From sequence record PP449093.1: a DNA stretch of 64,000 bases. One strand, written 5' to 3'. Numbering within the stretch: the stretch's first letter is position 1; each line of letters opens with the position of its first letter. The stretch comes from Escherichia coli phage phiS. This document shows, piece after piece, positions 1-64,000 of this stretch. The notes beneath the pieces were generated by a model that was not told the DNA's origin, ran no database searches, and was given only the letters and a program-made list of their open reading frames with translations. The position numbers and the translations under genes were made by a program.

Positions 1-1
1 G

Positions 2-958
2 CGCGGCAACTGTCTTGATATGAAAGAAAAGAATCCTTTGCGATTCAATGGTTATAATGTCGGCAATATGTATGGTATGGCGTGGCGACGCAAACCGATT
101 CATCCACACGGTGAAATCAAAATTAAGCGCGTTAAGAGCAAATATACACATACATTTAAGCACCCGTGGGTAGAAGACTTTACGCCAACCAATGAAACAG
201 AAGACCGTTTATGTGCTATCTGGCGTGGTATGCGTTATGAAGAGTTTGATTGTATTCTGGTAGCAGACCACTGGAAGACTCAATCTAATTTTGTTAATGA
301 TGCATATTGCTTGTGGGGATTCCAGGAATGGGTAGATAGTGGTTATTTCGATTATCTGCTTGATAGTGATTATCTGGGCGGTGACATTTTAGCACCGGAT
401 ACCACGATCTTTGTTAGTATGGACGTAGACACATCAAGCCCTAAAGACGATGAGGAATATGTATATCGCCAGAAGATTTGGGAAGACCAGTTACAAAACG
501 TGATTGAACAAATTAAAAACAATCCAACAGATCGCCGGATCATTATTGACTCATGGAACGTACAAGGAACACATAATGCTGTATTAGGTGTATGTCATCC
601 TTTCGTGCAATTCTATGTCAATGAAGGTAAACTGTCTTGTATGTGGTTTCAGCGAAGCGTAGACAGCTTTTTGGGCTTGCCCTTTAACGTCGCCAGCTAT
701 GCGCTGTTAACTCACATCATAGCGAAAATGTGTGATCTTGAGGTAGGAGAACTGATTTTCTCTGGTGGAGATACTCACATTTACAAAAACCACTTTGATC
801 AAGTTATGGAACAGTTAAGCCGTGTTCCGTTTGATAAACCAACAATTGAGTTGCCGGAATTTAAATCTTTAGATGAGATATTGACAAAGACTCCGAAAGA
901 CTTTAAAATTCACAACTATCAAAGCCATCCAGCGATCACAGCTCAAATGGCAGTATAA
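2..958 (+). CDS. td: Thymidylate synthase, 5' end truncated by window edge; carries a ~125-aa insertion relative to E. coli ThyA/T4 Td between the GxxYGxxWR motif and the DRR motif
   Basis: Frame open from base 2; motifs NVGNMYGMAWRR, TDRRIIIDSWN, CHPFVQFYV (catalytic Cys), FLGLPFNVASYALL, GDTHIYKNH and C-terminal HPAITAQMAV match the ThyA family. Confidence 0.85.
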   Translation, partial: RGNCLDMKEKNPLRFNGYNVGNMYGMAWRRKPIHPHGEIKIKRVKSKYTHTFKHPWVEDFTPTNETEDRLCAIWRGMRYEEFDCILVADHWKTQSNFVNDAYCLWGFQEWVDSGYFDYLLDSDYLGGDILAPDTTIFVSMDVDTSSPKDDEEYVYRQKIWEDQLQNVIEQIKNNPTDRRIIIDSWNVQGTHNAVLGVCHPFVQFYVNEGKLSCMWFQRSVDSFLGLPFNVASYALLTHIIAKMCDLEVGELIFSGGDTHIYKNHFDQVMEQLSRVPFDKPTIELPEFKSLDEILTKTPKDFKIHNYQSHPAITAQMAV

Positions 959-1028
959 ACAAAGGGGGCGAAAGCCCCCCAAATATGGAGGATAAACTTG
1001 TTCCTGCTAAAATATGAAGTGAGGTAAT

Positions 1029-3272
1029 ATGATTAAAAATGTTGTTAAGTCTTCCGGTCTGACTGTTCCGTTTGAAAAAGAAAAAGTAATGAAAATTCTT
1101 GAAGCGGCAGCCGAAGGTCATAACGTTGATCCATATGAATTGTTTGATATGGTTGAACCACTTCTGACAGAAGGTATGTCTACCAATGATATCCAGAAAG
1201 TATTGATTAAGGTCGCAGCAGATAACATTACTGTAGAAACACCAGATTATCAATATGTAGCAAGTAACCTTGCAATGTTCGCGCTTCGCAAATCAGTATA
1301 CGGTCAATTCCAACCGATTGATTTTTATAGCCATATTGAGCGTAATATTGCAACCGGAAAATATGATCGCGAAATTCTGCAAAAGTATTCCCGCGAAGAA
1401 GTGGAATATCTGGAGAAATTCATCGATCATAAACTTGATTTTAAAATGACCTACGCTGGTGCGATGCAGTTAAAAGAGAAATATCTTGTTCAGGATCGCA
1501 GCACTAAGAAAATCATTGAAACACCGCAGTTTGCGTATATGCTGATCGGTATGTGCTTACATCAAGAAGAGACAGAAAATCGACTTGAACATGTGATTGA
1601 TTTTTATAATGCTGTTGCGAATAAGCAAATTTCTCTGCCTACTCCGATTATGGCGGGTGTGCGTACCCCGACACGACAATTTAGTTCGTGTGTGGTTATT
1701 GAAAGTGATGACTCATTGCAGGGCATCAACGAAACAGCAAATGCAATCATCAAGTATATTAGTAAGCGTGCTGGTATCGGTATCAATGCTGGTATGATTC
1801 GCGCGGAAGGATCTAAGATCGGGCATGGTGAAGTTCGTCATACTGGCGTTATCCCATTCTGGAAACATTTTCAGACTGCCGTTAAGTCATGCTCACAAGG
1901 CGGTATTCGTGGCGGGGCGGCGACTCTCTATTACCCAATGTGGCATTTAGAGTTTGAAAGTCTTATTGTGTTGAAGAACAACAAAGGGGTAGAAGATAAC
2001 CGCATTCGTCATCTTGATTACGGCGTACAGATTAATAACCTGATGGTAGAGCGATTCCTTAAACGGGATTACATTACTCTGTTTAGTCCAGATGTTGCAG
2101 GTGGCTTGTTGTGGGATCTGTACTTCCGAGATGAGGAAGGTTTCCGCCAGCTTTACGAAAAACTGGAAAAAGATCCGAGTGTTCGTAAAACTCGTGTTAA
2201 AGCCGAAGACCTGTTTTTAGCGGTAGCAATTGAACGTTTTAACACTGGTCGAATCTACCCAACATTCACAGACAACATGAACAATCACGGGGCGTTTATT
2301 CGTAATGTAGCACCAATTAAACAATCTAACCTGTGTTGTGAAATTGCTCTGCCAACAAAACCGATGGGTCGTGATGATTCAGAAATTAGCCTATGTACTT
2401 TGGCAGCATATGTTTTAGGTAATTTCGATATCGAAAATATGGAAGAAGTAGAACGCATTGCTATGGTTATGGTGCGTGCACTTGACAACCTGTTAGATTA
2501 TCAGGATTATCCTGTAGAACAAGCTCTGACAGCCAAAAAACGTCGCTCTCTGGGTGTTGGTGTTACTAACTTTGCATCATATCTAGCAGATAATTTCTTC
2601 ACATATGAAGACGCTAACGAGTTTACGCATAAAACGTTTGAACGCTTGCAATATGCTCTGATTAAGGCTAGTGTGCGACTGGCTAAAGAGAAGGGTGCTT
2701 GCGAACTGATGCACGAAACACGTTATGGTCGCGGTGAACTGCCTATCGACTGGTACAAAAAGACAGTAGATGAACTGGTTGATCCGGTGTATGAGATGGA
2801 TTGGGAAGAACTGCGCGAAGACCTGAAAAAATATGGCATTCGTAACAGTACACTTTCGGCGCTGATGCCGTGTGAGTCGTCTTCTCAGGTATCTAACAGC
2901 ACAAACGGTATTGAACCGCCTCGCGGGATTGTATCGGTTAAAGGATCGAAAGAAGGGCAATTTAATCAGGTTATTCCGAACGTAGAGAATAATGCTGATG
3001 TTATTGACCTGCTTTGGACACTGATCAAGAAAGGTAACAAGCCTTATCTGACACTGGCAGCGATCATGCAGAAGTTTGTAGATCAGGCGATTAGTTCCAA
3101 TACATCCTATGATCCAAGCACTTATAAGACTGGTAAAGTCGATATTGCTGATGTGTTAGATGATATGTTGTTCGCTCAACATTACGGTCTGAAAACCCTG
3201 TATTATGCGAACGTTCGCGACGGTGCAGATGGTACGGAAGACGCTAGCGAGTGCTCATCTTGCAAGCTGTAA
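1029..3272 (+). CDS. nrdA: Ribonucleotide reductase class Ia large subunit
   Basis: 747 aa; N-terminal ATP-cone-like segment, C-terminal CESSSQVSNSTNGIEPPRG active-site region; RBS GAGGTAA before ATG; position td-nrdA-nrdB as in T4. Confidence 0.95.
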   Translation: MIKNVVKSSGLTVPFEKEKVMKILEAAAEGHNVDPYELFDMVEPLLTEGMSTNDIQKVLIKVAADNITVETPDYQYVASNLAMFALRKSVYGQFQPIDFYSHIERNIATGKYDREILQKYSREEVEYLEKFIDHKLDFKMTYAGAMQLKEKYLVQDRSTKKIIETPQFAYMLIGMCLHQEETENRLEHVIDFYNAVANKQISLPTPIMAGVRTPTRQFSSCVVIESDDSLQGINETANAIIKYISKRAGIGINAGMIRAEGSKIGHGEVRHTGVIPFWKHFQTAVKSCSQGGIRGGAATLYYPMWHLEFESLIVLKNNKGVEDNRIRHLDYGVQINNLMVERFLKRDYITLFSPDVAGGLLWDLYFRDEEGFRQLYEKLEKDPSVRKTRVKAEDLFLAVAIERFNTGRIYPTFTDNMNNHGAFIRNVAPIKQSNLCCEIALPTKPMGRDDSEISLCTLAAYVLGNFDIENMEEVERIAMVMVRALDNLLDYQDYPVEQALTAKKRRSLGVGVTNFASYLADNFFTYEDANEFTHKTFERLQYALIKASVRLAKEKGACELMHETRYGRGELPIDWYKKTVDELVDPVYEMDWEELREDLKKYGIRNSTLSALMPCESSSQVSNSTNGIEPPRGIVSVKGSKEGQFNQVIPNVENNADVIDLLWTLIKKGNKPYLTLAAIMQKFVDQAISSNTSYDPSTYKTGKVDIADVLDDMLFAQHYGLKTLYYANVRDGADGTEDASECSSCKL

Positions 3273-3280
3273 AATAAGTG

Positions 3281-3309
3281 TTGACGCGGGGAGAAATCCC
3301 CGCTATAAT
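3281..3309 (+). promoter_or_regulatory. sigma70-type early promoter with stem-loop in spacer (PeSL-like): TTGACG - 17 bp - TATAAT
   Basis: TTGACG 3281-3286, inverted repeat GCGGGGA gaaa TCCCCGC 3286-3303, TATAAT 3304-3309. Confidence 0.6.
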
Positions 3310-3341
3310 ACAACCATCAAAAACAAGTGAGGATTTTTATT

Positions 3342-3509
3342 ATGACCAAATTAAAATGTGTTGCTGTAGATTTTGAGCTAGCTGATAGCTTTGTTGTCGG
3401 TGATGTATATGATGCTCGACATGATGGGGCTTGCTACTACGTTGAGGATGAATATGGCGTAGAATGGGCTATTCTTCCTGATGATAAATGCTTTGAGGTT
3501 GTAGGATAA
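3342..3509 (+). CDS. Hypothetical small protein (55 aa)
   Basis: ATG preceded by GAGGA RBS; downstream of PeSL-like promoter. Confidence 0.35.
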   Translation: MTKLKCVAVDFELADSFVVGDVYDARHDGACYYVEDEYGVEWAILPDDKCFEVVG

Positions 3510-3682
3510 TGGCTACTGTATGGTTATTGATTGCAATCAGCAATTCAATGTATAATTACGGAAATATGTCAAGCATTGAGTTTGCAACAAAGCAGGATTG
3601 CGTTAAAGCTCGCGAGGTTATCCGCGAAGACAATAAACGCTTTATGAATCTGTACTGTGTTGAAAAGCAGAAGGTGAACTAA
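3509..3682 (+). CDS. Small membrane-anchored protein, tandem paralog 1 (57 aa)
   Basis: Not in the ORF track (<60 aa); MATVWLLIAISNSMY hydrophobic N-terminus; TAATG start-stop overlap; paralog of 3682..3849. Confidence 0.4.
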   Translation: MATVWLLIAISNSMYNYGNMSSIEFATKQDCVKAREVIREDNKRFMNLYCVEKQKVN

Positions 3683-3849
3683 TGGCTACATTATGGTTAT
3701 TGCTTTCCGTTAGTGTTGGTGTGTATAATAAAGGCACGGTCACTGGTGTAGAGTTTACATCTCATCAAAGTTGTTTTGAGGCTTTGCGGGAACTACAACA
3801 GGATAGCGAAATAAACAGAAATACTAAGTTCTTTTGTGTTAAAAAGTGA
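3682..3849 (+). CDS. Small membrane-anchored protein, tandem paralog 2 (55 aa)
   Basis: MATLWLLLSVSVGVY N-terminus, same architecture as 3509..3682; TAATG overlap. Confidence 0.4.
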   Translation: MATLWLLLSVSVGVYNKGTVTGVEFTSHQSCFEALRELQQDSEINRNTKFFCVKK

Positions 3850-3918
3850 TAGTGAGGTGAATTAATCCTTCTTCTGGATACCTGATAAATAATGGTATAC
3901 AGAAAAGAGGATTTATTC

Positions 3919-4566
3919 ATGAACTTACAAAAACTACACGACGCAATCATAGAAAAAGCAAAGATGAGAGGAACCGTTGAAGGATATAAGGAAACACATC
4001 ACATTTTACCGCGATCTATGGGTGGCAGTGATGAAGTCGATAACCTGATTGATTTGACAGCAAAAGAACATTTTGTTATTCATCACCTGCTAGCAAAAAT
4101 TCATGGTGGACCTATGGCGCAAGCATTTGGTATGATGTGTTTGGCAAAAAATGCTAAGACCAATAAAAGAGATTATGTTGTTTCGTCTAGGGTATATGAA
4201 CAAGCTAGGGTACTGATATCTGAACAAAGAAAGGGTAAGCCTATGAAAGAAGAAACGCGAAGAAAGATTAGCGAATCTTCAAAGGGTGTATTGAAATCAG
4301 AAGAAACAAAAGCTAAAATGCGTAAACCAAAAACAAAGGAGCACGCGTTAAACATTTCAAAAGCTAGAATGGGAAGTAAAAATCCTATGTTTGGTAAACC
4401 ATCACCAACTAAAGGAATACCACATAGCGAGGAAATGAGAAAGCTGATTGCACAAAGGACAAAGGAAGCAACGATGGCAGATCCTTGTCCGCATTGCGGT
4501 AAAATTACCAATAAAGGCAATGCTCTACGATGGCACTTTGATAACTGTAAAATGAGGAATATGTGA
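3919..4566 (+). CDS. mobE: HNH homing endonuclease between nrdA and nrdB (MobE-like)
   Basis: HNH core HHILPRSMGGSDEVDNLIDLTAKEHFVIH; repeated NUMOD3-like K/R-rich segments; RBS AAGAGGA before ATG 3919; stop overlaps nrdB ATG; same position as T4 mobE. Confidence 0.75.
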   Translation: MNLQKLHDAIIEKAKMRGTVEGYKETHHILPRSMGGSDEVDNLIDLTAKEHFVIHHLLAKIHGGPMAQAFGMMCLAKNAKTNKRDYVVSSRVYEQARVLISEQRKGKPMKEETRRKISESSKGVLKSEETKAKMRKPKTKEHALNISKARMGSKNPMFGKPSPTKGIPHSEEMRKLIAQRTKEATMADPCPHCGKITNKGNALRWHFDNCKMRNM

Positions 4567-5760
4567 ATGGGAAATACGGTATTTAATCGTGAACATGTTG
4601 ATATTATGAATGAACCGATGTTTCTGGGTAGCGGTTTAGGTATCGCTCGTTATGATATTCAGCGTCATCAAGTATTTGAAGAATTAATTGAAAAATCTCT
4701 GTCATTTTTCTGGCGTCCAGAAGAGATTTCACTTGCAACTGACCGCATTCAATATCTTAATATGGGTGACGTTGAAAAGCGTTTCTTTACTGAAAACTTG
4801 AAGTATCAGACATTACTTGATTCTATTCAAGGTCGCGCACCGTCCGCAGCATTTGGTCCAATTGTATCTGATCCAACTCTCGATACATGGTTACAAACAT
4901 GGACATTCAGCGAAACGATTCATAGCCGCAGTTATACTCACATTATGCGTAACTGTTTTATTGATCCGGCTAGTGAGTTCGACCAGATCATCGATAACCC
5001 TGCTATCATGAAGCGAGCGGAATCTATCGGGAAATATTATGATGATGTTCTTTATTGGATTCGTAAGTATGAGAATGCAAAAGAAGATCTCCGCTATTGG
5101 GAAGAAGAAGTTCTCCACCACTATTGGGAAGAACGAGACGATCAGACAGAATTAGATGATGCAAGAAGATTTTTTGAAGATACAAAACGAGATCTGATGG
5201 CTTCGATTTATCTGTGTGCACACTGCGTAAATGCACTGGAAGCAATTCGTTTTTATGTGTCCTTTGCATGTACTTTCAGCTTTGCCGAACGTGGTTTACT
5301 GGAAGGTAACGCGAAGATCATGAAATTTATTGCGCGTGATGAACAACTTCACTTAAAAGGCACACAATACATTATTCGTCAATGGCAAACGGGGGTTGAT
5401 GGTGATGAGTGGAAACAGATTGCGGAAGAACTTGAAGGCGAAGCAACGAAAATCTTTCTGGATGTTGTCGAGCAAGAAAAAGAATGGGTAGACCACCTAT
5501 TCGCAATGGGGGCAATTCCTAACCTGTCACCGGAAATTCTGAAAACCTATGTAGAATACCTGGCAGATTCCCGTATGCGCGCCGCCGGACTGAAAAGCCC
5601 GTTTAGTGTTCGTCGTCATCCGTTACCGTGGATGCGTAAATGGTTGAACTCTGACGAAGTACAGAATGCAGCGCAGGAAGTAGAGATTATGTATCTGGTA
5701 TCTCAGGTTAATACCGATTTAACAGACGACGACTACAACCGATTCGGGAAATATCTATGA
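4567..5760 (+). CDS. nrdB: Ribonucleotide reductase class Ia small subunit; no intron evident
   Basis: 397 aa continuous ORF; di-iron ligand motifs (EALEAIRFYVSF, ARDEQLHL); C-terminal acidic tail. Confidence 0.95.
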   Translation: MGNTVFNREHVDIMNEPMFLGSGLGIARYDIQRHQVFEELIEKSLSFFWRPEEISLATDRIQYLNMGDVEKRFFTENLKYQTLLDSIQGRAPSAAFGPIVSDPTLDTWLQTWTFSETIHSRSYTHIMRNCFIDPASEFDQIIDNPAIMKRAESIGKYYDDVLYWIRKYENAKEDLRYWEEEVLHHYWEERDDQTELDDARRFFEDTKRDLMASIYLCAHCVNALEAIRFYVSFACTFSFAERGLLEGNAKIMKFIARDEQLHLKGTQYIIRQWQTGVDGDEWKQIAEELEGEATKIFLDVVEQEKEWVDHLFAMGAIPNLSPEILKTYVEYLADSRMRAAGLKSPFSVRRHPLPWMRKWLNSDEVQNAAQEVEIMYLVSQVNTDLTDDDYNRFGKYL

Positions 5761-6233
5761 TATATTTTGTCGATTTAGATTTTACGATCACAGATCCAAC
5801 GCATCGACTAGCAAAGATGCCAACCGAAAATCTTGATAAAGTCGAGTCGTGGATCGAATATAACAAGGCATGTGGGGGAGATTCCCCCATTTACGATGTA
5901 ATTCGTGTTATTAATGCTCTTTCCGACAACGGGCATTTGATTTACATCCTCACCGGACGAAGTTCACATGCTTACATGGAAACAATTGATTGGTTAATTT
6001 CTAACGGGGTGTGTTTTGATAAAATCTTTATGAGAGGCCGTACCGATTCCCGTAAAGACTATCACATCAAATTAGAGGTAATTAAATCCTTTGATAAAGA
6101 TGAAGTTGTCGGAGTCTTTGAGGATAACCCAGAAGTGATTAAAGTTTTGCGTGAAAATGGTTATCGTGTCTTTGACGTAGGAAATCACAAAGATAAGACG
6201 CGAGCGGATATTGCAAATCACGGTCATGATTAA
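5757..6233 (+). CDS. HAD-superfamily phosphatase-like protein
   Basis: N-terminal DxD motif in VDLDFTITD (HAD motif I); ATGA overlap with nrdB stop. Confidence 0.5.
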   Translation: MIYFVDLDFTITDPTHRLAKMPTENLDKVESWIEYNKACGGDSPIYDVIRVINALSDNGHLIYILTGRSSHAYMETIDWLISNGVCFDKIFMRGRTDSRKDYHIKLEVIKSFDKDEVVGVFEDNPEVIKVLRENGYRVFDVGNHKDKTRADIANHGHD

Positions 6234-6244
6234 TGTTTGTTCAA

Positions 6245-6271
6245 AGTCGCCCATAGTGGCGACTTTTTTTG
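6245..6271 (+). terminator. Rho-independent terminator
   Basis: AGTCGCC cata gt GGCGACT followed by TTTTTTT. Confidence 0.6.
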
Positions 6272-6281
6272 TTATTGGGTG

Positions 6282-6310
6282 TTGACAATCGGATCGTGGT
6301 ATAGCATAAT
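6282..6310 (+). promoter_or_regulatory. sigma70-type early promoter (PeSL-like, degenerate stem): TTGACA - 17 bp - CATAAT
   Basis: TTGACA 6282-6287, CATAAT 6305-6310, conserved leader ...cccatcgaaacGGAGGaacatATG. Confidence 0.55.
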
Positions 6311-6334
6311 GCACCCATCGAAACGGAGGAACAT

Positions 6335-6553
6335 ATGGAAACAGAAGAACAAGTCATTGCATATTTTCATCGTAAAAAGATGAAACTTAGAATCGAAAAA
6401 CAGTACATCAATCACTACATTGACCAAGTTCACTTAACAAGTACACCTTACCTATTCCGGTTGATAAACCCTAGAAAACGGTGGGAGAAGTTGGATAGAA
6501 ACACAAAAATAATTGATAAGCTCACCCAATGGTGGAATGAATACAACAAGTAA
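6335..6553 (+). CDS. Hypothetical protein (72 aa)
   Basis: ORF with GGAGGA RBS downstream of PeSL promoter. Confidence 0.45.
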   Translation: METEEQVIAYFHRKKMKLRIEKQYINHYIDQVHLTSTPYLFRLINPRKRWEKLDRNTKIIDKLTQWWNEYNK

Positions 6554-6560
6554 AAAGTAG

Positions 6561-6589
6561 TTGACACTGAATAACGGGGGTAGTAAGAT
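6561..6589 (+). promoter_or_regulatory. PeSL-like early promoter: TTGACA - 17 bp - TAAGAT
   Basis: TTGACA 6561-6566, TAAGAT 6584-6589, imperfect inverted repeat GGGGGTAGTA/TACTCCC around the -10. Confidence 0.55.
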
Positions 6590-6622
6590 ACTCCCATCGA
6601 AACGAAACAAAGGAGAATCAAA

Positions 6623-6841
6623 ATGAAATTTACTTGCACCGACTCTATCAACAAACACTTTGTAGTGGGCGAAGTATACGAATCTACTACTATTCGTCAA
6701 CGTGACCTGATGGGTCGCCTTTACAATCAGCCAGTATTCATTATTGGTGAAGAATTGTTCTACATTGAAAACCGTCCGTGGGTTGCTTTCAATAAACGAG
6801 GACGCAAGGTAGCAAAATTCGAACTTGTCATTAAAAAGTAG
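6623..6841 (+). CDS. Hypothetical protein (72 aa)
   Basis: ORF with GGAG RBS downstream of PeSL promoter. Confidence 0.45.
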   Translation: MKFTCTDSINKHFVVGEVYESTTIRQRDLMGRLYNQPVFIIGEELFYIENRPWVAFNKRGRKVAKFELVIKK

Positions 6842-6870
6842 TTGACAGCATATCACGGGAGTAGTAAGAT
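6842..6870 (+). promoter_or_regulatory. PeSL-like early promoter: TTGACA - 17 bp - TAAGAT
   Basis: TTGACA 6842-6847, TAAGAT 6865-6870, inverted repeat GGGAGTA gtaaga TACTCCC. Confidence 0.55.
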
Positions 6871-6903
6871 ACTCCCATACCAAAACAACTAAGGAGTATC
6901 AAG

Positions 6904-7302
6904 ATGATTAAATTTCAAACTCGCAAAGACGTTCTGGACTTCGTTAAAGTTTTCGGTTACGCTGCATTGCAACATGCAATGGACAAAATGACCATCTCCC
7001 CAGATCAGACTATGCTGATCCGTATGGTTAAAGCAACCGCCTACAAAAACGACATTACCCTCTCAGAAATCAACGACGGTAATACTGTCCGCGAGGTAAT
7101 TGTTTCTTTCGAATCACCGAAAATTGGCGGTTTTCATACCACGATGTTAGGTGAAATCACTGTCACTGTATACGGGCAAGGTGGCGGAGTGTTTACCGTC
7201 AAAGAAGCAATGGAAAATGGAACGCTGAACAAAGAAAAACTGGAATTTGTCCTGAAAATCATCAAGGAGCGTAACGAAGCTCGCGATATTCTGGAAAGTT
7301 AA
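6904..7302 (+). CDS. Hypothetical protein (132 aa)
   Basis: ORF with GGAG RBS; followed by terminator-like hairpin. Confidence 0.5.
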   Translation: MIKFQTRKDVLDFVKVFGYAALQHAMDKMTISPDQTMLIRMVKATAYKNDITLSEINDGNTVREVIVSFESPKIGGFHTTMLGEITVTVYGQGGGVFTVKEAMENGTLNKEKLEFVLKIIKERNEARDILES

Positions 7303-7309
7303 TAAGGTG

Positions 7310-7334
7310 GGCGGGAGAAATCCCGCCTTTGTTG
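7310..7334 (+). terminator. Rho-independent terminator-like hairpin
   Basis: GGCGGGA gaaa TCCCGCC followed by TTTGTTGT. Confidence 0.45.
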
Positions 7335-7352
7335 TGACGTGAGGAAAGGATA

Positions 7353-7814
7353 ATGATTAATGAGCTAATAGAAAACTATGGATTCGTTAAATATTCATGT
7401 TTAGAGTGTAAAGATGGTGATGTGATTCTACCGCCTCAGAAGAACCGTTTAAATGTTCTTTACGCTATTGTTGTTGATGATGAACTGGTATACATTGGTC
7501 AGACTGTTAATCTCAGAAAGCGGATCAATTATTACCGGACTAGCATTAACAGACAAACACCAACAGCGGATACTCGCAAGAGTAAGAATATTCATAAGGC
7601 GCTAGAGGAAGGTAAGACAGTAACATTCTATTACCGACAGTGCTTTGAGTTGTACATCGAGAATCCAACGGGTAAGGATATTATAAGCACTGCCGATATC
7701 GAAGAACCTGTTTTGATCACCAAATTTAAACCAGAATGGAACACAAATTATGTCAACAAAAGAAAACAACAAAAAAGTTTTAGCATTGTTCAAAAATCTG
7801 ATGGTACTATGTGA
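7353..7814 (+). CDS. denA: Endonuclease II (GIY-YIG family)
   Basis: GIY-YIG core NVLYAIVVDDELVYIGQTVNLRKRINYYRTSINRQ closely resembles T4 EndoII as I recall it; position upstream of rnlA. Confidence 0.75.
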   Translation: MINELIENYGFVKYSCLECKDGDVILPPQKNRLNVLYAIVVDDELVYIGQTVNLRKRINYYRTSINRQTPTADTRKSKNIHKALEEGKTVTFYYRQCFELYIENPTGKDIISTADIEEPVLITKFKPEWNTNYVNKRKQQKSFSIVQKSDGTM

Positions 7815-8919
7815 CGGATCTGATACGTTCTATTACAAAGATGAAATTACGGCGATGCAAACCCGTATGCGCATTTTTAGCTATCTGTACTTGAGCAAAC
7901 CGGAAATGTGGAATAAACCAGATGCGTTAGAGTGTCGCGGGATCATGTTTGAAATTGACGATAAAGGTCGTCCGGTCCGCATCGCATCTCGTCCTATGGA
8001 GAAGTTTTTTAATTTGGGTGAGAATGATCGCGCTCGCTTTAAGCCGGAAGATGTGGAAATGGTCATGGACAAAATGGACGGTAGTCTAGTAAGTACATAC
8101 ATTGATAACGGCTATGTTCAGTTGAAGTCTAAAGCGGCCTTGTACTCAAGCCAGGCAGAGAGAGCAAACGGTCTTCTGTATTCAGAGAAGTATGCGGATC
8201 TACGCGCTAAGATTGCTGATATTGGGTCTGATTATACTTTCAACTTTGAATATACAGCGCCCAGCAACCGAATTGTTGTAGAATATTCTGAACCGTCGCT
8301 AACACTTCTGAATGTACGCCATAACGTCACAGGAGAGTATGTACCGCATCAAATGCTATTCGCTGATGCAATCCTACGTCCTCATCTGGTAAATGCGTTA
8401 CAGGTTGATTCAGCGCGTTTTAGCAATATTCTTGATGAAGTTCGGATCGCAGAAGGTATCGAAGGAATTGTTGCACGCACTAAAGACGGTCAAATGTTCA
8501 AAGTGAAGAGTGAATGGTATATTGGTGTGCATAACATTAAAAACACATCGATGTTTCCTAATAACCTGATCTACTATGTAGTAGAAAGTGAAACCGATGA
8601 TTTGCGTGCTGCATATGAAGGCGAACCGGAAGCACTGGAACGAATCGAGCTATTCGAGGAAGCATTCAGGTCTATTCTTCGCAATGCCTTCACGACAGCA
8701 ACAGAATTTTATAACGCACACGCGGGAGAAGACAGAAAGACATATGCATCCAATGCGACTATCGAATCACGTAAACATGGTGATGCACAAGCATATATTT
8801 TCATGTGTCTGATGATTGCATTTGATGGTCTTGATTATGACCGTATTCTGGATTCAATGAAAACTTACTATCTACGGAATTATAAGAAACTGATTCCGGC
8901 TGATAAGATTGATTGGTAA
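7750..8919 (+). CDS. rnlA: RNA ligase 1; start uncertain (overlaps denA 3' end)
   Basis: Nucleotidyltransferase KxDG motif in VMDKMDGSLVSTY; ALECRGIMFE and IASRPMEKFFNL blocks as in T4 Rnl1. Confidence 0.85.
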   Translation: MSTKENNKKVLALFKNLMVLCDGSDTFYYKDEITAMQTRMRIFSYLYLSKPEMWNKPDALECRGIMFEIDDKGRPVRIASRPMEKFFNLGENDRARFKPEDVEMVMDKMDGSLVSTYIDNGYVQLKSKAALYSSQAERANGLLYSEKYADLRAKIADIGSDYTFNFEYTAPSNRIVVEYSEPSLTLLNVRHNVTGEYVPHQMLFADAILRPHLVNALQVDSARFSNILDEVRIAEGIEGIVARTKDGQMFKVKSEWYIGVHNIKNTSMFPNNLIYYVVESETDDLRAAYEGEPEALERIELFEEAFRSILRNAFTTATEFYNAHAGEDRKTYASNATIESRKHGDAQAYIFMCLMIAFDGLDYDRILDSMKTYYLRNYKKLIPADKIDW

Positions 8920-8925
8920 TAATAA

Positions 8926-8947
8926 GCGGGGCTAGTTCCCGCCTTTT
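8926..8947 (+). terminator. Weak terminator-like hairpin
   Basis: GCGGG gctagtt CCCGC then CTTTTGTC. Confidence 0.3.
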
Positions 8948-8962
8948 GTCGTTGGGGGTAAT

Positions 8963-9286
8963 ATGTCAAAGCTGATATACATTGTTATCATCTCTGTCTT
9001 GCTAGGGGTAGGTGGTAATATGTGGTGGGAAAATAAAAAGGAGGTAGATCGACTGAATCAGGAATTTACAGAGTATAAGAAAAAGACAGATGAAAAGATG
9101 AAGATTGTAGACTCGCTACAAAAGGAGATGTACGGAATAAGAACTAAGTTTGCAGAAGAACAAAACAAAGCAATGAAAGACGCTACACGAGGCTATGTAG
9201 TAGCACAAAAACCCAAGTTGGTAGAGAAACAGCTTAATGACTCATTTAAGGAGTTTACCGAAGAATTAAAGGAGGCTACTAAATGA
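8963..9286 (+). CDS. Putative i-spanin (Rz-like): N-terminal transmembrane helix plus coiled coil
   Basis: LIYIVIISVLLGVGG hydrophobic segment then K/E-rich helical region; sits just upstream of pseT, as the T4 spanin genes do. Confidence 0.5.
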   Translation: MSKLIYIVIISVLLGVGGNMWWENKKEVDRLNQEFTEYKKKTDEKMKIVDSLQKEMYGIRTKFAEEQNKAMKDATRGYVVAQKPKLVEKQLNDSFKEFTEELKEATK

Positions 9287-9735
9287 GCATAGAAATATTG
9301 CATACACAAGATCAGATAAGCAATTTTAATCTGGTTGATTATCTGGGGATAGGTGCAAGCATTATTATCCTGATGGTGTTTTCAATTTTCGTGATACACT
9401 GGATGTTTAAGAAAGCACATAAGAATTTTCAGACCGCCATAATCCATGTCTTCGCTGTGCCTATTGTATTTGCGCTTTCTTCGTGTACACTGGACCATTA
9501 TTCACAGGAACCGAAATTACATCCTCCACTACCAGCACCAATAGAAAAAGTTGACATTGACCTGAAAGTGGATACAATAGACGGTAAACCTAGAGTTTCT
9601 ATGTCGTGGGAGGACTCCCAAAAATTCAGAGTCTGGCTTGCGGATATTAAGAGATATACACTTGAAAGTAAGTTGATCATGTGTTATTATCGAAAAGAAC
9701 TTAATGAGGAACGGTGCAAACCGAAGGAGAAATAA
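9283..9735 (+). CDS. Putative o-spanin lipoprotein (Rz1-like); true start may be the internal ATG at 9403
   Basis: Lipobox-like VFALSSC preceded by MFKKAHK plus hydrophobic stretch; proline-rich mature region; strong AAGGAGG RBS supports 9283 whereas the signal-peptide logic supports 9403. Confidence 0.45.
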   Translation: MSIEILHTQDQISNFNLVDYLGIGASIIILMVFSIFVIHWMFKKAHKNFQTAIIHVFAVPIVFALSSCTLDHYSQEPKLHPPLPAPIEKVDIDLKVDTIDGKPRVSMSWEDSQKFRVWLADIKRYTLESKLIMCYYRKELNEERCKPKEK

Positions 9736-10613
9736 TGCCGAAATGTGAAGTGATTTTAACCGTTGGTTGTTCTGGGTCCGGTAAAACTACATGGGCTATG
9801 GAAACGTGTAAACGGTTTAGTAATTATCGTAATGTGAATCGCGATGATCTTCGTCTTATGTTGTTTGGTGTTGACTCACATTTGAAATACAAGTATACTA
9901 AGGAAAAAGAAAAACTGGTAGAGTCTATTCAGAGAATGATTGCTCGTGAGACTCTATCACGCGGTTTGAGTATCATTATCTCCGATACCAACCTGAAAGA
10001 AAAACATCGTGTATTCTACAAAGAACTTGCAAAAGAATTTAACGCGGTGTATACTGAACAAGTGTTCAATGAACCGTTTGAGACACTAAAGAAACGTAAT
10101 TTCTATCGCGGCGAGAAAGCAATTCCACTTTCTCATTTGCGTAACCAATTTTATCTGATGCAGGAATATATGGGTCAAGAAGTATACAAACCGAATACCA
10201 TGCTGCCGAAGGCAGTGATCTTTGATATTGATGGAACATTAGCGGATAAGGGCGGTCGTCATCCGTTTGACTGGACAAAGGTCAAAGAAGATAAACCTCG
10301 TCCGCAAGTGATCGAAATGCTTAAACTGTATCGTGATAATGGCTATCGTATCATTACATGCTCAGGGCGTGAGGATGTTTGCGAAGAAGATACTCTGCAA
10401 TGGTTGCGTGAACAGGGTATTGAACCGAGTGATCACTTTCAACGTGAAACTAATGATCGTCGTCCTGATCATGAAGTGAAGAAAGAGATTTTCTTCTCTG
10501 AAATTGCACCGCGTTATCATGTTGTGTTGGCAGTAGATGATCGTGATCAAGTGGTTGACATGTACCGCTCAATTGGTGTAGAATGTTTTCAGGTTAACTA
10601 CGGAGACTTTTAA
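9735..10613 (+). CDS. pseT: Polynucleotide 5'-kinase/3'-phosphatase
   Basis: P-loop GCSGSGKTT at N-terminus, HAD phosphatase DIDGTL in C-terminal half, C-terminal GVECFQV; RBS GAAGGAGA. Confidence 0.9.
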   Translation: MPKCEVILTVGCSGSGKTTWAMETCKRFSNYRNVNRDDLRLMLFGVDSHLKYKYTKEKEKLVESIQRMIARETLSRGLSIIISDTNLKEKHRVFYKELAKEFNAVYTEQVFNEPFETLKKRNFYRGEKAIPLSHLRNQFYLMQEYMGQEVYKPNTMLPKAVIFDIDGTLADKGGRHPFDWTKVKEDKPRPQVIEMLKLYRDNGYRIITCSGREDVCEEDTLQWLREQGIEPSDHFQRETNDRRPDHEVKKEIFFSEIAPRYHVVLAVDDRDQVVDMYRSIGVECFQVNYGDF

Positions 10614-10816
10614 TGTTTACCGATAAAATCAAGCAATTAGGCGAAGCACTTGCTAAACGTGGTTTTAGTGTTGATATTGAACCAGCGCCAGTTATGCCGT
10701 TTAGCGATGAACGTCGCAGTGTATATGTCATCATGAGAAATAATCATGGTGTGAATACATTCAATGTAAAACAGTATAGCGACGGATCAGTAGAATACTT
10801 TCGCGTATACGGTTAA
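10613..10816 (+). CDS. Hypothetical protein (67 aa)
   Basis: ATGA overlap with pseT stop. Confidence 0.4.
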   Translation: MFTDKIKQLGEALAKRGFSVDIEPAPVMPFSDERRSVYVIMRNNHGVNTFNVKQYSDGSVEYFRVYG

Positions 10817-10837
10817 TTAATATGTGAGGATTATATT

Positions 10838-11344
10838 ATGTTGTCACAAACTTACATGCAGATCGCCTATCTGATCGCAAAGAACTCTAAATGTGTTTCG
10901 TGGAAGGTAGGCGCACTGATCGAAAAAGACGGGCGAATCATTTCTACTGGATTTAACGGAACTCCAGCAGGGCAAGTAAATTGTAGCTGTCATGCACATA
11001 AAAACGGTTGGCTGGATGATGACGGCAAAATGATCCCAGAAAAACGACCAGAGCATAGTGCATGGTCACAGAAAAACGAGATCCATGCTGAATTAAATGC
11101 TATTTTGTTTGCTGCCCGTAGCGGTGTATCGATTGAAGGCGCTAGTATGTGGTGTACTGCTTCACCGTGTCCAGATTGCGCTAAAGCAATTGCAAACAGT
11201 GGAATTAAACATTTATACTATTGCGACACATATGATCGAAATGGTGGGCGTGATTGGGCTGATATTTTGGATAAAGCCGACATTACGGTTACGCGTATTC
11301 CAAAAGCATTATTGGCTGATTTGAAGGGTATTGATAATGACTGA
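10838..11344 (+). CDS. cd: dCMP deaminase
   Basis: Zinc-binding deaminase motifs HAELNAI and PCPDCAKAI; strong resemblance to T4 Cd as recalled. Confidence 0.9.
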   Translation: MLSQTYMQIAYLIAKNSKCVSWKVGALIEKDGRIISTGFNGTPAGQVNCSCHAHKNGWLDDDGKMIPEKRPEHSAWSQKNEIHAELNAILFAARSGVSIEGASMWCTASPCPDCAKAIANSGIKHLYYCDTYDRNGGRDWADILDKADITVTRIPKALLADLKGIDND

Positions 11345-11657
11345 ACAAATTGATAATATCGCACTTCGTGAAGCACTCAAGAAAATGTTTTCGGTCGGTA
11401 CTCACTCTTTGCAGTTTACTAAGAAAGATGGTACTGTCCGTGAGATGATCGCCACGCGAGATCCGGCACTGATGCCGTTTGAAACATACGAAAAGTGGTT
11501 AGTTCCTAATGTTGAAAAACCGCGTAAAGAATCAGAAACATCTTTGCCAGTATATGAAATTGCAGTTGAAGGTTTCCGTAGTTTTGGGCTTGATAGTCTG
11601 ATTAATGTAGATGGATTGACTCCAGCGCAGATCATCGAAATGTACGGTGGTAGTTGA
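11331..11657 (+). CDS. Hypothetical protein (108 aa)
   Basis: ORF in operon context; no recognisable motif. Confidence 0.4.
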   Translation: MIMTEQIDNIALREALKKMFSVGTHSLQFTKKDGTVREMIATRDPALMPFETYEKWLVPNVEKPRKESETSLPVYEIAVEGFRSFGLDSLINVDGLTPAQIIEMYGGS

Positions 11658-12271
11658 CAATGGAAATAAAAGATGATAATATCATATTACCAGCACCGGA
11701 AGAATGGAGACAAGCTGTAGGTTATCCGTGGTATGAAATCTCTAATTATGGTAGATTGAGATCTATTGACCGAAATATCGAATTTTATAGAGAAGTTTCT
11801 CCTGGTAATATTAAGCTAGTAAAACAAAAACGTGCTGGTAAAATAATAAAACCGATTTTAGACCGATATGGGTATTATTATTCAACACTGTCAAAACAAA
11901 AAGACAATGGTAAAATCTCAGTTAAAGCCGAAAAGATACATCGACTTGTAGCAAATGCATTTCTAGGAGACGTTACCGGACTGGAGGTTAACCACATCAA
12001 TGGTGTAAAAACCTGCAATTATGTGTGGAATTTAGAAATAGTAACCTTACTAGAAAATATGAGACATTCATTTAGAACTGGACTCAATAACAATGTTGGT
12101 GAAAACCACTCACGGGCAAAACTGACAAATGCGCAAGTCGAAGAAATAATGCGACTCAAAGGAAAGGTTAAGAAGCAAATTATAGCCGATATGTTTAATG
12201 TTTCTTATTGTTGTATAGCGCAAATACATTCTGGTCTGCGGCGAAATCCAAAGGTCGCTAAATATAAATAA
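11654..12271 (+). CDS. HNH homing endonuclease (NUMOD4 + HNH + C-terminal HTH-like)
   Basis: NUMOD4-like WYEISNYGRLRS; HNH-like VNHINGVKTCNYVWNLEIVTLLENMRHS. Confidence 0.7.
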   Translation: MTMEIKDDNIILPAPEEWRQAVGYPWYEISNYGRLRSIDRNIEFYREVSPGNIKLVKQKRAGKIIKPILDRYGYYYSTLSKQKDNGKISVKAEKIHRLVANAFLGDVTGLEVNHINGVKTCNYVWNLEIVTLLENMRHSFRTGLNNNVGENHSRAKLTNAQVEEIMRLKGKVKKQIIADMFNVSYCCIAQIHSGLRRNPKVAKYK

Positions 12272-12307
12272 TTTACTATTGAACTGAATTGAAGAGGTAA
12301 GAAAATT

Positions 12308-12631
12308 ATGACCGTTAAAACTCCTAAAGCACTTGGTGACTATGTGATCATTGAAGCTAAAGCGGAAAGCGCAGGGACCGAAGTAAAGAGCGACTTTGGT
12401 ATTATCATCGAACAAAAACGAACTATGGGAGAGATTCCTTTAGTCGGTAAGATTATTGATATCGGTGATAACGTTGATAAAGAATTGCTGGGTAAGACTG
12501 TATTGCTTCCTCATGGGAAACTTAATAAAGTTCCTCATCCAGACGTTATTAACGGCGTTAAGAAGGAAGAAGAGATCGACCTGAAATGGACTGTAACACA
12601 CAAACAGAATATTGTGGTAGTTTACGGTTAA
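12308..12631 (+). CDS. 31: Co-chaperonin GroES-like protein (T4 gp31 homolog)
   Basis: 107 aa; GDYVIIEA and VPHP motifs resemble T4 gp31; position between cd and gene 30. Confidence 0.75.
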   Translation: MTVKTPKALGDYVIIEAKAESAGTEVKSDFGIIIEQKRTMGEIPLVGKIIDIGDNVDKELLGKTVLLPHGKLNKVPHPDVINGVKKEEEIDLKWTVTHKQNIVVVYG

Positions 12632-12642
12632 TGATTTTAAAC

Positions 12643-12669
12643 GGCGGGAAATAATCCCGCCTATATTTT
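12643..12669 (+). terminator. Terminator-like hairpin
   Basis: GGCGGGA aataa TCCCGCC then TATATTTT. Confidence 0.45.
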
Positions 12670-12713
12670 GGCTATATGATTTTGTAAGTTATTGATTATT
12701 AAGGAATTTTATT

Positions 12714-12878
12714 ATGAAAACTATGAATGTAAACATCCACGAAATCCATACCGAAGTATTCACCGATGAAGACCAGTTTGGTGTATGGGTAAATCCTCAT
12801 TCGATTACTATCGATATTCCTAATGACGATTATGATCCGTTCTCTCTGATTAGCGAGATTAGTTTCAATGACTTCTGA
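12714..12878 (+). CDS. Hypothetical small protein (54 aa)
   Basis: ATG with upstream AAGGAA; overlaps start of next gene. Confidence 0.25.
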   Translation: MKTMNVNIHEIHTEVFTDEDQFGVWVNPHSITIDIPNDDYDPFSLISEISFNDF

Positions 12879-13347
12879 AATTGATATCTATGCGGGTGGA
12901 CCTTATCCATCGGGTGAATTGAGTAATTTCAATAAAAGACCATTCCGTCTATTTGGTTGTGATATTAACAGCACAGAAGGATTTTTACAGGGGCTAAGAT
13001 TTAAGAACCCTCAGAGACAAAGAGAAATCTTTTTGATGCACGGTGGCAAAGCAAAAAGAACCGGAAGAACTGAAAAGATTGAGAATCACATGTTATATTT
13101 TCAGGGTCGCCAGATTCATCGAATGAGTGAGCATTATTACAGACTGGTACATCTGGCATTTGTTACGATGGCACGGAATAACCCAGAATTTTGTAAAGCA
13201 TTACTCGCTACAGGAAATAAGAAATTACGTCATAGCATAGGTGGAACTGATCCGTTAAAGACTATATTGACTGAATCGGAATTTTGTAGTATCCTCAATG
13301 ATATTCGTGAACGTTTAACAAAACGAGGTGAAAATGTCAATTCTTAA
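12868..13347 (+). CDS. NADAR-domain (YbiA/DUF1768-like) protein
   Basis: ELSNFNKRPF...STEGFLQGLRF and ALLATGNKKLRH blocks match the NADAR family signature. Confidence 0.6.
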   Translation: MTSEIDIYAGGPYPSGELSNFNKRPFRLFGCDINSTEGFLQGLRFKNPQRQREIFLMHGGKAKRTGRTEKIENHMLYFQGRQIHRMSEHYYRLVHLAFVTMARNNPEFCKALLATGNKKLRHSIGGTDPLKTILTESEFCSILNDIRERLTKRGENVNS

Positions 13348-14830
13348 TATCATTAACCAGCTTGCAGCGACCGACAAAACATCGCTGAAAGAAAAGATCC
13401 TGAAAGAATCCGCAAGTAATGAAACTCTGAAAGAATGCTTTTATCTGGCATATTGCAAACAGGTTACGTTTGGCGTAAAGAAATACGATAAACCATCGCG
13501 TTATTCGTCTGTATTGTCTTTATCCGGTGCATTACAGGTCTTTAAAAATAAACTTGCCACGCGTCAAGTAACTGGTAATGCAGCATTACAGCTAGTTACC
13601 GATACTCTGACTTGCTTGTCAGAGGATGATGCTAAAGTTGCAATGATGGTCCTGAATCGTGATCTGGAGTGTGGTTGTTCCGCTACCACTGCAAACAAGG
13701 TATGGAAGAAACTGATCCCCCAGCAACCGTGCCACCTTGCATCGTCATGTTCTGATAAGACTATTGCCAATATCAAATATCCGGCGTATGCACAACTTAA
13801 AAGCGATGGCGCTCGTGGTATGGCTGATATTGACGGGGAAACATTAGCAATCTATACCCGCTCAGGTAATACCTATCAAGGGCTTGATGATTTGTTTGCG
13901 GTTTTAGAGCGTCTACGAGGCCGTGGAATTGTTCTAGATGGCGAATTGGTATATATGCCTACCCTTTCGCAAACACCAGCGCAGAACTTCGTTGAGAGCG
14001 TTTATGATGGTACTCTGTCATGGATATTTGAAGAAGAGGAAATGCCATTAACGCCAGTAGCGGAAGCAGTGAAAGAATCCGTTGTTGCAGATCGTCAGAC
14101 CGGAAATGGTATCCTCAACAAATCACTTAAAGGAACTATTCCAAAAGAAGAAGCCCAATGTATTGTTTACACTGTCTGGGATGTTATCGACCGTGATGTG
14201 TATTACGGAAACGAGAAAGCAACGAAGCAATATAAAGATCGATTCGAAGAACTAAAACAGATTGTTGAAGAACTTAACGATCCTCGTGTTCAGATAATCG
14301 AAAATACTGTAGTTAACAATATCGATGAAGCTCGCGAAGTATATCATCGCTATGTAAACATGGGATTAGAAGGCATTATCCTTAAAAATTTACATGGTGT
14401 ATTTGAAGATCGTCGCAGTAAAGATCAGGTTAAATTTAAAGAAGTGATTGACTTCGACGCGGAAATTGTTGATGTATATCCGCATAGTAAAGATCCTAAT
14501 AAGGTAGGCGGTTTTACTGTCCGTAGTGCGTGCGGACGAATGATGACTAACACCGGATCGGGATTGACCGACACCACAACCGAAAAAGGCGATGATGGTA
14601 TTGAACGTGTGATTCCGTTTGACCGTCGAAATGAACTTGACCGAGAAATGTTATGGGCTGACCGTCATAACCTGATTGGAAAAGTCATTGAGATGACATG
14701 CAACGGGTATATCCGCAGCAAATCACGTAAAGAAGATGAACCGGAGTTCTCTTTATTTCTCCCAATCATAAAACGTATTCGCTACGACAAGACCACTGCA
14801 AATACAGTAAAAGAGGTATTCGATGTGTGA
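13334..14830 (+). CDS. 30: ATP-dependent DNA ligase
   Basis: Adenylation motif AQLKSDGARG (KxDG); overall resemblance to T4 gp30; RBS GAGGTGA. Confidence 0.95.
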   Translation: MSILNIINQLAATDKTSLKEKILKESASNETLKECFYLAYCKQVTFGVKKYDKPSRYSSVLSLSGALQVFKNKLATRQVTGNAALQLVTDTLTCLSEDDAKVAMMVLNRDLECGCSATTANKVWKKLIPQQPCHLASSCSDKTIANIKYPAYAQLKSDGARGMADIDGETLAIYTRSGNTYQGLDDLFAVLERLRGRGIVLDGELVYMPTLSQTPAQNFVESVYDGTLSWIFEEEEMPLTPVAEAVKESVVADRQTGNGILNKSLKGTIPKEEAQCIVYTVWDVIDRDVYYGNEKATKQYKDRFEELKQIVEELNDPRVQIIENTVVNNIDEAREVYHRYVNMGLEGIILKNLHGVFEDRRSKDQVKFKEVIDFDAEIVDVYPHSKDPNKVGGFTVRSACGRMMTNTGSGLTDTTTEKGDDGIERVIPFDRRNELDREMLWADRHNLIGKVIEMTCNGYIRSKSRKEDEPEFSLFLPIIKRIRYDKTTANTVKEVFDV

Positions 14831-15299
14831 TAATGAAGGGGCGAAAGCCCCTAAACCTAAAAAATTGTCAAAGAAAGAGCAACGCCAGATCCTGAAAATG
14901 AAATATGGTGGACGTTGTGCCTATTGTGGCGAGGAACTAGGGGATCGCTGGCACGCAGACCACATCAAACCAGTATTGCGACGCTCAAAGGTAGTCTATG
15001 ATGAAAATGGACGAATTGCCCGTAATGATGATGGATCGTGGAAGTATAAGGTTGTAGGAATGCATAAACCGGAGCATGATATACTTGATAACATGAATCC
15101 GGCGTGTGTGCAATGCAATCTTTACAAAAGCTGTATGGGCTTAGAATACTGGCGTAAGTGTATACGCGAGAACTTCCAGAAGTACATTCAGCACAATATG
15201 GGATTGCGAGCGGCTAAACGCTTTGGCTTGCTGTCAATTCATGACCAGCCAGTAGAATTTTATTTCGAAAAGTACGAGCGCGAGCATCAAGAAAAATAA
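14823..15299 (+). CDS. HNH nuclease (McrA-like zinc-finger HNH)
   Basis: CAYCG ... HADHIKP ... CVQCNLYK pattern typical of HNH nucleases. Confidence 0.65.
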   Translation: MCDNEGAKAPKPKKLSKKEQRQILKMKYGGRCAYCGEELGDRWHADHIKPVLRRSKVVYDENGRIARNDDGSWKYKVVGMHKPEHDILDNMNPACVQCNLYKSCMGLEYWRKCIRENFQKYIQHNMGLRAAKRFGLLSIHDQPVEFYFEKYEREHQEK

Positions 15300-15313
15300 T
15301 TCAAAAAAAGTTG

Positions 15314-15342
15314 TTGACAGGGGATCACCGATCCCCTATACT
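15314..15342 (+). promoter_or_regulatory. PeSL-like early promoter: TTGACA - 17 bp - TATACT
   Basis: Spacer is the perfect inverted repeat GGGGATC acc GATCCCC. Confidence 0.6.
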
Positions 15343-15387
15343 ACACACATCAAAACGAAACACACTTTCTTAAACGGAGAATCAAAA

Positions 15388-15555
15388 ATGTTCCAGACTA
15401 AAGCAGAATGCGAAGCATACATTGTAGCAAACCACGGTGAAGACTACCTGAAATTCGATATCGTAGTAGCACAGAAGATCACCGGAATGGTTGCAAAATA
15501 TCTGGGTGTTAAAGAAGGTTACTATCCAAGCAACGCACCAGAAATTAACAAATAA
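15388..15555 (+). CDS. Small protein (55 aa), paralog of 18645..18812
   Basis: Not in ORF track; MFQTKAECEAYIVANHGEDYLKFDIVVAQK...; near-identical second copy at 18645. Confidence 0.5.
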   Translation: MFQTKAECEAYIVANHGEDYLKFDIVVAQKITGMVAKYLGVKEGYYPSNAPEINK

Positions 15556-15558
15556 TAG

Positions 15559-15587
15559 TTGACAATGATTAAAGGGAGTAGTAAGAT
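15559..15587 (+). promoter_or_regulatory. PeSL-like early promoter: TTGACA - 17 bp - TAAGAT
   Basis: Inverted repeat GGGAGTA gtaaga TACTCCC. Confidence 0.55.
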
Positions 15588-15619
15588 ACTCCCATAAAGA
15601 CAACAAACGGAGAATCAAA

Positions 15620-15799
15620 ATGAAAGCTATCGAAGTTCAGAAGTACATGGAACTCATCATTGAAGGTAAAGCACATACAGTATTGACTACCCACGTAGGA
15701 TATGATAAAAATGTGCATATGCTGGTAGACAATATCGGTTGGATGAAGTTTAATCCTAACGAGAATGTACAAGCTCAAGAAATGACCATCCCTTTCTAA
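15620..15799 (+). CDS. Hypothetical small protein (59 aa)
   Basis: ATG with GGAG RBS downstream of PeSL. Confidence 0.4.
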   Translation: MKAIEVQKYMELIIEGKAHTVLTTHVGYDKNVHMLVDNIGWMKFNPNENVQAQEMTIPF

Positions 15800-15811
15800 G
15801 AGGAATATATT

Positions 15812-16090
15812 ATGATGCGAATTACTGCAACGCTGGATAAGACACACAAAGAAAGATTTTTCGGTATGATCTTAAAAACGCCGATTTTCGATAATTACCT
15901 TTATGTTGACTATGACGGTCACATTAGCTATAAATGTAAAAATGATATTCGTGATTCCTTTGGTGATAAATCACAAGCCGATATTCATGACCACTGGTGG
16001 AACCATGACGAACCTTTACGAGTTATCGCAGTTGATGTAAAAACAACAAAAGAAGCTGATAAGGTAGTGAATGATTATGAGCAAATTTAA
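15812..16090 (+). CDS. Small protein, member A of a 4-copy paralog family (HxHW motif)
   Basis: YLYVDYDGHISY ... HDHWW ... RVIAVDV shared with 16491, 16816 and 17513 ORFs. Confidence 0.5.
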   Translation: MMRITATLDKTHKERFFGMILKTPIFDNYLYVDYDGHISYKCKNDIRDSFGDKSQADIHDHWWNHDEPLRVIAVDVKTTKEADKVVNDYEQI

Positions 16091-16286
16091 AGAATACAAA
16101 GCATATCAACAGATTTTGCGAGTATACGCACCAGAGTTCGCCGAAAAGATGATGGAAGATGCATCAAAATGCCCGTCCTTTTCTGGAAACAAAAACCATT
16201 ATTCGACTGGTATTGTGTCATGGAAAGAAACCGCATATACTCAACAATGGATAGAGGTTTTCTCAAAAACTCTTGATTGGTGTTAA
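16077..16286 (+). CDS. Small protein, tandem paralog 1 (MSKFK family)
   Basis: MSKFKEYKAYQQI...MMEDA...WKETAY; paralog of next ORF. Confidence 0.45.
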   Translation: MSKFKEYKAYQQILRVYAPEFAEKMMEDASKCPSFSGNKNHYSTGIVSWKETAYTQQWIEVFSKTLDWC

Positions 16287-16288
16287 TT

Positions 16289-16504
16289 ATGAGCAAATTT
16301 AAAGATTATCGAGCATATAAAGCGATCTGCGATATATTCGATGAAAAGACCGCTCATGCAATGATGGAAGATGCAGAACAATATGAATCATTCGTCAATT
16401 CCAAAGATTGCACAGTAAACGGGATTGTGTGCTGGAAAGATACAAAGTATGAAGAAAAATGGATTACTGTGTATTACGGAGAACTAGAATATGAAATTAA
16501 CTAA
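16289..16504 (+). CDS. Small protein, tandem paralog 2 (MSKFK family)
   Basis: MSKFKDYRAYKAI...MMEDA...WKDTKY. Confidence 0.45.
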   Translation: MSKFKDYRAYKAICDIFDEKTAHAMMEDAEQYESFVNSKDCTVNGIVCWKDTKYEEKWITVYYGELEYEIN

Positions 16505-16811
16505 AAAGATTTTCCCAGAATTGCGTAACTGTCTGTTATTGGTTACTGAATATAAGCCGTATGCGATCTACTTGTATGTTGATGAAAATCTGAAAATCCG
16601 TTACTATGATTATACGTCTCCAGTGATGAAATCATTTGCTCACTCGATAGCAAATAACTGTATGAATCACAATCATTGGGTATCAGAAACGGATGACGAT
16701 GCGTCAGAAGTTGTAGTGGTTGCATGGAATCTATCACCAGCGGAAGCAGATCAAGCACGCATTAAGCATTATGCGAAAAACAATTGGTTTGACCTTATAA
16801 GTGAGGACTAA
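16491..16811 (+). CDS. Small protein, member B of the 4-copy paralog family
   Basis: ELRNCLLL...YLYVDENLKIRYYDY...HNHW...VVVVAWNL. Confidence 0.5.
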   Translation: MKLTKKIFPELRNCLLLVTEYKPYAIYLYVDENLKIRYYDYTSPVMKSFAHSIANNCMNHNHWVSETDDDASEVVVVAWNLSPAEADQARIKHYAKNNWFDLISED

Positions 16812-16815
16812 TATT

Positions 16816-17094
16816 ATGTTCAAAGTAGGTGATAAGTTTATTCTTAGTCGTGATATTCTACCTAATCTGAAAGGTTGTATCATCAATCCTAGTAAAAATT
16901 CATGGTTTTATCTGTTTATCGACGACAAACTGAATGTACGCGCCGAATATAAAGAAGGTCTTCGCACTGGCCTCGGTTTCTTTAACGATCACGATCATAG
17001 CCATTGGCTAAACGGTGGATTCGAAGCAACGGTGCTCGCGGTTGATGTGACCTACACAAACATCATAGAAAAATATCAAAAAATTATTTTATAA
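16816..17094 (+). CDS. Small protein, member C of the 4-copy paralog family
   Basis: FYLFIDDKLNVRAEY...HSHW...VLAVDVT. Confidence 0.5.
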   Translation: MFKVGDKFILSRDILPNLKGCIINPSKNSWFYLFIDDKLNVRAEYKEGLRTGLGFFNDHDHSHWLNGGFEATVLAVDVTYTNIIEKYQKIIL

Positions 17095-17100
17095 AAAGTG

Positions 17101-17129
17101 TTGACATAAGATCGGGTGTATAGCATAAT
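17101..17129 (+). promoter_or_regulatory. PeSL-like early promoter: TTGACA - 17 bp - CATAAT
   Basis: Inverted repeat GGGTGTAT agcataa TACACCC. Confidence 0.6.
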
Positions 17130-17175
17130 ACACCCATCGAAACGAGATACACTTTCTAACTAGGAGAATCAAATT

Positions 17176-17463
17176 ATGGCATACATCACCATCACTCTGA
17201 AAGTTAACAAATTTGCTCACGCTGCACACGAAACCGATAATGCAATCCGTAACAACAAGTTCGCACGTCTGGTACGCGATGCGGTAGCTAAAGAGTTCAA
17301 CTTCAAATTTGCCGATGGTAAAGTTATCACTAAATGGACTCATGACGGCGAAACTAAAGTAGAACTTGCTGACAACTTCGCAAATCAGGAATATGCACAC
17401 CGTCGCATTAATGAAATTATCAGCGATGAACTCTACTACGGTGTACAGGAAGGACTGTTTTAA
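17176..17463 (+). CDS. Hypothetical protein (95 aa)
   Basis: GGAG RBS, downstream of PeSL. Confidence 0.45.
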   Translation: MAYITITLKVNKFAHAAHETDNAIRNNKFARLVRDAVAKEFNFKFADGKVITKWTHDGETKVELADNFANQEYAHRRINEIISDELYYGVQEGLF

Positions 17464-17512
17464 TATATGGGGCGTTAAGCCACTTTTAATCTATCTGAAT
17501 GAGGATATCACT

Positions 17513-17821
17513 ATGAAAAATCTTGTAGTTGAATTTACCCGCGAGAATTTACCACAATTACGCAACTCTCTGCTTAAACTAGAGAACAGTAATTATGATG
17601 TATATTTTTACATCACAGAAGACCTAGAGATCCTTTACGCAGATTATCCAGGTCCGATCCGTACTTTCGAAACAGCATCAAAGTATAAAAATGTTTACGG
17701 TCATGAGCACTGGTTACGAGAAAACCCAGGTCGCAAGAAAGCACGCGTTAAAGTGCTGGCGATTGACATAACACCAGCATACGCCGACCGGATTGCACAG
17801 AATGATTATTTGTCTAAATGA
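17513..17821 (+). CDS. Small protein, member D of the 4-copy paralog family
   Basis: LPQLRNSLLKL...VYFYITEDLEILYADY...HEHW...VLAIDIT; GAGGA RBS. Confidence 0.5.
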   Translation: MKNLVVEFTRENLPQLRNSLLKLENSNYDVYFYITEDLEILYADYPGPIRTFETASKYKNVYGHEHWLRENPGRKKARVKVLAIDITPAYADRIAQNDYLSK

Positions 17822-17828
17822 TTTTATT

Positions 17829-17855
17829 AGCCGACCTTAGCGTCGGCTTTTTTAT
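17829..17855 (+). terminator. Rho-independent terminator
   Basis: AGCCGAC cttagc GTCGGCT followed by TTTTTT. Confidence 0.6.
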
Positions 17856-17877
17856 TGCATAAAATTTTAAAAAAGAA

Positions 17878-17906
17878 TTGACACCAGATCACGCCTATAG
17901 CATAAA
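17878..17906 (+). promoter_or_regulatory. PeSL-like early promoter: TTGACA - 17 bp - CATAAA
   Basis: Conserved leader ...cacccatcaaaacgagataccacttaGGAGaatcaaacaATG. Confidence 0.5.
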
Positions 17907-17947
17907 TACACCCATCAAAACGAGATACCACTTAGGAGAATCAAACA

Positions 17948-18217
17948 ATGGCACTGACTAAAACCACTACCAACTTTGCAAAACGTCACGGCTTCGACCT
18001 TGAAATCAATAGCTTTAACGATTACACCCTTCTGTGTGTATATGAAATCGAAAATGATTGCGAGTGGATGTTCAGCTATCGCGTAAACGAAGACGGATCT
18101 TTCACTTGGAACGGAAATATCTATCTTGCACAGGAAGTAAAAGAAGAACTTCCGGCGACCATCAAAGATGAGAAACATTTACGTCAAGTTTTAAAATTTA
18201 TTTCTGAAAATATCTAA
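17948..18217 (+). CDS. Hypothetical protein (89 aa)
   Basis: GGAG RBS, PeSL upstream. Confidence 0.45.
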   Translation: MALTKTTTNFAKRHGFDLEINSFNDYTLLCVYEIENDCEWMFSYRVNEDGSFTWNGNIYLAQEVKEELPATIKDEKHLRQVLKFISENI

Positions 18218-18225
18218 AAAAGTTG

Positions 18226-18254
18226 TTGACACTAAAGTAAGAACATAGCATAAT
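18226..18254 (+). promoter_or_regulatory. PeSL-like early promoter: TTGACA - 17 bp - CATAAT
   Basis: Consensus hexamers with 17-bp spacing. Confidence 0.55.
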
Positions 18255-18287
18255 ACACCCATACCGAAACGAACTGGAGAATCAAAA

Positions 18288-18569
18288 ATGAAATTCATCA
18301 AAGCAACCGAAATCCTGAAAAACAAAGAAGCATACATCGGAAACATCGTTGGTATGAACATTCGCGGCGCTGGTAGCCAGTGGACCAAACTGGTTGATGT
18401 TAAAGCTAAAGGCGATAAAATTGAGTTCACTGTAAAAATGCTTACGCATAACGCACATATGGGTATCAAGACAAAAACGATGGCAGCAGATAAAAGCATT
18501 AACTATCAGGATCTGGGTGATTGGCTGAACTGGTGCAAAATGCACAACATCGAAACTAATCACGAATAA
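18288..18569 (+). CDS. Hypothetical protein (93 aa)
   Basis: GGAG RBS, PeSL upstream. Confidence 0.45.
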   Translation: MKFIKATEILKNKEAYIGNIVGMNIRGAGSQWTKLVDVKAKGDKIEFTVKMLTHNAHMGIKTKTMAADKSINYQDLGDWLNWCKMHNIETNHE

Positions 18570-18582
18570 TTTAAAAAAGTTG

Positions 18583-18611
18583 TTGACGGGGATCGGGAGA
18601 TCCCCTATAAT
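18583..18611 (+). promoter_or_regulatory. PeSL-like early promoter: TTGACG - 17 bp - TATAAT
   Basis: Inverted repeat GGGGATC ggga GATCCCC. Confidence 0.6.
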
Positions 18612-18644
18612 ACACACATACCGAAACGAAATAGGAGAATCAAA

Positions 18645-18812
18645 ATGTTCGAGACTAAAGCAGCATGTGAAGCATATATCATTGAAACCTACGGTGAAGA
18701 TTATCTGAAATTTGACATTGTAGTAGCACAGAAGATTGTAGGGATGGTTGCGAAATACCTGGGTGTTAAAGAAGGTTACTATCCTAGCAACGCACCAGAA
18801 ATTAACAAATAA
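18645..18812 (+). CDS. Small protein (55 aa), paralog of 15388..15555
   Basis: MFETKAACEAYIIETYGEDYLKFDIVVAQK... Confidence 0.5.
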   Translation: MFETKAACEAYIIETYGEDYLKFDIVVAQKIVGMVAKYLGVKEGYYPSNAPEINK

Positions 18813-18826
18813 TTTTATAAAAAGTG

Positions 18827-18855
18827 TTGACAGGGGAGGATAACTCCCCTACAAT
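18827..18855 (+). promoter_or_regulatory. PeSL-like early promoter: TTGACA - 17 bp - TACAAT
   Basis: Inverted repeat GGGGAG gataa CTCCCC. Confidence 0.55.
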
Positions 18856-18895
18856 ACAACCATCAAAACGAGATACCACTTAGGAGAATCAAACA

Positions 18896-19147
18896 ATGGC
18901 TAACATCGAAACCGCAAAGAAAATCGCTAAAGACCTGAACGTTAAAGGCTTCCGTAAACTGAAATTACAGCGTGTACGCTACACCATCGGCAAACAGTGC
19001 TCTTTCATGAGCGAAGAAATTGCTAACAGCCTGATTGATAACCTGATTGCGGCTGGCTGGGAAGTTGCGGATCTGAAAACTTGCCGCGAACTGGCTAACA
19101 AAGGTCTTTTAGATTCTGTTACTATCAAACCAATGGGGGCAGCGTGA
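18896..19147 (+). CDS. Hypothetical protein (83 aa)
   Basis: GGAG RBS, PeSL upstream. Confidence 0.45.
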   Translation: MANIETAKKIAKDLNVKGFRKLKLQRVRYTIGKQCSFMSEEIANSLIDNLIAAGWEVADLKTCRELANKGLLDSVTIKPMGAA

Positions 19148-19680
19148 ACAATATAGACTGGAAGAAATACTTTAATTATGATCCTGATACTGGTATTCTT
19201 ACATGGAAGGAGAGAACAGATATACACCCATCAAGAATAAAACAATGGAATGCTGCATGGGCTGGAAAGGAGGTCGGGTCACTAGGAAGTGGTGGACGTT
19301 ATCTTGAATCGTCAATAAAAATTGACGGTAAAATTATTAACTACAAAGTTCATCGAGTATGTTATATTATCCACAATGGACCTATACCAGAAGGATATGA
19401 AGTAGACCATATTAATCACATTAAGACAGATAATAGAGCGGTGAATTTTGAACTTAAGACACATCAAGACAACATGAGGAATCAAACAAAATCTAAAAAG
19501 AATACAAGCGGACACAGTGGAATACATAAAAACAAATACAATAAATGGGTAGTTAGAATTGGCAGCGGTCGTCGTGGTGATAGAAAATATCTAGGATGCT
19601 TCGATACATTAGAAGAAGCTATAGAGGTTAGAACCAAAGCAGAAAGAGAGCATGGCTATCATGAAAACCACGGAAAGTAA
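19144..19680 (+). CDS. HNH endonuclease with C-terminal AP2-like DNA-binding domain; GTG start
   Basis: HNH core YEVDHINHIKTDNRAVNFELKTHQDNMRNQ; AP2-like GIHKNKYNKWVVRIGSGRRGDRKYLGCFDTLEEAIEVR. Confidence 0.7.
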   Translation: MNNIDWKKYFNYDPDTGILTWKERTDIHPSRIKQWNAAWAGKEVGSLGSGGRYLESSIKIDGKIINYKVHRVCYIIHNGPIPEGYEVDHINHIKTDNRAVNFELKTHQDNMRNQTKSKKNTSGHSGIHKNKYNKWVVRIGSGRRGDRKYLGCFDTLEEAIEVRTKAEREHGYHENHGK

Positions 19681-20386
19681 ACTTATATTCTGTAATTTTG
19701 ATGGGTCCGGTATCATGGGTCTAGAATGGGCGAAAGCAGGTCATAAGGTGATCTGCTTTAACGCAGATGATGCGGATCATGGAACATATAAAAAATACAA
19801 CACTCGATTTGAGCATCCCAACCTAACATATGTTAATGCATGGATTGACCTAGATTGGTTGGAAAGGGCAATGGACCTTGAATGGGGCAAACCGGATATG
19901 ATCTTTGCGTTTCCTAGCTGTTCAAATTTAGCGGTTAGTGGCGCTGCACATTTTGAGCGTAAGCGAAAAACTCTAGGTCCACTCATTCAGCATAGAGATG
20001 TTCAAACAGCTAAAATAACCGCTTATTTGGGTGAATGGCTAGGAGTTCCCTACATGATAGAGAATCCTGTAAGCGTTATCTCTAGCATGTGGCGTAAGCC
20101 TGATTATATGTTCCATCCGTGGGAATATGGCGGTTATTTGCCGGAAGATGATAAACATCCTACTTTTCCTGAGTATATTGCCGCCCGTGATATGTACCCG
20201 AAAAGGACTTGCTTATGGACCGGACAAGGCTTTATAATGCCAGAAAAGAAACCGTTGCAGATTAATAAAGGGTACAGTAAACAGCATTCTAAGCTAGGCG
20301 GGAAAGGAACGAAAACAAAGACTATAAGGTCACTTACCCCGCGAGGATTCGCAAAGGCAGTATTTGAAGCAAATAAGGATCTATAA
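19652..20386 (+). CDS. Compact cytosine-C5 methyltransferase-like protein (catalytic domain only)
   Basis: Motif I-like FCNFDGSGIMG, motif IV-like DMIFAFPSCSNLAVSG (PSC instead of canonical PCQ), motif VI-like MIENP; start overlaps 3' end of the HNH-AP2 gene. Confidence 0.55.
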   Translation: MAIMKTTESKLIFCNFDGSGIMGLEWAKAGHKVICFNADDADHGTYKKYNTRFEHPNLTYVNAWIDLDWLERAMDLEWGKPDMIFAFPSCSNLAVSGAAHFERKRKTLGPLIQHRDVQTAKITAYLGEWLGVPYMIENPVSVISSMWRKPDYMFHPWEYGGYLPEDDKHPTFPEYIAARDMYPKRTCLWTGQGFIMPEKKPLQINKGYSKQHSKLGGKGTKTKTIRSLTPRGFAKAVFEANKDL

Positions 20387-20715
20387 TGAGATTGTTTAAG
20401 TATTCGCTAACGTCAAATTACGATAAACAAGGTCATTGCATCCGTTGCCCTGATTGTCATAACCATAACATCGAAAGCAAGATCACCGATCATATTGATG
20501 GACTTTGGTCGCCAGCAAGTGAAATAGAATACTATTGCGCTGATTGTGGAATTGTAGTAGCATATTGGGCATACGGATCATATGATCCATACTTCCAGAT
20601 GGGAGAGCGTTCAATCCCTGCGCTTATCTGGAGAATTAAGAACAATATCCGCCATTCATGGGATGAGTTATTAAAAGATATTGATTTACGTGATGATCCA
20701 TTCAGGAGACTATAA
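20386..20715 (+). CDS. Zinc-ribbon protein (two CxxC pairs)
   Basis: CIRCPDC ... CADCG. Confidence 0.45.
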   Translation: MRLFKYSLTSNYDKQGHCIRCPDCHNHNIESKITDHIDGLWSPASEIEYYCADCGIVVAYWAYGSYDPYFQMGERSIPALIWRIKNNIRHSWDELLKDIDLRDDPFRRL

Positions 20716-20716
20716 C

Positions 20717-21235
20717 ATGAACAGATTAACCCCTAAACGCCGTTACTATACCAATACTAAAAACTTTGTCATCTCTGTTTATGAGGCGTGGTTAGAAGAT
20801 GGCTATATCAACATGAACCCAGATTATCAGCGTCCTTTGGTATGGGACACCGAAAACAAACGTATGTTTATCGAAAACCTGATTAATGATTTTCCGGTTG
20901 GTGCTATCGCAATGGCTAAGATTGATGATGGCTCTCGATATGAGATCGAAATCGTGGACGGTAAACAGCGTTTAAACGCAATATTCTCCTTCATGAAGGA
21001 TGAGTTTAGCATTGCTGGTAATGATGATTCTATGCTGTATTACAGTGATTTTACGCCAGCAGAAAAGCGACGTTTCCGAAATCTCGGACTACCCGCGATA
21101 ATGATGGAAGAGAGCACACGAGAAGACCGATTAGAGTATTTCTACAAAACAAACTTTTTCGGTGTCCCTCAATCGGAAGAACATCGCCAGCATGTGATTT
21201 CCCTATTGCAAGATGAGCAATTAAAAAATAACTAA
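20717..21235 (+). CDS. Standalone DUF262 (ParB/Srx-like NTPase domain) protein
   Basis: PDYQRPLVW ... IVDGKQRLNAI matches the DUF262 signature (DxQR ... DGQQR); AGGAGA RBS before ATG 20717. Confidence 0.55.
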   Translation: MNRLTPKRRYYTNTKNFVISVYEAWLEDGYINMNPDYQRPLVWDTENKRMFIENLINDFPVGAIAMAKIDDGSRYEIEIVDGKQRLNAIFSFMKDEFSIAGNDDSMLYYSDFTPAEKRRFRNLGLPAIMMEESTREDRLEYFYKTNFFGVPQSEEHRQHVISLLQDEQLKNN

Positions 21236-21242
21236 AAAGTTG

Positions 21243-21272
21243 TTGACAGGGGGATCGGTGATCCCCTATAAT
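21243..21272 (+). promoter_or_regulatory. PeSL-like early promoter: TTGACA - 18 bp - TATAAT
   Basis: Inverted repeat GGGGGATC ggt GATCCCC. Confidence 0.55.
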
Positions 21273-21308
21273 GCACACATACCGAAACGAACTACTAAGG
21301 AGTATCAA

Positions 21309-21521
21309 ATGGCTAACATCGAAATCATCATTACCGACGTAACTTATGACCGCATTAACGAAATCGGTACTGCATTACTGGAAGATGAAACAACTCGTAC
21401 CATCAACTACGCAGAATACGTTGAAATGCGTGGCTGGATTAAACGAGTAGGAAAATATACCCTGATTGAAAAAGACTATTCAGGATATACCTTAGAGCAA
21501 TTGCTCGATGGTGCATTATAA
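21309..21521 (+). CDS. Hypothetical protein (70 aa)
   Basis: ATG with GGAG RBS; followed by terminator hairpin. Confidence 0.45.
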   Translation: MANIEIIITDVTYDRINEIGTALLEDETTRTINYAEYVEMRGWIKRVGKYTLIEKDYSGYTLEQLLDGAL

Positions 21522-21526
21522 TAAAG

Positions 21527-21546
21527 GGGGCGTTAAGCCCCGTTTT
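21527..21546 (+). terminator. Terminator-like hairpin
   Basis: GGGGC gttaa GCCCC followed by GTTTT. Confidence 0.45.
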
Positions 21547-21587
21547 CATAAATATAGGTTTATAGGTTATCAACTAGAGGATATAAA

Positions 21588-23639
21588 ATGTTTAACTTAG
21601 AAATCGACGATCTAATGATTGAATCTTTCGAGAAATGGCTGTTGACGGAAGAGGAAGAAAACTTTGGTAGTATTGCCCCGGTACAGTGCTTAAAGCCTAA
21701 GCAGAATCCTAAACAGCTTTTTGCAGTACAGACACGCGATAAAGATGTGATTGTCCGTCTTTGTAACTTCACCAACAAAACACCTAAAATCATTCGTATG
21801 GGTGACAAGACAGCACATGTTGTACTGTGCGAAATGAACAAAAGCGGTCGTATTGTACAGCTTAAAAATGGTCTAGGCGATAACCCGATTGCAGTTATGG
21901 CAAGTGCTTTTGATGTGGTTATGGAAACAGCCCGTAAAGCGCAATTAGACGCTGTTATGTTCCGTTTTAACGTATCCCGCATGAAAGGTAAGACCGAACT
22001 GGTTAAGCGCGTTATAGAGCGTTTGGTGCGTCGTACACCGAAGTTTGAAGTATTCCAGCAGGAAGTAATGACCAGCAAAAAGATCGCTTTAGTTGTTGTC
22101 AAGCGTCGCGGTATGGCGATTGATAAGATTAAAGGGATTAAACTTGATGATTCCTTGTTCACTAAAGTAGAAAGTGATTTAGGTGATCGCTGGGTATCTA
22201 AGGCTACTGGTGAATCTCTGACTAAAGATGAGGCGTATGCGGCTAGTCTTGTGTCAGAAGAAGAACGAAACGCGGAAGCGGAACAACGCGTAGCGGCTAA
22301 ATCTCGTTTGACTAAAGAAGAAATGCTGAAAACTCAAGCGACCTATAACAGCGACTATGTGAATCATCCAGAAAAAATTAATCTTAAACCGGAAGAAGAT
22401 ATCACCGAAGCCGAACCTAAGAAACAGTTTAATACTCTGATTGATCGTCAAGCCTTAGAACGTTCAACCGCTCGTTCTCTGAATGAATGGACAAGTGATA
22501 TTATCACTCGCTATGGTTTCATGCGTACTATTTTTGAAAGCGAAGCCGATGCAAAATACGCAGTAAGCGAACTGGTAAAAGTTCAGGATCAATATGATCC
22601 GTTGTCTGCGGAAGTTATCGCAGCATCAATCAAACGCTTAAAAGAAATCATGAGCGAGGAAGTATTCGAAAACAAGATCACCGCCCTGGCAATGGATCGA
22701 GTAGACCAGTCTATGCCAGCAGATGTAAAAGCTGAAATGCTGCGTAGTCATATCACCCAGATTAAAACCGATGCCCTACGTAATGTTGCTTCCGGTATGT
22801 TTGAAGCAATTGCTAGCAACATGGGTGAAATGATGGCAGATATTGATCTTGATCTGCCGGGCGCGGAAGGTTTTGTATTGAGCGAATATGCCGATGCAGC
22901 ATACATCAATATGAACAACTTCCTAACCGACCGTAAGCTGGAAGAGTTTGAAGGCATCGCAGATCCAGAAGAATTGGTCAAGATGTGCGATGCACTGGAT
23001 AATGCCTTCTCTAACTATGGTGTTAAACTTGATCCGGGTACTATTCTGTATCGTGGTATGGACTTCCGGTCGCAAATGTGGGAAACTGCACGTAAGCAAA
23101 AAGCGTTTTACTTTAAAAACTATGTGAGCACTTCCCTTGCACCTAACATTTTTGGTGGCTGGAATGCAAACGTGGCTAGTGCCATTGCTGGTGTTGATTC
23201 TATGGCTGGCTCTCGCGGTGAAGGTGGCGCTAATGTTGCTTTCTCCATTGCTGGCGCGGAAAACATCCCTGTATTGCCAGTAGGTAACAAAGCATTTGCT
23301 TACAAAGAATGCGAGATTTTACTTCCTCGCGGTGTTGTGTTATCCTTTGATACGGTAACTCGTGCTACGGCATCGACGGATTCACAAGAAACATATTACA
23401 TTGAGGCACATATTATGAACAAAAGTGAACTGGCAGCATTACAAGAATCTGGCGAAATGATCGCGGACGGTGATGCATTCATCCGTGAAGGTGTTGTTAA
23501 ACCTGCTTCTGACCTGTCTTTCTCCAGCTTCATTAGCGAAGCTAAAACCGAACGTAAGAAAGCAGATAAGGCAACTCTACGTCAGCTTATCGCTGATCTG
23601 GTATCTGTAGACGCAATGCCAGATAAATTTAAAATGTAA
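21588..23639 (+). CDS. alt: ADP-ribosyltransferase Alt (head-packaged)
   Basis: 683 aa (T4 Alt is about 682); R-S-E catalytic triad motifs LYRG, VSTSLAP, ECEILLPRG; CATAAATA late-promoter-like box at 21547-21554. Confidence 0.85.
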   Translation: MFNLEIDDLMIESFEKWLLTEEEENFGSIAPVQCLKPKQNPKQLFAVQTRDKDVIVRLCNFTNKTPKIIRMGDKTAHVVLCEMNKSGRIVQLKNGLGDNPIAVMASAFDVVMETARKAQLDAVMFRFNVSRMKGKTELVKRVIERLVRRTPKFEVFQQEVMTSKKIALVVVKRRGMAIDKIKGIKLDDSLFTKVESDLGDRWVSKATGESLTKDEAYAASLVSEEERNAEAEQRVAAKSRLTKEEMLKTQATYNSDYVNHPEKINLKPEEDITEAEPKKQFNTLIDRQALERSTARSLNEWTSDIITRYGFMRTIFESEADAKYAVSELVKVQDQYDPLSAEVIAASIKRLKEIMSEEVFENKITALAMDRVDQSMPADVKAEMLRSHITQIKTDALRNVASGMFEAIASNMGEMMADIDLDLPGAEGFVLSEYADAAYINMNNFLTDRKLEEFEGIADPEELVKMCDALDNAFSNYGVKLDPGTILYRGMDFRSQMWETARKQKAFYFKNYVSTSLAPNIFGGWNANVASAIAGVDSMAGSRGEGGANVAFSIAGAENIPVLPVGNKAFAYKECEILLPRGVVLSFDTVTRATASTDSQETYYIEAHIMNKSELAALQESGEMIADGDAFIREGVVKPASDLSFSSFISEAKTERKKADKATLRQLIADLVSVDAMPDKFKM

Positions 23640-23656
23640 TTTTTAAGAAATAATGG

Positions 23657-23685
23657 TTGACTCAAACGGGGACTAGTTTTATACT
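23657..23685 (+). promoter_or_regulatory. PeSL-like promoter: TTGACT - 17 bp - TATACT, doubling as terminator hairpin after alt
   Basis: Hairpin ACGGGGACTAGT ... ACTAGCCCCGT plus TTTT; hexamers at consensus spacing. Confidence 0.5.
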
Positions 23686-23717
23686 AGCCCCGTTTTCTGT
23701 TATATGGGAGGTTTAAA

Positions 23718-24542
23718 ATGTTCAAGAAATTACAGGATTTTCGTCTTTCGGAAGAAGCACGCGAATCAATGATGGAACGTATGGATAATTACATCGAAAC
23801 ATATGGCATCGAGGGGATTAATGGTTACATGATCACTGAGATGATCAGCGATCAGATTAACTTTGATGATTATGTGAAGGTTATCCGCTTCCTTGAGCGT
23901 GAGACACAAGATTATGGATTTGTCAAGAAAATCATTAATGTGATGTATGAAGTACACTCCGAAGACTTTGGAGATAATGTATTCAAACATTACAAACATA
24001 ACAATATAACCCCAGCAGAATATAATGCAATCTGTGATTATGTGTCTGAACAATACGAATGGGTAAATGGTGCTCTCTTAGGGGAAGAAGACATGACCGA
24101 TGAGATATCAGAGATTGTTGATTTGATGGATTGTGTCATGGATAAAACCGAAAAGTTAAACGGTACTCTTTATCGCGGTCAACATCTTGACATTCAGACA
24201 ATAGAGCGTATTATTGAAGATAAGGAATTTACCTTTAAAAACTTTGTGTCGACCAGCATGACACCAATCATCTTTGGAGGCTGGCTTTCAAACAGCACTA
24301 GCCTTTATTGTGAGAATCGATATGAATCAATGACCGGAAAGATGCAACATTCTTGTAATGTATCGTGGGTAATTGACGTAAAAGATCATAAAGGTTTTGT
24401 CGTTGGGTCAATTGCATGGAACCCTTGCGAATGTGAAGTAATTTTACCGCGCGGGACTTGCGTCAAGGTAAACGACGTAGTAGAATCTTTCGGCGATGAG
24501 AATCGTAGACAATTTACAATTTTCGGTGAGGTGACTAAATGA
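23718..24542 (+). CDS. Second ADP-ribosyltransferase (Alt/Mod-like, 274 aa)
   Basis: LYRGQHL, FVSTSMTPIIFGGW, ECEVILPRG parallel the Alt catalytic motifs. Confidence 0.7.
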   Translation: MFKKLQDFRLSEEARESMMERMDNYIETYGIEGINGYMITEMISDQINFDDYVKVIRFLERETQDYGFVKKIINVMYEVHSEDFGDNVFKHYKHNNITPAEYNAICDYVSEQYEWVNGALLGEEDMTDEISEIVDLMDCVMDKTEKLNGTLYRGQHLDIQTIERIIEDKEFTFKNFVSTSMTPIIFGGWLSNSTSLYCENRYESMTGKMQHSCNVSWVIDVKDHKGFVVGSIAWNPCECEVILPRGTCVKVNDVVESFGDENRRQFTIFGEVTK

Positions 24543-25024
24543 AAATGATTAAACTGATTGGTCTTGCGGCTGCATTCATGCTTACTGGTTGTGCCAACAT
24601 GGAAGCTATGATGAATGCTAAATCAGATCCGGTTTTCTTGCTTCGTGAATGTAAAGCAGCATATGCAAGTGATGGTCAGATCGAATCATGCTTTATTTCT
24701 AAAATGGAACGTCGAGACGTAGATCGAGTTAAAGTTGGTTTAGCACCACAAACTCAGATGTTCAAGGATGCAATCAAAGAAGCGCGGGAAGAGAAAGAAC
24801 AAGAAGAAAAGAAGCGTCAAGAAGAATTGCGCAAGCAGAAAGAAGAGTCTAAACAACTTGATAAGATGAAAGCACGGGATCGCTGTATCATCATGTCTGA
24901 CATGCAGATAGAGCAAGAAGCAAGAAAGGCAGCATTAAACGGTGATTATGACCGTTATGAAGAACTTAACAGCGCAGAATTTCAAACTAAGGCACTAAAA
25001 TATTGCAATGATTTAGCAAAATAA
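24539..25024 (+). CDS. Lipoprotein with coiled-coil region
   Basis: Signal peptide plus lipobox MKMIKLIGLAAAFMLTGC; K/E-rich central segment. Confidence 0.6.
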   Translation: MKMIKLIGLAAAFMLTGCANMEAMMNAKSDPVFLLRECKAAYASDGQIESCFISKMERRDVDRVKVGLAPQTQMFKDAIKEAREEKEQEEKKRQEELRKQKEESKQLDKMKARDRCIIMSDMQIEQEARKAALNGDYDRYEELNSAEFQTKALKYCNDLAK

Positions 25025-25027
25025 AAA

Positions 25028-25050
25028 GGCGGGGGATAATCCCCGCCTTT
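25028..25050. terminator. Bidirectional terminator between convergent early (+) and late (-) units
   Basis: AAAAA GGCGGGGG ataat CCCCGCC TTT; run of A on one side and T on the other. Confidence 0.6.
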
Positions 25051-25056
25051 CGCTTA

Positions 25057-25989
25057 TCAGAACCAGTTAGTGACAGTATTCACCACACGCCCACCAACGC
25101 CATTTAGACGCGATAAAGCATTACCAGCAGCAGATAACCCACTATCAAGTAAATTATTGCCGAAAGTGTTTGTTATTGCGTTTATTGCCTTATCCTCAAT
25201 CCATTCTCGCGCGGCTTGCTCTCCTACAGCACCAGTTTGCATAGAACGATATGCGAAAGTAACATCGAATGTTGTGATTTCGTTGTTGTTTTCATAGTTT
25301 AATTCCGGTGCACTCACACCAACAGGAACACAACCATTAAACATCATGATCGTGTGAGGAACTCCCATTCGGTTATGTAAGTTGACCTGAATATCTGCTT
25401 CAACGTCAACAGGAAGCGCACGAAGCCCTGTAACGGGGTCTTCTACTGAGTTAACCCAATCCTGCATTGCTCTATAGTTTGATGCGCTAGAGTCCATTCT
25501 AAAGCTCAATACAAGCGGATCAAAATCACGTCCGGTAATTCGAATGTTTGGCGCATTGTGGTTACGGTCCATTTCATAATTCAATCTGTTTTCTGGAACC
25601 TTAACAGCATACACCAGAAGACCGCTTGTCTTATATGCCATATTGAACCAGTCAAGCGCATACGTACCAACATCAAATTGCCCCAGAAGAGATTGAACTA
25701 CGCGGGATGACATTGCACCTAAAAGATACTTTTTGACACCGGATGAATCAACAGCACGCCTAACACCCTGTACAGCAAGATTTGTTAATGCGTCAGTATA
25801 ATCACCACGAGTAATCCCGAAATAGTCATTTAATGCATTTGGTATAATATCATATACCGCACCGCCCATACTTTCTAGGATCGCTTGTGTCTTATTACTT
25901 GGAGTGGTGGCAAATGCCACGCTGAATAAGTTGGATCGCTGAAAGTCAAGGTTAGCGGCTTGTTCGTTAAAATCATTTAAATCAAACAT
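25057..25989 (-). CDS. 54: Baseplate tail tube initiator (gp54-like)
   Basis: 310 aa; order 51-27-28-29-48-54 as in T4. Confidence 0.75.
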   Translation of the reverse strand: MFDLNDFNEQAANLDFQRSNLFSVAFATTPSNKTQAILESMGGAVYDIIPNALNDYFGITRGDYTDALTNLAVQGVRRAVDSSGVKKYLLGAMSSRVVQSLLGQFDVGTYALDWFNMAYKTSGLLVYAVKVPENRLNYEMDRNHNAPNIRITGRDFDPLVLSFRMDSSASNYRAMQDWVNSVEDPVTGLRALPVDVEADIQVNLHNRMGVPHTIMMFNGCVPVGVSAPELNYENNNEITTFDVTFAYRSMQTGAVGEQAAREWIEDKAINAITNTFGNNLLDSGLSAAGNALSRLNGVGGRVVNTVTNWF

Positions 25990-27047
25990 TATACCGCACT
26001 CCCAAATATAGTACCACGGGAAAGTGTCAAGATCTCTCTAAATGATACTTCCAGAACAAAGGTACTAGGCAAGTTAGGAGAAATAGCAAGGCCATTAAAC
26101 TTACCATCAGGCGACTTGTCCAGACGTACACTTGAGATCTGAGCGGGACCAAATGCATCGCTACGCCCTTCAAACGATGTACGCTTACCGAAGTTAGAGA
26201 TCATCCATATTGTCGGGTTAGATACAGTAATTGCGTTTGATAGAAAATCGGTGATCCCTTCAAACAGCGTATCATTTCTCTTTGCCTCGGCTGGAGTGGA
26301 TTTGCTCAATAGTGTATTTTTATACCACGCATCAACTTCCGCTTTTAATTCTTTTGCGGTGCTGGAAATACCACTAGAACCATAAGACAACTCTAAAAAC
26401 GTTTCGTATATGATCAGAATATTGCGAAGGTCTTCAATACTACGTGGGGTTAGATGCCATACGTAGTTTTTCGTTCGTGCGTCAGCACCCGCATACATGC
26501 TTCGCGCAGTATTATAAATCTGTTCACCGTGATCGGCAAGGTATCCACCAGTAATACTTTCGATACCACCAAAAACGGCAGTAGATGCCATATTAGAAAG
26601 AGCACCGCCTAAAGTACCACCGCCGCGAGAAATAACAGATTCACCAACATCATTAAACTTATGGCTGGCAGCGTCAACGTCAGATTGACTACGAGGAAGA
26701 AGAATATTAGCAATTGCCTCTCGGTCAAATGCAACATTTCTCCCACCCAAATTTAAATCAAAACCAGCGATATTAACACTACCGCCAAAACCGCTAGCAA
26801 CATTTTTCTTTTTCCTGAAATCACGCAACGATCCGGTAGTACGAGATGTATAATCGTATGCAGTGAATAACAGACCATTATTATATAAGTCGTTGATATA
26901 ATAACCGCTAGCATCATTACCGCTAGCACGTTCAGCGGGGAATTGAGCGGTTAATGTTTTCCCTTTATTTTTTGAGGTAAAACCAGCGGAGGTTTTAACC
27001 CCCGCTTTAAAGCTATCAACGACATCATTGATAACACTAATTTTCAT
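25989..27047 (-). CDS. 48: Baseplate tail tube cap (gp48-like)
   Basis: 352 aa; position and size. Confidence 0.75.
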   Translation of the reverse strand: MKISVINDVVDSFKAGVKTSAGFTSKNKGKTLTAQFPAERASGNDASGYYINDLYNNGLLFTAYDYTSRTTGSLRDFRKKKNVASGFGGSVNIAGFDLNLGGRNVAFDREAIANILLPRSQSDVDAASHKFNDVGESVISRGGGTLGGALSNMASTAVFGGIESITGGYLADHGEQIYNTARSMYAGADARTKNYVWHLTPRSIEDLRNILIIYETFLELSYGSSGISSTAKELKAEVDAWYKNTLLSKSTPAEAKRNDTLFEGITDFLSNAITVSNPTIWMISNFGKRTSFEGRSDAFGPAQISSVRLDKSPDGKFNGLAISPNLPSTFVLEVSFREILTLSRGTIFGSAV

Positions 27048-28780
27048 TAAAAGTTCCCCATATTAATTGTACCCGGGGCATCAATTCTAGTTGTTGGTGC
27101 ACCCTGTTTAATAGTTCTATTGTTTGTTACAATTTGTGTATTATTTACGTTTGAGGTCTGGTTTGTCGTTTGTTGCTGGATTGCAGCTTGTTTCTGCATT
27201 TGTTCAGTACGTTCCGCTTGTTTTGCTGTTTCCGTTTCAGTTGCAGGAACCGGCTGTGTTTGCACAACACCCTTAGTTTTATCAGCATACATCTCATCAA
27301 ATTTTTCAATAAGACGCTCTAACTGAGAACGATCACTTTCAACTAATGTAGGATCTTGAACTTGCTCACGGTAAACATCAATATCCTTTTTCAACTCTCC
27401 CATTCTTTCTTTGTCATAGTCACCGCTCAAATTCTCCATAACTTCATTAATATTATTGATCGCGCCCTCGCTTTTAATTCTAAGTTTACGACTAGCAGAT
27501 CGTTGTTCAGCAGAAACAGACTTGTATTCCCCGCGTTTTAATTCTTCTTGTCGTTTCTCTGCGTCAACATCCTTTTGATCTCGCCAACCCAGACTAACAA
27601 GACCTTCGTTAACTTTATCCTTAATAGAATCCCCAATAGCTTCGCCAATATCACGGGCTTTTCCGGTCCAACCAGTACGCTCTCCATATTTGTCTTCTTC
27701 GTGTTCAGACTCGACCTTATCCATTAATTCGAGTTCTCTTTCATTTGGCGTATAGCCTTGAGCGACAGCAGATTTTAAAGCACCATATTCTAACTTATCG
27801 GCATAATCACCCATACCAGGGATCATACGAAGAATTTTAGCAATACCAGTAGTGATAATTCGATCAAGTTGGATAAAGGTTTTATAGAATGCATCACCAA
27901 TACCCATAACAAGAGATTTAATTAACTCTCCATATTCGCCTTTAGACCAATAATCTCGAACCTGACGAACAGTAGTTAAAATATCGCTAATAGGACCAGC
28001 CCATCCTCCGGCCTTATCCATAAATTCCTTGAATTTTGTTTCGAATAAATCACTCCAATATCTGAAATGAACCATCAGGGTATCAATGACAAAAACAATA
28101 CCCATCAAAATAGCACCCCATTTTGCGGCTTCTGCCATAGCGGTCAATGTGATCTTAAATAACATCCCTAAGACCTTATTAGAGATACCTATGGTTTCTT
28201 TAAATCCTCCACGAACAACTTTAAGAAGATTTTCCATAGAATCCGCATTACGCTTATCTGTGGCGTTCTTTTTCTTTCGGTCATCAACATCTGGTTTTTT
28301 CTTTGGAAGACCTTGATAGTTGTCATTGTTAGGCTGTTCCGGTACAGTAGGCAAAACTGGCTGAGGTGATGGCATTGTTTGCGGTTGTTCCGGTTTTTTC
28401 AATGCTTCTTCAATCGCACCAATACCACTAGCCATTTTACTGACAACACCAAATCTACGTTCCATCATAACACCAAAACCACGTAATTTCTCATTCATCT
28501 GAGAAGAGAAATTATTGAGTTTTTGCAATTCTTCATAAGTTTTTTGGGTATTGCCAGCGGTAGATTGTGTATTTTCTGCCGTCAATTCATTGGCTGCGGT
28601 GTTATCCTCTACCGCACCAACAACTTCATTAGATTTTTGTTCCACTGTCTCCGCCACCAATTCGGTAGCGGCTTGCAAATTATCAATAGAATCAAGTTTA
28701 TCTAATTTGTTAATTTTATCAATCGGGTTTTCTTCCGCTTCCTTGCGCATCCCGCGAAATGATGTTAATGCGTCATTCAT
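27047..28780 (-). CDS. 29: Tail length tape-measure protein (gp29-like)
   Basis: 577 aa; Q/T-rich N-terminus, central hydrophobic segment; position. Confidence 0.7.
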   Translation of the reverse strand: MNDALTSFRGMRKEAEENPIDKINKLDKLDSIDNLQAATELVAETVEQKSNEVVGAVEDNTAANELTAENTQSTAGNTQKTYEELQKLNNFSSQMNEKLRGFGVMMERRFGVVSKMASGIGAIEEALKKPEQPQTMPSPQPVLPTVPEQPNNDNYQGLPKKKPDVDDRKKKNATDKRNADSMENLLKVVRGGFKETIGISNKVLGMLFKITLTAMAEAAKWGAILMGIVFVIDTLMVHFRYWSDLFETKFKEFMDKAGGWAGPISDILTTVRQVRDYWSKGEYGELIKSLVMGIGDAFYKTFIQLDRIITTGIAKILRMIPGMGDYADKLEYGALKSAVAQGYTPNERELELMDKVESEHEEDKYGERTGWTGKARDIGEAIGDSIKDKVNEGLVSLGWRDQKDVDAEKRQEELKRGEYKSVSAEQRSASRKLRIKSEGAINNINEVMENLSGDYDKERMGELKKDIDVYREQVQDPTLVESDRSQLERLIEKFDEMYADKTKGVVQTQPVPATETETAKQAERTEQMQKQAAIQQQTTNQTSNVNNTQIVTNNRTIKQGAPTTRIDAPGTINMGNF

Positions 28781-29295
28781 GATAGGCGATCCAATATGTT
28801 AATTCCACCATAGATAGTACCTTCCGGTGTATCCAGTGCAATAGTTTTTCTTAATCCTGTAGCCCAATCCATAATAAAAGCTGGGAAATCATGGAAGTCT
28901 ACGCTAGGATCGTGATAATGATGACTCAAGAAATCAGCGTCATCGATAATGGGGTCAGAAGTATACATTGGATTTTTAAATTTAAAGACTTTACCATTTA
29001 AAGTAAATTCAGTCTCTGTACAAATATACACATCAGACAGCTTAAGACCATCTTTTTCTTCCAGACACTTACCATTAAACGCACAAAGGTTAAGCATAAC
29101 CAATTCCGACTCGGCAGCGTTTAACCCAGGACAGATTGAATCAAGAAGAATCTTTAATGTTTCATCACAGCTACGAACATCTTTTAATAATCGATGTTGC
29201 TTAATCCCCATTTTTGGGATCTTAATATGTTTCCCGTTTATCTCTAATTTTTTTACAGGAACAACAAATTTTAACATAGGTTTAGTTTCTGTCAT
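28777..29295 (-). CDS. 28: Baseplate hub distal subunit (gp28-like)
   Basis: 172 aa; position. Confidence 0.65.
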   Translation of the reverse strand: MTETKPMLKFVVPVKKLEINGKHIKIPKMGIKQHRLLKDVRSCDETLKILLDSICPGLNAAESELVMLNLCAFNGKCLEEKDGLKLSDVYICTETEFTLNGKVFKFKNPMYTSDPIIDDADFLSHHYHDPSVDFHDFPAFIMDWATGLRKTIALDTPEGTIYGGINILDRLS

Positions 29296-30404
29296 TATAT
29301 CTTACCTTCAAATTTGACTTCCTGTAATTCTTCGCTGTTACCGATCATATACAGGTGAGTTAATGATTGCTCTCGGCTAATTTCATGCACAACTTCGTCA
29401 ACAATAAAATCATTGCGTGCTTGTTGTTTCTCATCAAAGAATCGAATAACCATGCCGGGGCGCAACGAAAAATTACCGTGACACACGGCGGTAGCATATG
29501 AATCATATTGTTCTATTGTGGCAAGTTTAGAACCTTCCAAAAACGCATTCTTATAAGTTAAATTACCATAAGCGCCACCATGAGCAAAGTGTGCAATATT
29601 ATCCCCATTACCAACAACAATTTTATTATACTGCTTAGTAACAAAATCAATAGTTGTGTATGTCACATTGCTAAATGAATTTTTAACTTTAGCATTGCTC
29701 TTAGTCTGCCACTCGAAATTAAAAACCATCAGATTAGGCGACATATCAATAAATTGCCCCATGAGTCTAGGCTCACAGATTATAGCTGGTATTGGCTCAT
29801 TTTTTAATATTGTATCGTATCCAGCAATCGTTATACCATCAAAATCTTCCCAGCAATACACGAAAGACTCGGTTTCTACGCTTTGCCCGTATGCCCTAAC
29901 AAAATCCATATAGTCATTTATGGTACTAACCCACGGACAACGAGGAATAACAACGTTATCACCCTTTATAGTAGGTTTCCATAAAGGAACTTCCTTATAG
30001 ATGGCATCAATCATGCTAGTTACGTTATTAACCGCGTTATTTGTCAATGAGCGAGAAAATTTAAGGTTTAATGTTTCGTGATAGCTCTTTAACTGGAATG
30101 TTAAAATATTGTCGGATTTTTGGTCAATTGTTACATTACTATGAGAGATCCCATAGATTCGGTTAAACACTTCATCTGTATTAGCAGTGGACAGCGAAAT
30201 CTGAATAATCTCTCGTCCGTTTAATTTTGTATGCATCGCTTTATTATCATAGAATTGCAACAATCCTTCATTGACCCCACGGATCGAATCACGCAGAGTC
30301 ATTGTAACAAAGGTAGCACCCAACTCTATAAAGCGATGATTTAGAAACGCCTCATAATCCTGATAAAGTTTTATTGAGACATTAGGAAACCCCGTTCTTT
30401 GCAT
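29295..30404 (-). CDS. 27: Baseplate hub subunit (gp27-like)
   Basis: 369 aa; position. Confidence 0.75.
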   Translation of the reverse strand: MQRTGFPNVSIKLYQDYEAFLNHRFIELGATFVTMTLRDSIRGVNEGLLQFYDNKAMHTKLNGREIIQISLSTANTDEVFNRIYGISHSNVTIDQKSDNILTFQLKSYHETLNLKFSRSLTNNAVNNVTSMIDAIYKEVPLWKPTIKGDNVVIPRCPWVSTINDYMDFVRAYGQSVETESFVYCWEDFDGITIAGYDTILKNEPIPAIICEPRLMGQFIDMSPNLMVFNFEWQTKSNAKVKNSFSNVTYTTIDFVTKQYNKIVVGNGDNIAHFAHGGAYGNLTYKNAFLEGSKLATIEQYDSYATAVCHGNFSLRPGMVIRFFDEKQQARNDFIVDEVVHEISREQSLTHLYMIGNSEELQEVKFEGKI

Positions 30405-31152
30405 TATTTGCCTCTTTTACGTCTTTCTCGACCAGTGTCAGTGCAATGTTTCTCTCAATCGGTAACATATCCATAAGATCACTGATAGAATAATTTGATT
30501 TTGCCAATAGATGGTTTATTCGATAAAAGATGAATAACTCATCTGGATTCAACAACAATTTGAATAATGGAAGAAGACCTATGTATTTCAGGTCATGACT
30601 TTCACAACAAGATATCTTTTGTTCGATCTTGATTGTGTGCATCTGCTTAACAACTTCTTCAAATTCAGCAAATGAGATTGAATCGATAACCTGTTCTCTA
30701 ACTTCTTCCGGTAATTCAGTCCATAGATAATCATTAATACCATCAGATACACGCTCTATCGCATCCAGAAACGTTTTTGCATAGTCGGTTGATGGTTTAA
30801 CATACCGGAAAGTTATTTTAAGCCCTGCGGCCTCTAGAACGATTGGTTTTAGTGCTTCAACCTGTAAGTTAAGCAACATTTTTCTTTCTTTGTTGCAAGT
30901 CGGGCAAGTAAAACAAAGCGGTATCTTAGTTTTACCAATTGAACTAGTAAAGACATTCAGGAAAATATATTCACGAAATGCCGGATCTACTTCTGGATAT
31001 ATTTCTTCTAATAGCTCATCCAGAATCGTTTGTTCTTCTTCTGGATTCATCTTAATTTCAGTTGACACCAGAAGGAAATCTCTATAATCTTTTACCGTGA
31101 ATGGTTTAAATCTCTGCACACCTTCCGGTAGTTTTATTCGGATAATATTCAT
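30382..31152 (-). CDS. 51: Baseplate hub assembly protein (gp51-like)
   Basis: 256 aa; Cys-rich CFTCPTCN; late promoter upstream. Confidence 0.65.
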   Translation of the reverse strand: MNIIRIKLPEGVQRFKPFTVKDYRDFLLVSTEIKMNPEEEQTILDELLEEIYPEVDPAFREYIFLNVFTSSIGKTKIPLCFTCPTCNKERKMLLNLQVEALKPIVLEAAGLKITFRYVKPSTDYAKTFLDAIERVSDGINDYLWTELPEEVREQVIDSISFAEFEEVVKQMHTIKIEQKISCCESHDLKYIGLLPLFKLLLNPDELFIFYRINHLLAKSNYSISDLMDMLPIERNIALTLVEKDVKEANNAKNGVS

Positions 31153-31172
31153 GGTATAATCCCCCTTTCGGG

Positions 31173-31180
31173 TATTTATA
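31173..31180 (-). promoter_or_regulatory. T4-type late promoter TATAAATA (for gene 51)
   Basis: Reverse complement of tatttata, about 20 nt upstream of the ATG. Confidence 0.5.
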
Positions 31181-31222
31181 AAATACTAAATAATTCTATG
31201 TGTTTATAAAGGGTGTTTTATT

Positions 31223-31852
31223 ATGCAATACTTTTTCAAGATCCAATTAGGCGAAAAGTTGATACACGCCCGTGCTTTCACCTTCGGCGAATTTCAAAAA
31301 CTGGTAGCAGCAAAAGAGACTGGCAAGCTGTCAGAGGTTGTTATAGAGATCATACATGAATGTACGGGGATCAATGCATTAGAGCTAGAGAAATGCGAAG
31401 CAGAATATATTTTTCTTCTCTTATGGTGTCACAGCCTCAATAAGATGAAAATTGATGCTACTTGGGTGTGTGGTGTATGCAATAAAGAGAAAGTATACTC
31501 TCTTGATGTTTCACGCACACAGATACCAGAAGTTGAACCGTATATTCTGGACTTAGGACAAGTAAAAATCAAGTTTCGTCAACCTAAGTTTACAGAAGAT
31601 GTTGATATTATGCAGATGGTAATTGCATGTATCGAATATATCGTGATCGGCGATCAGCAATTCAATATAGACGACCTGAACGCACAGGACTTTGACCGCG
31701 TGCTGGATATGCTTACCACGGATAAAGTGGAAGAAGTGATCGACGAGCTAACAAGAAATCAAATCACGCTGGCAGTACCGATCAAGTGCGAATGCGGGGA
31801 ATCTGGTGTATATTCATTATCAGGTCTATCCAGTTTCCTTAAAATTCTTTGA
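31223..31852 (+). CDS. 26: Baseplate hub subunit (gp26-like)
   Basis: 209 aa; divergent from gene 51 as in T4. Confidence 0.7.
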   Translation: MQYFFKIQLGEKLIHARAFTFGEFQKLVAAKETGKLSEVVIEIIHECTGINALELEKCEAEYIFLLLWCHSLNKMKIDATWVCGVCNKEKVYSLDVSRTQIPEVEPYILDLGQVKIKFRQPKFTEDVDIMQMVIACIEYIVIGDQQFNIDDLNAQDFDRVLDMLTTDKVEEVIDELTRNQITLAVPIKCECGESGVYSLSGLSSFLKIL

Positions 31853-31860
31853 GGTATAAC

Positions 31861-32247
31861 ATGGCAACTATTAATCAGATGTATACTGATTTGGATCTCA
31901 ATATATCCAGATCGTGGAATAACGACGTTAAAAAGAACATAGGGATTAAAGCGGTTAAGGATTCTATTCTACTGATCGTGACTACTCGCAAGGGATCTCG
32001 TCCATTTGATCCACTGTTTGGATGCGATCTCAATAAATCACTGTTTGAGAACATGAACCCACTGACAGTGGATACCTTATCAAAAAACATCAATGAGGCG
32101 ATCCGAAACTATGAACCACGGGTCCGAAACCTGACAGTAGAAGTAACTCCGCAGTACGACGATAACTCGATCATAGTATCAATCTACTTTTCAGTAATAG
32201 ATAACCCAGATGATCTTGAACAACTACGCATAAGACTTGCAAAGTGA
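31861..32247 (+). CDS. 25: Baseplate wedge subunit gp25 (lysozyme-like fold)
   Basis: TTRKGSRPFDPLFGCDL and EPRVRNLTVEV blocks resemble T4 gp25; GAGG RBS. Confidence 0.85.
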   Translation: MATINQMYTDLDLNISRSWNNDVKKNIGIKAVKDSILLIVTTRKGSRPFDPLFGCDLNKSLFENMNPLTVDTLSKNINEAIRNYEPRVRNLTVEVTPQYDDNSIIVSIYFSVIDNPDDLEQLRIRLAK

Positions 32248-32294
32248 TTTTGTGTGTGATATGATATAGGTCTTAGTGTGAATAAGGGGATATT

Positions 32295-32702
32295 ATGGAC
32301 CTAAACGATTTGAAAGAACAATTAGAAGCTGACATGAAGATCGATGCGACTAAGTTGCAATGGGAGGCGCTGAATAATCCGGTAGTATACTCAAAGTGGT
32401 TAAGGATTTACAGCGAGGCGAAAAGAGAGACGATTGCTCTTGAGGCTAAAAAGAAAAAGGCTATGAAAAATCGTCTTGACTTTTACACTAACCGTAGTGA
32501 TGACTGGTGTCGCGCTGAATATGAGAAATCAGAATTGAAAGTTGTCATGGCAGCAGACGACGAGATCTTACCGCTTGATACGAAAATTGCATATTACCAG
32601 ATGGTAATGGATTTTGCTGGTCGCGCACTTGATATCGTTAAATCTCGTGGATTTGCGATCAAGAATGCTATAGAATTGCGTATGCTGGAATCTGGACGCT
32701 AA
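32295..32702 (+). CDS. uvsY: Recombination mediator UvsY
   Basis: 135 aa; KLQWEALNNPVVYSKWL and KSRGFAIKN blocks as in T4 UvsY. Confidence 0.85.
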   Translation: MDLNDLKEQLEADMKIDATKLQWEALNNPVVYSKWLRIYSEAKRETIALEAKKKKAMKNRLDFYTNRSDDWCRAEYEKSELKVVMAADDEILPLDTKIAYYQMVMDFAGRALDIVKSRGFAIKNAIELRMLESGR

Positions 32703-32723
32703 ATACATGCAGGAGGAATTTTT

Positions 32724-32900
32724 ATGAAAATCTGTATTTGTTGTAAACAACCTGTCGAGGATGCGTTAGCCGTCCAGACAGAAAACGGCGTTGTTCACAC
32801 TGGCTACTGCTTACAGCTAGTAACAGAACGTTCGATTAGTGAAGATGCGAACGGCGAAGAACAAGAACAACTCGTAGAGCAAACAATGCTGTTAATGTAA
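32724..32900 (+). CDS. Small Cys-rich protein (58 aa)
   Basis: AGGAGGA RBS; CICC..C pattern; followed by terminator. Confidence 0.4.
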   Translation: MKICICCKQPVEDALAVQTENGVVHTGYCLQLVTERSISEDANGEEQEQLVEQTMLLM

Positions 32901-32933
32901 TTTGTTGATAACCGATTTTAATTGGTTTATTTT

Positions 32934-32958
32934 GCCCCATCATTGATGGGGCTTTTTT
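32934..32958 (+). terminator. Rho-independent terminator
   Basis: GCCCCATC att GATGGGGC followed by TTTTTT. Confidence 0.65.
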
Positions 32959-32963
32959 ATATC

Positions 32964-33200
32964 TTAAAAATCCTCTTCCGGCTCCTCTTCTGGCTCGTTG
33001 TCCGCTTCCAGTTGCTTACGGCGTCCAGCGATGGCATCACGGATCGAAATATCATCAGCAGGTTTCAATTCTGTTTCTTTCTTGCGCTTCTCATAATATG
33101 CCTCAAGTTCATTTAATCCCTCGATAGTATTACAAGAATAAATCTTACGCATGAAACCGTCAATAGCGGCCTCAACCAAAAAACGTTTAAAGCTAATCAT
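32964..33200 (-). CDS. UvsW.1-like small acidic protein
   Basis: 78 aa directly downstream of uvsW on the same strand. Confidence 0.55.
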   Translation of the reverse strand: MISFKRFLVEAAIDGFMRKIYSCNTIEGLNELEAYYEKRKKETELKPADDISIRDAIAGRRKQLEADNEPEEEPEEDF

Positions 33201-33243
33201 TTTTAATCTCCGTAGAATAAAGGGGCATTAAAGCCCCTATTTA

Positions 33244-34746
33244 TTAGATCTCGATTGTTTTCGTGACATATTCGAATCGATCGGTGTTATAAATTTTTAT
33301 TCTTTCAAGCGCATGTTTAAGAGCATAATTAAGGTGGCTAAACTGTTTCTTAGCATTCTTGCTCTTTGTCTTAACCGCCAAATGATCGATAAGATCCCAG
33401 ACCGTTGCAATATCCTTAGAACCATGTTTACGCAATGCACGACCGATACTCTGACGAACGATAGTTGATTCCTTCACTGGATGACCGAAAATAACATGAT
33501 GCAAATTCTTAATTGAAACACCAGTAGAGAATACACCATAAGACGCAACACAAATGATCCCGGTGTCACCCTCCGCCATTTTCTTAAATTCATCACGTTC
33601 TTCTGTCTTAACTCCACCGTCAATATAATAAACCTTGTCGTGTACCTTCTGTAACGCGTCATACATAAGTTTTCCGTGCTTAGTATTGCGGAACATAAGG
33701 AATACGTTTTCGCCCTTCTTAGCGAGTTTTAGCGCCAAATTACAAGCAAACTTATTACGTCGTGGGTTAGACGTAATATACTTGATCTCTTCCGCATATT
33801 CTCTACCCTTAACCGCGCTACATTCCTCATCGGTATAACGAAGGAAAAGACAGTTAATTTTCAGTTTTGTCACCTGGCCTTCTTCCATCAGGCGGTCAAT
33901 ACTCACGATCTTAGAAATATCACCGAAAAGCCCGACATACTGCATCATGTTAGCTTTCCCGTCACGAGGGGAACCAGTCATGCCGATCTTAAATTGGCAA
34001 TGATCCATATCAGTAACGATGTTTAGCAGGTTTTTAGCAGTAGCCTTGTGACATTCATCAACAATTACCATCCCAAATTGTTGGAACCACTCACGAGGCT
34101 GTTTACATGCTGACTGCCACGTACTAACAACGATCAGGCGATCACCTACGTGTTTACTAGTACCGCTCATGATAGTATGAATTGCTTCATACGGAAACTG
34201 GCGATAATCAACAAAGTCATCACGCATTTGCAGCACTAGCGACGTGGTAGGAACGATGATCAGCACTTTCCCTTCGTAGTTCTCTAAGTACCAACGAGAC
34301 AACATACAAGCAATCGCAGATTTACCAGCGGACGTAGGCAAAACTAACATACGGCGTTTATGATGAATACCTTCAAAGACAGCCTTTGACTGATACCAAT
34401 GCGGGGTGATCCTGTTAGCACCGGAATATAATTCTAAGTCATTACACCATTTTGTAATTTCTTCTTCTGTAACTTGTTCTTTTTCGAATAAGCGAGGATC
34501 TACCCATACGCTATAGCCCATATTTTTAGCGAAGATTCCCACGGTTTTAGTTAGGCCGATTGGCAGCTTTCCGTTGTAATCTAAAAGACGAATACGCCCA
34601 TCCCAGCCGCCGTATTTTACTCGTTTTTGAAATCTTGCTCCCTCGACTTCAAAACTAAAATAATCTCGCATTTCTAATAAAATTGAATCGCTACATTCAA
34701 TTTGAACATGGGAATAGTTCAGAAAGTGAATTTTAATATCTTGCAT
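33244..34746 (-). CDS. uvsW: UvsW helicase (SF2)
   Basis: Walker A LPTSAGKS, DECH box MVIVDECH; N-terminus MQDIKIHF parallels T4 UvsW. Confidence 0.9.
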   Translation of the reverse strand: MQDIKIHFLNYSHVQIECSDSILLEMRDYFSFEVEGARFQKRVKYGGWDGRIRLLDYNGKLPIGLTKTVGIFAKNMGYSVWVDPRLFEKEQVTEEEITKWCNDLELYSGANRITPHWYQSKAVFEGIHHKRRMLVLPTSAGKSAIACMLSRWYLENYEGKVLIIVPTTSLVLQMRDDFVDYRQFPYEAIHTIMSGTSKHVGDRLIVVSTWQSACKQPREWFQQFGMVIVDECHKATAKNLLNIVTDMDHCQFKIGMTGSPRDGKANMMQYVGLFGDISKIVSIDRLMEEGQVTKLKINCLFLRYTDEECSAVKGREYAEEIKYITSNPRRNKFACNLALKLAKKGENVFLMFRNTKHGKLMYDALQKVHDKVYYIDGGVKTEERDEFKKMAEGDTGIICVASYGVFSTGVSIKNLHHVIFGHPVKESTIVRQSIGRALRKHGSKDIATVWDLIDHLAVKTKSKNAKKQFSHLNYALKHALERIKIYNTDRFEYVTKTIEI

Positions 34747-34782
34747 AGCGAATAGCCTCACTCAATAAATACAGTATACAAA

Positions 34783-34790
34783 TATTTATA
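34783..34790 (-). promoter_or_regulatory. T4-type late promoter TATAAATA (upstream of uvsW)
   Basis: Reverse complement of tatttata. Confidence 0.45.
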
Positions 34791-34816
34791 CAAACACCCC
34801 CAATCAGGAGAATAAC

Positions 34817-35542
34817 ATGTTTGATAAAGAATATTTCGAAGAACTCCTCGCTATTGCGGCGTCCGACGACAAAGAAGCACAGAAAACAGCTAAAACAGAA
34901 TTAGCGGACTACGCAAAACAATTTGACATCAAGGCCAAAAAGACTTTATCACTAGAGAACATGATCGAGTTCGTAGAAACCGAATTAACTAAACTGGCTT
35001 CCGAAATGGAAGAAGAAACTCCGGCAGAAGGAACCAGTATTAACGATCTTATTCTGGCAGCAGACACCGCAGAGGATAAAGTGGTATTCGACGAAGTTGA
35101 CCCGTCTCTGGTTGAAGCAATGAAAGAACCTGAGATCGTCATTGAAGAAACAAAAGAAGAATCTCCAGCAGTTGAACCAGTGGTCGAAGAAGTTAAGTCA
35201 GATGTTGAAGAAGCACCGGAAGTTAAAGTGGAATCTCCGGTAGCAAACATTTTCTCTGACGAAGCAGAACATCGTTCCCCCGCACATGACACTGATTCAT
35301 TTTGCGATCTTACTGGCTTCCGTCCGACCATTTGCTTGATCGGTGGCGGTCGTGGTTACTACTCCTGCCCGTGGTGGATTTTCGACTGGATCGTTAATAC
35401 TCCAGATTGGAAGAAGTATCCAGAACGTTTCCCGCACGCGTATGTACACGACACCCTCAAGTCACTGATCTATTATATCAAACGCGATGGGTCTGTCAAG
35501 GTGCGAGAGACTAAACATAGCCAATTCCACACACTCAAGTAA
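34817..35542 (+). CDS. Acidic protein, possible Inh homolog by position only
   Basis: 241 aa, E/D-rich central region, Cys/Trp-rich C-terminus; lies between uvsW and hoc. Confidence 0.4.
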   Translation: MFDKEYFEELLAIAASDDKEAQKTAKTELADYAKQFDIKAKKTLSLENMIEFVETELTKLASEMEEETPAEGTSINDLILAADTAEDKVVFDEVDPSLVEAMKEPEIVIEETKEESPAVEPVVEEVKSDVEEAPEVKVESPVANIFSDEAEHRSPAHDTDSFCDLTGFRPTICLIGGGRGYYSCPWWIFDWIVNTPDWKKYPERFPHAYVHDTLKSLIYYIKRDGSVKVRETKHSQFHTLK

Positions 35543-35807
35543 TTTTTGGGTGATAAAAGTTGTGAAATATTTGTTATAATTTTAATTGTAGTTCCGTTAT
35601 GCAATTAAAAAGAGGATACTACATGTCTAACAAAATCAATGTATTACATCAAACAGAACAAATACCCAGACGAGATCGATACTATTTCGGCCTCGTTGCA
35701 TCACTATTCTAATACTCATGTATTGGAATCTCGCAATGGTTATCTGGTTGATGGCAATCAACTATTTCAATTAATTAAATTCGGATTTTCTATGGGAGTG
35801 GCTTTAT

Positions 35808-37022
35808 ATGGCTTTCACAGTATCAATTAAATCTAACAAAAGATGTTTTCTTGCTGGAGATGGTTTCACCTTAACGGCGACTTTAGCGGGTGACGACCCA
35901 TTACCCAGCAATTTGACATATACATGGACAAAAGACGGCCAACCGCATGAAAATAAAACAGCTACGCTAACTGTAGAAGGCGCAACAAGTGAAAATGCGG
36001 GTAGCTATAAAGTAACGGTACAAGATACCGATACGATGGCATCAGTAGAATCTGAAGTTTTCCTCATGGAAGAAGCGGAATTAATCGTAAATATCACCGA
36101 ACCGCCGCATTTCTACGTATCATCACAAAAAGACGTAGAATTACATGCAACAGTAAATTTTTCGGGTGGGAAGACTCCAGCAGACAACTATGAACTACAT
36201 TATAGTTGGAGTAAGGGCGAAGAAGTTATAGACACAAAACAGAATACTACAATCAAAAAATTTACAGCAGATAAAAACGGCGTGTATACTGTAAAAGTGT
36301 GGGGTGAGTCGGAAAATTCAGCCGATAGCGCATCGACTAAAATCATGCTGGCAACAATGAACGTAGATCAGGATGTGGTGGAATCAAAGACCGTGGCACT
36401 AGGTAATGAGATCTTACTTAATTATGTTGTGTCAGAGGACATTGTAGGCGATTCTAGCGGTATGCCTGAATTGACGATCAAACATAACTGGTATTTGCAG
36501 CGCGAAGGGCAACCGTCACCGACTCTAATCGGTAGTGAGGACGGCGAAGCACTGGAAGGATTTTCTATCACTCCAGACGGTCATCTGTTCAAAGAGAGTG
36601 CTACTTACGATGACACAGCCAAATTCTGGTGTGTTGCTAAACTATATCAACAGATCGAAGATGAAACAGTAGAAGTTGCAGCAAGTACAAGCAGAAAATG
36701 TTCCATTGAAGTTGTTAAAATGTTTCGTTACGTACACCCGATCCCGTGGCGCAAAACTTCATTTATCTACATTGGATGGTGGGTATTTGACGAGATTGTT
36801 AAATTCAATGAGGCTGGGTTAGAGTGGCGTGACCGAGAAGTTTATTCTACCAGCAAGTACGCCAAAGATCTGGAGACAATCGCGGCAGCGGAAGAACAAT
36901 ATAGTGATTGCACTTGCATGGAATCTCGCAATGGTTTCATGTATCATTCCAAAGATTTACATAAACTGGACCGAGATACGTTAGAGCGAGTTCTACGCAT
37001 TCGTGAAACGCATCCTGCTTAA
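35808..37022 (+). CDS. hoc: Head outer capsid protein Hoc-like (tandem Ig-like domains)
   Basis: Repeated beta-rich Ig-like segments (YTWTKDG, GSYKVTV, GVYTVKVWG); terminator downstream. Confidence 0.65.
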   Translation: MAFTVSIKSNKRCFLAGDGFTLTATLAGDDPLPSNLTYTWTKDGQPHENKTATLTVEGATSENAGSYKVTVQDTDTMASVESEVFLMEEAELIVNITEPPHFYVSSQKDVELHATVNFSGGKTPADNYELHYSWSKGEEVIDTKQNTTIKKFTADKNGVYTVKVWGESENSADSASTKIMLATMNVDQDVVESKTVALGNEILLNYVVSEDIVGDSSGMPELTIKHNWYLQREGQPSPTLIGSEDGEALEGFSITPDGHLFKESATYDDTAKFWCVAKLYQQIEDETVEVAASTSRKCSIEVVKMFRYVHPIPWRKTSFIYIGWWVFDEIVKFNEAGLEWRDREVYSTSKYAKDLETIAAAEEQYSDCTCMESRNGFMYHSKDLHKLDRDTLERVLRIRETHPA

Positions 37023-37033
37023 TGAAATCTATC

Positions 37034-37059
37034 AGCCATCCTTCGGGGTGGCTTTTTTG
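37034..37059 (+). terminator. Rho-independent terminator
   Basis: AGCCATCC ttcg GGGTGGCT followed by TTTTTTG. Confidence 0.65.
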
Positions 37060-37222
37060 TTTTTGTGCTCGACAGAGCGATTTAGAGGCATATAATGGCA
37101 CGCATCGACCTGCTACTGTCATAGTGAGGCGAAGAAAATATTATGAATATGGGGTTGAAAATGGCGTTGATAACTGTTACTGTCCTATTCGTTGTTGTGT
37201 TTATGAATGTATGAGGTGAAGT

Positions 37223-37420
37223 ATGAATGAGATTGTACGATTGATCAAAGAAGCATCAATCGAGATGTATTTTCTGGCTTTGGTTGCAACAATGGTCTAT
37301 CAGCTAGTCGCATGTCATGTGTGGAAGTCAGAAAATGCGTTTATCCGGTTTATTGGTACTGTCATGATCCAGTTTCCGGTACTGATCACTATCCTGTTAA
37401 TCGTCAATGGGGCGAAGTGA
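37223..37420 (+). CDS. Small membrane protein (two predicted TM helices)
   Basis: Hydrophobic segments FLALVATMVYQLVA and VMIQFPVLITILLIV. Confidence 0.4.
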   Translation: MNEIVRLIKEASIEMYFLALVATMVYQLVACHVWKSENAFIRFIGTVMIQFPVLITILLIVNGAK

Positions 37421-37695
37421 TGGACAAGAAAACAGCGTTAATGGTTTACATGCTACGCGAAGACCACGGTCTTAATTTTGTTGATATTGCTAAGAAGATT
37501 GGCGGGATCAGCGGACAAGATGCGGCTAAGGCATGGTTGATGGTAAAAGATGCACGCGAGGCTTACGCCAGCCGTGAAAAGGTTGTTTATCGTAAACACC
37601 ACATCAACAAAAAATTTAAAAATAAAGTTCAAAAACGTGTTGACATGCCAAATAACACTGTTATAATGGACGCATTCAAACGGGCAATGTCCTGA
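37420..37695 (+). CDS. Hypothetical protein (91 aa)
   Basis: ATG overlapping preceding stop (TGATG). Confidence 0.4.
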   Translation: MDKKTALMVYMLREDHGLNFVDIAKKIGGISGQDAAKAWLMVKDAREAYASREKVVYRKHHINKKFKNKVQKRVDMPNNTVIMDAFKRAMS

Positions 37696-37741
37696 TTTGT
37701 AATTAATATTCTGAATAACTAATCAATAGAGGTGACTAATT

Positions 37742-38179
37742 ATGAAATTCCGTAAAAACCACGTAGCAATGAAAAAGGCAATGTTCGAAGCATTCAAAGC
37801 AGTTGATCAGGGCGGTGTTACTCTGATTGAGCAAATTAATGTTGATGTTTGGCAATCTCCGGCGATCACTTGCTCCCGTCTTGCTACGGCTGGCCTTCTG
37901 AAAGTTCACAGCTCTACCGCATACGACGAAGCATTGCAAGTTATTAAGGCTTTTGCTGGAGACGTTACCAGCAAGTGGGTCTATGAGAATAAAGGTGAAA
38001 TTGCGGTTGCTCACGTAGGCAACAATATCCAGATGGAAATCAAGATTAAGGAAGGGTCTAAACGCAATCAGATGCTTGTTCGCTTCCAGCCATACAAAAC
38101 TAACGTAGTGCCGGATGATCTGATCATCTCTAAGAGTAATGTTACCATTCGCCGAAATCAGATCGTTATCAACAAATAA
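37742..38179 (+). CDS. Hypothetical protein (145 aa)
   Basis: GAGG RBS; terminator downstream. Confidence 0.5.
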   Translation: MKFRKNHVAMKKAMFEAFKAVDQGGVTLIEQINVDVWQSPAITCSRLATAGLLKVHSSTAYDEALQVIKAFAGDVTSKWVYENKGEIAVAHVGNNIQMEIKIKEGSKRNQMLVRFQPYKTNVVPDDLIISKSNVTIRRNQIVINK

Positions 38180-38187
38180 TTAACATT

Positions 38188-38213
38188 AGCCGTCCTTCGG
38201 GGCGGCTTTTTTG
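38188..38213 (+). terminator. Rho-independent terminator (near-copy of the 37034 terminator)
   Basis: AGCCGTCC ttcg GGGCGGCT followed by TTTTTTG. Confidence 0.65.
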
Positions 38214-38592
38214 TATCTGTTATTAACATAATTTTAGTTTACATGTGCACAATATTAATACTGTTTGATTAAATTATGATCAAAACGAAGAAAGATCTTT
38301 AGAACATAGAAAATGTATCTTTGGTTAATTATTAATCACTACATATTGTAACACAAATGTTATACTCCGTAGGAGTTCGCGAAGCGATATCCTTTTGTGT
38401 AGTTTTTACATGTATGATTAAATTATGATCAAAACGAAGACTTATCTTATAGAATAATAAAAATTTGTTTCGAACATTTATTAATCAATTACTGGGAGTG
38501 TTTTATTGCTCGCTGTGCTCGCTTCCGCTACGCGGATACTTGTATTTGTTATTAACTTGTAGTATGATATTGCTTTCTATGGAGGAAATATT

Positions 38593-39180
38593 ATGTTTGA
38601 CCAGTTACAAGATCTATTTGGAGTAAAACCACTTCGTAGATGTGCTTTAATCGGCTCTAGAAAAGCGCCTAGCGACATTTTGATAATGGCTAGTACCATT
38701 GGGAGGGTATTGTCAGAAAATCGCGTTGTAGCGCATTCTGGAGGGGCTTACGGTATGGACAATGCTTTCATGAAGTATTACGATCCAGATTATAGAAAAA
38801 TTTTCATTCCAAATTGGAAGTTTTATGACCACAAGCATAACGGGCATGATGTGATTGCATGGCAAACCTTAGAACAAAAAAATCTGGCGATGGATGAATT
38901 AGAACATGTTTATGATAATCCTCGTTCTATACCGTTATACATGCAAAATCTGTTTTCTAGAAATGTTGCTCAAGTCTTAGGTGAGACACTTGATGACCCT
39001 GTAGATTGTGTGATATTTTGGGCGAAAGAAGTTAATGGAATCGTTTCGGGAGGAACTAGAATTGCTGTTTATGTTGCCCGTAGACATGGGATACCATGTT
39101 TTAACTTATATCATCAAGAAAATAGATCCGCCGTCGAAAAAATCTTGGGCGGATCTGACTTGTCTTGGTTAGATATTTAG
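38593..39180 (+). CDS. DprA/Smf-like (SLOG-type Rossmann fold) protein
   Basis: ALIGSRKAP, HSGGAYGMDNAF and GIVSGGTRIAVYVARRHGIPCFNL resemble the DprA/LOG nucleotide-binding family. Confidence 0.45.
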   Translation: MFDQLQDLFGVKPLRRCALIGSRKAPSDILIMASTIGRVLSENRVVAHSGGAYGMDNAFMKYYDPDYRKIFIPNWKFYDHKHNGHDVIAWQTLEQKNLAMDELEHVYDNPRSIPLYMQNLFSRNVAQVLGETLDDPVDCVIFWAKEVNGIVSGGTRIAVYVARRHGIPCFNLYHQENRSAVEKILGGSDLSWLDI

Positions 39181-40422
39181 TTAAGCGTTGTCAATCTCAA
39201 GCGGTGGCAGTTCGATTCCTAAAATGTAGGACATTTCTGAACGTCCAGCCATTTTACCCCAATCGTCACCCTTGATGACCTGGTGTTCTTCCTGATCAAC
39301 TTTTGATGTATATGGGTTGACAGAGAGTGAATAACGATTCATAATAGCTACATGATGCTGGAAGCTATTAGGGTCAATTACACTCTTATACGCGCCAGCG
39401 CCGTCGGCTTCTGTATATGGGGAGTAGAACAGAGAACCTACACTCTCCATATCACCGATCATGTGCTTACAACCAACGAGCATATAATCGAAAGGTGTTG
39501 TCGTGTCTGCGTACACTTCCAGACCGCAACGTAGACGACCTTCGCTTAGAGCATTGTCGGTTTCTTCCATCCATCCGGTAGATTGCAGGAGGCCAACCAC
39601 GCGAGAAGACGCCAAAACGTATGTACCAGCAAAGGAGGAAGTCCGCAACATTTGATTGCTCATTTCGCAAGCATAGCGGTAAAGTTCACGCGCTTGTGTT
39701 GGTGCATCCTGAACGCTAACGAGAGAAAGTATGCCATCAGGGGTGATCCCTTTAATTTTATAGCGAGATGATACAGTGATCAACTTCTGAATAATATCTT
39801 TGTTGATCTCTTCGGAAGCAACAGTAGCCAGAAGATCAATTACAGAGTTTTCAGAGTTGATTTGGCTTGCCTCAAGATCCTGCATTAATTCAGTGGTGAA
39901 CGAGGTTTTCAGTTTACGGGAACCTACATTAACCTGCCATTTATCAAACTGCATAGAGGTAGACGAAATTTCGGTGTTTTTATCTTCAAAGTATTCTACC
40001 GATGCACAATCGCTATAGAAACGAATTTTGTTTGTCATTATGCCTTTAAAGATTGCAGCTTCTGGAGTTTCGGCATCTTCACCGACTGTACCAGCGGTTA
40101 CAACTTCGTATACAACATCGTCTGATTTGAATAGTGCGCCTTCGTCATAAGATTTTTCTTTTGAAAACTCTTCAATCTCTGTGCGATCACCAGCCGCGCC
40201 ACCATAGGTTGTAGCAGTTCGGAAAGTCATCTGACCATCACGATTAAGATAACGTAGGCCGTACAATGCAGATACTGGTTGATCCGTTGGCTGGATTGCT
40301 ACCAGGTCAGAGAAAATCAGGTTGTTTACCGCGCGAGTTAATGATAATAGTTGCGGTCGCGCTGTCTGGTTAGCTACTGAGGAAGTAGATTCCCGCAACA
40401 GTTCAGTAAAAATATGAGTCAT
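39181..40422 (-). CDS. 24: Head vertex protein gp24
   Basis: N-terminus MTHIFTELLREST... parallels T4 gp24; gp23-like fold signature; late promoter 40462-40469. Confidence 0.85.
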   Translation of the reverse strand: MTHIFTELLRESTSSVANQTARPQLLSLTRAVNNLIFSDLVAIQPTDQPVSALYGLRYLNRDGQMTFRTATTYGGAAGDRTEIEEFSKEKSYDEGALFKSDDVVYEVVTAGTVGEDAETPEAAIFKGIMTNKIRFYSDCASVEYFEDKNTEISSTSMQFDKWQVNVGSRKLKTSFTTELMQDLEASQINSENSVIDLLATVASEEINKDIIQKLITVSSRYKIKGITPDGILSLVSVQDAPTQARELYRYACEMSNQMLRTSSFAGTYVLASSRVVGLLQSTGWMEETDNALSEGRLRCGLEVYADTTTPFDYMLVGCKHMIGDMESVGSLFYSPYTEADGAGAYKSVIDPNSFQHHVAIMNRYSLSVNPYTSKVDQEEHQVIKGDDWGKMAGRSEMSYILGIELPPLEIDNA

Positions 40423-40461
40423 GTTTATGAATCCTGTATTTGCCTTAATGGATATATCATA

Positions 40462-40469
40462 TTTATACA
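40462..40469 (-). promoter_or_regulatory. T4-type late promoter TATAAATA (gene 24)
   Basis: Reverse complement of tatttata, about 40 nt upstream of ATG 40422. Confidence 0.55.
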
Positions 40470-40506
40470 AAAAGAAAAAGGAATCCGAAGGATTCCAAAA
40501 ATAAAC

Positions 40507-40659
40507 TTACTTCTTCCTAGAAACATTATCAACGCTACGGTTAACTTTGTTTACCAGATTAATTGCATGATCAGAACGAATAATTGCATAAGCTAATGCT
40601 AACATCAATTCGTTGTATTCCTTACGAGTCATAACATAGCTGTTTTCTTTCTTACTCAT
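40507..40659 (-). CDS. Hypothetical small protein (50 aa)
   Basis: Strong AAGGAGGAAA RBS before ATG. Confidence 0.35.
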   Translation of the reverse strand: MSKKENSYVMTRKEYNELMLALAYAIIRSDHAINLVNKVNRSVDNVSRKK

Positions 40660-40934
40660 GCATTTCCTCCTTATGGAGAATTTGTGGTTAATTCAGGGAA
40701 CAGCGTACCAAAACCAAAATTACCGCTAGCGTCACGCTGAAATGTCATAACAAGGTCGGCATACACCAGATCTGTATATCTACCAAATCTATCCGACCTA
40801 ATACTCATTTCATTCATTGGTCCTTTGCCATGTAGTTACTACGAAAATTGGTGGAATTGTTTGTTGTGTATATCTATTTTAGCTCCCAATAGAATATAGG
40901 CTTGCAACCTTATTTATGACGGGTTATAATACGC

Positions 40935-40964
40935 AAAAAGGGAAGACCCTTTCGAGTCTTCCCT
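40935..40964 (-). terminator. Rho-independent terminator downstream of gene 23
   Basis: On the - strand GGGAAGAC tcgaaagg GTCTTCCC followed by TTTTT. Confidence 0.6.
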
Positions 40965-41048
40965 TTGGAATTAACACTTTACACTGTCATAAGGTTTATG
41001 ATAGGTCGGGTATTGCACCCGACCGGAGTTTTTCAGGAATGGCTTATA

Positions 41049-42635
41049 TTAGCAACCTTTAACCCATACACGACGGAAGTATGCGTTTTTACCTACGCTG
41101 TCTTTGCTCAACATACCGGAGGTGATGCGAGCGGACGGCGCCTGGGATTTGCTGTCAGCAAACGGGTTGATGCCAATGCCATAGCGAGTCTTGAAGCCCA
41201 GAACCGGGTGGAAAGACTGCGGATCAGTTGCACGCAGCGGAGTCAGAGCAACATACGGAGCATAGTAGATACCAGCATCCATTTCGTTGTCACCTTTGTA
41301 ACCTACGGTGAAGTAGTCCTGACGAGCATACTGGTCGATGAATACTTTGTACTTACCAGCCAGAACACCAGCGAAAACAGCTTTAGTGGTGTCGGTATTC
41401 AGACCTTTTGCAGCACCCTGCATAGCAAGACTGATACCCTGATCAGCAGAAGCCAGAATGTTTACAACGTTACGGGAAGCGATAACAAAGTTACCAGCAC
41501 CGCGACCAGTCTGACGAGCGATTTCAGCAGCTTCTTTGTCGATCTGGTAAATCAGAGACTTGAAGGATTCACCAGCCCAACGAGCACCGCGAGTATCAAT
41601 CGGGTCTTGCAGGTCAAATACACCAGCTTTAGAACCAACGGTCTGAGTCATACCAGTCTTACCAACCTGAGCGGTAAAGTTGATCACATCAACGATTTCA
41701 CGGTTGATTTCCAGCAGAACTTCGTTAGCCAGAATAGCATTCAGTTCAGCGTCAGCGTCCATACCGTGAACAGCACGCAGATCCTGCGCAACTTCGATAG
41801 AGTAACGAGCTTTCAGTTGGCGAGATTTCGCTTCAACAACCTGTTTGTCAATACGCATTGACATTTCAGCCCACGGGTTATTCTGAGAACCGTTAAAGCC
41901 TTCCTGAATTTCGGCAATGGAGGTCGCCATACCGAAAGCGATTTCAGCCAGATCGCCTTTTTCGATCAGTTTCATAACCGTTTCGTCTGGGGTTTCTTGA
42001 CCTGCTTTGGTCGGGGTTACTGCCCCTGCGGTAACGTTTTGCAGATATGCAATGCCAGTTTCTGCGAAGGTGTGGTATACAATATCACCTGCGTCAATCT
42101 GAGTACCGATTGCCAGTTGCTTGAATGCAGTACCAGTTGGAGATTCAGTCGTTGCACCTTTAGCAGCAAGAGAGCTATGGAAAGCATCAGGCGCATACAT
42201 CGGGTGGAATGCTTCTTTAGCCTGAGGCGCCAGCGGGTTAGGACCGTATACAGAACGGATTGCAAAGATCTGGCTAGTCGGAGTGCTCATCGGCTGAACG
42301 CCACAAATATCAAATGCGATCAGGTTAGGAATAGCACGGCGAACCATACCGATAACAGCCGGACCTACGTTGGTGATTGCGCCAGTAGTCTGACCAGCCG
42401 CGATGTGAGATGCGTCATAACCGTGGTCGCCAGCAACTTCGGCTTCTGCGATAAAGCCACCAAATGCTTCAACAACTTTTTCATCCTTATAGATCGGGTC
42501 TACAGCAAAATCCGCTTCCTGAGATTCCAGAATTTTAGCAACCAGTTTCTGCTTAGACGCAGTTGCGATTTCCGGCAGTTTTTCGTTCTCCAGCAGCGGG
42601 GACCATTTTTCCATCAGTTCTTTGGTAGTTTTCAT
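41049..42635 (-). CDS. 23: Major capsid protein gp23
   Basis: 528 aa; long conserved blocks (GPAVIGMVRRAIPNLIAFDICGVQPM, NAYFRRVWVKG) as in T4 gp23. Confidence 0.95.
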   Translation of the reverse strand: MKTTKELMEKWSPLLENEKLPEIATASKQKLVAKILESQEADFAVDPIYKDEKVVEAFGGFIAEAEVAGDHGYDASHIAAGQTTGAITNVGPAVIGMVRRAIPNLIAFDICGVQPMSTPTSQIFAIRSVYGPNPLAPQAKEAFHPMYAPDAFHSSLAAKGATTESPTGTAFKQLAIGTQIDAGDIVYHTFAETGIAYLQNVTAGAVTPTKAGQETPDETVMKLIEKGDLAEIAFGMATSIAEIQEGFNGSQNNPWAEMSMRIDKQVVEAKSRQLKARYSIEVAQDLRAVHGMDADAELNAILANEVLLEINREIVDVINFTAQVGKTGMTQTVGSKAGVFDLQDPIDTRGARWAGESFKSLIYQIDKEAAEIARQTGRGAGNFVIASRNVVNILASADQGISLAMQGAAKGLNTDTTKAVFAGVLAGKYKVFIDQYARQDYFTVGYKGDNEMDAGIYYAPYVALTPLRATDPQSFHPVLGFKTRYGIGINPFADSKSQAPSARITSGMLSKDSVGKNAYFRRVWVKGC

Positions 42636-42668
42636 GTTCTTTAAACCTTGTTTGTTGTTAACCTAAAG

Positions 42669-42676
42669 TATTTATA
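42669..42676 (-). promoter_or_regulatory. T4-type late promoter TATAAATA (gene 23)
   Basis: Reverse complement of tatttata, 34 nt upstream of the ATG. Confidence 0.6.
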
Positions 42677-42694
42677 AAGTAGATTTGAATTACA

Positions 42695-43489
42695 TTAGAT
42701 GAAATTCAGGTAGCGGGATACGCCGGAATCTACAGTTGCCTTTTTCTCTGATTCTTCGACAGCTTCTGCAATAACATTCAGCTTGTCGGCATCAGTATTT
42801 AGTGATTCTTCAATCTTCGCTGGTTTGTCTTCTTTCTTAGCCACCATTTCGACAATTGCAGTTAATTTCTTATCGAAAGTTTCGCTATATTCCAGACCTT
42901 CAATCAGCGCGGTTACTTTTTCTTTCTGAGTATCGGAAAGATCACGAGTGCTTTCATTGATCGCTTGTTCGCGCTTCATGTCACGAATTTCGCTTTCAAG
43001 TTGCAGTTTGGCATCAAAGAGTTCAGAGGTTTTTTCTTTTTCTTCTTTGAGTGCTTCGTCAAGTTCAGCAACAACGTCTACAGATTCTTCCGGTACTACA
43101 ACATTGTGAGTAACGAAAACATCTTTCAGAGAACCAATCAGGGATTCGCACAGATCCGCTTTAATATTACGGGTGACGGCTTCTTTATTTTCTGCCAGCC
43201 ATTTAGCGCCTAAGTGATTCAGGAATTTATCTGCATCTTCGTACAGTTTGGTTTCAATCTCGGTGCGTGCTTCTTCGACCTTTGATTCTACCAGTTCATC
43301 GGCTTTAGCGGCGATTTTTTCAAGGTGGCTTTCTGCCAGTGCAACAGCATTAGCTTTTACCGCCTGAGCGTAGATAGTACCAAAATTTTCTTTTACTTCC
43401 GGCGACAGTTCGACGGATTCAAACAGGTCATCGAGAGCAACGTCTACGGTGATCTGTTTTGCTTCTTCGAGCAGCATTTCTTTAAGCAT
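42695..43489 (-). CDS. 22: Prohead core scaffold protein gp22
   Basis: 264 aa, highly acidic coiled-coil; position. Confidence 0.75.
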   Translation of the reverse strand: MLKEMLLEEAKQITVDVALDDLFESVELSPEVKENFGTIYAQAVKANAVALAESHLEKIAAKADELVESKVEEARTEIETKLYEDADKFLNHLGAKWLAENKEAVTRNIKADLCESLIGSLKDVFVTHNVVVPEESVDVVAELDEALKEEKEKTSELFDAKLQLESEIRDMKREQAINESTRDLSDTQKEKVTALIEGLEYSETFDKKLTAIVEMVAKKEDKPAKIEESLNTDADKLNVIAEAVEESEKKATVDSGVSRYLNFI

Positions 43490-43520
43490 GGTTATAACCT
43501 TCTTGTTGATAACGACGTTA

Positions 43521-44216
43521 TTATTTATAGCGTTTAGATAACGCTTCTGCGAGCGCCATAAACGCGCTATTATTCGATTCTACGATGTTTTGTTGTGAGG
43601 CTGTAGGGTTAGTCACTTTTTCGGTTTTATCGCTTTCTGGTGCGTCTGACGCGCTAGAATCGCTATCCGTTGACTCAACCACCGGAGTTACCCACGCATC
43701 CGGTGCGCTCGGACCCCAAACAACATCAACACCAACCGTCAACACAAAACCTTCCTGTACAATATTGTATCCGCGACCAGAGTCTTTCAACCGACCCAAC
43801 CCACGGGAGGAAACGCCAGGAATCCAGCCAGCGCGAATCAGTGCAGCAAGTTTATCACCTGCGCCTTTATCCCCTTCAATAACACGGGCTTTACCCATCA
43901 CGTTATTACCTTCCCACCATAATTTTTCAATTATGATGCAAGCATTAGATGGATCTGGCATTGCTCTTGCTGGGTGATTAAGTTCGCCTAGAGCTTGATG
44001 TGTCTCAACTTGTTCATGTATGTATTTAGTAACCGCATTTTCTAGAACACTGCGAGGATACCAGCGTTTATTACGGTTTACCGTTTCGGCTTGCAGGAAA
44101 ATCCCTTGAATATAGAGATTTCCTGTAGCCTTATCATCAAATGATTCAAGCAATGACGAACTACCGCGAGCACAAGGAACGCCCCATTGTTCGATCAGTA
44201 ATTCGTTCTTTTCCAT
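43521..44216 (-). CDS. 21: Prohead protease gp21
   Basis: ALGELNHPARA, GWIPGVSSRGLG, WGPSAPDAWVTP blocks as in T4 gp21. Confidence 0.9.
   Translation of the reverse strand: MEKNELLIEQWGVPCARGSSSLLESFDDKATGNLYIQGIFLQAETVNRNKRWYPRSVLENAVTKYIHEQVETHQALGELNHPARAMPDPSNACIIIEKLWWEGNNVMGKARVIEGDKGAGDKLAALIRAGWIPGVSSRGLGRLKDSGRGYNIVQEGFVLTVGVDVVWGPSAPDAWVTPVVESTDSDSSASDAPESDKTEKVTNPTASQQNIVESNNSAFMALAEALSKRYK
43522..43529 (-). promoter_or_regulatory. T4-type late promoter TATAAATA (gene 22), inside the 3' end of gene 21
   Basis: Reverse complement of tatttata. Confidence 0.5.
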
Positions 44217-44227
44217 GTTGTTTCCTG

Positions 44228-44635
44228 TTATAATCCTAACGCCTTACGTTTACGCATTGCTTTTTTGCGCTTACGTTCCGCATGACGTTCGATAGATGGA
44301 TTTGCACGTTTGGTTTTTGCAGCACGACGGGCAATTTGACGGCGTTTAGCTTTGCTTAGGCCAGTAGTCATGTAAGCATTACGCTCACGGGTTTTGCGAT
44401 CTTTCTTACGTTCAACTTCCCCGCGTGCGTTTACATGTTTAACCATTGCTTCATTTACAGTAATTCCGTCGATGATAGACAGCATTGCTACCGCCAGTTC
44501 AGGCTCATCCTCGGAGATACCTTCAACGATTTTCAATAGTTCTTCTGACTCAAACATAGCCAACATGTCCAATTTTTCCTGTGCTTCCGGCAGAAAAGTT
44601 TCTAAGTCAGCTTTAGGAGTAAAATCTTTAATCAT
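44228..44635 (-). CDS. 68: Prohead core protein gp68-like
   Basis: 135 aa, basic C-terminus; position. Confidence 0.6.
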   Translation of the reverse strand: MIKDFTPKADLETFLPEAQEKLDMLAMFESEELLKIVEGISEDEPELAVAMLSIIDGITVNEAMVKHVNARGEVERKKDRKTRERNAYMTTGLSKAKRRQIARRAAKTKRANPSIERHAERKRKKAMRKRKALGL

Positions 44636-44647
44636 GTTGGCTTCCTA

Positions 44648-44890
44648 TTATTCGTCGTCTTCTTTGTCTTTTTTATCGTCTTTGCGATCTTCGTCTTCGT
44701 CGTCCTCATCTTCCATATCTTCTTCATCATCGCGGTCTTTTTCTTCTTCACCTTCGATCATGATACTGGATGCGATTTCGACACGCTGGGATTCGATGAT
44801 CTGGGCTTTTTTAGCCTCCATGATCTTATCAAATTCTTTTTCGATCAGCGTTAGATCGCGAGTTTTAATTGCTTCGATAAATTGTTTCAT
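44648..44890 (-). CDS. 67: Prohead core protein gp67-like
   Basis: 80 aa with D/E-rich tail; position. Confidence 0.6.
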   Translation of the reverse strand: MKQFIEAIKTRDLTLIEKEFDKIMEAKKAQIIESQRVEIASSIMIEGEEEKDRDDEEDMEDEDDEDEDRKDDKKDKEDDE

Positions 44891-46456
44891 TTAAAAATCC
44901 TCTATTTCATCGGGAGTTTGTTTAAAGCGCGGATCGTTCGCTTCTTCTTCGATCTGTTTCTTCTCGGTGTCCATCTGGTCATCGGTATATTTCAGAATGT
45001 CACGCATCACTGTCTGGTTAGAGAAATATTTACCAATGTAAGGTGTAATACGTTCGATTAGACCGATTCGACGTTCTAAAATTTCCGCGTCTTTAACTTC
45101 TGTATAGTAAGAGTCCCGATGGAAAACCACCTTGATATTATTTATTTCACGATCCCAATCGTCTTCCGTAATTACATTTTTGAGAATCAGATTATATTTC
45201 AGAGGATCGCGCAATACTTCCGAAAACTGTGATTGCAGAGTTCTAATGAATTTCGAAAATTCCAACTCATCGCGAGTAATTTCTGAACCGTCACCACCGA
45301 TCACCATATTAGCATCGGAGAGATTACTACGTGACAATGGCACACGCAACGCTTCATACAACTTACGGTTAAAGTAGCGAATATCATCGATATCACTCAT
45401 ACCGGATGCACCGGGTAAAGTAGTAACGTCGGTGATTGCTTTACCATCTCGACGCTGTAACCAGTAGTCCTCTGTCATTGATAGATTTGCTTGCTGGTTT
45501 TTAAGTTTACCAGTCGATGCATCATAAACAACGCGGTTTTTAAAAGACTGTGCCACTGAGTTCATGTGCTGTGCAGCCTTGCGGTTGTTCATGTTTCCGG
45601 TATCAATAAAGAACACTCGGCGTTCCGGTGCACGCGTGATACGATAAACGACCATTGCGTCTTCCAACAATTTAAGCTGGTTTGCTGGCTTAACCGCCCG
45701 ATGCAAATAACCAATGATATATTTATCATCGCAATCCATCAAGCCGCTGTGAGCGTATGTAATAGCACTACGCGGGATTTTAACGCGACTATTAGGAGAG
45801 AATACTTGACCACCTGCGCAATAAGAGCTATTACCTACAGTGTAGATGAAATATTCTTTCGTTGCTTTATAAATTTTACCTTCCGGTGTGTCTTCTGTAA
45901 TGATCTCTCGAACGTATTCAAGATTTCGTGGATCAAGCTGGCGTAATTCTACGATACCATCTTTTGGATTTTTGCCGATGATTTTATGGAAGAAAATACG
46001 AGAATCGACATACCAGCGACGGAACATATCCTGACCACGCTTATCAAACTGGATAGTGTTTAAAAGATCTTTAAATTCTTCATGAATGCGCTCTTTTACA
46101 GATTCACTAAAGCCAGTCGCCTCAAGATTTAATGAAACAACGTCATGACCGTCTTCGAATACAATAGCATCGTTAACGATATTTTGTACAGCGTTTTCGA
46201 CTTCATGGTTATTCATCAAACCGCGATATGTGTTAACTAATTGCTTAGTTGTACTGATTTTCTGGTCGGTGCTGTAAAATTGCTGGGTAAGAGAGTTCCA
46301 CGCGCTAGCAGGTGAATTATCATTAATTTCTACTTCCGTAGCACCATCATTGTTTTTAGGTGCGGCGATAGACTCTGCTTTATCTTTAATTTGTTCTTCG
46401 TATTTGTCGTTGTCAAAATCAGCCCAACGCGCAAGCATTTTTAATCTACTAAACAT
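44891..46456 (-). CDS. 20: Portal protein gp20
   Basis: 521 aa; FRRWYVDSRIFFHKII and YLHRAVKPANQLKLLEDA blocks as in T4 gp20. Confidence 0.95.
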   Translation of the reverse strand: MFSRLKMLARWADFDNDKYEEQIKDKAESIAAPKNNDGATEVEINDNSPASAWNSLTQQFYSTDQKISTTKQLVNTYRGLMNNHEVENAVQNIVNDAIVFEDGHDVVSLNLEATGFSESVKERIHEEFKDLLNTIQFDKRGQDMFRRWYVDSRIFFHKIIGKNPKDGIVELRQLDPRNLEYVREIITEDTPEGKIYKATKEYFIYTVGNSSYCAGGQVFSPNSRVKIPRSAITYAHSGLMDCDDKYIIGYLHRAVKPANQLKLLEDAMVVYRITRAPERRVFFIDTGNMNNRKAAQHMNSVAQSFKNRVVYDASTGKLKNQQANLSMTEDYWLQRRDGKAITDVTTLPGASGMSDIDDIRYFNRKLYEALRVPLSRSNLSDANMVIGGDGSEITRDELEFSKFIRTLQSQFSEVLRDPLKYNLILKNVITEDDWDREINNIKVVFHRDSYYTEVKDAEILERRIGLIERITPYIGKYFSNQTVMRDILKYTDDQMDTEKKQIEEEANDPRFKQTPDEIEDF

Positions 46457-46514
46457 TATTCACCTCGAATTGGGAGAAATTAAGCGGGGAACTTCTCCCC
46501 GCATGATAATATAT

Positions 46515-47009
46515 TTATTCTACCCAATCGATAGCAAAAGTAACTTCAAACGTTTCAACTTCGTTGTTTTGTTCCCAATCGAGGGTTACTTCACCAACGT
46601 TGGTCGGGAAAATACCGTACAATGTTTTTTCGCTAGTTGATTCGGTGTTACGGTTAAGTTGACGAACAATAGCTTGTTTCTTATATTGTGCAGGAGTTGC
46701 ACCAGTGATCGCCGAACCTGTGCCATGTGTCTGATCGCTCCATGCAACGATAGCATCACGGATCTTGTGTGCGTCATCGTTGAATACAGTGATGGTCCAG
46801 TCGTCGTATACACGGTCGCCAGCGATGTTAATTTTACGGTTTTGATAGCCTACAGCAATTTTTTCTACGGTTGCGGCCGGGACAGTCGCAGCCTTACACA
46901 TCAGCTTAAAGTTTTGCCCCAGATACGGGATCTCAACTTCAAACAGGTTAGGACGAGCAAAATCGCCAGACTCGAAACCGCGTGTAATATCATTCAAATC
47001 GAGTGCCAT
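46515..47009 (-). CDS. 19: Tail tube protein gp19
   Basis: 164 aa; position. Confidence 0.85.
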   Translation of the reverse strand: MALDLNDITRGFESGDFARPNLFEVEIPYLGQNFKLMCKAATVPAATVEKIAVGYQNRKINIAGDRVYDDWTITVFNDDAHKIRDAIVAWSDQTHGTGSAITGATPAQYKKQAIVRQLNRNTESTSEKTLYGIFPTNVGEVTLDWEQNNEVETFEVTFAIDWVE

Positions 47010-47052
47010 AATTGATATTCCTTAATAGAGCGGGGATTTTCTCCCCGCTTGA

Positions 47053-47613
47053 TTAATCTAATAATTCCCAGACGTCAATACTATTTTTAGTGTATTTCTG
47101 TCTATTGTTTTCCCATGTGATTATTTCTAAATTCTTTATGCCGCCTATGATATGCGGCGGGATGTGATTATCAAATCCATAACGTATAGAAACTTTATGG
47201 TCTAGTTGATATGCACCTTTTTTACCACACATTCCTAACTTATCGGCATTTTCCCATTTAGACCATATTGGCTTATGTTTTCGTGTCTCTGAATAAACAC
47301 GGGCTTTATATTCCGCCAATTTATCCTTATCAGTTTTCCATCTTGGGTGATTTTCACCGCTAACGTGAGGGCGATGTGTGTTTTTTGTTTTTAACCCAGA
47401 TTTGCGAGATGCATCTTTCTTTGCACAAGAATAACATAAATGAATATCCCTTTTCATTAAAATTTGAAACTGTCTTTCAAATTTAGACCCGCATTCATCG
47501 CAAATACAATTTACTTTTTTATTACTATTGATCGGTAGATTTTCTACAGGAACTTCAATAATAGAAAATGGTTTAACTTCATATCCTAAATGCTCTGTCC
47601 ATCTTTTAGACAT
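47053..47613 (-). CDS. Free-standing HNH-type homing endonuclease inserted between genes 18 and 19
   Basis: Zn-ribbon CICDECG ... CYSC and HNH-like QLDHKVSIRYGFDNHIPPHIIGG...NLEIITWENN; start moved to ATG 47613 (TATAAATG box and RBS upstream); the longer ORF-track start overlaps gene 18. Confidence 0.6.
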   Translation of the reverse strand: MSKRWTEHLGYEVKPFSIIEVPVENLPINSNKKVNCICDECGSKFERQFQILMKRDIHLCYSCAKKDASRKSGLKTKNTHRPHVSGENHPRWKTDKDKLAEYKARVYSETRKHKPIWSKWENADKLGMCGKKGAYQLDHKVSIRYGFDNHIPPHIIGGIKNLEIITWENNRQKYTKNSIDVWELLD

Positions 47614-47704
47614 TGCTCTTACATTTATAAAGACCGGTTTAGTAGTAATCACATGGGAATCCTCGCTTGTTAATGGGGGGAGTTGACCTCCCCCTTCATT
47701 AATG

Positions 47705-49705
47705 TTATGCTTGGTTGGGTGGACCGATAATTTCGTCAAAATCAGCACCAGTTGCAACAGCCGTGAAGTTCAATAGAATGTAGTTAATCGATTTTGCTGG
47801 TTTGATGAACATACTGGCAACAAATTCGTTACGATCAATTACATCCGGCGTGTTATTCGTGGTGTCGCATTGTACTCGGAAGTCATAAATGCCGCCCAGA
47901 GAGCGAATCGTGCTGAGATATTGCGAAACCTCCATACGGAAGGAAGCGCGAGTAAAGTTATCGTTGTTTTCAAACAGTTTGTATTTGCTTGAATCGCCGA
48001 TATTCTTTTTCAGCATGTTAAACAGACGACGAACGTTAATGCGGTCAAACGGGCTAGGAACAGTCGTAGCGGTTTTATCACCCATCAGGATAAACCCTTC
48101 ACCACCAGCACCGATCACCGGGTTAATTGCGGACTGATACAGACGATCGCGGTGCGCTTTGCGAGGCTCAATTGCCAGTTTAACCACGTTCATGATCTGA
48201 CCACGGTTATAACCTGCCGGACTCATCCACGGCTGGGATACAGCATCAGTACGAGCGCACAGACCAGCAATATCAGCAGCCAACGGAACCCAACGGTTTA
48301 CGTCGTTGTATTTGTCATACTGATATTTGTAGTTACCATCAATAACCGCGTAAGTGGTATTAATGTTCATGTTGTTTTCATTATAGTTTCCTGAACCTTC
48401 GCGCCATGCAATCAGGTTATCAATTGCGGTAGTCACCGGAATATTAACAACAGTGCTACGCGGCGGAGAAACCATTACTAAGCAATCCTGACGCTCATCA
48501 CCGATGGAAACAGCATGTTTCTGTACGGTAGAGAACGCATCGCCTTCGCCAGCACATGCACCAGCGATCAACAGGTTTACGTGAATAGATTCACGTTCAG
48601 CAAACAGATCCCAACCTTGCATCATCGCACCGATGAACGGATCAGCACCAACTCCACCAGTCGTTGCTTCGTTAGCAGAAACACCACCAGCAAGAGAGAT
48701 AATACCACTGAAACCATCTACCCACCCTTGAGCGGTTGCATAGATGTACTGGCTAGAACCACGAGCAAAGAAGTCGTCCATGTAGATAGAATTGCCGTAT
48801 ACGTCTTTATCCCCTTTCAGAGTAGACAGTACATAGGATTCTACCACAACACCATCGCGACGAACAATAAATGCATATTGATTATCATTCTGCGGTGCAT
48901 ATGGAATCAGGTTGCGTGCTGCGGTGCGCTCGCCACCATAAGGATACATGGTCAGATCCGGTGCAGTATTCTTAAACGCACTACGTGCCAGAATTTCAAC
49001 TTCCAGAGAGTTACCAATCTCACCAGCATAGATCGCGCTTACCGCTGGCATGTCATATTTCTTGAGTTTAGTCAAGAAAGTTTGACTTGTGATATTGGCA
49101 CGGGAAGTTTCCAGATCCGTTAAGAGAAGACCGGAATCGGTAACAATTTTAGTTACTGACAGCGCCGCACTACCGTTACCTGACGAAGAAGTGAACTCTG
49201 CCGTCCAACCTCCATCAAGTTCTGGATATACACCGATTGCTTTAGCGTGAGCGATAATTTTACCAGTTGGGATAAATACGCCCTTAACTTTACCATCACC
49301 ATCAACTTTAGTTACTTTACCTGCCGTTTCAATCTCTTGACGGTTATGTTTAATCTTGATGGTATCGCCTACTTTATAGTTTGAACCTTCGTTTGTGATT
49401 TCAAACTCTACGTTACCAGCTAGGGCAGTTGCGTTTTTTGCTTTTTCTTTATTGAGTACACGAACAACACGCAGGTCATTGCCATACTGGAGGAAGTTAG
49501 CCCCGCTCATGAAATAGTCTGCGGTGTTATTATCCGGCTGACCAAATTTATTAACTAATTCAACTTCATTAGTTACTTGAATAATCTGGAAAGCTGGACC
49601 CCATTGGAATTTACCCACCAGTGCCGCGCGACCAGTCGCAGATTGCACAATGGTAGTGGAGAGAGTAGTTTCTTTCGTTTCGAAACCCGGTGATAATAGA
49701 GTCAT
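47705..49705 (-). CDS. 18: Tail sheath protein gp18
   Basis: 666 aa; position. Confidence 0.9.
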   Translation of the reverse strand: MTLLSPGFETKETTLSTTIVQSATGRAALVGKFQWGPAFQIIQVTNEVELVNKFGQPDNNTADYFMSGANFLQYGNDLRVVRVLNKEKAKNATALAGNVEFEITNEGSNYKVGDTIKIKHNRQEIETAGKVTKVDGDGKVKGVFIPTGKIIAHAKAIGVYPELDGGWTAEFTSSSGNGSAALSVTKIVTDSGLLLTDLETSRANITSQTFLTKLKKYDMPAVSAIYAGEIGNSLEVEILARSAFKNTAPDLTMYPYGGERTAARNLIPYAPQNDNQYAFIVRRDGVVVESYVLSTLKGDKDVYGNSIYMDDFFARGSSQYIYATAQGWVDGFSGIISLAGGVSANEATTGGVGADPFIGAMMQGWDLFAERESIHVNLLIAGACAGEGDAFSTVQKHAVSIGDERQDCLVMVSPPRSTVVNIPVTTAIDNLIAWREGSGNYNENNMNINTTYAVIDGNYKYQYDKYNDVNRWVPLAADIAGLCARTDAVSQPWMSPAGYNRGQIMNVVKLAIEPRKAHRDRLYQSAINPVIGAGGEGFILMGDKTATTVPSPFDRINVRRLFNMLKKNIGDSSKYKLFENNDNFTRASFRMEVSQYLSTIRSLGGIYDFRVQCDTTNNTPDVIDRNEFVASMFIKPAKSINYILLNFTAVATGADFDEIIGPPNQA

Positions 49706-49736
49706 TAGAATTTCCTCATCTTTTTATGCATTATCG

Positions 49737-53345
<3,609 letters not shown>

Positions 53346-53358
53346 AATAAATTACCTC

Positions 53359-54192
53359 TTAAAATTCTCTTACAATACGTGGACCCGGTGGAGTCGGTGC
53401 AACTGGTATTGGAATATCACTAGAATATGATTCTTTGATAGTTCCGTCCCATTCTTCTTGCTCGACGTCACGTTTAACGACCTCGTGATCCACAGATTCA
53501 AAATTACCGCTAGGATTTAATTCACGAGAATTAGCATGAAAATCAAGATAAATCGTTCTGATTTCCCCCTTAACGTCGGTAGCTGGAGGATAGATAAACC
53601 CGATGAACTCAAACATAATGGTCCACTCAAGACGACGACGAGAAAACTTATCTTCGCCTACCTGTTCATCTGGAGTAATAGAACTAATTGTGACCTGAAT
53701 ATCTCGATCAATCCATACATCATTACCGTGTAGTTCTTTAATCTTACAGTTAAAATGAGGCTGGAAGTAAGGAAGAATCTGTTCAATTATCTGAAACATA
53801 TCATCTTCGTTACGTGTATAAATCCCCAGCTCGAAGGTAAACTTATATGGTACAGGATTATATTGTGTCACACTCCTGATACCATCAGCCGTATATTTTG
53901 GTACTGTCTTATTTGCAATATTTGTTTTAAAGTTCTGGGCGTATGTCATATCAATCAAAGAAAGACACATACGAGGTAAAATAGTTTCTACCTTTGCTAC
54001 GTCTTCCTCGCTTAAGATATTGTTATATTTGTCCAGACTCATCATGAATTTTTCTTTCTTTGCGTAGGTGATAGGAACTTTAATAAAACGCTCACCGTCA
54101 CTACGCACCCTTTTAATTTGTACGCCGGAGAATAAATTACCCAGCAATACAATATATCTTCTAATTGACGAATTATAGTGCCAACCGAACAT
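53359..54192 (-). CDS. 15: Tail sheath stabiliser / tail completion protein gp15
   Basis: N-terminus MFGWHYNSSIRRY and YFQPHFN blocks resemble T4 gp15; AAGGGGG RBS. Confidence 0.8.
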   Translation of the reverse strand: MFGWHYNSSIRRYIVLLGNLFSGVQIKRVRSDGERFIKVPITYAKKEKFMMSLDKYNNILSEEDVAKVETILPRMCLSLIDMTYAQNFKTNIANKTVPKYTADGIRSVTQYNPVPYKFTFELGIYTRNEDDMFQIIEQILPYFQPHFNCKIKELHGNDVWIDRDIQVTISSITPDEQVGEDKFSRRRLEWTIMFEFIGFIYPPATDVKGEIRTIYLDFHANSRELNPSGNFESVDHEVVKRDVEQEEWDGTIKESYSSDIPIPVAPTPPGPRIVREF

Positions 54193-54218
54193 TTGACCCC
54201 CTTGTTTATGAGTATTTA

Positions 54219-54959
54219 TCAAAAATTAGCAAAAGGTGAACCAGTGCCATTAATAGGATCAAACGGGTCAATAAAATCTTGTCCTTCGCTTCTGAATTGC
54301 TTATCTTCTTTGTACTGATCTAAGTTGATATCTGTTAACCCGTCCAGATTAGTGATCGGTGCAAGGTCCAGATCCGCAAACTCATCAACATTAATTCCCT
54401 CATTGCGTTGTAATTCTGGTCGCAATTCCTCACCGCTATACACGAATTTCTCTGCAATAATTTTACGCATGGCATTTTTGCCAGCCTGAAAAAACGGCTG
54501 ATATGGCTCTACATATGAGATTTCAAATAAATCATTGCTCATAGGAATGTAAAACAAATCACCGGATTTAGGCTCTTGGTTATCTACTTGATGTTTAAAT
54601 AAATTTGGATTTATAGTTATGGTTAACTCATCATTAGCGGTATAACCGAAAGATTGAAAGAAATTGCCAGCACCCTCATACCCATCGAAAGAATTTATGT
54701 ATGCTGCAAACTTCCACGCCTTAGTGAATTTGCTTTGCACGTCCTCCCCAAATATCATATCAGGTTTCACAAATTCTCTCGGTATGTAGTACATCTCGAC
54801 GCCGCGCATTTGTATAGACTCGGCAACCATAATATCGGCTAGAGTTTGTGTATTTGTATGTGAATTGAAATTCACATAAGGATTGAGAATTTCTGTTTGT
54901 CTAGTGTTCTCATAATCCTTCTGTGACTCCAATCTGGCAAATAATGTAGAGTCAAACAT
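54219..54959 (-). CDS. 14: Neck protein gp14
   Basis: 246 aa; LNPYVNFN and KNEGINV blocks. Confidence 0.75.
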
Positions 54960-55536
54960 AATAAAACTCCTTCCATTTTTCTGCGGTTGACTTTACTCGT
55001 TTCCTCATAGAAGCGGCTGATATCCCATACTTTCTACAACATTCTTGAGTGGTTAAGTATAGAACACCTTCTGCCATAATTTTTCTTGCGCCTTTAAAAT
55101 TTTCCCAATCTCTATTTCTATTTTTTGCCGATTGACTCATTTTATTTTTAGTCTCGTCTGAGTGAGATTCTCTTTTTCGACTGGATGCTTTTTCAGATAT
55201 TTTTCTTCTTGCTTCATTTTTGGTTTCTTCGTCCATGTCATCCCACAAAGAACCTCTATTCACTCCACCCAGAGCAATATTATATGTATCTTCTCTTTCT
55301 ACAAATTCCTTAGTCACTATCTTTTTTTCTGCTAAAGCTAGTTCTTCTAACGTGTTGTGTGTGGAAAGAATAGTTTTTGTGAAGTTCTCTATTCCATACT
55401 TTTTTATTGCTCTTTTAATTCGTTTTCCGCTCCCCCAATAAGAATCCTTTTCTATTGGTTTTCTGGACGTTCTCATACCAACATAGACCATCCCATTTAA
55501 ATTATTTGTTATTTGATATAGATAATAATATGCCAT
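54952..55536 (-). CDS. GIY-YIG homing endonuclease (Seg-like) inserted between genes 13 and 14
   Basis: GIY-YIG core [20 protein letters not shown]...YWGSG; K/R-rich NUMOD3-like repeats; C-terminal HTH-like. Confidence 0.7.
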
Positions 55537-55603
55537 ATGATTCTCCTTTTTATGTTCTCGTCAGATCATACACTAACGAGAACATATTAGTCAACACATT
55601 TAA

Positions 55604-56536
55604 TCAAATCATGAGGATGCCGAACGGAGGATCTAATAATTCTAGTTCTTGTCGCAATTTCTCAATGTCGGCTCGTGCTTCTTCAATGATTCGGATACCA
55701 TCAACAGTGACACCACCGGGTAATTGCAGACCTTGATGTTTAGCCATGATGGACCCCCAAACCTCCTTAGTGAAGGCGGTGGCCATATCTTTCACCCAAC
55801 GGTTATTATATGCGCCCTGCTTGTTCTCACTGATCGGTCCCATGCCAGCAACAATCCCGCTTAAACCAGCAGTTGGGTTATCATAAACGGCGCTAATCCC
55901 GCCAGCGGTAGAACATCCTCCCGCATGAGCATAACCAGCAACCGCACCGATCATATCAGGAACGTCTATATAGCTTTTAACATATAATTCAACAACAATG
56001 AGATCACCTTCTCGGAAGTTTCCTGTAATCTTAAGTTGTCCGTTTGCGCTATTATACCAATAATCTGGAAGCGGATTGAGCATATTTTGCATAGTTGCGC
56101 GATAGCTCATAAGCTGTTCGAAATATCCCAGATCACCGCCCATTGCATTTGGACCATAAAATTTACTACAGCCAGATCCTAAACCGCCATTTACACCCGC
56201 TAAACCCAACAGAAAGTCAGTAAACCACGGATAAACGGCAGTGCCATCCATCGTAGCCGCGCTACCTACGTTTGTTCGAATTATTTTAGTTACTGCGAAT
56301 ACTCCAGAATCGCTTAAATCAAATACCCCGTGTTGCGCTTGCTCTGCACTAACACGAAATACTTTATATCCTTTATTCACACCATCGAAATGATATTCCC
56401 CATAGAGTTCTAGTGCTCTCTGAATACAATCGTAAATCTGGTCTTCTGTGACTTCTACGTTAATTACTGGTGCGCCTAAACGACGCAGAATAGCGTCTTT
56501 TAATTCTCTTGGGTTATTGGTTACATATCCTGACAT
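55604..56536 (-). CDS. 13: Neck protein gp13
   Basis: 310 aa; position. Confidence 0.75.
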
Positions 56537-56582
56537 AATATCACCTATAAACGGAAAAGGGGCTTAACGCCCCTTTAATTTC

Positions 56583-58352
56583 TTATACCGGAGAAATTCC
56601 AAAGAGGAACTCTTTAATTTGTAGCTGTTGCGCTAATGCTTCTTCGGATACGCCCTTAATGCGAATATCGATCCGGTCGCCCTTTTCAATATTTAGGAAA
56701 GCACTGGTAGAATAGCTAATTAAATCATCAGGTCCATAATGACCATTTCGTACCTCATGTACAATCAGACCATTTTTAGCAATACCGACTACGAAAGTAG
56801 CGTTATGTGCCGCATTTACAGAACAACGGAAATCACAACGGAATAAGCCTTTGTCGTTAACCGTAACAAGAGATTCGCTCTTAACCATTCCACGCGCAGG
56901 AACTTCTTCGGTCATATCGTTTAGCGGGATTCCTTTGTATTGATCTTGTCCGTCGAGAGTAATATCAATCTGAGCGGTGTTTTTAAATGCACCAGCCGCC
57001 CATGCGACCTGAACCCATTCCCCGTGCTTACGTAGATAATGGAAACCATCATCAGGAACGTCTGTTACCTTGCTTGCATTTGATGTGCTCAATTCCTTAA
57101 CAGTTTTCACGATCCCATCTTGTTCAAGCTGCGTGCTTCCTTCTGGATTGCCGTACATGTCGCTTGACAGCTTAATAACCCCGGCGGTTAGACCGGAATC
57201 TCGATCTCCGATCATTTGCTCGATATCCTGTACGCTAGCTTCTAGTCGTCCCTGTGTATTTTCTACAATTTTTAGACGACCTGCGATAGTATGACGCTCA
57301 CTATCAGTACCAACTGTGTTAGAGATTCGTGCAACCTCACCACGTAGACCATCAGCACCACTAACACCGACAATAGATTTAAGATCTACAAATTCCCGTT
57401 CTTGATTAGTCAATCGATAATCAATACTTCCAGCGGCTTGAGGACTGCCAATCGTATTTTCCAGAAGAGTTAAACGAGGACGGATACCAGCGTCAACCCC
57501 GTTGACTTCATCATTAAGCTGTGTATAATCAGATTGTAGCTTAGTTACTTTAGTACCGATATCAGGAATTGATTCAAATAGAATCGCTTTCTTTACTTCC
57601 TGAACTTCGTTTGATATACTAGCGATATTGCGAGTATTTGTGCGAAGACGAAGATAAACATTGTCCTGTGTTGCTAGTGATGTGTCGCCTAGCTCGCTTC
57701 GCATTTTGTTAACTTGTTCTGTTAGCTCTCCAACGTCAGAATCTTGCCAGTCGTTTTCTAGTTGGCGGATTCGCTGACCGTGGTTGTTTAATGCTTCCGT
57801 ATTCTGGATAACTCGATATTTGATACCGGAACCGGAACTACCCGGATCTGGAGAGCCGTTGATATTGAAGTTAGGGAAAGCGCCCAATTCTTGTTTGATG
57901 AAAGAAATATCATCATATATTGTTCGTGTACTCGGATCTGCTGCCGGACGAACACCAATTTTCTTTCCTGTCTCTGCCAGTTCATCTACTGTGGTTTGTA
58001 ATGTCCTTGAAGTTTCTCCTAAATTTTCTTCTACAGACTCAACCTTTGAAATAGTTTGATTGACAATATCAATAATACTACCATCAGCAACCGCGCCTAA
58101 AGTAGTTTTAATATCATTAACTGCTGTAACAACTTCGTTAACTTTTGTTACCGTTGTCTTAGAATTTTCATCCAGACGAACAATATTTTCTTGAATAGCA
58201 TAAGGGGCGCGGTTAAGCGTCCCCTCATGTCCTGTTTCTGTGGTTGCTGCGCTTAGACATTCACCATTTTTAATCCAGCTAATAGAATGCTGTCCCTCTC
58301 CAGGGACACCATCGACGTTAGGGATCTTTCGAATGTTTAACTGTTCGATCAT
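56583..58352 (-). CDS. wac: Fibritin (whisker, wac-like) with an extra C-terminal domain
   Basis: Long heptad-repeat region; foldon-like GFHYLRKHGEWVQV; about 140 aa more after it. Confidence 0.6.
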   Translation of the reverse strand: MIEQLNIRKIPNVDGVPGEGQHSISWIKNGECLSAATTETGHEGTLNRAPYAIQENIVRLDENSKTTVTKVNEVVTAVNDIKTTLGAVADGSIIDIVNQTISKVESVEENLGETSRTLQTTVDELAETGKKIGVRPAADPSTRTIYDDISFIKQELGAFPNFNINGSPDPGSSGSGIKYRVIQNTEALNNHGQRIRQLENDWQDSDVGELTEQVNKMRSELGDTSLATQDNVYLRLRTNTRNIASISNEVQEVKKAILFESIPDIGTKVTKLQSDYTQLNDEVNGVDAGIRPRLTLLENTIGSPQAAGSIDYRLTNQEREFVDLKSIVGVSGADGLRGEVARISNTVGTDSERHTIAGRLKIVENTQGRLEASVQDIEQMIGDRDSGLTAGVIKLSSDMYGNPEGSTQLEQDGIVKTVKELSTSNASKVTDVPDDGFHYLRKHGEWVQVAWAAGAFKNTAQIDITLDGQDQYKGIPLNDMTEEVPARGMVKSESLVTVNDKGLFRCDFRCSVNAAHNATFVVGIAKNGLIVHEVRNGHYGPDDLISYSTSAFLNIEKGDRIDIRIKGVSEEALAQQLQIKEFLFGISPV

Positions 58353-59755
58353 TATTGTACCCTTATCATGTAGTTTAATGCAAGGCTTTTAACGCGAGTT
58401 TCGCCAGACGTTCTAACCTGTCTTGCGCTGTCAAAGTTAACAATACTACCCCAATCATCACCACCACCGTTTTTATAGTTCGTGCTCCATTGACCACCTG
58501 TGATGGAAAATGCACCACCAGTCCAACCGCGCCAACGGTTAGCTACAGGGAAGTTACCTGTCATATGTTGCATGGTGTCGTCTTGATAAGTACCAAATCC
58601 ACGACCTGGGTCTAGTCCTCGACCGTGGTCGCATCCTCTAGCAACAAGCCCTCGCATATCGGGTAGAGCAAAGTTGTCTCCGCCATCTCCGCCGTAAGTG
58701 AAACCGATTCGTGAAAATAATACTGGATATTGGTGTTTATTTAACCATTGACCGTTACAGATTTTGAATTGTGCGTGGTCGAAACTGTTAAATGCTGTAA
58801 GAATGATGCCACCAATAGGCATACAAAGACCATCCAGTTCATTTTTAATGATAAACTGGTTTCCGTCGCCTCCGCTATGACGATACACATCACCAGTAAC
58901 GACACCACCACTTAGAGGCAATACACGAGCATTTGCCGACAGTGCTGTGTTTGCCTCGCCTGATCCTGGGTTATCTGTTAGCTTAACAACACCGAATTGT
59001 CCAGTGGTTGCTTTAGTGTTCGCAAATTTTTGTGCTGATACTACTACTGTGTTGTCATTGCCGTCAATCATTTGTTGGGATGAGGCAATTTTAACAGTAC
59101 CCGCCTGATTTTCATTGGCTCTTGCGTTGGAAAATGCATATGGACTAACGGCAAATCCTTCTCTGATAGTACCAGCAAGCGTTTGTTGGCTTGTCGCCAG
59201 TCTAACTAAACCCTCACGGGACTCGGTCGCCGTGTTTTGTTCTGGAATCAACCCAGGAACAATCTGAGCAATAGCAGCGTGCATCTTTTTAGGCGTTACT
59301 GCCATAGTGTCATCGCTACCTATTTTTGCCGCATCCATAGAACAGATTTTAATTGTACCCTGTACGGTTTCCGTTGCTTTCTTGTTCTCGAATACATGGG
59401 TTAATGTATCAGGACCAATTGCAATATTTGGAGTATCGCCCATAGCTTCATCGTTATTAGCATAGCGAGTGATCCCTTTGACAAGTTTTGTTGCGTCCGG
59501 TCTTGACAGCTTAACAGCCAATGTTTTTGGGGTAACAATTTTAGTTCCATCCAACCCATCATCTACTTCTTGTTGAGTAGCAATTTCAGCAATACCCGCT
59601 GTTTCTTCGGTTGCCGTTGGAAGACCTGCAATCGCAAATCCCTGAATAGCGGCTAATGCCGCTTGTACGTTTTTTATATTGCTAGGCCAATTTCCGGTAG
59701 GGTCAAACTTAACATACTGTGCATCGTCTTTTACGTGATTAATAGTGTTATTCAT
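58352..59755 (-). CDS. 12: Short tail fibre gp12
   Basis: N-terminal repeats (ETAGIAEIATQQEVDDG, ETVQGTIKICS, REGLVRLATSQQ, QAGTVKIASSQQ) typical of gp12. Confidence 0.75.
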   Translation of the reverse strand: MNNTINHVKDDAQYVKFDPTGNWPSNIKNVQAALAAIQGFAIAGLPTATEETAGIAEIATQQEVDDGLDGTKIVTPKTLAVKLSRPDATKLVKGITRYANNDEAMGDTPNIAIGPDTLTHVFENKKATETVQGTIKICSMDAAKIGSDDTMAVTPKKMHAAIAQIVPGLIPEQNTATESREGLVRLATSQQTLAGTIREGFAVSPYAFSNARANENQAGTVKIASSQQMIDGNDNTVVVSAQKFANTKATTGQFGVVKLTDNPGSGEANTALSANARVLPLSGGVVTGDVYRHSGGDGNQFIIKNELDGLCMPIGGIILTAFNSFDHAQFKICNGQWLNKHQYPVLFSRIGFTYGGDGGDNFALPDMRGLVARGCDHGRGLDPGRGFGTYQDDTMQHMTGNFPVANRWRGWTGGAFSITGGQWSTNYKNGGGDDWGSIVNFDSARQVRTSGETRVKSLALNYMIRVQ

Positions 59756-59766
59756 AATTTTACACC

Positions 59767-60411
59767 TTACGCAATACGCTTAAAATAAAATAGTGTTGAA
59801 TCAAATTTTTCTTCCGTTCCCAATCTGGACCATGCACCATAACCATAACGAGCAGGGGAATTTATTTCCCCACGAACGCTAATACCATATTTTTCTACGA
59901 CCGTTGCTTCGTGTGCGTTTGAATCAATATACTGAATCTCTATTTTATCATTACCAGTGCCTTTCCGCTCAACTTTAGAGAATAAGATACTTTTGTCTTT
60001 CAATTCAGTAAATTTTGTTGTGACCATTTCGCATAATGCAACATTCGATGTTCCAACATTAACAACAAATGGATAACCCAAAACTTCAATTACAACTTTT
60101 GTCGCGGCTGGATCGTGTTTATTTGTTACCGTTCCAGTGAAAGAAAGAGTTTCTATTTGTCCCGCCGCTTCCGGTGGAGTTGAATTTGTAGTTACCAATA
60201 CATCACCGACATTAAGCATAGAAATGCTATACAAATCATCAATGGCTGATTGTACGTTGTTAATAAAAGAACCTTTGCGAGATTGGTCTACGTTTAATCC
60301 ACCAATTGGGCGAATGTCACCAATAATGGGGTCTTTCGACCCCGGATCGTATGAAATGAATGCTGCGTCGCTAGAAAATACGCTTGCTTTAGAACGTGTT
60401 TTAGAAATCAT
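59767..60411 (-). CDS. 11: Baseplate wedge / short tail fibre attachment protein gp11
   Basis: 214 aa; position. Confidence 0.7.
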   Translation of the reverse strand: MISKTRSKASVFSSDAAFISYDPGSKDPIIGDIRPIGGLNVDQSRKGSFINNVQSAIDDLYSISMLNVGDVLVTTNSTPPEAAGQIETLSFTGTVTNKHDPAATKVVIEVLGYPFVVNVGTSNVALCEMVTTKFTELKDKSILFSKVERKGTGNDKIEIQYIDSNAHEATVVEKYGISVRGEINSPARYGYGAWSRLGTEEKFDSTLFYFKRIA

Positions 60412-60412
60412 A

Positions 60413-62215
60413 TTAACCTACCCTTAACCAGCGATGAACGGTACGATATGGAGGAAGAATACCCATCATTGATGGATCAGCATTTCCAGAATTAACTTTT
60501 ACGATATCCTCTCTATATTTCGTAAACGCTGGACCTGCCGCATCAGGATCAACTTGACAACCACCAATGATAATTGACCCTGTATCGTCTTTCACCAAAA
60601 CACGATCGCTGGATTGTAATTCAGGAATCATATCTTTCTTGATTTGATAGGCAACTTCACCACCAGTACCACCAGCGGTGTGTGTAGGTTGTCCATGAAT
60701 ATCAAGATCGTTATTGTTTAATGCAAAATTCTGGTCGCTGGCATCAGAAGACCAACCAGCAAGAAATTCTCCTTCCGCATACCGAACCCAGATACCAATA
60801 CCCATATATGTCGCTGGGTTAGCTGGGTTATGTGCGTTTTCGTATATCGTGCCGATCGGATGGAAAATATCAAACAGTGCATATATATCCATAATTCGAC
60901 CTGAATACTCTTCTGCCGGACGAGTGTTTTTCTGGCTAGGATTCTGGAAGTCGGTATATTCAATTTGTTTTGTTAAATTAACTTCGTCTTCGTTATTGAG
61001 ATAAATCTTGTCTGCTTTTTCTTTAATTCCGCCGACACCATCCCATTCTAATAGAGTTCCGATATCGTTATTAAACCAACGAATTGTTATAGTATCTCTA
61101 TTGTCCAACGCTTTAGCTAATTTAATCCCTGTTACAATGCTATTCTCATCAAATACCAGTGAATAATCTTCTCCAGACTGTACCCACTGACCGCCAGCAA
61201 GTGCGCAACTCTCTTCGGTTTCTCCGTCAGCACCTTCACAAACAAACGAAGGAAGATCAGCATCACCAGCTTTAATCATTTGAGTACCATTTATTAATAA
61301 CTCAAATGAATTTGGGTTAATTATATCACGTTTACTAACTCCCAAATCAGCATTGGTAAATTCTTTTTTCGTCGATAAATCACCTACCCACACTTCACCC
61401 GGAATAGTTTCTAGTGCTGTCATTCCGGTATCATACACTCTAATTGTGTGTGTGATATAACTAGATCGGAATGATGCAATTCCGTCCATATATGTAATAA
61501 TTTGAACGGTGTCCCCAGCCGAACAAGGAAAACGAAGTTTTATGCTTTTGCCATCAAGTTCAACAAGTGATCCATCCTCACCAATTGAACCGTAGTTAGA
61601 GTCATTACTAAAAGACTTGCCATAATATAAAAGGTTTCCTCGATAATATACTTCAACATTTCGAGTGTTATATGTGTTAGAACCAAATACATTAGGGAAA
61701 TCTGTTTGCCCTTCTGTGGCAATATAAACTTCCTTAGCTACTGTGCTTAGGTCAGACGTGGTGATCGTGTCAACTCGCTTGTTTTCGATATATTCCCAGC
61801 GTCCAGGCGCACAATAAACCAGTTCAACATCCATAAAATCTTTATACAACTCACGGTCGATTGGAGATCCCTTAATGGTATCACCTTGTGCTGGCTTCAA
61901 TGTTACGTTATGTGCAGCCCATGAGCGCCAAACATCACGAAGTTTAATTGTTTTATTGTAATCACTCGCGCTTCCTTTAGGCAATTCAACAGAAACAGCG
62001 TTGTTCGTTGTATTAATTGCCCATGCATCACCAAAATTTGGTTTTAATACTGGTTGTGTGTGAGTTTTCCACGCGCCGGATGCATGGGGGATATCACCGT
62101 CCCCCAGCTTAGTATAAAGTTCAGAAAAGTTGTCATTAATCTTTTGACCGCCTTTTCTTAGATAATCACCTGTACCGTCATCAACAACGTTACCGATATT
62201 AATTAATTGTTTCAT
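60413..62215 (-). CDS. 10: Baseplate wedge protein gp10
   Basis: 600 aa; position. Confidence 0.8.
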   Translation of the reverse strand: MKQLINIGNVVDDGTGDYLRKGGQKINDNFSELYTKLGDGDIPHASGAWKTHTQPVLKPNFGDAWAINTTNNAVSVELPKGSASDYNKTIKLRDVWRSWAAHNVTLKPAQGDTIKGSPIDRELYKDFMDVELVYCAPGRWEYIENKRVDTITTSDLSTVAKEVYIATEGQTDFPNVFGSNTYNTRNVEVYYRGNLLYYGKSFSNDSNYGSIGEDGSLVELDGKSIKLRFPCSAGDTVQIITYMDGIASFRSSYITHTIRVYDTGMTALETIPGEVWVGDLSTKKEFTNADLGVSKRDIINPNSFELLINGTQMIKAGDADLPSFVCEGADGETEESCALAGGQWVQSGEDYSLVFDENSIVTGIKLAKALDNRDTITIRWFNNDIGTLLEWDGVGGIKEKADKIYLNNEDEVNLTKQIEYTDFQNPSQKNTRPAEEYSGRIMDIYALFDIFHPIGTIYENAHNPANPATYMGIGIWVRYAEGEFLAGWSSDASDQNFALNNNDLDIHGQPTHTAGGTGGEVAYQIKKDMIPELQSSDRVLVKDDTGSIIIGGCQVDPDAAGPAFTKYREDIVKVNSGNADPSMMGILPPYRTVHRWLRVG

Positions 62216-63066
62216 GTAGCAACCCCGATTTTAATAGTGTCTACGGCTTTAACTGCTAAACGAATATTTTCGCCAGTAGCCTTATACTCTGCATATACTT
62301 TATCGCCGGAACCGATGAAATAACGAACTTTGTATAGCTCATCTTCTGTCTTCTGCAAAACTGCATATTCCGTCGCATAAACTTTTCCGGCTTTAGAATC
62401 AATCATCAGTAGCGTTTCACTTGAACGCATTTTTGAACCGGATGTATTGCTAGCGGTAGTTAATAATTTGATGGAAACGTATTCTGTTTTTGCGGCAATA
62501 GCAACGTTTGTTGCTACTCCAGTTACGTTAACTGTTTTATCTAATGGCATTGTTGTATCGGTAAACATACTTTCGATACCCAATCGCCATGTTACGCGAC
62601 TACCTTCAACGGCAGTACACCAAACAGTGACTTTTGAGAAAGGTTGAGTTATTACCGCGTCACCTGAATACCCGCTAATAGAATCACCTGCTTGAGTTCG
62701 AATATTGAGCGGTGTCGTCGTTGAAAAGCTACCGTTACTATTTATGAATACAACACCCTCACCAACCTTTGCTTTAGGTAGAATAGCAATAAGTGCGCCT
62801 TGAGTTGTATCGATATCGTGTAGACTCCCAATCTCAACAGCGGAACCAGCGTAGCTTTGACGTGGATGTTTCTGATAGTATCCGGTTGCATGAATAACCA
62901 TTCTTCCCACGCCGTGGTCTATGTCTTTAAACCGTTGATCAGCGAATGCGTCATAGATTGAATCAAAGTTATCGTTAATTTTATTACCGCCATCATATAA
63001 GATATCGCCAGTCGATGGATTGCCGACAGTACCTGTGTCTATTCTTTTCTTTGGAACTTGTGCCAT
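62212..63066 (-). CDS. 9: Baseplate wedge / long tail fibre connector gp9
   Basis: N-terminal IDTGTVGNPSTGDILYDGGNKINDNF and C-terminal KIGVA resemble T4 gp9. Confidence 0.8.
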   Translation of the reverse strand: MAQVPKKRIDTGTVGNPSTGDILYDGGNKINDNFDSIYDAFADQRFKDIDHGVGRMVIHATGYYQKHPRQSYAGSAVEIGSLHDIDTTQGALIAILPKAKVGEGVVFINSNGSFSTTTPLNIRTQAGDSISGYSGDAVITQPFSKVTVWCTAVEGSRVTWRLGIESMFTDTTMPLDKTVNVTGVATNVAIAAKTEYVSIKLLTTASNTSGSKMRSSETLLMIDSKAGKVYATEYAVLQKTEDELYKVRYFIGSGDKVYAEYKATGENIRLAVKAVDTIKIGVAT

Positions 63067-63141
63067 TGTTTAATTCCTCATGTTATGATGTATTATTTAT
63101 AAAATACATACAAAAAAGCCGCCCACAAGGACGGCTTATAA

Positions 63142-63981
63142 TTAAATGTCAAACAAATCTGAGAGCGTCCCAGACTCGCTTTCCTGTTTCGGTAAGGTAA
63201 TATCCTTACTTTCTTCTATTTGTTCGTTAGGACGTGATTTAGGCGCTTCTACGGCTTCTTTCTCGTAATACCGAACCTCAACCACTTCTGTTAAAACGTT
63301 GGTACTATGCCATTCATCGCGATAGATTGATGTATCGATCCCGCATCCGGCGTAAGTCACCAAACCAGTTTGTTTGCTCCATTTTAGATATTTATTAGAC
63401 TTCACTGATTCATCATAATAAGGTCTGCCGGAATAAGCAAACCCAGCGGAACTAGCAGGAACAATAAAATAACCTACATCGGCAAACTTCTGGCCTAACG
63501 TCATAACCTTAAATTCAAACTCACCGCCAGTATATTCAAATACATCCTTTGTGTCTGTAGTATTGATTTTACCGAAAGGTGGATTGCTGATCACCACATC
63601 GAATTTTTCGTTTGACTCAAATTCGAATACATCGCTGGTGATCCATTCTGCCTCCGGTAATAGTCGCTTGCCAATCAGCGCAAATTCTGGATTGAGTTCG
63701 ACGCATACGATCTTTTCTGGCTTACAACGATGTAACATACAAAAAGATAAGCGACCGATCCCCGCACAAAGATCTAATACTTTTCCGGTGCAATATGCAT
63801 CAATGGTAAAATCCCAGGCAAGCCATTCTGGGGTAAAGAATGCACCGGAACCACCTAGTCCATCGCCATGATAGTTGTTATAGCAAAATTCTTTTTCTTC
63901 AAATGTCAATGGACGATCTGAATTAATCAACTCCATCACCCGATCGTGTAATTTTTGTTCTTGTTTAGAAAGTCGTGCCAT
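63142..63981 (-). CDS. Class I SAM-dependent methyltransferase, gamma-class amino-MTase-like (candidate DNA N6-adenine/N4-cytosine MTase)
   Basis: Motif order X-I-IV: FFTPEWLAWDF, VLDLCAGIGRLS, VISNPPFGK; acidic C-terminal tail. Confidence 0.55.
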   Translation of the reverse strand: MARLSKQEQKLHDRVMELINSDRPLTFEEKEFCYNNYHGDGLGGSGAFFTPEWLAWDFTIDAYCTGKVLDLCAGIGRLSFCMLHRCKPEKIVCVELNPEFALIGKRLLPEAEWITSDVFEFESNEKFDVVISNPPFGKINTTDTKDVFEYTGGEFEFKVMTLGQKFADVGYFIVPASSAGFAYSGRPYYDESVKSNKYLKWSKQTGLVTYAGCGIDTSIYRDEWHSTNVLTEVVEVRYYEKEAVEAPKSRPNEQIEESKDITLPKQESESGTLSDLFDI

Positions 63982-64000
63982 TATTTAACCTTTGCTGTGA

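Follow-up and report, generated by a model that had tools for sequence, protein, structure and literature searches.

Two close copies of a 55-aa ORF, each behind its own promoter, lie in direct orientation about 3.2 kb apart in the genome of Escherichia coli phage phiS (PP449093.1), and an earlier note on this DNA had proposed that such a pair could mediate deletion or amplification of the genes between them. We asked whether the pair does recombine, and with what outcome. Our window is the whole 64,000-nt stretch analysed, and the region's 94–98% identity to Krischvirus genomes places it in that genus of RB49/phi1-like T4-type coliphages. The pair lies downstream of DNA ligase, within the hyperplastic region, and each copy is a single-gene cassette made of a PeSL (promoter-early stem-loop) and an ORFan (Table 1). 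The cassettes run from an A-rich tract through a consensus sigma70 promoter with a G/C hairpin as its 17-nt spacer to a short GGAG leader and the ORF, and the next PeSL begins at the stop codon of the preceding cassette ORF. Modular shuffling mediated by PeSLs is already known at this same locus from the PeSL and ORFan cassettes of RB49 and phi1 (Arbiol, Comeau, Kutateladze, Adamia and Krisch 2010, Genome Biol Evol 2:140; PMC2839356). Our analysis makes it very probable that the cassettes bearing the ORF205 and ORF191 orthologs recombine as direct repeats, deleting the block between them and leaving conversion patches behind.

Table 1. Features of the duplicated cassettes and their surroundings in the window
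Feature	Coordinates	Strand	Basis or remark
PeSL (promoter-early stem-loop) upstream of copy A	15294..15387	+	sequence, promoter scan, hairpin energy, alignment to RB49/FL04/MIZ4/JK32 PeSLs
Copy A, 55-aa ORF, RB49 ORF205 (RB49p205) ortholog, phrog_8009	15388..15555	+	
PeSL after copy A, TTGACA ... GGGAGTA-loop-TACTCCC	15559..15619	+	drives ORF204 ortholog
Intervening block, 10 small ORFan genes	15620..18569	+	
PeSL upstream of copy B	18563..18644	+	
Copy B, 55-aa ORF, RB49 ORF191 (RB49p191) ortholog, phrog_8009	18645..18812	+	
PeSL downstream of copy B, TTGACA at 18827, hairpin GGGGAG-GATAA-CTCCCC, TACAAT	18813..18895	+	drives ORF190 ortholog

The genes of the intervening block start at 15620, 15812, 16077, 16289, 16491, 16816, 17176, 17513, 17948 and 18288 and are orthologous to RB49 ORF204–197, 194 and 193. 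Further PeSLs lie within the block at 17101, 17879 and 18226, and an intrinsic terminator is predicted at 17829–17848. The genes downstream of PeSLs had no match in Pfam or NCBIfam, and PHROGs matched only families of unknown function. A reading of the locus as an RNA element was not supported, and no Rfam family was found between 14800 and 19300.

Both 55-aa ORFs were recovered with the boundaries and translations originally given for them, and they are indeed close copies: an ungapped direct repeat pairs 15385–15556 with 18642–18813 at 87% identity over 172 nt, with 3,257 nt from start to start. The earlier note had put the repeat at about 250 bp; its direct orientation holds, but the specific repeat is shorter, at about 172 nt. 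The coding sequences differ at 23 of 168 nt and the proteins at 7 of 55 residues (48/55 identical), and the longest exact runs, of 28 and 26 nt, leave a single mismatch across 15502–15556. The paralogy ends on the 3′ side at the PeSLs that directly follow copy A (15559, 3 nt past the stop codon; hairpin −13.3 kcal/mol, z −4.4) and copy B (18813; hairpin −19.4 kcal/mol, z −5.4). No copy beyond A and B was detected in the window by tblastn, and with 87% identity over 172 nt and conserved orthologs the repeat cannot be due to chance. With a dN/dS of 0.095 (dS 0.67), both copies are under purifying selection. Across two-copy records, orthologs are at least 94.6% identical for copy A and at least 95.8% for copy B, while A against B stays at about 86–87%, and 44 phage records carry the copy A protein with 100% identity. 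Judged by these identities, A and B are old paralogs, much older than the divergence of the Krischvirus genomes that carry them.

A GGGGATC-type PeSL promoter does precede each copy, as had been proposed. Upstream of copy A, an AT-rich tract (15294–15313) leads into a promoter with 11 of 12 consensus matches (−35 TTGACA at 15314–15319, −10 TATACT at 15337–15342), whose 17-nt spacer is the hairpin GGGGATC-ACC-GATCCCC at 15320–15336 (centroid −12.8 kcal/mol, z −2.75), followed by the Shine-Dalgarno sequence GGAG at 15376–15379. The copy B promoter likewise lies downstream of an A-tract and scores 11 of 12 matches with a 17-nt spacer (−35 TTGACG at 18583–18588, −10 TATAAT at 18606–18611); its hairpin, GGGGATC-GGGA-GATCCCC, occupies 18588–18605 (centroid −13.4 kcal/mol, z about −2.7), with GGAG at 18634–18637. 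From −55 to the ATG, however, the two promoter and 5′UTR regions are only 77% identical, with gaps, and among the at least 11 PeSLs in the window the nearest relative of A is the one at 18827 (79%) and that of B the one at 21243 (83%). The two PeSLs being nearer to others than to each other, the specific paralogy spans only the Shine-Dalgarno region to the stop codon. A duplication of promoter plus gene, as first suggested, thus fits this genome, where copy A sits behind a different PeSL, less well than RB49-like genomes; in RB49 the PeSLs of ORF205 and ORF191 are 86% alike.

The origin of the mismatched promoters can be read from their junctions. The copy A PeSL is of the HNH/ORF210 type (RB49 PeSL211/210 type) and is joined at GGAGAATCAAAAATG to the ORF205 ortholog, a fusion at the Shine-Dalgarno/ATG that arose because ORF210–206 were deleted; the native ORF205 promoter (PeSL206/205) is absent from the window. 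The copy B PeSL matches RB49 PeSL192/191, but on its left it is joined, within the AT-rich tract, to the end of ORF193, a phi1-type topology with ORF192 absent, as described for phi1 (PMC2839356). As far as sequence can tell, PeSL-PeSL junctions created both promoters of the pair, of the same kind as those in the deletion genomes described below. In RB49 itself, an activity of about 13,000 Miller units was measured for wild-type PeSL206/205, and as a terminator the PeSL211/210 hairpin was on a par with rrnB T1 (PMC2839356); by extrapolation from RB49/phi1, we infer that the PeSLs of the window would have promoter and terminator activity.

How copy B was acquired is a matter of origin only and leaves the recombination behaviour of the pair unchanged. 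It is possible, though we think it the less likely course, that B is a xenolog, taken over complete with its PeSL from another phage, for example when a PeSL mini-circle integrated at a PeSL already present. This would fit a paralogy that ends exactly at the cassette borders, from Shine-Dalgarno/ATG to stop codon, a dS far above the divergence among Krischvirus genomes, and the absence of the single-gene B cassette alone from JK32, UPWr_E1 and Brandy. The gene family is also mobile, with a 78%-identical homolog on an unrelated contig and siphovirus homologs at 66–68% and 44% aa identity. The RB49 PeSLs, however, are as similar as the genes they serve, which fits co-duplication of promoter and gene, and no B-type donor lineage turned up outside Krischvirus in homolog searches that reached five protein clusters and two IMG/VR loci.

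Evidence for recombination between the copies comes from two natural genomes, FL04 and Cognac, in which an ORF206-like gene is followed by one B-type copy and then by ORF190, the whole intervening block being absent. FL04 is 99.55% and 99.83% identical in its flanks to the two-copy genome KMB43, and Cognac is 99.1% and 98.1% identical to two-copy ECD7. Upstream of the copy, FL04 and Cognac are only 89% alike, indicating that the deletion events were independent. The switch from A-type to B-type sequence falls inside the GGGGATC stem in FL04 and within AGGAGAATCAAAATGTTC, in the Shine-Dalgarno/ATG region, in Cognac. Each deletion is exact and keeps the register: a single complete PeSL and a single complete gene are restored, the switch falling within sequence common to both copies, and 3.3–3.6 kb, or roughly 11 genes, are lost. 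The two genomes thus support the predicted loss of the intervening block, with crossovers inside the promoter-plus-gene unit. PeSL-bounded indels with chimeric PeSL junctions separate not only FL04 from KMB43 and Cognac from ECD7 but also the window from RB49, and the loss of the B cassette from JK32, UPWr_E1 and Brandy is a further case. Since neither natural crossover falls outside the PeSL/Shine-Dalgarno part, the coding repeat may add little to deletions; and with PeSLs only 77% alike and a longest exact coding match of 28 nt, the window genome is expected to undergo deletion less easily than RB49-like ones.

Both copies are present in 51 of 58 Krischvirus records, or 45 of 52 distinct ones (87%) once six GenBank/RefSeq duplicate pairs are collapsed, suggesting that the arrangement has been stable over the history of the genus. 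The distance from A to B in the two-copy records is 3,254–4,326 nt. Amplification, the other outcome that had been envisaged, was not borne out: three copies occur in none of the 58 Krischvirus records, and the 111 matching places are fully accounted for by 51 pairs, seven single copies and two swi2 siphovirus records. A metagenome scan yielded four contigs, three with both copies and one with copy A only, which may end before copy B; no new deletion junction was found among them.

These genomes also bear on the direction of change. We infer from parsimony and from the near-isogenic comparisons that it was deletion. It is improbable that the single-copy state of FL04 and Cognac is ancestral and that a 3.2–4.3 kb block with a second copy was inserted elsewhere, even though PeSL recombination has been proposed to be reversible (PMC2839356) and the junction sequences alone give no direction. 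The two-copy state is found in all sublineages; FL04 matches two-copy KMB43 at 99.6–99.8% in both flanks while departing from Cognac upstream; the junctions of FL04 and Cognac differ; and the split between A and B long predates the one that separated these genomes.

Exchange within the genes themselves was examined by painting 26 diagnostic sites across 31 copies. Tracts of 3–6 consecutive paralog-type sites were found in Brandy, PTE-Eco09, KMB43, LF73P4 and MIZ2. Copy A of Brandy and of PTE-Eco09 carries six consecutive B-type sites, a contiguous placement with a chance of 21/230,230 = 9 × 10−5 for six among 26 sites (hand calculation), and copy A of KMB43 and LF73P4 carries three. In the other direction, PTE-Eco09 has three A-type sites at the 5′ end of copy B, and MIZ2 and LF73P4 have A-type patches at the 3′ end of theirs; copy B of the window has A-type nucleotides at diagnostic CDS positions 51, 117 and 120. 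The contiguous tracts show that sequence passes between the coding parts of A and B as well. The concern that identity might be too low for homologous recombination, with no variants to be seen, is thus answered by the conversion tracts and by the deletion variants FL04 and Cognac.

Together with published work on RB49/phi1, these observations suggest how the cassettes would behave. Host RNA polymerase would fire the PeSL promoters immediately after infection and the PeSL hairpin would attenuate read-through from upstream, so that each cassette would be transcriptionally self-contained. Since the PeSLs, and here also the coding sequences, are direct repeats, cassettes A and B would occasionally pair, presumably through the phage's general homologous recombination; no dedicated recombinase or integrase was identified in RB49/phi1, where exchange apparently proceeds by general homologous recombination on short homologies (PMC2839356). 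An A × B exchange would remove everything between, which in the window amounts to 3,257 bp, or ten ORFans and one copy, and if intramolecular would release the deleted DNA as a circle; non-crossover outcomes would leave gene-conversion patches. Circles with ORF191–194 and ORF192–193 were recovered from RB49 by inverse PCR (PMC2839356), the former containing the copy B ortholog, and both the deletion frequency and circle formation of the window genome are extrapolated from RB49/phi1.

The conservation of the pair and the conversion tracts might also be taken to mean that the copies and their PeSLs are dedicated brackets for excising the block as a packageable mini-circle, or that the 55-aa protein is a helper factor that recognises hairpins, such as the one Arbiol et al. 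postulated for the GGGG...CCCC hairpin (PMC2839356). We consider either very unlikely; were the first true, the 3.2-kb, ten-ORFan block would be a multi-gene unit that co-infecting phages could mobilise and exchange. That the repeats are instead inert, being too diverged (only 87% identical, with no exact run above 28 nt), and that the single-copy genomes are unrelated illegitimate deletions ending near the copies by chance, like the deletion in metagenomic contig L008 with end points inside ORFs rather than at PeSLs, is hardly credible, given that the FL04 and Cognac deletions are precise, in register and switch within shared sequence, and that contiguous paralog-type tracts in several genomes need A/B exchange.

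Recombination of the two cassettes as direct repeats, our preferred reading, follows the mechanism already described for RB49/phi1. Genus, hyperplastic region and the orthologs of ORF205, ORF191 and their PeSLs are the same. In both cases a GGGG...CCCC hairpin separates the −35 from the −10 of a sigma70 consensus promoter, and indels are bounded by PeSLs, the crossovers falling in the AT-rich tract, in the stem or between −10 and ATG. Here, however, the repeat spans the whole coding sequence and conversion tracts are documented inside genes, the natural deletions measure 3.3–3.6 kb against reported circles of 0.7–1.5 kb, and the window has its own recombinant PeSLs on both sides. The main text of PMC2839356 is silent on ORF205 and ORF191 as paralogs, with no instance of 'paralog' and no pertinent one of 'duplicat'. 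The PeSL-like motifs of other T4-like phages (Comeau, Arbiol and Krisch 2014; PMC4122927) are similarly promoter/terminator composites of hyperplastic regions that serve as exchange points between unrelated genes, but they are analogous and belong to the T4/PST and KVP40/nt-1 lineages, whereas those here are original RB49-type PeSLs. Lambdoid morons (Hendrix et al. 2000, via PMC2839356) are also solitary accessory genes with their own promoter and terminator and insulated expression, but they are not thought to move through regulatory sequences, while here the regulatory cassette is itself the recombination substrate. With integron cassettes the likeness (small promoter-served gene cassettes, proposed circular intermediates, a recurrent insertion site) is one of analogy only, as no integrase or attC-type site is known to be involved in PeSL exchange.

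The pairs KMB43/FL04 and ECD7/Cognac are near-isogenic natural examples of the published PeSL shuffling, with crossovers mapped to the nucleotide. They show that viable isolates can do without about 11 early ORFans, and that cassettes only 86–87% identical still exchange sequence in T4-type phages. The results are of use in the annotation of Krischvirus genomes and in their engineering for therapy, and open no new question.

As for the 55-aa protein, it had no match in Pfam, NCBIfam or PDB sequences, its only hit being phrog_8009 (function unknown), and a Foldseek search of its low-confidence model against BFVD returned only its own ortholog. That AlphaFold model, built on a five-sequence alignment, has a two-helix hairpin and a conserved disordered tail (pLDDT 67.5), and our best guess is that it may be a small helical protein that acts early, in host takeover or anti-defence.

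The two 55-aa ORFs picked out in the earlier note, here copies A and B, were both found in the window, and the direct duplication read from them is real. The ungapped repeat (15385-15556 against 18642-18813) spans 172 nt at 87% identity with a spacing of 3,257 nt, far exceeding chance, and a window-wide search found no further copies of the gene. The coding sequences differ at 23 of 168 nt and 7 of 55 amino acids, their longest exact runs being 28 and 26 nt. Copies A and B are orthologous to RB49p205 and RB49p191, respectively; both are assigned to phrog_8009 (function unknown), and Pfam, NCBIfam and PDB searches with the 55-aa proteins returned no match. In a shallow, low-confidence AlphaFold model, the protein takes the shape of a two-helix hairpin whose conserved tail is disordered.

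Features of the A/B locus in the window
Feature	Position	Strand	Details
PeSL (promoter-early stem-loop) A	15294-15387		
Copy A	15388-15555	+	55-aa ORF
Intervening block	15620-18569		10 small ORFans
Terminator	17829-17848	+	hairpin plus T-run; AGCCGAC-loop-GTCGGCT then TTTTTATT
PeSL B	18563-18644		
Copy B	18645-18812	+	55-aa ORF
HNH_3 ORF	19144-19680	+	178 aa; PF13392, E=3e-17; between ORF190 ortholog and ORF189-like gene

The genes for DNA ligase (gp30) and an HNH protein lie immediately 5′ of the locus. About 58 records of Krischvirus, the genus of RB49/phi1/JSE/ECD7-like T4-type coliphages, match 14800-19200 at 94-98% identity, with ELT4 the best-matching phage (97.7%). The locus is one of the ‘hyperplastic regions’ packed with small ORFans in RB49 and phi1 (PMC2839356). 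Arbiol et al. described PeSLs as strong sigma70-like early promoters with stem-loops terminating upstream transcription, and proposed that homologous PeSL-PeSL exchange deletes, inserts or swaps the intervening ORFans (PMC2839356). Promoter activity was shown for PeSL206/205, the native copy A promoter in RB49, and hairpin terminator activity for PeSL211/210, the type preceding copy A in the window; inverse PCR recovered ORF192-193 and ORF191-194 circles with crossovers between the -10 and the ATG, and exchange was ascribed to T4-type recombination, for which less than 50 bp of homology suffices (PMC2839356). The A/B pair fits this model exactly; in addition to what is seen in the published RB49/phi1 cases, its homology runs on through a whole gene. 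Mechanism and locus are both already published, and orthologs of A and B are annotated in dozens of genomes; the ORF205/ORF191 paralogy, two natural deletions in near-isogenic genomes with their crossovers mapped, and conversion tracts are modest new details.

Upstream of each copy stands a near-consensus sigma70 promoter whose 17-nt spacer is a GGGGATC-loop-GATCCCC hairpin (-12.8 kcal/mol for A, -13.4 for B). These promoter/leader segments belong to a large family, with 11 such elements extracted from the window, and the A and B promoters share a gapped identity of only 77%, their nearest relatives in the window being the elements at 18827 (79%, for A) and 21243 (83%, for B). The promoter 5′ of copy A is an HNH/ORF210-type PeSL whose leader is identical to RB49 PeSL211/210: within 15283-15390 the HNH gene is followed by a single chimeric PeSL that runs into the ORF205 ortholog at GGAGAATCAAAAATG, and ORF210-206 (about 1.5-2 kb) are missing relative to RB49, phi1 and ELT4, as they are in G5211, which has the same arrangement. 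Elsewhere, PTE-Eco09 retains only ORF210, and JK32 and Brandy have no ORF210. 5′ of copy B, the end of ORF193 meets RB49 PeSL192/191 in the AT-rich tract; ORF192 is absent, as in the phi1 topology (PMC2839356). In RB49, which has both native promoters, their similarity (86%) equals that of the genes. The ‘promoter-plus-gene cassette’ of the earlier note thus holds for the RB49-type arrangement; in the window, paralogy runs from the Shine-Dalgarno region to the stop codon only, and ends exactly where the next PeSL starts.

Were A and B to exchange in the window, 3,257 bp would be lost: 10 ORFans and one copy. For the window we infer promoter and terminator activity, how often exchange occurs, and the formation of a circle of some 3.3 kb; with promoters only 77% alike, exchange is probably less frequent here than in RB49-like genomes.

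Across genomes, PeSL stems are conserved and loops vary: GGGGAG-GATAA-CTCCCC at 18833-18849 is GGGGAG-ACACC-CTCCCC in L021 and L024, two compared genomes, and the GGGGATC...GATCCCC loops read ACC, GGTG, ACAG and ACGT (15320-15336 compared with RB49, JK32 and L024), a pattern consistent with selection on the hairpin and not on its sequence. Each of the two GGGGATC stems includes a pair of GATC (Dam) sites.

A copy census of 58 Krischvirus records found both copies in 51 (45 of 52 after six GenBank/RefSeq duplicate pairs were dropped), spaced 3,254-4,326 nt apart, and a single copy in the other seven. JK32, UPWr_E1 and Brandy have lost only the single-gene B cassette, so that ORF193 is followed directly by ORF190, and MIZ4 and MIZ5 carry a larger deletion. 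In FL04 and Cognac the entire interval is gone, an ORF206-like gene being followed by one B-type copy and ORF190. In its flanks FL04 matches two-copy KMB43 (spacing 3,621 nt) at 99.55% and 99.83% identity, and Cognac matches two-copy ECD7 (3,258 nt) at 99.1% and 98.1%; upstream of the locus, FL04 and Cognac are only 89% alike. Three-way alignment places the switch from A-type to B-type sequence inside the GGGGATC stem of the PeSL in FL04; in Cognac it falls within AGGAGAATCAAAATGTTC, which spans the Shine-Dalgarno sequence through the first codons. These comparisons indicate that two-copy ancestors underwent deletion twice, independently. The suggestion that the repeats could mediate loss of the block is therefore borne out by near-isogenic genomes, and amplification is supported by no record (three copies in 0 of 58). 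In the metagenomic contig L008 (IMGVR_UViG_3300045988_033703, 7613-7628), a different deletion, from about 17017 to about 18984 of the window, removes copy B; its end points lie inside ORF199-like and ORF190-like genes, the two BLAST pieces overlap by 16 nt, and the event could reflect either deletion at a microhomology or faulty assembly.

Between A and B, dN/dS is 0.095 and dS 0.67; among two-copy records, orthologs are at least 94.6% (A) and at least 95.8% (B) conserved, and 44 records carry the copy A protein at 100% identity. The duplication is thus much older than sequenced Krischvirus diversity, and selection maintains both copies. We painted 26 A/B-diagnostic sites in 19 genomes (31 copies). 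Six B-type sites in a row (nt 51-75) occur in copy A of Brandy and PTE-Eco09, and three (nt 69-75) in that of KMB43 and LF73P4; by hand calculation, the random placement probability of a contiguous run of six among 26 sites is 21/230,230. Copy B of PTE-Eco09 has three A-type sites at its 5′ end, giving residues 3 and 7 the A form, copy B of MIZ2 and LF73P4 has A-type 3′ patches, and in the window, copy B is A-type at positions 51, 117 and 120. Such tracts show that the coding copies exchange sequence despite 86-87% identity.

The pair possibly originated by in-genome duplication of a promoter-plus-gene cassette. That copy B was instead acquired as a foreign PeSL cassette seems rather unlikely; in its favour, the paralogy borders coincide exactly with cassette borders and the 55-aa family is present in unrelated phages. 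Some siphoviruses (genomes of 45-56 kb) encode homologs as small ORFs standing alone, with amino acid identities of 66-68% and 44%, one unrelated contig carries a 78% homolog, and tblastn matched SeSz-2, D10, Bas81, Sasha, Solent and PDP46. This distribution suggests that the gene has spread horizontally among unrelated coliphages and Salmonella phages. In Escherichia phage swi2 (L019), a standalone 51-aa ORF (1501-1656) lies near the terminase large subunit gene.

The hyperplastic region grew through repeated duplication. Within its deletable block, 15812-17821 holds older paralog families: four members at 15812, 16491, 16816 and 17513 (25-35% aa; phrog_15972/9345/17255) and a tandem pair at 16077 and 16289 (43% aa; phrog_8471). 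The HNH_3 ORF is probably a homing-endonuclease insertion; Cognac, FL04 and L008 lack segment 19148-19673, and ORF189.1 occupies this place in RB49. The terminator, the block's only intergenic plus-strand hairpin with a T-run, lies 3′ of the ORF197 ortholog and directly 5′ of the PeSL at 17879, a position at which RB49 has ORF196.1, 196 and 195, all three missing from phi1 and the window.

What the first reader, a model, noticed from the sequence alone, without database searches (positions are those of the whole stretch)
15812..17821. Four-member paralogous family of ~100-aa proteins sharing an HxHW motif
ORFs at 15812, 16491, 16816 and 17513 share the pattern Y-x-Y-(V/I)-(D/E)-x-x-L-x-I-x-Y ... 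H-x-HW ... (V/L)-A-(V/I)-D-(V/I)-T. Repeated diversification of one small fold in an accessory region is typical of host-interaction or anti-defence factors.
Basis: seen in the sequence. Interest (0 to 1): 0.5.

Follow-up and report, generated by a model that had tools for sequence, protein, structure and literature searches.

The report
Orphan HxHW protein family, Krischvirus phage
Four neighbouring small genes in this RB49-like E. coli phage are true but very old copies of one gene, part of a phage-specific family with no known relatives or function, probably used early in infection as dispensable helper proteins.

Summary
The ORFs at 15812, 16491, 16816 and 17513 are real, significantly related paralogs. 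Leave-one-out profiles recover each copy with E from 3.5e-5 to 7e-14. H-x-H-W occurs only in these four ORFs in the whole window.

The window is a Krischvirus (RB49-like T4-type coliphage). The genes lie in the early-transcribed hyperplastic region between the gene 30 DNA ligase and alt, behind sigma-70-type promoter/stem-loop cassettes (PeSLs).

Eight of the nine full-length relatives' regions examined carry six members in fixed order. This phage has lost two through a deletion that leaves a single PeSL at the junction.

All four genes are under purifying selection (dN/dS 0.08-0.26). Single members are frameshifted or deleted in some isolates. Some slots are replaced by diverged variants in otherwise near-identical genomes.

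Function is unknown. The host-interaction or anti-defence reading is plausible from context but untested. This is a modestly interesting orphan family.

The parts
15314..15342 (+). PeSL (sigma-70-like early promoter TTGACA-17-TATACT with the stem-loop GGGGATC/GATCCCC between the boxes). It sits at the junction where relatives carry two more family members. It drives the unrelated 55-aa gene G (15388-15555).
   Evidence: repeat family D2; similarity to most relatives breaks at about window position 15390. PeSL definition from PMC2839356.
15559..15593 (+). PeSL promoter (TTGACA-17-TAAGAT) with stem GGGAGTA/TACTCCC. It is the likely start of the early transcription unit I-A-E-F-B-C.
   Evidence: No other strong promoter match (at least 11 of 12) and no convincing terminator lie before 17101. 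The transcription unit is inferred.
15812..16090 (+). Family member A (92 aa; RB49p203 ortholog; phrog_15972); motif HDHWW.
   Evidence: dN/dS 0.15.
16491..16811 (+). Family member B (106 aa; RB49p200 ortholog; phrog_9345); motif HNHWV. Its start overlaps the end of gene F by 14 nt.
   Evidence: dN/dS 0.10.
16816..17094 (+). Family member C (92 aa; RB49p199 ortholog; phrog_17255); motif HSHWL. The ATG at 16816 with a GAGGA Shine-Dalgarno sequence is preferred over the GTG at 16801.
   Evidence: dN/dS 0.08.
17101..17136 (+). PeSL promoter (TTGACA-17-CATAAT) with stem GGGTGTA/TACACCC. It is the likely start of the early unit J-D.
   Evidence: families D2/D3.
17513..17821 (+). Family member D (102 aa; RB49p197 ortholog; phrog_9345); motif HEHWL. 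It is the most variable gene of the block. The longer TTG-17366 ORF overlaps gene J and is not the annotated start in relatives.
   Evidence: dN/dS 0.26. 70-97% identity between phages against 97-100% for most neighbours.
17829..17856 (+). Intrinsic-terminator-like hairpin AGCCGAC-CTTAGC-GTCGGCT followed by a T-run, directly after D.
   Evidence: Annotated as a terminator at the same place in G2494 and Ec_Makalu_001.
16071..16504 (+). Interleaved, unrelated paralog pair E (16071-16286) and F (16289-16504), 43% identical (phrog_8471). Not family members but in the same operon.
   Evidence: D7.

Best explanation
The four genes are members of a lineage-restricted family of small (about 85-110 aa), soluble alpha/beta proteins. 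The family is found in RB49-like T4-type phages (genus Krischvirus) and a few short metagenome contigs.

Shown:
- The copies arose by ancient duplication.
- They lie in a fixed array in the hyperplastic region between DNA ligase gene 30 and alt.
- Each is under purifying selection.
- Single members can be lost.
- Whole slots are exchanged for diverged variants between otherwise near-identical genomes.
- This phage has four of the usual six, with a single PeSL at the junction.

Inferred:
- They are transcribed immediately after infection from PeSL early promoters, as two units (I-A-E-F-B-C and J-D).
- They are non-essential accessory proteins acting in the host cytoplasm early in infection, in host takeover or counter-defence.
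- The near-invariant His-x-His-Trp loop between strand 4 and strand 5 is a shared functional site for a metal, a small ligand or a common docking contact.
- The diverged surfaces give each paralog its own specificity.

My confidence in the descriptive part is about 0.9. The confidence value of 0.4 given for this explanation applies to the functional inference.
For: Paralogy.

Phage identity and location.

Early promoters and PeSL cassettes. Promoter and terminator activity of RB49/phi1 PeSLs (PeSL206/205, 193/192, 211/210) was shown experimentally in PMC2839356.

Real coding genes under constraint: dN/dS A 0.15, B 0.10, C 0.08, D 0.26.

Dispensability:
- Eight of the nine full-length relatives' regions examined have six members; this window has four.
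- G5211 is the only one of the 58 matching records that is collinear across the HNH-to-G junction.
- D is frameshifted in kvi and JSE. C is truncated and D absent in contig L005, which also has no match to J, K or L.

Diversification:
- D is 70-97% and A 58-99% identical between phages whose flanking genes (ligase, G, J, K, L) are 97-100% identical.
- In L013 and L016 the B and C slots hold two other B-like variants (45-58% identical to B), while the p208-like member and D stay 91-95% identical to the reference; A does so only in L013.
- The variable residues of D cluster at positions 3-6, 15-18, 63-67 (next to the motif), 74-76 and 91-95.

Ancient origin: the L003 contig carries recognisable p208-like, C-like (as a two-domain fusion), A-like and B-like members at 30-50% identity.

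Motif: 65 of 66 motif instances read HxHW and one reads SNHW. The motif lies in the lower-confidence loop of otherwise good AF2 models.

Soluble: GRAVY -0.12 to -0.72, pI 5.5-7.9.
Against: There is no direct evidence of function, target, timing of expression or metal binding.

Gene-wide dN/dS is below 1, so there is no statistical signature of positive selection.

The six paralogs are retained in nearly all genomes examined. That fits a conserved, possibly cooperative function as well as it fits an arms-race role.

A motif kept invariant over paralogs only 20-35% identical is more typical of a catalytic or ligand-binding site than of protein-binding inhibitors.

The hyperplastic regions of T4-type phages hold many ORFans of unrelated or unknown roles, so location is weak evidence.

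The fused relative gave no confident inter-domain packing (pTM 0.49), so oligomerisation is unsupported.
Confidence: 0.4

Rival explanations
1. The proteins are small metal-dependent enzymes or small-molecule binders (sponges). Their common active or binding site is the His-x-His-Trp loop, possibly completed by oligomerisation. The paralogs would differ in substrate or ligand, for example nucleotides, signalling molecules or modified bases.
Against: There is no third invariant metal ligand; the acidic positions are not conserved. One allele of the p206-like member has Ser in place of the first His. No fold match to cupins, metallo-beta-lactamases, HIT proteins, carbonic anhydrase, 2H phosphoesterases or known sponge proteins in the PDB. 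There is no Pfam hit. Ninety to 105 residues is very small for an enzyme.
Confidence: 0.25
2. The proteins are nucleic-acid- or ribosome/RNA-polymerase-binding regulators with a small SH3/KOW-like beta-barrel core. They would tune phage or host gene expression early in infection.
Against: All these hits are below significance. Pfam KOW/Tudor models do not match any of 23 members. The proteins are acidic to neutral (pI 5.5-7.9), which is not typical of nucleic-acid binders. This idea does not explain the HxHW motif.
Confidence: 0.1
3. The genes are essentially selfish or neutral cassette cargo. They would be kept in the region because PeSL-mediated recombination moves and re-inserts them, with little contribution to phage fitness.
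For: PeSL cassettes flank the units and are known to mediate insertion, deletion and mini-circle formation in this very region of RB49/phi1 (PMC2839356). Members are lost or inactivated in several isolates.
Against: Purifying selection acts on all four genes (dN/dS 0.08-0.26). Eight of the nine full-length relatives' regions examined keep six members in the same order. Paralog-specific orthologs survive at 30-50% identity in a distant relative. The motif is invariant.
Confidence: 0.1
4. The similarity is chance, or the ORFs are not genes.
For: Some pairwise BLAST scores are low (27-30 bits).
Against: Leave-one-out HMM E-values run from 3.5e-5 down to 7e-14. PHROG models give cross-hits. The motif is enriched 4 against 0.55 expected. 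dN/dS is below 1. Each gene has a Shine-Dalgarno sequence. All four are annotated in every relative's record examined.
Confidence: 0.01

Closest known systems
PHROG families 9345, 17255, 15972, 15965 and 16486 (all 'unknown function'); RB49 ORFs p197, p199, p200, p203, p206 and p208
   Same: These are the same proteins. A matches phrog_15972, B and D match phrog_9345, and C matches phrog_17255, at E from 1e-47 to 1e-64. The two members missing here match phrog_15965 and phrog_16486.
   Different: The catalogue splits them into five separate families with no function. Profile cross-hits and the shared motif show that they form one superfamily. In the papers I checked there was no description of them as paralogs.
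PeSL + ORFan cassettes of the hyperplastic regions of RB49/phi1 (Arbiol et al. 2010, PMC2839356)
   Same: Same phage genus and same region (HPR3). The sigma-70-like promoter with a G-rich/C-rich stem-loop, an AT-rich upstream stretch and a Shine-Dalgarno sequence is present before the transcription units. The deletion in this phage leaves a single PeSL at the junction, as in the paper's model for ORF192.
   Different: The paper describes the mobile regulatory cassettes, not their protein cargo. Here several family genes share one PeSL-driven unit. They are not one gene per cassette.
Other paralog sets in T4-type accessory regions (alt with alt.-1/alt.-2; the polymorphic internal-protein locus)
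   Same: These are duplicated, diversified non-essential genes next to conserved modules. The alt paralogs lie just downstream in this window (PMC1524935).
   Different: There is no sequence or fold relation. By inspection of the N-termini only, the family lacks the N-terminal capsid-targeting sequence and the (L/I)-x-E cleavage site that define T4 internal proteins. Its location also differs.
Motif look-alikes: alpha-carbonic anhydrase zinc site (H-x-H-W), metallo-beta-lactamase HxHxDH, cupin HxH...E, HIT HxHxH
   Same: All have a short His-x-His element that, in those families, binds metal or substrate (established knowledge).

Membership tests
   Leave-one-out HMM E-values are 1.2e-6, 6.9e-14, 3.5e-5 and 1.5e-13 against 734 window ORFs. 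PHROG models give cross-hits.
   Only D (pLDDT 80, pTM 0.76) and the C-like N-domain of the fused relative P0058 (pLDDT about 90) were modelled. Both are four strands, a loop carrying HxHW, a fifth strand and a C-terminal helix. A, B and C of this window were not modelled separately.
PeSL cassette (PMC2839356) | Sigma-70-like -35/-10 boxes with a 17-nt spacer, an AT-rich upstream stretch, a stem-loop in or next to the promoter and a downstream Shine-Dalgarno sequence, repeated in the region | tested here: met
   Promoter matches of 10-11 out of 12 at 15314, 15559, 17101, 18226, 18583 and 18827. Stems GGGGATC/GATCCCC, GGGAGTA/TACTCCC and GGGTGTA/TACACCC. Repeat families D2-D6.
PeSL cassette (PMC2839356) | Promoter and terminator activity in vivo | not testable with these tools
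   Shown by lacZ fusions for some RB49/phi1 PeSLs in the paper, but not for the ones in this window.
Any Pfam / NCBIfam family | Score above the curated threshold | tested here: not met
   No hit above threshold for any of 23 members, and no family hit by more than one member.
Known anti-phage defence proteins (PADLOC-DB) | Match to a PADLOC model | tested here: not met
   0 families for 23 members. This library holds defence proteins, not anti-defence proteins. No anti-defence library was available.
Known anti-defence proteins (Acr, Ocr/ArdA, Tad1/2, Acb1/2, Apyc1, Gad, Dmd and others) | Sequence or fold similarity to a characterised member | tested here: not met
Metal-site families with HxH (metallo-beta-lactamase, cupin, alpha-carbonic anhydrase, HIT) | Characteristic fold plus the full ligand set | tested here: not met
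KOW/SH3-like domains (label on P0049 from one source) | Pfam KOW/Tudor/SH3 match, or a structural match to a small barrel | tested here: not met
T4 internal proteins | N-terminal capsid-targeting sequence with a (L/I)-x-E cleavage site; presence in the virion | not tested
   I only inspected the N-termini (MMRITATL, MKLTKKIF, MFKVGDKF, MKNLVVEF). They do not resemble the T4 targeting sequence as I recall it. No proteomics data were available.

The most novel reading that the evidence does not exclude
The family is a previously unrecognised small fold. Its invariant His-x-His-Trp loop would form a metal or ligand site, perhaps completed in an oligomer. The six ancient paralogs, plus the swappable variants, would be a modular set of early effectors. 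Each would neutralise or hijack a different host system, for example different immune signals or defence proteins. That would be a new class of anti-defence or host-takeover proteins specific to phages that, in at least some isolates, lack the cytosine modifications protecting T4.
Probability: 0.15. Interest if true: 0.7.

Novelty: new member of a known kind. Interest (0 to 1): 0.35.

Why it matters
T4-type phages keep most of their unexplained genes in hyperplastic regions, and many recently found counter-defence genes come from such regions.

This result merges five 'unknown' PHROG families into one superfamily. The superfamily has a clear diagnostic motif, a defined array (six slots) and natural knock-outs and slot replacements. 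That gives a compact, testable set of candidates.

Krischviruses are widely isolated for phage therapy. At least some have unmodified cytosines (PMC13390438), so how they cope with host defences is of practical interest.

If the genes turn out to be ordinary dispensable cargo, the main value is a cleaner annotation and a further example consistent with PeSL-mediated deletion.

Tried and rejected
1. Search for more members in the window. HMMs from 4, 15 and 23 sequences find only the four genes.

2. Remote homologs.
- Two word-indexed searches of 5.8 billion proteins returned only RB49-like phage proteins.
- One exhaustive HMMER search of 1.84 billion representatives gave 13 hits. One of them, P0059, is a 649-aa low-complexity repeat protein at E 1.8e-4, which I treat as spurious.
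- A scan of viral contigs gave only two Krischvirus-type loci. The first attempt, with the broad alignment, failed for lack of a conserved stretch.

3. Family libraries. Pfam, PHROGs, PADLOC and NCBIfam gave no functional label.

4. Structure.
- The BFVD exceptions were weak hits to uncharacterised proteins of Pseudoalteromonas phage pYD6-A and Escherichia phage Henu7.
- The AFDB library was not available.

5. The 88-aa protein of G2494 (L001:4857-5123) as a seventh, motif-less member. I rejected it: HMM E 0.23 and hhalign probability 2.5%.

6. The two-domain fusion P0058 as evidence that the domains pair. This was inconclusive: pTM 0.49, a disordered linker and a poorly covered second domain.

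7. Positive selection. Gene-wide Nei-Gojobori dN/dS is below 1 for all four genes. I did not attempt a site-wise test because there were too few sequences.

8. Literature. I found no paper mentioning these ORFs as a family or giving them a function.
Full report
**What the window is.** The 3.6 kb around the finding is 93-97% identical to more than 50 GenBank phages of the genus Krischvirus (RB49, phi1, JSE, ECD7, ELT4 and others), which are T4-type E. coli myoviruses. In annotated relatives the region lies between gene 30.3, the gene 30 DNA ligase and an HNH endonuclease upstream, and a methyltransferase and the Alt ADP-ribosyltransferases downstream. Every gene in between is 'hypothetical protein'. 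This is the hyperplastic region HPR3 described for RB49/phi1 (PMC2839356).

**Check of the observation.** The four ORFs exist as stated on the + strand.
- A is 15812-16090 (92 aa).
- B is 16491-16811 (106 aa).
- C is 16816-17094 (92 aa).
- D is 17513-17821 (102 aa).

Each has a GAGG/GGAG ribosome-binding site 7-9 nt before the ATG. The starts agree with the RB49 annotation, where they are p203, p200, p199 and p197.

In the four-way alignment Y29, H59, H61, W62, V71, A73 and Y89 (A numbering) are invariant. BLASTP gives B-D 35% identity and 55 bits. The other pairs score 27-30 bits, which would be marginal taken alone.

Three independent tests make the relationship secure.
- Leave-one-out profiles from three members rank the fourth first among 734 six-frame ORFs. 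E-values are 1.2e-6, 6.9e-14, 3.5e-5 and 1.5e-13, and the next hits have E > 0.08.
- PHROG models built by others cross-hit: A and C match phrog_9345, the family of B and D.
- H-x-H-W occurs four times in all six-frame ORFs of the 64-kb window, against 0.55 expected, once in each gene.

No further member is present in the window.

**The family is larger elsewhere.** RB49, G2494, ECD7, JK32, kvi, Skers and Makalu_001 have six members in a fixed order: a p208-like and a p206-like gene upstream, then A, B, C and D. So do three uncultured genomes of about 170 kb, although in two of these the B and C slots hold other variants.

In this window the HNH endonuclease gene (14823-15299) is joined directly to gene G (15388). 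A single promoter/stem-loop cassette lies between them, TTGACA-GGGGATCaccGATCCCC-TATACT.

Among the 58 matching GenBank records, G5211 is the only one that is collinear across this junction. PTE-Eco09 has an insert of only about 0.4 kb. All others carry 1.1 kb or more, with similarity breaking at the start codon of G. This is the pattern expected from the PeSL-to-PeSL recombination shown experimentally for neighbouring ORFs of RB49 (PMC2839356). So 'four-member' describes a deletion variant.

Other natural lesions exist. D is frameshifted in kvi and JSE. In contig L005, C is truncated and D is absent, and that contig also has no match to J, K or L.

**Expression context.**
- Strong sigma-70-type promoters (10-11 of 12 matches, 17-nt spacer) with embedded stem-loops lie at 15559 and 17101.
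- A clean hairpin plus T-run follows D at 17829.
- Genes overlap or abut: A/E by 20 nt, F/B by 14 nt, and B/C with a 4-nt gap.

I infer two early transcription units, I-A-E-F-B-C and J-D. Early timing rests on the promoter type and on the published activity of sister PeSLs. It was not measured for these genes.

**Are they functional genes?** Nei-Gojobori dN/dS over 5-9 orthologs is 0.15 (A), 0.10 (B), 0.08 (C) and 0.26 (D). The ligase gives 0.04 and neighbour J 0.02. The genes are constrained, with D the least so.

Protein identity between phages is 70-97% for D. For A it is 93-99%, with a 57-58% allele in L011 and L016. Ligase, G, J, K and L are 97-100% identical. In D the variable positions cluster at residues 3-6, 15-18, 63-67 (adjacent to the motif), 74-76 and 91-95. 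The central strands do not vary.

In two uncultured Krischvirus genomes the B and C slots are occupied by two other B-like variants, 45-58% identical to B. Their p208-like members and D stay 91-95% identical to the reference, as does A in L013.

A 2.1-kb metagenome contig, L003, carries p208-like (50%), C-like (30%, as a two-domain fusion), A-like (37%) and B-like (44%) genes side by side. The duplications therefore predate that divergence. The array is ancient, conserved in number, and locally mosaic.

**What the proteins are.** They are soluble (GRAVY -0.12 to -0.72) and mildly acidic to neutral (pI 5.5-7.9).

AlphaFold2 on a 15-sequence alignment gives D a mean pLDDT of 80 and pTM of 0.76. 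The topology is four beta-strands, a helix-containing loop, a fifth strand and a C-terminal helix. The HxHW motif lies in the least confident stretch, residues 58-67. The N-terminal domain of the fused relative is modelled at pLDDT about 90 with the same order of elements.

Across 23 diverse members only the second His and the Trp are invariant. The first His and one Ala of the last helix are at least 90% conserved. Of 66 motif instances, 65 read HxHW and one reads SNHW. The middle residue is always T, N, E, D or S, and the residue after Trp is hydrophobic.

**Relatives and known families.** None was found.
- Pfam, NCBIfam and PADLOC give nothing significant or recurrent.
- The five PHROGs that hold the members are all 'unknown function'.
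- Two searches of 5.8 billion proteins, and an exhaustive HMMER scan of 1.84 billion representatives, found only phage proteins of this group. The scan gave 13 representatives with E up to 1e-3, one of them a spurious repeat protein.
- The profile search against PDB sequences is empty, with best E 0.12.
- BFVD returns mainly the family itself, plus weak hits to uncharacterised proteins.
- The AFDB library was unavailable.
- The papers I searched do not mention the family.

**Interpretation.** The following are firmly shown:
- a lineage-restricted paralog family;
- ancient duplication;
- an accessory location;
- purifying selection;
- dispensability of single members;
- slot-wise replacement.

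The functional reading is inference from context: early accessory proteins acting on the host or its defences, sharing the HxHW loop as a functional site. I put it at about 0.4.

The main rival, at 0.25, is that the conserved loop is a true catalytic or ligand site and the proteins are tiny enzymes or sponges. This is compatible with an anti-defence role but differs in mechanism. A regulator with a KOW/SH3-like core (0.1) and near-neutral cassette cargo (0.1) are weaker. Chance is excluded.

**Verdict.** This is an uncharacterised orphan family inside a known kind of genomic setting. It is worth a targeted experiment but is not in itself surprising to a T4 specialist. I score interest at 0.35.

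Noticed in passing
window 15388-15555 and 18645-18812: Two 55-aa genes (G and H, phrog_8009) form a 172-nt direct repeat, 87% identical and 3.26 kb apart. Each lies behind a PeSL. They bracket the block that holds all four family genes, so recombination between them could delete or circularise the whole block.
   Followed up: partly
window 16071-16286 and 16289-16504: A second, unrelated paralog pair (E and F, 71 aa each, 43% identical, phrog_8471) is interleaved between family members A and B. F has two alleles among Krischviruses: 62-65% against 96-100% identity to this one.
   Followed up: partly
window 14823-15390: There is a deletion relative to nearly all other Krischviruses. The HNH gene is followed by one PeSL and then gene G, where relatives carry 1.1-2.3 kb with four to seven small genes, including two family members. 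G5211 is the only one of the 58 matching GenBank records that is collinear across this junction.
   Followed up: yes
window 19144-19680: A 178-aa HNH_3 endonuclease ORF (Pfam E 3e-17) has no counterpart in nine compared Krischvirus loci. Its end overlaps the start of the methyltransferase-like gene at 19652-20386. It is probably a homing-endonuclease insertion.
   Followed up: partly
window 20681-21235: A phage-encoded protein carries a GmrSD_N (DUF262) domain (Pfam E 4.7e-20). It is conserved across the genus (98-99% identity). Such a domain is better known from host type IV restriction enzymes.
   Followed up: no
window 15294-15363, 15556-15620, 17081-17150, 17865-17945, 18213-18290, 18563-18647, 18807-18895: Seven promoter/stem-loop (PeSL) cassettes fall within 3.6 kb. 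They share an AT-rich leader, TTGACA, a G/C-rich stem, a -10 box and a common 'GGAGAATCAAA' ribosome-binding region.
   Followed up: partly
L003 823-1434 (metagenome contig SRR8048117_15661): A 203-aa protein is a natural fusion of two family domains joined by a linker of about 28 residues that is predicted to be disordered. It sits in a tandem run of four family genes.
   Followed up: partly
L013 8001-8674 and L016 5663-6327 (uncultured Krischvirus contigs): The B and C slots are occupied by two other B-like variants (45-58% identical to B), and gene F is missing. Most flanking family genes stay 91-95% identical to the reference. Whole slots have been replaced.
   Followed up: yes
literature (PMC13390438): The Krischvirus phages TB34 and SAP are 99.96% identical, yet one has canonical cytosines and the other fully modified ones. 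The modification pathway is unknown. I found no link to this family.
   Followed up: no

Follow-up and report, generated by a model that had tools for sequence, protein, structure and literature searches.

Genes and promoters of the locus

The block described herein lies in a stretch of 64,000 nt from Escherichia coli phage phiS (PP449093.1), the whole of which is called the window. The source phage is a Krischvirus, that is, an RB49-like T4-type coliphage, and the block is located in the hyperplastic, early-transcribed and variable region of the Krischvirus genome. An earlier note on this DNA had described four consecutive ORFs, and all of them are present on the + strand where it had placed them, namely an HNH gene for a protein of 178 aa (19144..19680), a compact C5-methyltransferase-like gene (19661..20386), a gene for a zinc-ribbon protein of 109 aa (20386..20715) and a gene for a standalone DUF262 protein of 172 aa with a ParB/Srx fold (20717..21235). 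Compared with a related contig, all four have a dN/dS of 0.04-0.07, which means purifying selection and therefore real genes rather than chance ORFs. The genes of the four-gene block are thus real, but the unit bounded by the two promoter cassettes contains five genes, the first being an 83-aa ORF (18896..19147, + strand; phrog_14908, E=1.3e-58) orthologous to RB49p190, with 98.8% amino acid identity to RB49.

The two cassettes agree with the published description of PeSLs (promoter-early stem-loops) (PMC2839356), and their positions had been given correctly in the note, since the TTGACA-stem/loop-TAnAAT arrangement starts at exactly 18827 and 21243. The upstream cassette (18827..18855, + strand) is composed of TTGACA, a GGGGAG/CTCCCC stem-loop and TACAAT, with 11 of 12 positions matching the promoter consensus, and is almost the same as its RB49 counterpart in the alignment; the downstream one (21243..21272, + strand) is composed of TTGACA, a GGGGATC/GATCCCC stem-loop and TATAAT, with 12 of 12 matches. 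Both combine the sigma-70 consensus with a perfect G/C-tract stem of 6-7 bp embedded between the -35 and -10 hexamers, an AT-rich upstream region and an intergenic location in the hyperplastic region. The cassette at 18827 is predicted to be an early promoter driving one polycistronic unit of five genes. After the second cassette come a 70-aa ORF (21309..21521, + strand) orthologous to RB49p185 with 98.6% identity to RB49, a terminator (21527-21541) and an Alt-like ADP-ribosyltransferase gene (21588-23639), the two gene calls being supported by matches to phrog_10679 and phrog_802.

A genome of this genus has about 51-52 PeSLs, and recombination between them demonstrably moves genes (PMC2839356). 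The cassettes have the same sequence architecture as those of RB49 and phi1 in the same genus, and the one at 21243, at the 3' edge of the block, is the junction of a PeSL-to-PeSL deletion by which one PeSL and a 59-aa gene (homologue of RB49p186) were lost relative to RB49. The proposal that the block is a mobile module bracketed by PeSLs is nevertheless not borne out. Most transcription units of the hyperplastic region are preceded by a PeSL, so that the bracketing is not distinctive, and the rearrangements inside the block, namely the replacement by the HNH gene, the presence or absence of the methyltransferase gene and the insertion of small ORFs, do not lie at PeSLs.

Properties of the encoded proteins

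The HNH protein has a catalytic domain that matches the full Pfam HNH_3 profile (positions 1-46 of 46) at residues 67-112 with E=3e-17, and it also matches phrog_99 (E=2e-55) and the PADLOC model 'homing endonuclease' (HEase, 2.3e-7). Phage endonucleases with an N-terminal HNH and a C-terminal AP2 domain form a described class (PMC10448857), to which the note had assigned this protein. Its HNH half is firmly recognised, but the AP2 assignment is only marginal: Pfam AP2 has no match at E up to 1, whether the search is made with the full-length protein or with its C-terminal 66 aa, while a phmmer search of the C-terminal 61 aa against PDB is topped by plant AP2/ERF proteins (ERF096 with E=0.0077, WRI1 with 0.014 and AtERF1 with about 0.8), so that the C-terminal domain is best called weakly AP2-like.

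The methyltransferase-like protein, of 241 aa from the ATG at 19661 (244 aa from 19652), matches phrog_757 with E=1.5e-88. Its motif I reads FDGSG, its catalytic loop (motif IV) FPSCSN and its motif VI ENP; FDGSG, Cys90 and E137-N138-P139 are conserved in the family. The motif IV sequence F-P-S-C-S-N is encoded at 19910..19927 on the + strand (codon CCG to AGC), where the proline before the catalytic cysteine has become serine; PPC is found in 106 of the 107 parsed cluster representatives, and in 6 more as judged by eye, while the PSC allele is common to the window phage and the metagenome contig L014. Despite this serine, the gene has a dN/dS of 0.037 against the contig L015. The 3137 proteins of the family are all about 225-250 aa long, and the C5 methyltransferases of solved structure that are matched by fold are longer (291-418 aa); the compact protein has no room for a large, conventional target-recognition domain. 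As for sequence profiles, the window protein has no match in Pfam, NCBIfam or PDB, PF00145 is weakly matched by 13 of 30 relatives at E up to 0.1 (best 2e-5), and the family profile has no match among PDB chains up to E=1. The fold, on the other hand, is Rossmann-type, of the class I methyltransferases, with DNMT3B, DNMT3A, a prophage C5 methyltransferase and M.HhaI as best matches, and thereby bears out the description as a compact C5-methyltransferase-like protein. Thus it shares with the PF00145 enzymes (M.HhaI, Dcm, DNMT3) the fold, the FxGxG motif, the catalytic cysteine and ENx, but differs from them in its length of only about 230-250 aa, in staying below the PF00145 threshold and in the serine before the cysteine. 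The annotated 'Dcm-like' orphan methyltransferases of Drexlerviridae and Dhillonvirus (Tls, PeterMerian, GeorgBuechner) belong to the same family.

The literature searched contained no report of a methylation activity or specificity for this family. HpaII and NheI, both methyl-sensitive, digest RB49 DNA (PMC4041780), and Krischvirus TB34, which has the same methyltransferase/zinc-ribbon/DUF262 trio, has no detectable modified nucleosides (PMC13390438), so that the published data give no bulk cytosine modification in either phage. Moreover, in the BASEL study phage methyltransferase genes were not simply linked to restriction resistance (PMC8594841). Most probably the protein is an orphan cytosine-C5 DNA methyltransferase that acts at a limited set of sites.

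The zinc-ribbon protein matches phrog_2993 with E=1e-33. Its four cysteines C21, C24, C51 and C54 are invariant in the homologue alignment, which upholds the zinc-ribbon assignment, as are W61, Y63, G64 and P68 (a W-x-Y-G...P motif). There is no conserved histidine among the homologues, and profile searches gave no nuclease match; lacking such a histidine, the protein is no degenerate form of HNH. In 9g, Felixounavirus and KP13-27 the genes around its homologues are different ones.

The DUF262 gene had been listed as 20681-21235, and its real start is almost certainly the ATG at 20717, as judged from an AGGAG 8 nt upstream and from the RB49 orthologue, which is annotated at 172 aa. Its sole significant Pfam domain is GmrSD_N (E=4.7e-20), and the PADLOC model NsnA is matched with 1e-20. 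The motifs YQRxxVW, DGKQR and NxxGVPQSEEH are intact, with Y37-Q38-R39 and D81-G82-K83-Q84-R85 invariant in the homologue alignment, and the structural model (pLDDT 87.7) is matched by Foldseek to PadC, Noc, ParB and BrxU (7p9k). The description as a standalone DUF262 protein of ParB/Srx type is accordingly sustained, and altogether the profile and fold searches gave no unrelated assignment for this ORF or the methyltransferase-like one. The protein is most likely a small nucleotide-binding module of ParB/Srx type. It has the N-terminal nucleotide-binding domain and motifs of the Type IV enzymes GmrSD, BrxU and SspE (DUF262 + DUF1524); unlike them, it ends at 172 aa, its match to phrog_1583 being confined to positions 9-183 of a profile of 417, and is phage-encoded behind an early promoter. 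With no DUF1524/His-Me nuclease domain in itself or in its neighbours, it is not a GmrSD-type Type IV restriction enzyme.

Replacement of a tract by the HNH gene

The HNH gene sets the block apart from that of its relatives. The block region is 95% identical to 56 database Krischvirus records having the methyltransferase, zinc-ribbon and DUF262 genes, across 81% of its length in each, and the part without coverage is the HNH gene, which is absent from all 56. In comparison with RB49, a tract at 19150..20010 has been replaced, comprising the HNH gene and the first 340 nt or so of the methyltransferase gene: the sliding identity is 97-100% up to 19149, the HNH gene is non-homologous and takes the place of the small ORF RB49p189.1, the stretch 19680-20010 (methyltransferase codons 8-119) has 65-87%, and beyond it the identity returns to 98-100%. 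Of the 87 differences of the methyltransferase gene from RB49, 83 fall within its first 340 nt, next to the HNH gene. The synonymous divergence of the tract is saturated, and that of the downstream genes against RB49 is 0.016 (zinc ribbon) and 0.15 (DUF262). The pattern is consistent with co-conversion of a tract imported from a diverged donor, with the 83-aa p190-like ORF, the first gene of the unit, as the left homology arm. An ordinary homologous recombination with a diverged phage, with no action of an endonuclease, could also have produced the tract. A parallel case is found in Drexlerviridae (Warwickvirus), where PeterMerian with the HNH gene and MatMar without it have flanks of 92-100% identity, an HNH indel, and methyltransferase genes only 35-75% identical; in Kalemo the replaced tract is shorter than in PeterMerian.

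The distribution of the HNH gene shows the same linkage at a larger scale. Within the genus, two Krischvirus metagenome contigs have the same HNH (94%) along with the same methyltransferase allele (98%), and in L014 and L015 the HNH gene is found at the same position as here. All 13 orthologues in the phage database (62-66% amino acid identity) are from Drexlerviridae, and 9 of the records include an annotated methyltransferase gene that overlaps the HNH match. Overall, four phage backgrounds besides this one have an orthologue, with 59-66% identity, where the methyltransferase gene begins. In two metagenomic backgrounds the HNH gene overlaps an intact gene of the methyltransferase family (hmmsearch 3e-132 and 2e-92), while in lambdoid prophages the intact HNH gene precedes a short ORF whose end is the C-terminal methyltransferase motif PRGFARAVFLAN, an apparent remnant that matches the family only weakly (9.5 bits, E=0.06) and recurs in register in all six loci. 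Remoter HNH paralogues, with at most 44% identity, are present in about 1600 phage records, often in multiple copies and adjoining head, helicase or primase genes.

The replacement by the HNH gene together with a swapped 5' third of the adjoining methyltransferase gene is the pattern that characterises free-standing homing endonucleases. We consider it probable that the HNH gene is a selfish gene of this kind beside accessory genes, and that the other three genes stay together by synteny rather than as parts of one system. The pairing of HNH and methyltransferase genes would then arise from the linkage of a homing endonuclease to its target gene and not from an enzymatic partnership. In a mixed infection, genomes that lack the HNH gene would be cut by the endonuclease within or close to the 5' part of the methyltransferase gene. 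With the HNH-bearing genome as template, the repair would copy in the HNH gene as well as the adjoining methyltransferase segment, thus overwriting the small ORF p189.1. Two observations weigh against the homing explanation: a candidate immunity change, the lost proline before the catalytic cysteine (PSC here, PDC in PeterMerian and Kalemo), is absent from two other HNH-linked alleles (PPC in L029 and L033), and motif IV is not the densest substitution cluster within the replaced tract.

Several features liken the gene to mobA and mobE of the T4-type phages, which represent 'intronless homing'. It is an intergenic, promoter-less cassette between conserved genes, it occurs sporadically among close relatives, the sequence of the flanking target gene is replaced together with the endonuclease gene, and the N-terminal HNH domain is separate from a C-terminal DNA-binding region. 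It starts with GTG, as mobA does (PMC2988022); the start codon overlaps the stop codon of the upstream ORF, and the gene lies inside an existing operon with no strong promoter of its own, in which it matches the mob and seg genes of T4 (PMC2988022). Its dN/dS is 0.07. However, its position has no counterpart among the mob genes of T4, and it is linked to a non-essential accessory gene, the methyltransferase-like one, rather than to a gene of replication or nucleotide metabolism; moreover, unlike them, one and the same endonuclease lineage accompanies this gene in Straboviridae, Drexlerviridae, lambdoid prophages and two metagenomic backgrounds.

If the homing explanation is true, a free-standing HNH lineage tracks one accessory gene family, the compact methyltransferase-like genes that about 3% of sequenced phage genomes contain, and follows it through unrelated groups (T4-type myoviruses, T1-type siphoviruses and lambdoid prophages), which would explain the local mosaicism in this gene. 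It also cautions that a nuclease beside a methylase need not be a restriction-modification-like unit. The questions thus raised are what the methyltransferase-like proteins of about 230 aa methylate and what a DUF262 protein without a nuclease does for T4-type phages.

One system or separate genes

Apart from the HNH gene, the unit consists of accessory genes conserved in the genus, namely the p190-like ORF and the genes for the methyltransferase-like, zinc-ribbon and DUF262 proteins. The note had proposed that the nuclease and the other three genes form a joint modification, exclusion or anti-restriction system, possibly as a mobile module between PeSLs. In such a system the methyltransferase-like protein, the zinc ribbon and the DUF262 NTPase would work together, with or without HNH. 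Their three genes are tightly packed (a 1-nt overlap between the first two and a 1-nt gap between the last two), seem to be transcribed jointly from one PeSL and are inherited together throughout the 56 sampled Krischviruses; purifying selection acts on all the genes, DUF262 is the sensor/NTPase domain of the defence enzymes GmrSD, BrxU and SspE, and the ability of PeSL-PeSL recombination to move genes (PMC2839356), together with the deletion directly after the block, would suit a mobile module. Yet the insertion of the HNH gene is recent and strain-specific, and the other families are found apart: they occur in 1509 (methyltransferase), 324 (DUF262) and 243 (zinc ribbon) phage records, and among the loci inspected the three genes are adjacent only in about 56 Krischviruses, having other neighbours elsewhere. 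The divergent relative L022 has the zinc-ribbon and DUF262 genes adjacent with no methyltransferase gene, and ORFs intervene between the methyltransferase and zinc-ribbon genes in L014 and between the zinc-ribbon and DUF262 genes in kaaroe. No PADLOC system model covers the gene set, and the cutting of RB49 DNA, the absence of detectable modified nucleosides in TB34 (PMC4041780, PMC13390438) and the BASEL result (PMC8594841) count against it as well. We accordingly regard such an integrated system as improbable, and explain the co-occurrence of the three genes by genus-level synteny. The same low likelihood applies to a split machine for modification or counter-defence, in which DUF262 and the zinc ribbon would give the minimal methyltransferase its DNA recognition; in one variant the enzyme would act on something that is not bulk DNA cytosine, and this would account for the lack of detected modification in RB49 and TB34 DNA. 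The tight packing and co-inheritance, extending for the zinc-ribbon and DUF262 genes to L022, do leave room for a joint function of this pair or of the trio, and the methyltransferase-like or the DUF262 protein may have an individual role in restriction evasion or exclusion.

Narrower partnerships can be weighed in the same way. That the HNH and methyltransferase proteins act as a restriction-modification-like or toxin/antidote pair, the methyltransferase shielding the phage DNA and the nuclease attacking unmethylated host or competitor DNA, is suggested by the overlap of the nuclease gene with the 5' end of the methyltransferase-like gene and by the recurrence of this adjacency in five phage backgrounds. 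This is very improbable: in the 56 Krischviruses the methyltransferase gene is retained although HNH is lacking, this HNH is found in at most about 1% of the 1509 phage records that contain the methyltransferase gene, and the homing-endonuclease family to which the HNH belongs has paralogues flanking many unrelated genes. The linked methyltransferase segment was imported along with the HNH gene, as co-conversion predicts, and the intact HNH of the lambdoid prophages beside what is apparently a short methyltransferase remnant also argues against pairing. A Type II restriction-modification pair in the proper sense was rejected, since the methyltransferase gene occurs without HNH in the 56 Krischviruses and in nearly all of the 1509 phage records, and HNH is intact in prophages beside the apparent remnant. 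A further explanation, unlikely as a whole, takes the DUF262 protein, possibly with the zinc ribbon, as a stripped-down relative of GmrSD in phage-phage or phage-host conflict, where it might act as a decoy for host Type IV enzymes of GmrSD/BrxU type or as their dominant-negative inhibitor, or else as a sensor with which a cytosine-DNA Krischvirus would exclude co-infecting T-even phages containing hydroxymethylcytosine. Neither protein provides a nuclease, the zinc ribbon being no degenerate HNH; the DUF262 loci of RB16, Miro, ST64B and metagenomic contigs have unrelated neighbours and no zinc-ribbon homologue; and RB49-type DNA, being unmodified, should need no protection from Type IV enzymes (PMC4041780). 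In its favour are the three intact DUF262 motifs, the fold common to BrxU and the DUF262 protein, the adjacency of the zinc-ribbon and DUF262 genes kept in L022, the wide occurrence of standalone homologues in T4-like phages (Pseudotevenvirus, Slopekvirus, POP12) and the reported BrxU sensitivity of a closely related Krischvirus isolate (PMC13390438).

Genomic setting of the block

The window belongs to an RB49-like T4-type coliphage, as follows from the near-identity of the block region to the Krischvirus genomes and from the RB49-like flanks of the block. In fact 56 Krischvirus genomes (RB49, Phi1, JSE, GEC-3S, TB34 and others) are ~95% identical in nucleotide sequence to the block region, with a query coverage of only 81% in each of them, and the flanks of the block are 97-100% identical to RB49. 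The position is one hyperplastic region of the genus (such regions are described in PMC2839356), and an Alt-like ADP-ribosyltransferase gene lies a short way downstream. A 200-aa ORF on the minus strand (21560-22162), antisense to the latter gene, is almost certainly spurious, as it falls within a well-supported gene on the plus strand (phrog_802, E=3e-180).

The four ORFs of the block, encoding an HNH protein, a methyltransferase-like protein, a zinc-ribbon protein and a DUF262 protein, are located at about 19144-21235 just as the earlier note had placed them, and the promoter-early stem-loop (PeSL) cassettes which it described on both sides are real, starting exactly at 18827 and 21243. Between these two PeSLs there are five genes rather than four, the first being an 83-aa ORF (18896-19147). 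Compared with a related metagenomic contig, all four block genes have dN/dS of 0.04-0.07.

The PeSL bracketing had been taken as the sign of a mobile module, and this is not supported. The polymorphisms within the block are not at PeSLs. Further PeSL-like cassettes are found at 15314, 17874, 18226 and 18583, ahead of the small ORFs that lead up to the block, and their shared framework, AAAAAGTTGTTGAC...TATAAT...ACCGAAACGA...GGAGAATCAAA, shows how dense the PeSL population of this region is. With so many PeSLs nearby and ~50 per genome in the genus (PMC2839356), being flanked by PeSLs is the norm here. A PeSL event can be seen right after the block, where the window (21236-21308; compare 3650-3975 of comparison locus L001) is without the 59-aa gene RB49p186 and one of its two flanking PeSLs, while RB49, TB34 and the metagenomic Krischvirus contigs L014 and L015 keep the gene with both. 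The junction lies within the PeSL at 21243, and this loss is a classic case of the PeSL-to-PeSL deletions that Arbiol et al. 2010 described.

An imported tract carrying the HNH gene

The HNH gene (19144-19680, plus strand) matches HNH_3 (Pfam E=3e-17) and phrog_99, and PADLOC labels it 'homing endonuclease'. The designation 'HNH-AP2' is plausible but marginal, as the C-terminal 61 residues have no match to Pfam AP2 and their top PDB sequence matches, at E=0.0077 and 0.014, come from plant AP2/ERF domains. The protein was not on record in an exact-sequence look-up, after which a word-indexed search gave a 95% relative. None of the 56 database Krischviruses has the gene; RB49 carries at this place an unrelated 81-aa ORF, p189.1.

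The neighbouring methyltransferase-like gene, whose start is most probably ATG 19661, falls into phrog_757, a family in which all 3137 proteins have lengths of 225-250 aa. Its product has no sequence match in Pfam, NCBIfam or PDB, and since even the PDB search by family profile was empty, it is classified by fold comparison only; 13 of 30 relatives match PF00145 weakly. Along this region, identity to RB49 runs at 97-100% as far as 19149, disappears across the HNH gene, is 65-87% in methyltransferase codons 8-119 and then rises sharply to 98-100% at ~20010. Moreover, 83 of the 87 differences from RB49 in the methyltransferase gene fall within its first 340 nt, where synonymous divergence is saturated. 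These identity steps, together with the clustering and saturation of the differences, indicate that a diverged donor supplied a segment of ~860 bp, made up of the HNH gene plus the 5' third of the methyltransferase gene. The HNH gene is probably a recent, selfish arrival. L014 and L015 share with the window both the HNH gene (94% aa) and the methyltransferase allele (98% aa), in otherwise slightly different arrangements.

The HNH lineage tracks the methyltransferase gene

Close relatives of the HNH protein are found in only 13 records of the phage database, all of them T1-type Drexlerviridae, at 62-66% aa identity, and in 9 of the 13 the annotation includes a methyltransferase gene overlapping the HNH match. 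PeterMerian with the HNH gene and MatMar without it have flanks 92-100% identical and differ by the HNH gene as an indel, while their methyltransferase genes are only 35-75% identical, which repeats the replacement pattern of the window versus RB49; in Kalemo the replaced tract is shorter. In two more metagenomic backgrounds, an HNH orthologue (59%) overlaps an intact methyltransferase-family gene (hmmsearch 3e-132 and 2e-92). An intact HNH orthologue (62% identical) is also present in E. coli lambdoid prophages (L016-L021), where a ~42-aa ORF comes next; the terminal PPRGFARAVFLAN of this ORF aligns with the final positions of the methyltransferase profile. The match is weak (9.5 bits) and in register at all six prophage loci, and this ORF appears from its sequence to be the remnant of a compact methyltransferase gene of which nearly the whole was deleted. 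The prophage HNH gene sits in the nin region, flanked by a 167-aa ORF and NinG (e.g. L019 3001-3630).

More distant HNH paralogues are spread over ~1600 phage records; a genome often has several of them, and they lie beside many different genes. In T4, free-standing homing endonucleases are encoded by intergenic cassettes that lack a promoter; they cut a neighbouring gene at a distance of hundreds of bp, and flanking sequence is co-converted as they spread (PMC2988022; see also PMC10448857). The HNH gene of the window shows the hallmarks reviewed for them. The adjacency of nuclease and methyltransferase would then best be read as a homing endonuclease next to its target gene, and the HNH protein presumably cleaves that neighbour.

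Zinc-ribbon and DUF262 proteins

The third ORF encodes a four-Cys zinc ribbon, for which Pfam and PDB profile searches returned only generic zinc-finger noise. Its 'CxxC...DH...CxxC' arrangement raised the possibility of a degenerate HNH/His-Me nuclease forming a split GmrSD with DUF262; we rejected this, as the Asp-His pair is unconserved in homologues, whose conservation is confined to the four Cys and a WxYG...P motif. The standalone DUF262 protein (172 aa, start almost certainly ATG 20717) matches Pfam GmrSD_N (E=4.7e-20), its YQRxxVW, DGKQR and NxxGVPQSEEH motifs are invariant, and its modelled structure adopts a ParB/Srx fold, with matches to PadC, Noc, ParB and BrxU. Without a DUF1524 domain it is not a GmrSD enzyme. 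A nuclease partner encoded downstream of DUF262 in T4-like phages was also considered and discarded, as Miro gp183, RB16p167 and ST64B sb32 are all without a nuclease domain. A protein search with DUF262, restricted by its word index, gave just 7 matches, and tblastn of phage records was more informative. In RB16 and Klebsiella phage Miro (L005 2652-3507, L006 2657-3507), a 107-109-aa ORF of phrog_7472 precedes the standalone DUF262 gene; it equals the Krischvirus zinc-ribbon protein in length and has no homology to it by BLAST or PHROG family assignment.

Mosaic cluster or single system

The methyltransferase family occurs in 1509 of 50,697 phage records (Dhillonvirus, Drexlerviridae, rV5-like and many others), DUF262 homologues in 324 and the zinc ribbon in 243, with the Krischviruses accounting for ~56 records within each count. 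Neither zinc ribbon nor DUF262 is found near the Drexlerviridae methyltransferase genes; the DUF262 genes of RB16, Miro, POP12, ST64B and metagenomic contigs are surrounded by unrelated families, and the zinc-ribbon genes of 9g, Felixounavirus and KP13-27 likewise stand among unrelated neighbours. A divergent Krischvirus-like contig (L022, ENA ERZ27254724 k141_110561, 20-1528), with proteins 56-72% aa identical to those of the window or RB49, has the order p190, p189.1, zinc ribbon, 46-aa ORF, DUF262; the methyltransferase gene is missing between p189.1 and the zinc ribbon, which makes it a natural methyltransferase-less variant. An additional ORF separates zinc ribbon from DUF262 in kaaroe, and another of 81 aa separates methyltransferase from zinc ribbon in L014 (1516-1761). 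The latter is 45% identical to RB49p189.1, the ORF replaced upstream by HNH, so that, depending on the phage, members of one small-ORF family lie to one side or the other of the methyltransferase gene.

With different neighbours outside the genus, the L022 variant and the inserted ORFs, the trio of methyltransferase, zinc-ribbon and DUF262 genes lacks the behaviour of a module, and the integrated modification, exclusion or anti-restriction system of four genes proposed in the earlier note is quite unlikely. An R-M-like pairing of HNH and methyltransferase is highly improbable. It is also unlikely that DUF262, alone or together with the zinc ribbon, has a conflict-related role. We consider the block to be probably a mosaic early-gene cluster of three or four accessory genes, each distributed independently, plus a selfish HNH homing-endonuclease gene that moves together with the 5' portion of the methyltransferase gene. 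What is most useful here is the endonuclease/methyltransferase-gene linkage across families, and two phage protein families which are uncharacterised yet common.

DNA modification

The methyl-sensitive enzymes HpaII and NheI both digest RB49 DNA, which is regarded as unmodified (PMC4041780), and in TB34, which also has the methyltransferase/zinc-ribbon/DUF262 trio, modified nucleosides were undetectable by HPLC/MS (PMC13390438). Rare site-specific 5mC would probably escape both assays, which leaves room for an orphan methyltransferase acting on rare sites. In the BASEL study, phage methyltransferase genes showed no simple relation to restriction resistance (PMC8594841). The Durham Krischviruses SAP and TB34 are reported to differ in cytosine modification (PMC13390438). 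The idea of a difference in the block to match this contrast between SAP (modified) and TB34 (unmodified) was rejected. Within the block SAP (L028, ~2440-2600) differs from TB34 (L027) only by a 79-bp tandem PeSL duplication directly after DUF262 and a 1-bp indel, and the coding sequences of methyltransferase, zinc ribbon and DUF262 are unaltered. The SAP modification profile grouped with seven Tequatrovirus phages of the same collection (PMC13390438), and given this grouping a mixed SAP stock may be worth excluding.

The catalytic loop of the methyltransferase-like protein

The catalytic loop reads FPSC in the window (PSC also in L014) and FPDC in PeterMerian and Kalemo, while 106 of 107 parsed relatives have PPC. 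The idea that the lost Pro before the catalytic Cys is an immunity change marking the homing site was rejected as a rule, as the HNH-linked alleles L029 and L033 keep PPC; motif IV as the mark of the target site is also opposed by its not being the peak of substitution density. Strong purifying selection persists on the PSC allele. Shigella phage ISF001 has a PQC allele, in a sequence oddly unlike those of its close relatives.

Follow-up and report, generated by a model that had tools for sequence, protein, structure and literature searches.

A Dcm-like mini C5-cytosine methyltransferase gene with a PSC variant of motif IV behind an HNH endonuclease gene in Escherichia coli phage phiS

Gene Organization of the Locus

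The analyzed window, a stretch of 64,000 nucleotides, derives from E. coli phage phiS, a Krischvirus (RB49-like). All genes considered here are encoded on the plus strand. A gene encoding a free-standing HNH endonuclease (HNH_3, AP2-type; PF13392, E 3e-17; PHROG 99) at 19144..19680 is followed by the ORF of a Dcm-like mini C5-cytosine DNA methyltransferase (MTase) at 19652..20386, which starts with ATG and comprises 244 aa. Further downstream are the gene for a zinc-ribbon protein at 20386..20715 (109 aa, PHROG 2993), a neighbor rather than an established partner, and a gene for a protein with a DUF262/GmrSD_N domain at 20681..21235 (184 aa; PF03235, E 4.7e-20). The DUF262 gene is a neighbor conserved among Krischviruses; it is 97-99% identical in the loci L001-L003 and does not stand beside the MTase gene in the other 79 loci. 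The stop codon of the MTase gene and the start codon of the zinc-ribbon gene share one base (TAATG).

For the MTase, ATG 19661 is the more probable start and gives a protein of 241 aa. It was preferred because it is the start of the NCBI protein WWV92319.1 of phage phiS (241 aa, exact-sequence look-up) and because an SD-like AAGAGAG is located 10 nt upstream. Depending on the start chosen, the gene and the HNH ORF share 29 nt (ATG 19652) or 20 nt (ATG 19661) at the 3' terminus of the latter, which agrees with an earlier reading of the locus made from the sequence only, according to which the gene begins within the HNH gene. The ORF and the motifs described there were likewise recovered at 19652..20386, and a comparison with 72 diverse homologs shows that these motifs are not due to chance.

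Affiliation to PHROG 757 and Predicted Fold

The window protein almost certainly belongs to the phage family of Dcm-like mini C5-MTases, PHROG 757, the profile of which matches it over its full length (residues 4-243, E 1.5e-88). This family is large, already annotated and partly characterized: homologs occur in 1,509 phage records and form more than 3,000 clusters of 225-250 aa, the relatives listed range from 219 to 259 aa, and searches with the family HMM yielded 1,930 representatives, mostly of 200-260 aa. The sequence-only reading had missed that the gene belongs to a known and annotated phage family. With 244 (or 241) aa and no extra domain the window protein falls within the length range of the family. 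A truncated pseudogene was considered and rejected, because the short length is shared by the whole family.

The AF2 model of the protein (pLDDT 90, pTM 0.88) has the fold of class I SAM-dependent methyltransferases and is closest to the catalytic domains of C5-MTases. DNA methyltransferases were the best structural matches, and Dnmt2 was found among the structural neighbors. A structure prediction compared with M.HhaI-type folds had been proposed earlier as a check, and it is the C5-MTase fold that was obtained. Predicted fold and motif conservation thus support the initial designation as a C5-cytosine methyltransferase-like protein, and the members of the mini family are very probably genuine C5-MTases.

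Searches against sequence databases gave a more limited picture. The window protein matched no Pfam entry, with PF00145 missing even at E 10, and the NCBIfam search with it returned nothing. PF00145 was matched by 24 of 40 relatives; three of six members scanned singly reached its gathering cutoff, and these matches covered profile positions 4-92 (motifs I-IV) only. In sequence searches of the PDB, neither the protein on its own nor two family profiles retrieved a significant C5-MTase match. When family profiles were compared with M.HhaI by hhalign, motifs I and IV were placed in the expected register but at negligible probability (3.3% and 0.2% in the two comparisons), a result that serves as a register check only and not as evidence of homology.

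Conserved Motifs and Comparison with Known Methyltransferases

Motif I, FDGSG (residues 16-20, nt 19697..19711), forms the SAM-binding loop after strand 1 and was aligned with FAGLGG of M.HhaI by hhalign at the low probability given above. Within the 72 homologs G20 and a Ser or Thr at position 19 are conserved, and the first Gly is variable across the wider family. The motif IV region comprises residues 82-97 (DMIFAFPSCSNLAVSG) with the catalytic loop FPSCSNLAVSG at 19910..19942, in which C90 (TGT, nt 19919-19921) is aligned to C81 and S89 (AGC, nt 19916-19918) to P80 of M.HhaI. C90, the predicted nucleophile, is unchanged in 72 of 72 diverse homologs. Motif VI, ENP, the equivalent of ENV (residues 137-139, nt 20060..20068), sits after strand 5 of the AF2 model, matching the C5-MTase fold; E137, the predicted proton donor to N3, and P139 are invariant, and N138 occurs in 70/72. 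A basic pair, K184-R185 (20201..20206), precedes strand 7 and is motif VIII-like, with K184 present in 71/72. Near the C-terminus the segment IRSLTPRGFAKA (20327..20359) recalls motif IX (cf. RxLTPRE) through IRSLTPRGFA, a likeness seen by eye only, the profile alignments having stopped short of this region. It is well conserved (R226 70/72, S227 65/72, P230 68/72, G232 70/72). Between this segment and the stop codon no motif X (GNxV) was found.

All family-invariant residues, namely C90, E137, P139, P156, Y182, W189 and P197, are kept in the window protein. Motifs I, IV and VI had been spotted correctly by the sequence-only reading, and the possibility that they are coincidental does not agree with their persistence across many homologs, which without exception have C90, E137 and P139. 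From the motif VIII-like strand to the motif IX-like segment there are only about 35 residues (192-225), for which pLDDT is lower, and a sizeable target-recognition domain (TRD) between motifs VIII and IX is absent. The statements that the protein falls far short of classical C5-MTases in length and that it offers no room for a classical TRD are borne out.

The classical enzymes E. coli Dcm, M.EcoRII and M.HhaI (PF00145) comprise 327-477 aa with a TRD of at least 80 aa between motifs VIII and IX and carry QxRxR and GNxV, whereas the window protein has K-R instead of R-x-R, ENP instead of ENV, and Thr/Ser instead of Gln after the catalytic Cys. No significant sequence match of the window protein to these classical enzymes was found. 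The catalytic domains of DNMT3A and DNMT3B share only 12-15% identity with it and differ in having PCN, a clear motif X and a length of about 280 aa, and in that they form oligomers with DNMT3L and act on CpG.

A much closer relative is the Dcm-like protein of phage KarlJaspers (Bas06), which aligns along its full length at 54% identity (E 7e-90) and shares family, length and architecture with the window protein (236 vs. 244 aa). The window protein and the Dcm proteins of KarlJaspers and phage K42 have the catalytic Cys and Glu as well as the basic pair at equivalent positions. E137 corresponds to E128 of K42 Dcm, one of four residues that were mutated together, and K184/R185 correspond to K175/K176. 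The latter were assigned to substrate binding via superposition on DNMT3A, and the genomes of K42 and KarlJaspers share 95.4% identity (Wang et al., bioRxiv 10.1101/2023.08.16.553469). There are differences as well: KarlJaspers is a T1-like siphovirus, the Dcm of which has the canonical FPPCTD and no HNH gene upstream, whereas the window phage is a T4-like myovirus with S89, S91 and N92 and an upstream HNH gene.

Activity of a Homolog, Proposed Mechanism and Target Site

DNA methylation activity has been demonstrated for K42 Dcm only, whereas the window protein is known from its sequence. Expression of K42 dcm (711 bp) alone resulted in 5mC on the msDNA of retron Ec86, as determined by LC-MS, and K42 Dcm was identified as the trigger of this retron (Wang et al., Cell Rep 2024;43:114857). 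The variant C82A/E128A/K175A/K176A left no 5mC on msDNA, mutation of the CCTGG site in msDNA abolished retron defense, and K42 evades the retron by deletion or frameshift of dcm (Wang et al., bioRxiv 10.1101/2023.08.16.553469). The Dcm-like gene of KarlJaspers is likewise 711 bp long, and the four residues mutated in K42 map to C90, E137, K184 and R185 of the window protein. The family is of biological relevance, one homolog being what retron Ec86 senses as its trigger. A retron paper in PLoS Biol 2025 mentions neither cytosine nor Dcm.

Based on the C5-MTase paradigm and on this homolog, the window protein would act on its own, as a DNA cytosine-C5 methyltransferase that belongs to PHROG 757 and depends on SAM. 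SAM would be bound at the FDGSG loop and the target cytosine flipped into the pocket, where Cys90 would attack C6 while Glu137 of ENP protonates N3 and K184/R185 keep the substrate in place; methyl transfer to C5 would follow. The recognition region would be DNMT3-like and minimal, and a short specific site on the phage DNA would probably be methylated after replication. By analogy CCWGG is the likeliest candidate for this target, with about even chances, the specificity of the family being deduced from E. coli Dcm and from msDNA mutagenesis and not from direct site mapping. Such methylation would probably shield the Krischvirus genome, which is otherwise unmodified, from restriction of the EcoRII type, and the mini-MTase family as a whole probably serves phages with unmodified cytosine as a means against restriction.

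DNA of RB49 is cleaved by the 5mC-sensitive enzymes HpaII and NheI, and in DNA of the Krischvirus TB34 modified nucleosides were undetectable by HPLC/MS. A global, non-specific cytosine methylase was rejected on the grounds of the RB49 cleavage. By our estimate, methylation of CCWGG would convert about 0.2% of C to 5mC (24 sites per 64 kb). The site is under-represented in the window, with 24 occurrences observed vs. 52 expected; this scarcity fits restriction avoidance, for which there would be less need with full protection of the sites. A link to the hmC-glucosyl modification of the Krischvirus SAP was also rejected, since its unmodified twin TB34 carries the same gene, the MTase genes of both phages showing equal identity to that of the window.

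The PSC Variant of Motif IV

The family consensus at motif IV is the canonical FPPCTD, of which the second Pro, the Thr and the Asp are replaced by S89, S91 and N92 in the window protein. Because of this consensus PSC is read from the alignment as a substitution of the second Pro in the canonical PPC and not as the insertion of one residue into PCQ. The corresponding codons are CCA CCG TGC ACC in the relatives and CCT AGC TGT TCA in phiS. Column 89 holds P53, V7, E7, S2, D2 and T1 among the 72 diverse homologs, so that the Pro is missing in 19 of them (about 26%) and the Cys is kept. Neither IMG/VR nor the JGI metagenomes contain the exact 26-mer encoding PSC. Judged from these sequences PSC is a rare allele of phiS and no family-defining trait, contrary to the sequence-only reading, in which it figured as the defining feature.

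The Pro of the PC dipeptide, a hallmark of C5-MTases that is absent from the window protein, is highly conserved in the classical enzymes, and P89S together with T91S could lower or abolish activity. The PSC allele might accordingly encode a catalytically impaired or dead protein, either a hypomorph or one that only binds DNA. This could have arisen through selection by sensors such as retron Ec86 that are triggered by active Dcm, or the gene could be en route to loss. In favor of such an impairment are the exchange of the Pro next to the nucleophile, the change of the following residue by T91S, and the missing PF00145 match, which some relatives do show. Moreover, K42 escapes the retron by losing dcm, the HNH-linked cassette of Salmonella phage vB_GS71 has lost motif IV through an in-frame deletion, and in Shigella phage S2_02 the HNH gene occurs without an MTase gene. 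Nevertheless, we consider impairment unlikely: Cys90, Glu137 and the remaining family-invariant residues are intact, a quarter of the diverse representatives naturally do without the Pro, and in the EcoRII MTase Ala and Ser mutants of Pro185 reportedly kept reduced activity, a result attributed to Kossykh and co-workers. Furthermore, in the imported 5' half of the MTase gene 56 of 74 synonymous sites differ at a dN of 0.10. This saturated synonymous change gives an omega of about 0.06 and points to strong purifying selection, although as a pairwise value it is compatible with a recent inactivation on the phiS branch. The idea of a non-catalytic decoy, put forward with the first description, finds no support in these data either, both catalytic residues being kept under such selection. 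The enzyme variant with PSC is, on balance, rather likely to be active, perhaps with altered kinetics, and the allele offers a natural test of whether the Pro of the PC dipeptide is dispensable.

Probable Import of an HNH-dcm Tract

Sliding identity and exact junctions delimit a mosaic, imported tract of 858 nt at 19149..20006 (plus strand), which comprises the HNH gene and codons 1-118 of the MTase gene and ends 64 nt past motif IV. On both sides the flanks are 98-100% identical to RB49-like phages lacking the tract. The phiS HNH gene was absent from 63 records of related phages, in which only 77% of the query is covered. Within the phage collection no donor of the tract was detected, matches reaching at most 78-80% (RB49-like) and 67% (T1-like), and the HNH relatives found in IMG/VR were all distant (≤48% identity), none of them beside an MTase gene. 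The phiS HNH protein is 65% identical to the HNH encoded upstream of dcm in the T1-like phages Poky and PeterMerian. A comparison of Poky with FritzSarasin uncovered a parallel replacement of an HNH+Dcm cassette in T1-like phages, where divergent Dcm alleles with FPDC follow the homologous HNH.

T4-like phages carry free-standing homing endonuclease genes of the Seg and Mob types. The phiS HNH, a putative homing endonuclease known here from sequence patterns, resembles them in its intergenic position, its presence/absence polymorphism among near-identical genomes and the donor tract flanking it, which is consistent with co-conversion. It departs from them in that one HNH lineage (65% identity) accompanies a single kind of target gene in phages of two families. 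PSC, lying in the 5' 118 codons, would then have been brought in with the upstream HNH gene as one co-conversion tract, the source of which may be an unsampled, anciently diverged allele of the Krischvirus type. An active mini C5-MTase the PSC of which was imported with the HNH tract is, taken as a whole, a likely explanation of the locus. The HNH-dcm cassette would represent a mobile endonuclease that carries a gene segment encoding an active site between phages.

A further reading, which is compatible with this explanation and would account for the existence of PSC, is that the Pro-to-Ser exchange and the clustered silent changes confer self-immunity to the adjacent HNH. If the HNH cuts the motif IV DNA of HNH-less dcm genes, HNH-carrying alleles must differ there. 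Several observations point in this direction. Eight changes fall within the 15 nt of TTC CCA CCG TGC ACC, of which Pro-to-Ser alone needs three, and motif IV DNA is among the three most conserved stretches between the HNH-less alleles of Krischvirus and those of T1-like phages. Both HNH-linked alleles alter TTC to TTT together with the CCR Pro codon (PSC here, PDC in Poky and PeterMerian). An adjacent upstream HNH gene accompanies 0 of 81 PPC alleles vs. 3 of 5 non-Pro alleles, the imported tract ends shortly beyond motif IV, and the deletion in vB_GS71 covers it. These associations come, however, from only two independent HNH-linked lineages, and the window one was picked for its PSC; given this choice and the 26% background of non-Pro residues, the remaining support amounts to p ~0.26. 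In addition, L004 (FPSC) and L081 (FPEC) have no adjacent HNH gene, the whole Poky allele is divergent so that its PDC may reflect lineage history, and a second cluster of changes is located at residues 102-116. Self-immunity is therefore a tentative proposal with a rather low probability. Equally doubtful is its generalization, by which one HNH lineage of Krischvirus and T1-like Drexlerviridae specifically parasitizes phage dcm-like genes by cutting FPPCT-coding DNA. If it were true, PSC and PDC would be immunity mutations tolerated by the enzyme, and a mobile nuclease rather than enzymology would shape the active site of the MTase.

Alternative Substrates and Partners

An action on nucleotides had been suggested earlier; methylation of free nucleotides (dCMP) or RNA instead of DNA would suit the small protein without a classical TRD, and Dnmt2, which has the C5-MTase fold and acts on tRNA, belongs to its structural neighbors. 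Such a substrate is highly improbable: the homolog places 5mC in DNA (msDNA) in a site-dependent manner, and DNA MTases are the best structural matches. Moreover, bulk 5mC would be expected from a pathway at the nucleotide level, but 5mC-sensitive enzymes cleave RB49 DNA and the C of TB34 is canonical. Just as remote is a split methyltransferase, in which the translationally coupled zinc-ribbon protein would supply target recognition: the TAATG overlap, the near lack of a TRD and the conservation of the gene pair at 97-98% in Krischviruses speak for it, but the adjacency is confined to Krischviruses, with a zinc-ribbon homolog within 4 kb in 0 of 79 non-Krischvirus MTase loci and, among 243 phage records with zinc-ribbon homologs, no overlapping or abutting MTase gene outside Krischvirus, and K42 Dcm, the counterpart of the 54%-identical KarlJaspers protein, methylates msDNA in E. 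coli when it is expressed alone.

Annotation of the Gene in Krischvirus Genomes

The findings on the phiS gene do not overturn current understanding, and their practical value is in annotation. The phiS gene, now labeled "hypothetical protein", can be named as a Dcm-like C5-cytosine methyltransferase. In many Krischvirus records the gene is annotated as hypothetical or was called from a downstream start, by which the SAM-binding motif is lost.

Gene structure and family assignment

By DNA similarity, the window belongs to a Krischvirus, an RB49-like T4-type coliphage, and it shares about 94% identity with at least 56 records. The HNH gene found here (19144-19680, + strand; PF13392, E 3e-17) is missing from all of them. 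The methyltransferase (MTase) ORF proposed in the sequence-only reading (19652-20386, + strand) was confirmed: it encodes 244 aa, starts within the 3' end of the HNH ORF and carries FDGSG at residues 16-20, DMIFAFPSCSNLAVSG at 82-97 and ENP at 137-139. Translation more likely begins at the second ATG (19661), which is preceded at a distance of 10 nt by an SD-like AAGAGAG; the resulting 241-aa product is exactly NCBI WWV92319.1, a phiS 'hypothetical protein'. In many Krischvirus records a 223-aa version is annotated from a downstream Met (MGLEWAKAG…; phage kaaroe 3432-4103 and the 223-aa members of the protein cluster), by which motif I (FDGSG) is lost. The in-frame sequence KQKLIFCNFDGSGI exists upstream of this start, and the annotation probably represents a systematic start-codon error.

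Sequence searches with the window protein gave no match in Pfam, NCBIfam or PDB. PHROG 757 ('DNA methyltransferase') matched it over the full length with an E value of 1.5e-88, and relatives were detected by tblastn in 1,509 phage records, including T1-like Drexlerviridae, Dhillonvirus, rV5-like phages, Phapecoctavirus and Klebsiella Webervirus; the product is named differently from record to record (DNA, Dcm-like or C-5 cytosine methyltransferase). A large protein database contained more than 3,000 clusters of relatives, with 219-259 aa among those listed, and an exhaustive profile search yielded 1,930 representatives at 50% identity, mostly of 200-260 aa. The protein is indeed short, as had been remarked, but it is not truncated: since its relatives are similarly short, the size is a trait of the family. 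The phiS protein thus adds one more ordinary member to a phage family that is already known and in part characterised. Several records labelled as Campylobacter phages (MG0656xx; A119, A136, A14a/b, A13a, A112b, A15a) match T1-like and rV5-like coliphage DNA, with about 85% nt identity to the Poky region, and encode members of this MTase family that share 53% of their residues with the window protein; their Campylobacter jejuni host labels look doubtful.

Predicted fold and relation to classical C5-methyltransferases

Structure prediction, which had been suggested as a check, gave a confident AlphaFold2 model on the family alignment (pLDDT 90.1, pTM 0.88) with DNMT3A and DNMT1 as top Foldseek matches. 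The motifs also held on alignment with many homologs: in 72 diverse representatives of 30-51% identity C90, E137 and P139 were invariant. PF00145 was matched by 24 of 40 close relatives, and three of six members scanned singly passed its gathering cutoff (at most 28.5 bits against 22), always at profile positions 4-92, which correspond to motifs I-IV. An hhalign comparison with M.HhaI, using a sequence identical to 10mh_A, paired FDGSG with FAGLGG, C90 with the catalytic C81 and S89 with P80, at negligible probability. At the level of sequence the link to classical C5-MTases is thin but present.

A characterised homolog and the proposed activity

An experimental anchor is provided by phage K42, a close relative of KarlJaspers (Bas06), whose escapers were isolated in work on a retron by Wang et al. 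(Cell Rep 2024;43:114857; preprint bioRxiv 10.1101/2023.08.16.553469). The 711-bp dcm gene was broken in all K42 escapers; expressed alone in E. coli, K42 dcm rendered retron Ec86 toxic and raised 5mC on msDNA as measured by LC-MS, while the C82A/E128A/K175A/K176A mutant caused neither effect, and mutation of the CCTGG site in the msDNA stem-loop abolished defence (10.1101/2023.08.16.553469). CCWGG specificity was inferred by these authors from the analogy to E. coli Dcm and the site mutagenesis. The genomes of K42 and KarlJaspers are 95.4% identical (10.1101/2023.08.16.553469), and the KarlJaspers protein stands in here for K42 Dcm. This 'Dcm-like C5 cytosine methyltransferase', likewise encoded by 711 bp, aligns with the window protein from end to end at 54% identity (E 7e-90), and through it the four mutated residues correspond exactly to C90, E137, K184 and R185. 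The family therefore has a member which acts as a stand-alone DNA C5-methyltransferase in vivo.

Of the other functions considered in the sequence-only reading, a decoy or inactive protein is the main rival for the phiS allele; we regard it as unlikely, for the invariant residues are intact and omega is low. Action on nucleotides or RNA is not supported, since the homolog modifies DNA. The proposed split enzyme with the zinc-ribbon protein (20386-20715, +) could draw on the translational coupling of both ORFs via TAATG, but is disfavoured by K42 Dcm working alone and by co-occurrence in Krischviruses only: zinc-ribbon and DUF262 homologs flank the MTase in three Krischvirus loci and in none of 79 others, and among 243 phage records with zinc-ribbon homologs the MTase abuts in Krischviruses alone.

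Two further results bear on the nucleotide reading: HpaII and NheI, both sensitive to 5mC, cut RB49 DNA, and only canonical nucleosides were found by HPLC/MS in DNA of Krischvirus TB34. They favour sparse marks at specific sites over bulk or non-specific methylation. If the site were CCWGG, an estimated 0.2% of the cytosines would be methylated (24 sites per 64 kb). In the proposed mechanism, FDGSG would bind SAM, Cys90 would attack C6 of a flipped cytosine, Glu137 would protonate N3 and K184/R185 may touch the substrate. A DNMT3-like minimal recognition region (approximately residues 192-225 together with the highly conserved insert 143-185) could read a short site, probably CCWGG, and the enzyme may serve an anti-restriction role for a phage with unmodified cytosine. 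Shuffles that preserve dinucleotides predict 52.3 +/- 7.1 CCWGG sites for the whole 64-kb window, against the 24 present (z about -4); such scarcity would be in keeping with avoidance of EcoRII/Dcm-type sites, although the phage also encodes a presumed CCWGG methylase.

Mosaic origin of the 5' half and the PSC allele

Sliding-window comparison against three RB49-like loci revealed flanks of 98-100% identity up to 19148 and from 20007 onwards, enclosing an 858-nt tract which comprises the HNH gene and MTase codons 1-118. The HNH gene is missing in the RB49-like relatives, and the 118 codons share only 71-82% nt identity with them. In this 5' part 56 of 74 synonymous sites differ (dN 0.10, omega about 0.06); the 3' part has a dS of 0.15 and an omega of 0.05. 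Clearly, the 5' half of the MTase gene was recombined in along with the HNH gene. The N-terminal half is closest to the Krischvirus type (86% aa identity), which, together with the low omega, identifies it as an allele that diverged long ago, has been kept by selection and comes from a relative not yet sampled.

When 40 close relatives are aligned, motif IV reads FAFPPCTDLAVSG, with FPPCTN in the nearest Krischviruses. Consequently PSC does not arise from an extra residue in PCQ, but from a substitution of the second Pro of the canonical PPC, seen as GPPCQ in many C5-MTases. Among the 72 diverse relatives P88 is kept in 66, and position 89 is occupied by P (53), V (7), E (7), S (2), D (2) or T (1); about one quarter of the lineages thus lack the Pro preceding the nucleophile yet retain the nucleophile itself, so that PSC lies within the natural variation of the family. 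Among Krischviruses, however, PSC occurs only here: over the 75 nt surrounding motif IV, identity to any phage record does not exceed 82%, and the 26-mer encoding PSC was not found in IMG/VR or JGI metagenomes. A sequencing slip is excluded by the exchange of eight of 15 nt in the motif IV codons (TTC CCA CCG TGC ACC to TTT CCT AGC TGT TCA). PSC is hence a rare active-site allele with a clear origin, imported with a mobile HNH gene.

Association of HNH and dcm-like genes in other phages

An HNH gene of 65% identity occurs at the same position in Poky, the JLBYU07/10/19 group, PeterMerian and other T1-like phages, where it overlaps the start of the Dcm-like gene. Poky shares 97-100% identity with FritzSarasin, which lacks the HNH gene, on either side of the locus; nearly the whole MTase gene is replaced (35-75% identity), and similarity returns in the last 50 nt or so. 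The T1-like alleles with HNH read FPDC, so the same Pro is missing there too. Across 87 loci, an adjacent upstream HNH gene accompanied none of 81 PPC alleles and three of five non-Pro alleles. The DNA of motif IV is among the three best-conserved stretches when alleles without HNH from both phage families are compared, and in both HNH-linked alleles TTC is changed to TTT and the CCR codon is altered. From these patterns it is conceivable, if improbable, that motif IV DNA is the target of the endonuclease and that PSC and PDC confer immunity to it. Against this, only two independent lineages are available, one of them chosen for its PSC, an HNH gene is not adjacent to two of the non-Pro alleles and the whole Poky gene is divergent. 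The broader idea that this HNH lineage homes on the DNA encoding motif IV of dcm genes in different phage families is likewise improbable.

Salmonella phage vB_GS71 (PV090992.1, 1186-2116) carries the same HNH lineage followed by a Dcm-like gene with an in-frame deletion (…DGSGIM|VETVGNHFG…) of about 90 residues, by which motif IV and the catalytic Cys are gone. The gene looks inactivated, and the deletion, whose junction has an 'IM' microhomology in common with the intact Poky allele, is possibly a break-repair scar. In Shigella phage S2_02 (OQ223306.1, 596-1123) an HNH of the same lineage, with the shared ending GYHENHGK, lies near the genome end; this Tunavirus has no Dcm-like gene downstream of it, and in related Tunaviruses, JMPW2 for instance, the MTase is found near that genome position. 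Both cases fit recurrent dcm loss, as in the retron escapers.

Further observations

Krischvirus SAP is reported to contain hmC, glucosyl and gentiobiosyl cytosines, whereas the 99.96%-identical TB34 has canonical C, and known pathway genes are lacking (PMC13390438). SAP's modification profile clusters with those of seven Tequatrovirus phages of that study (PMC13390438; records OZ034687.1, OX001802.1). The Dcm-like gene is present in both phages at equal identity to the window, so it does not explain the difference.

The DUF262 gene (20681-21235, +; PF03235, E 4.7e-20) encodes 184 aa with only the DUF262/GmrSD N-terminal domain, which makes it a fragment-sized, phage-encoded counterpart of a domain from a Type IV restriction enzyme; the gene begins with TTG inside the 3' end of the zinc-ribbon gene and is 97-99% conserved in Krischviruses. 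At 15812-17821 (+) there is a run of small paralogous ORFs, hypothetical proteins in relatives: four of 92-151 aa have a common C-terminal 'H.HW … (V/I)LA(V/I)D(V/I)' pattern, and two of 71 and 75 aa start with MSKFK(E/D)Y(K/R)AY. The 683-aa ORF at 21588-23639 corresponds to the kaaroe gene annotated as RNA polymerase ADP-ribosylase (Alt-like). Its C-terminal pattern 'YRG…F.NYVSTS…CE(I/V)LLPRG' recurs in similar form in the next ORF, of 274 aa at 23718-24542, which suggests a second ADP-ribosyltransferase.
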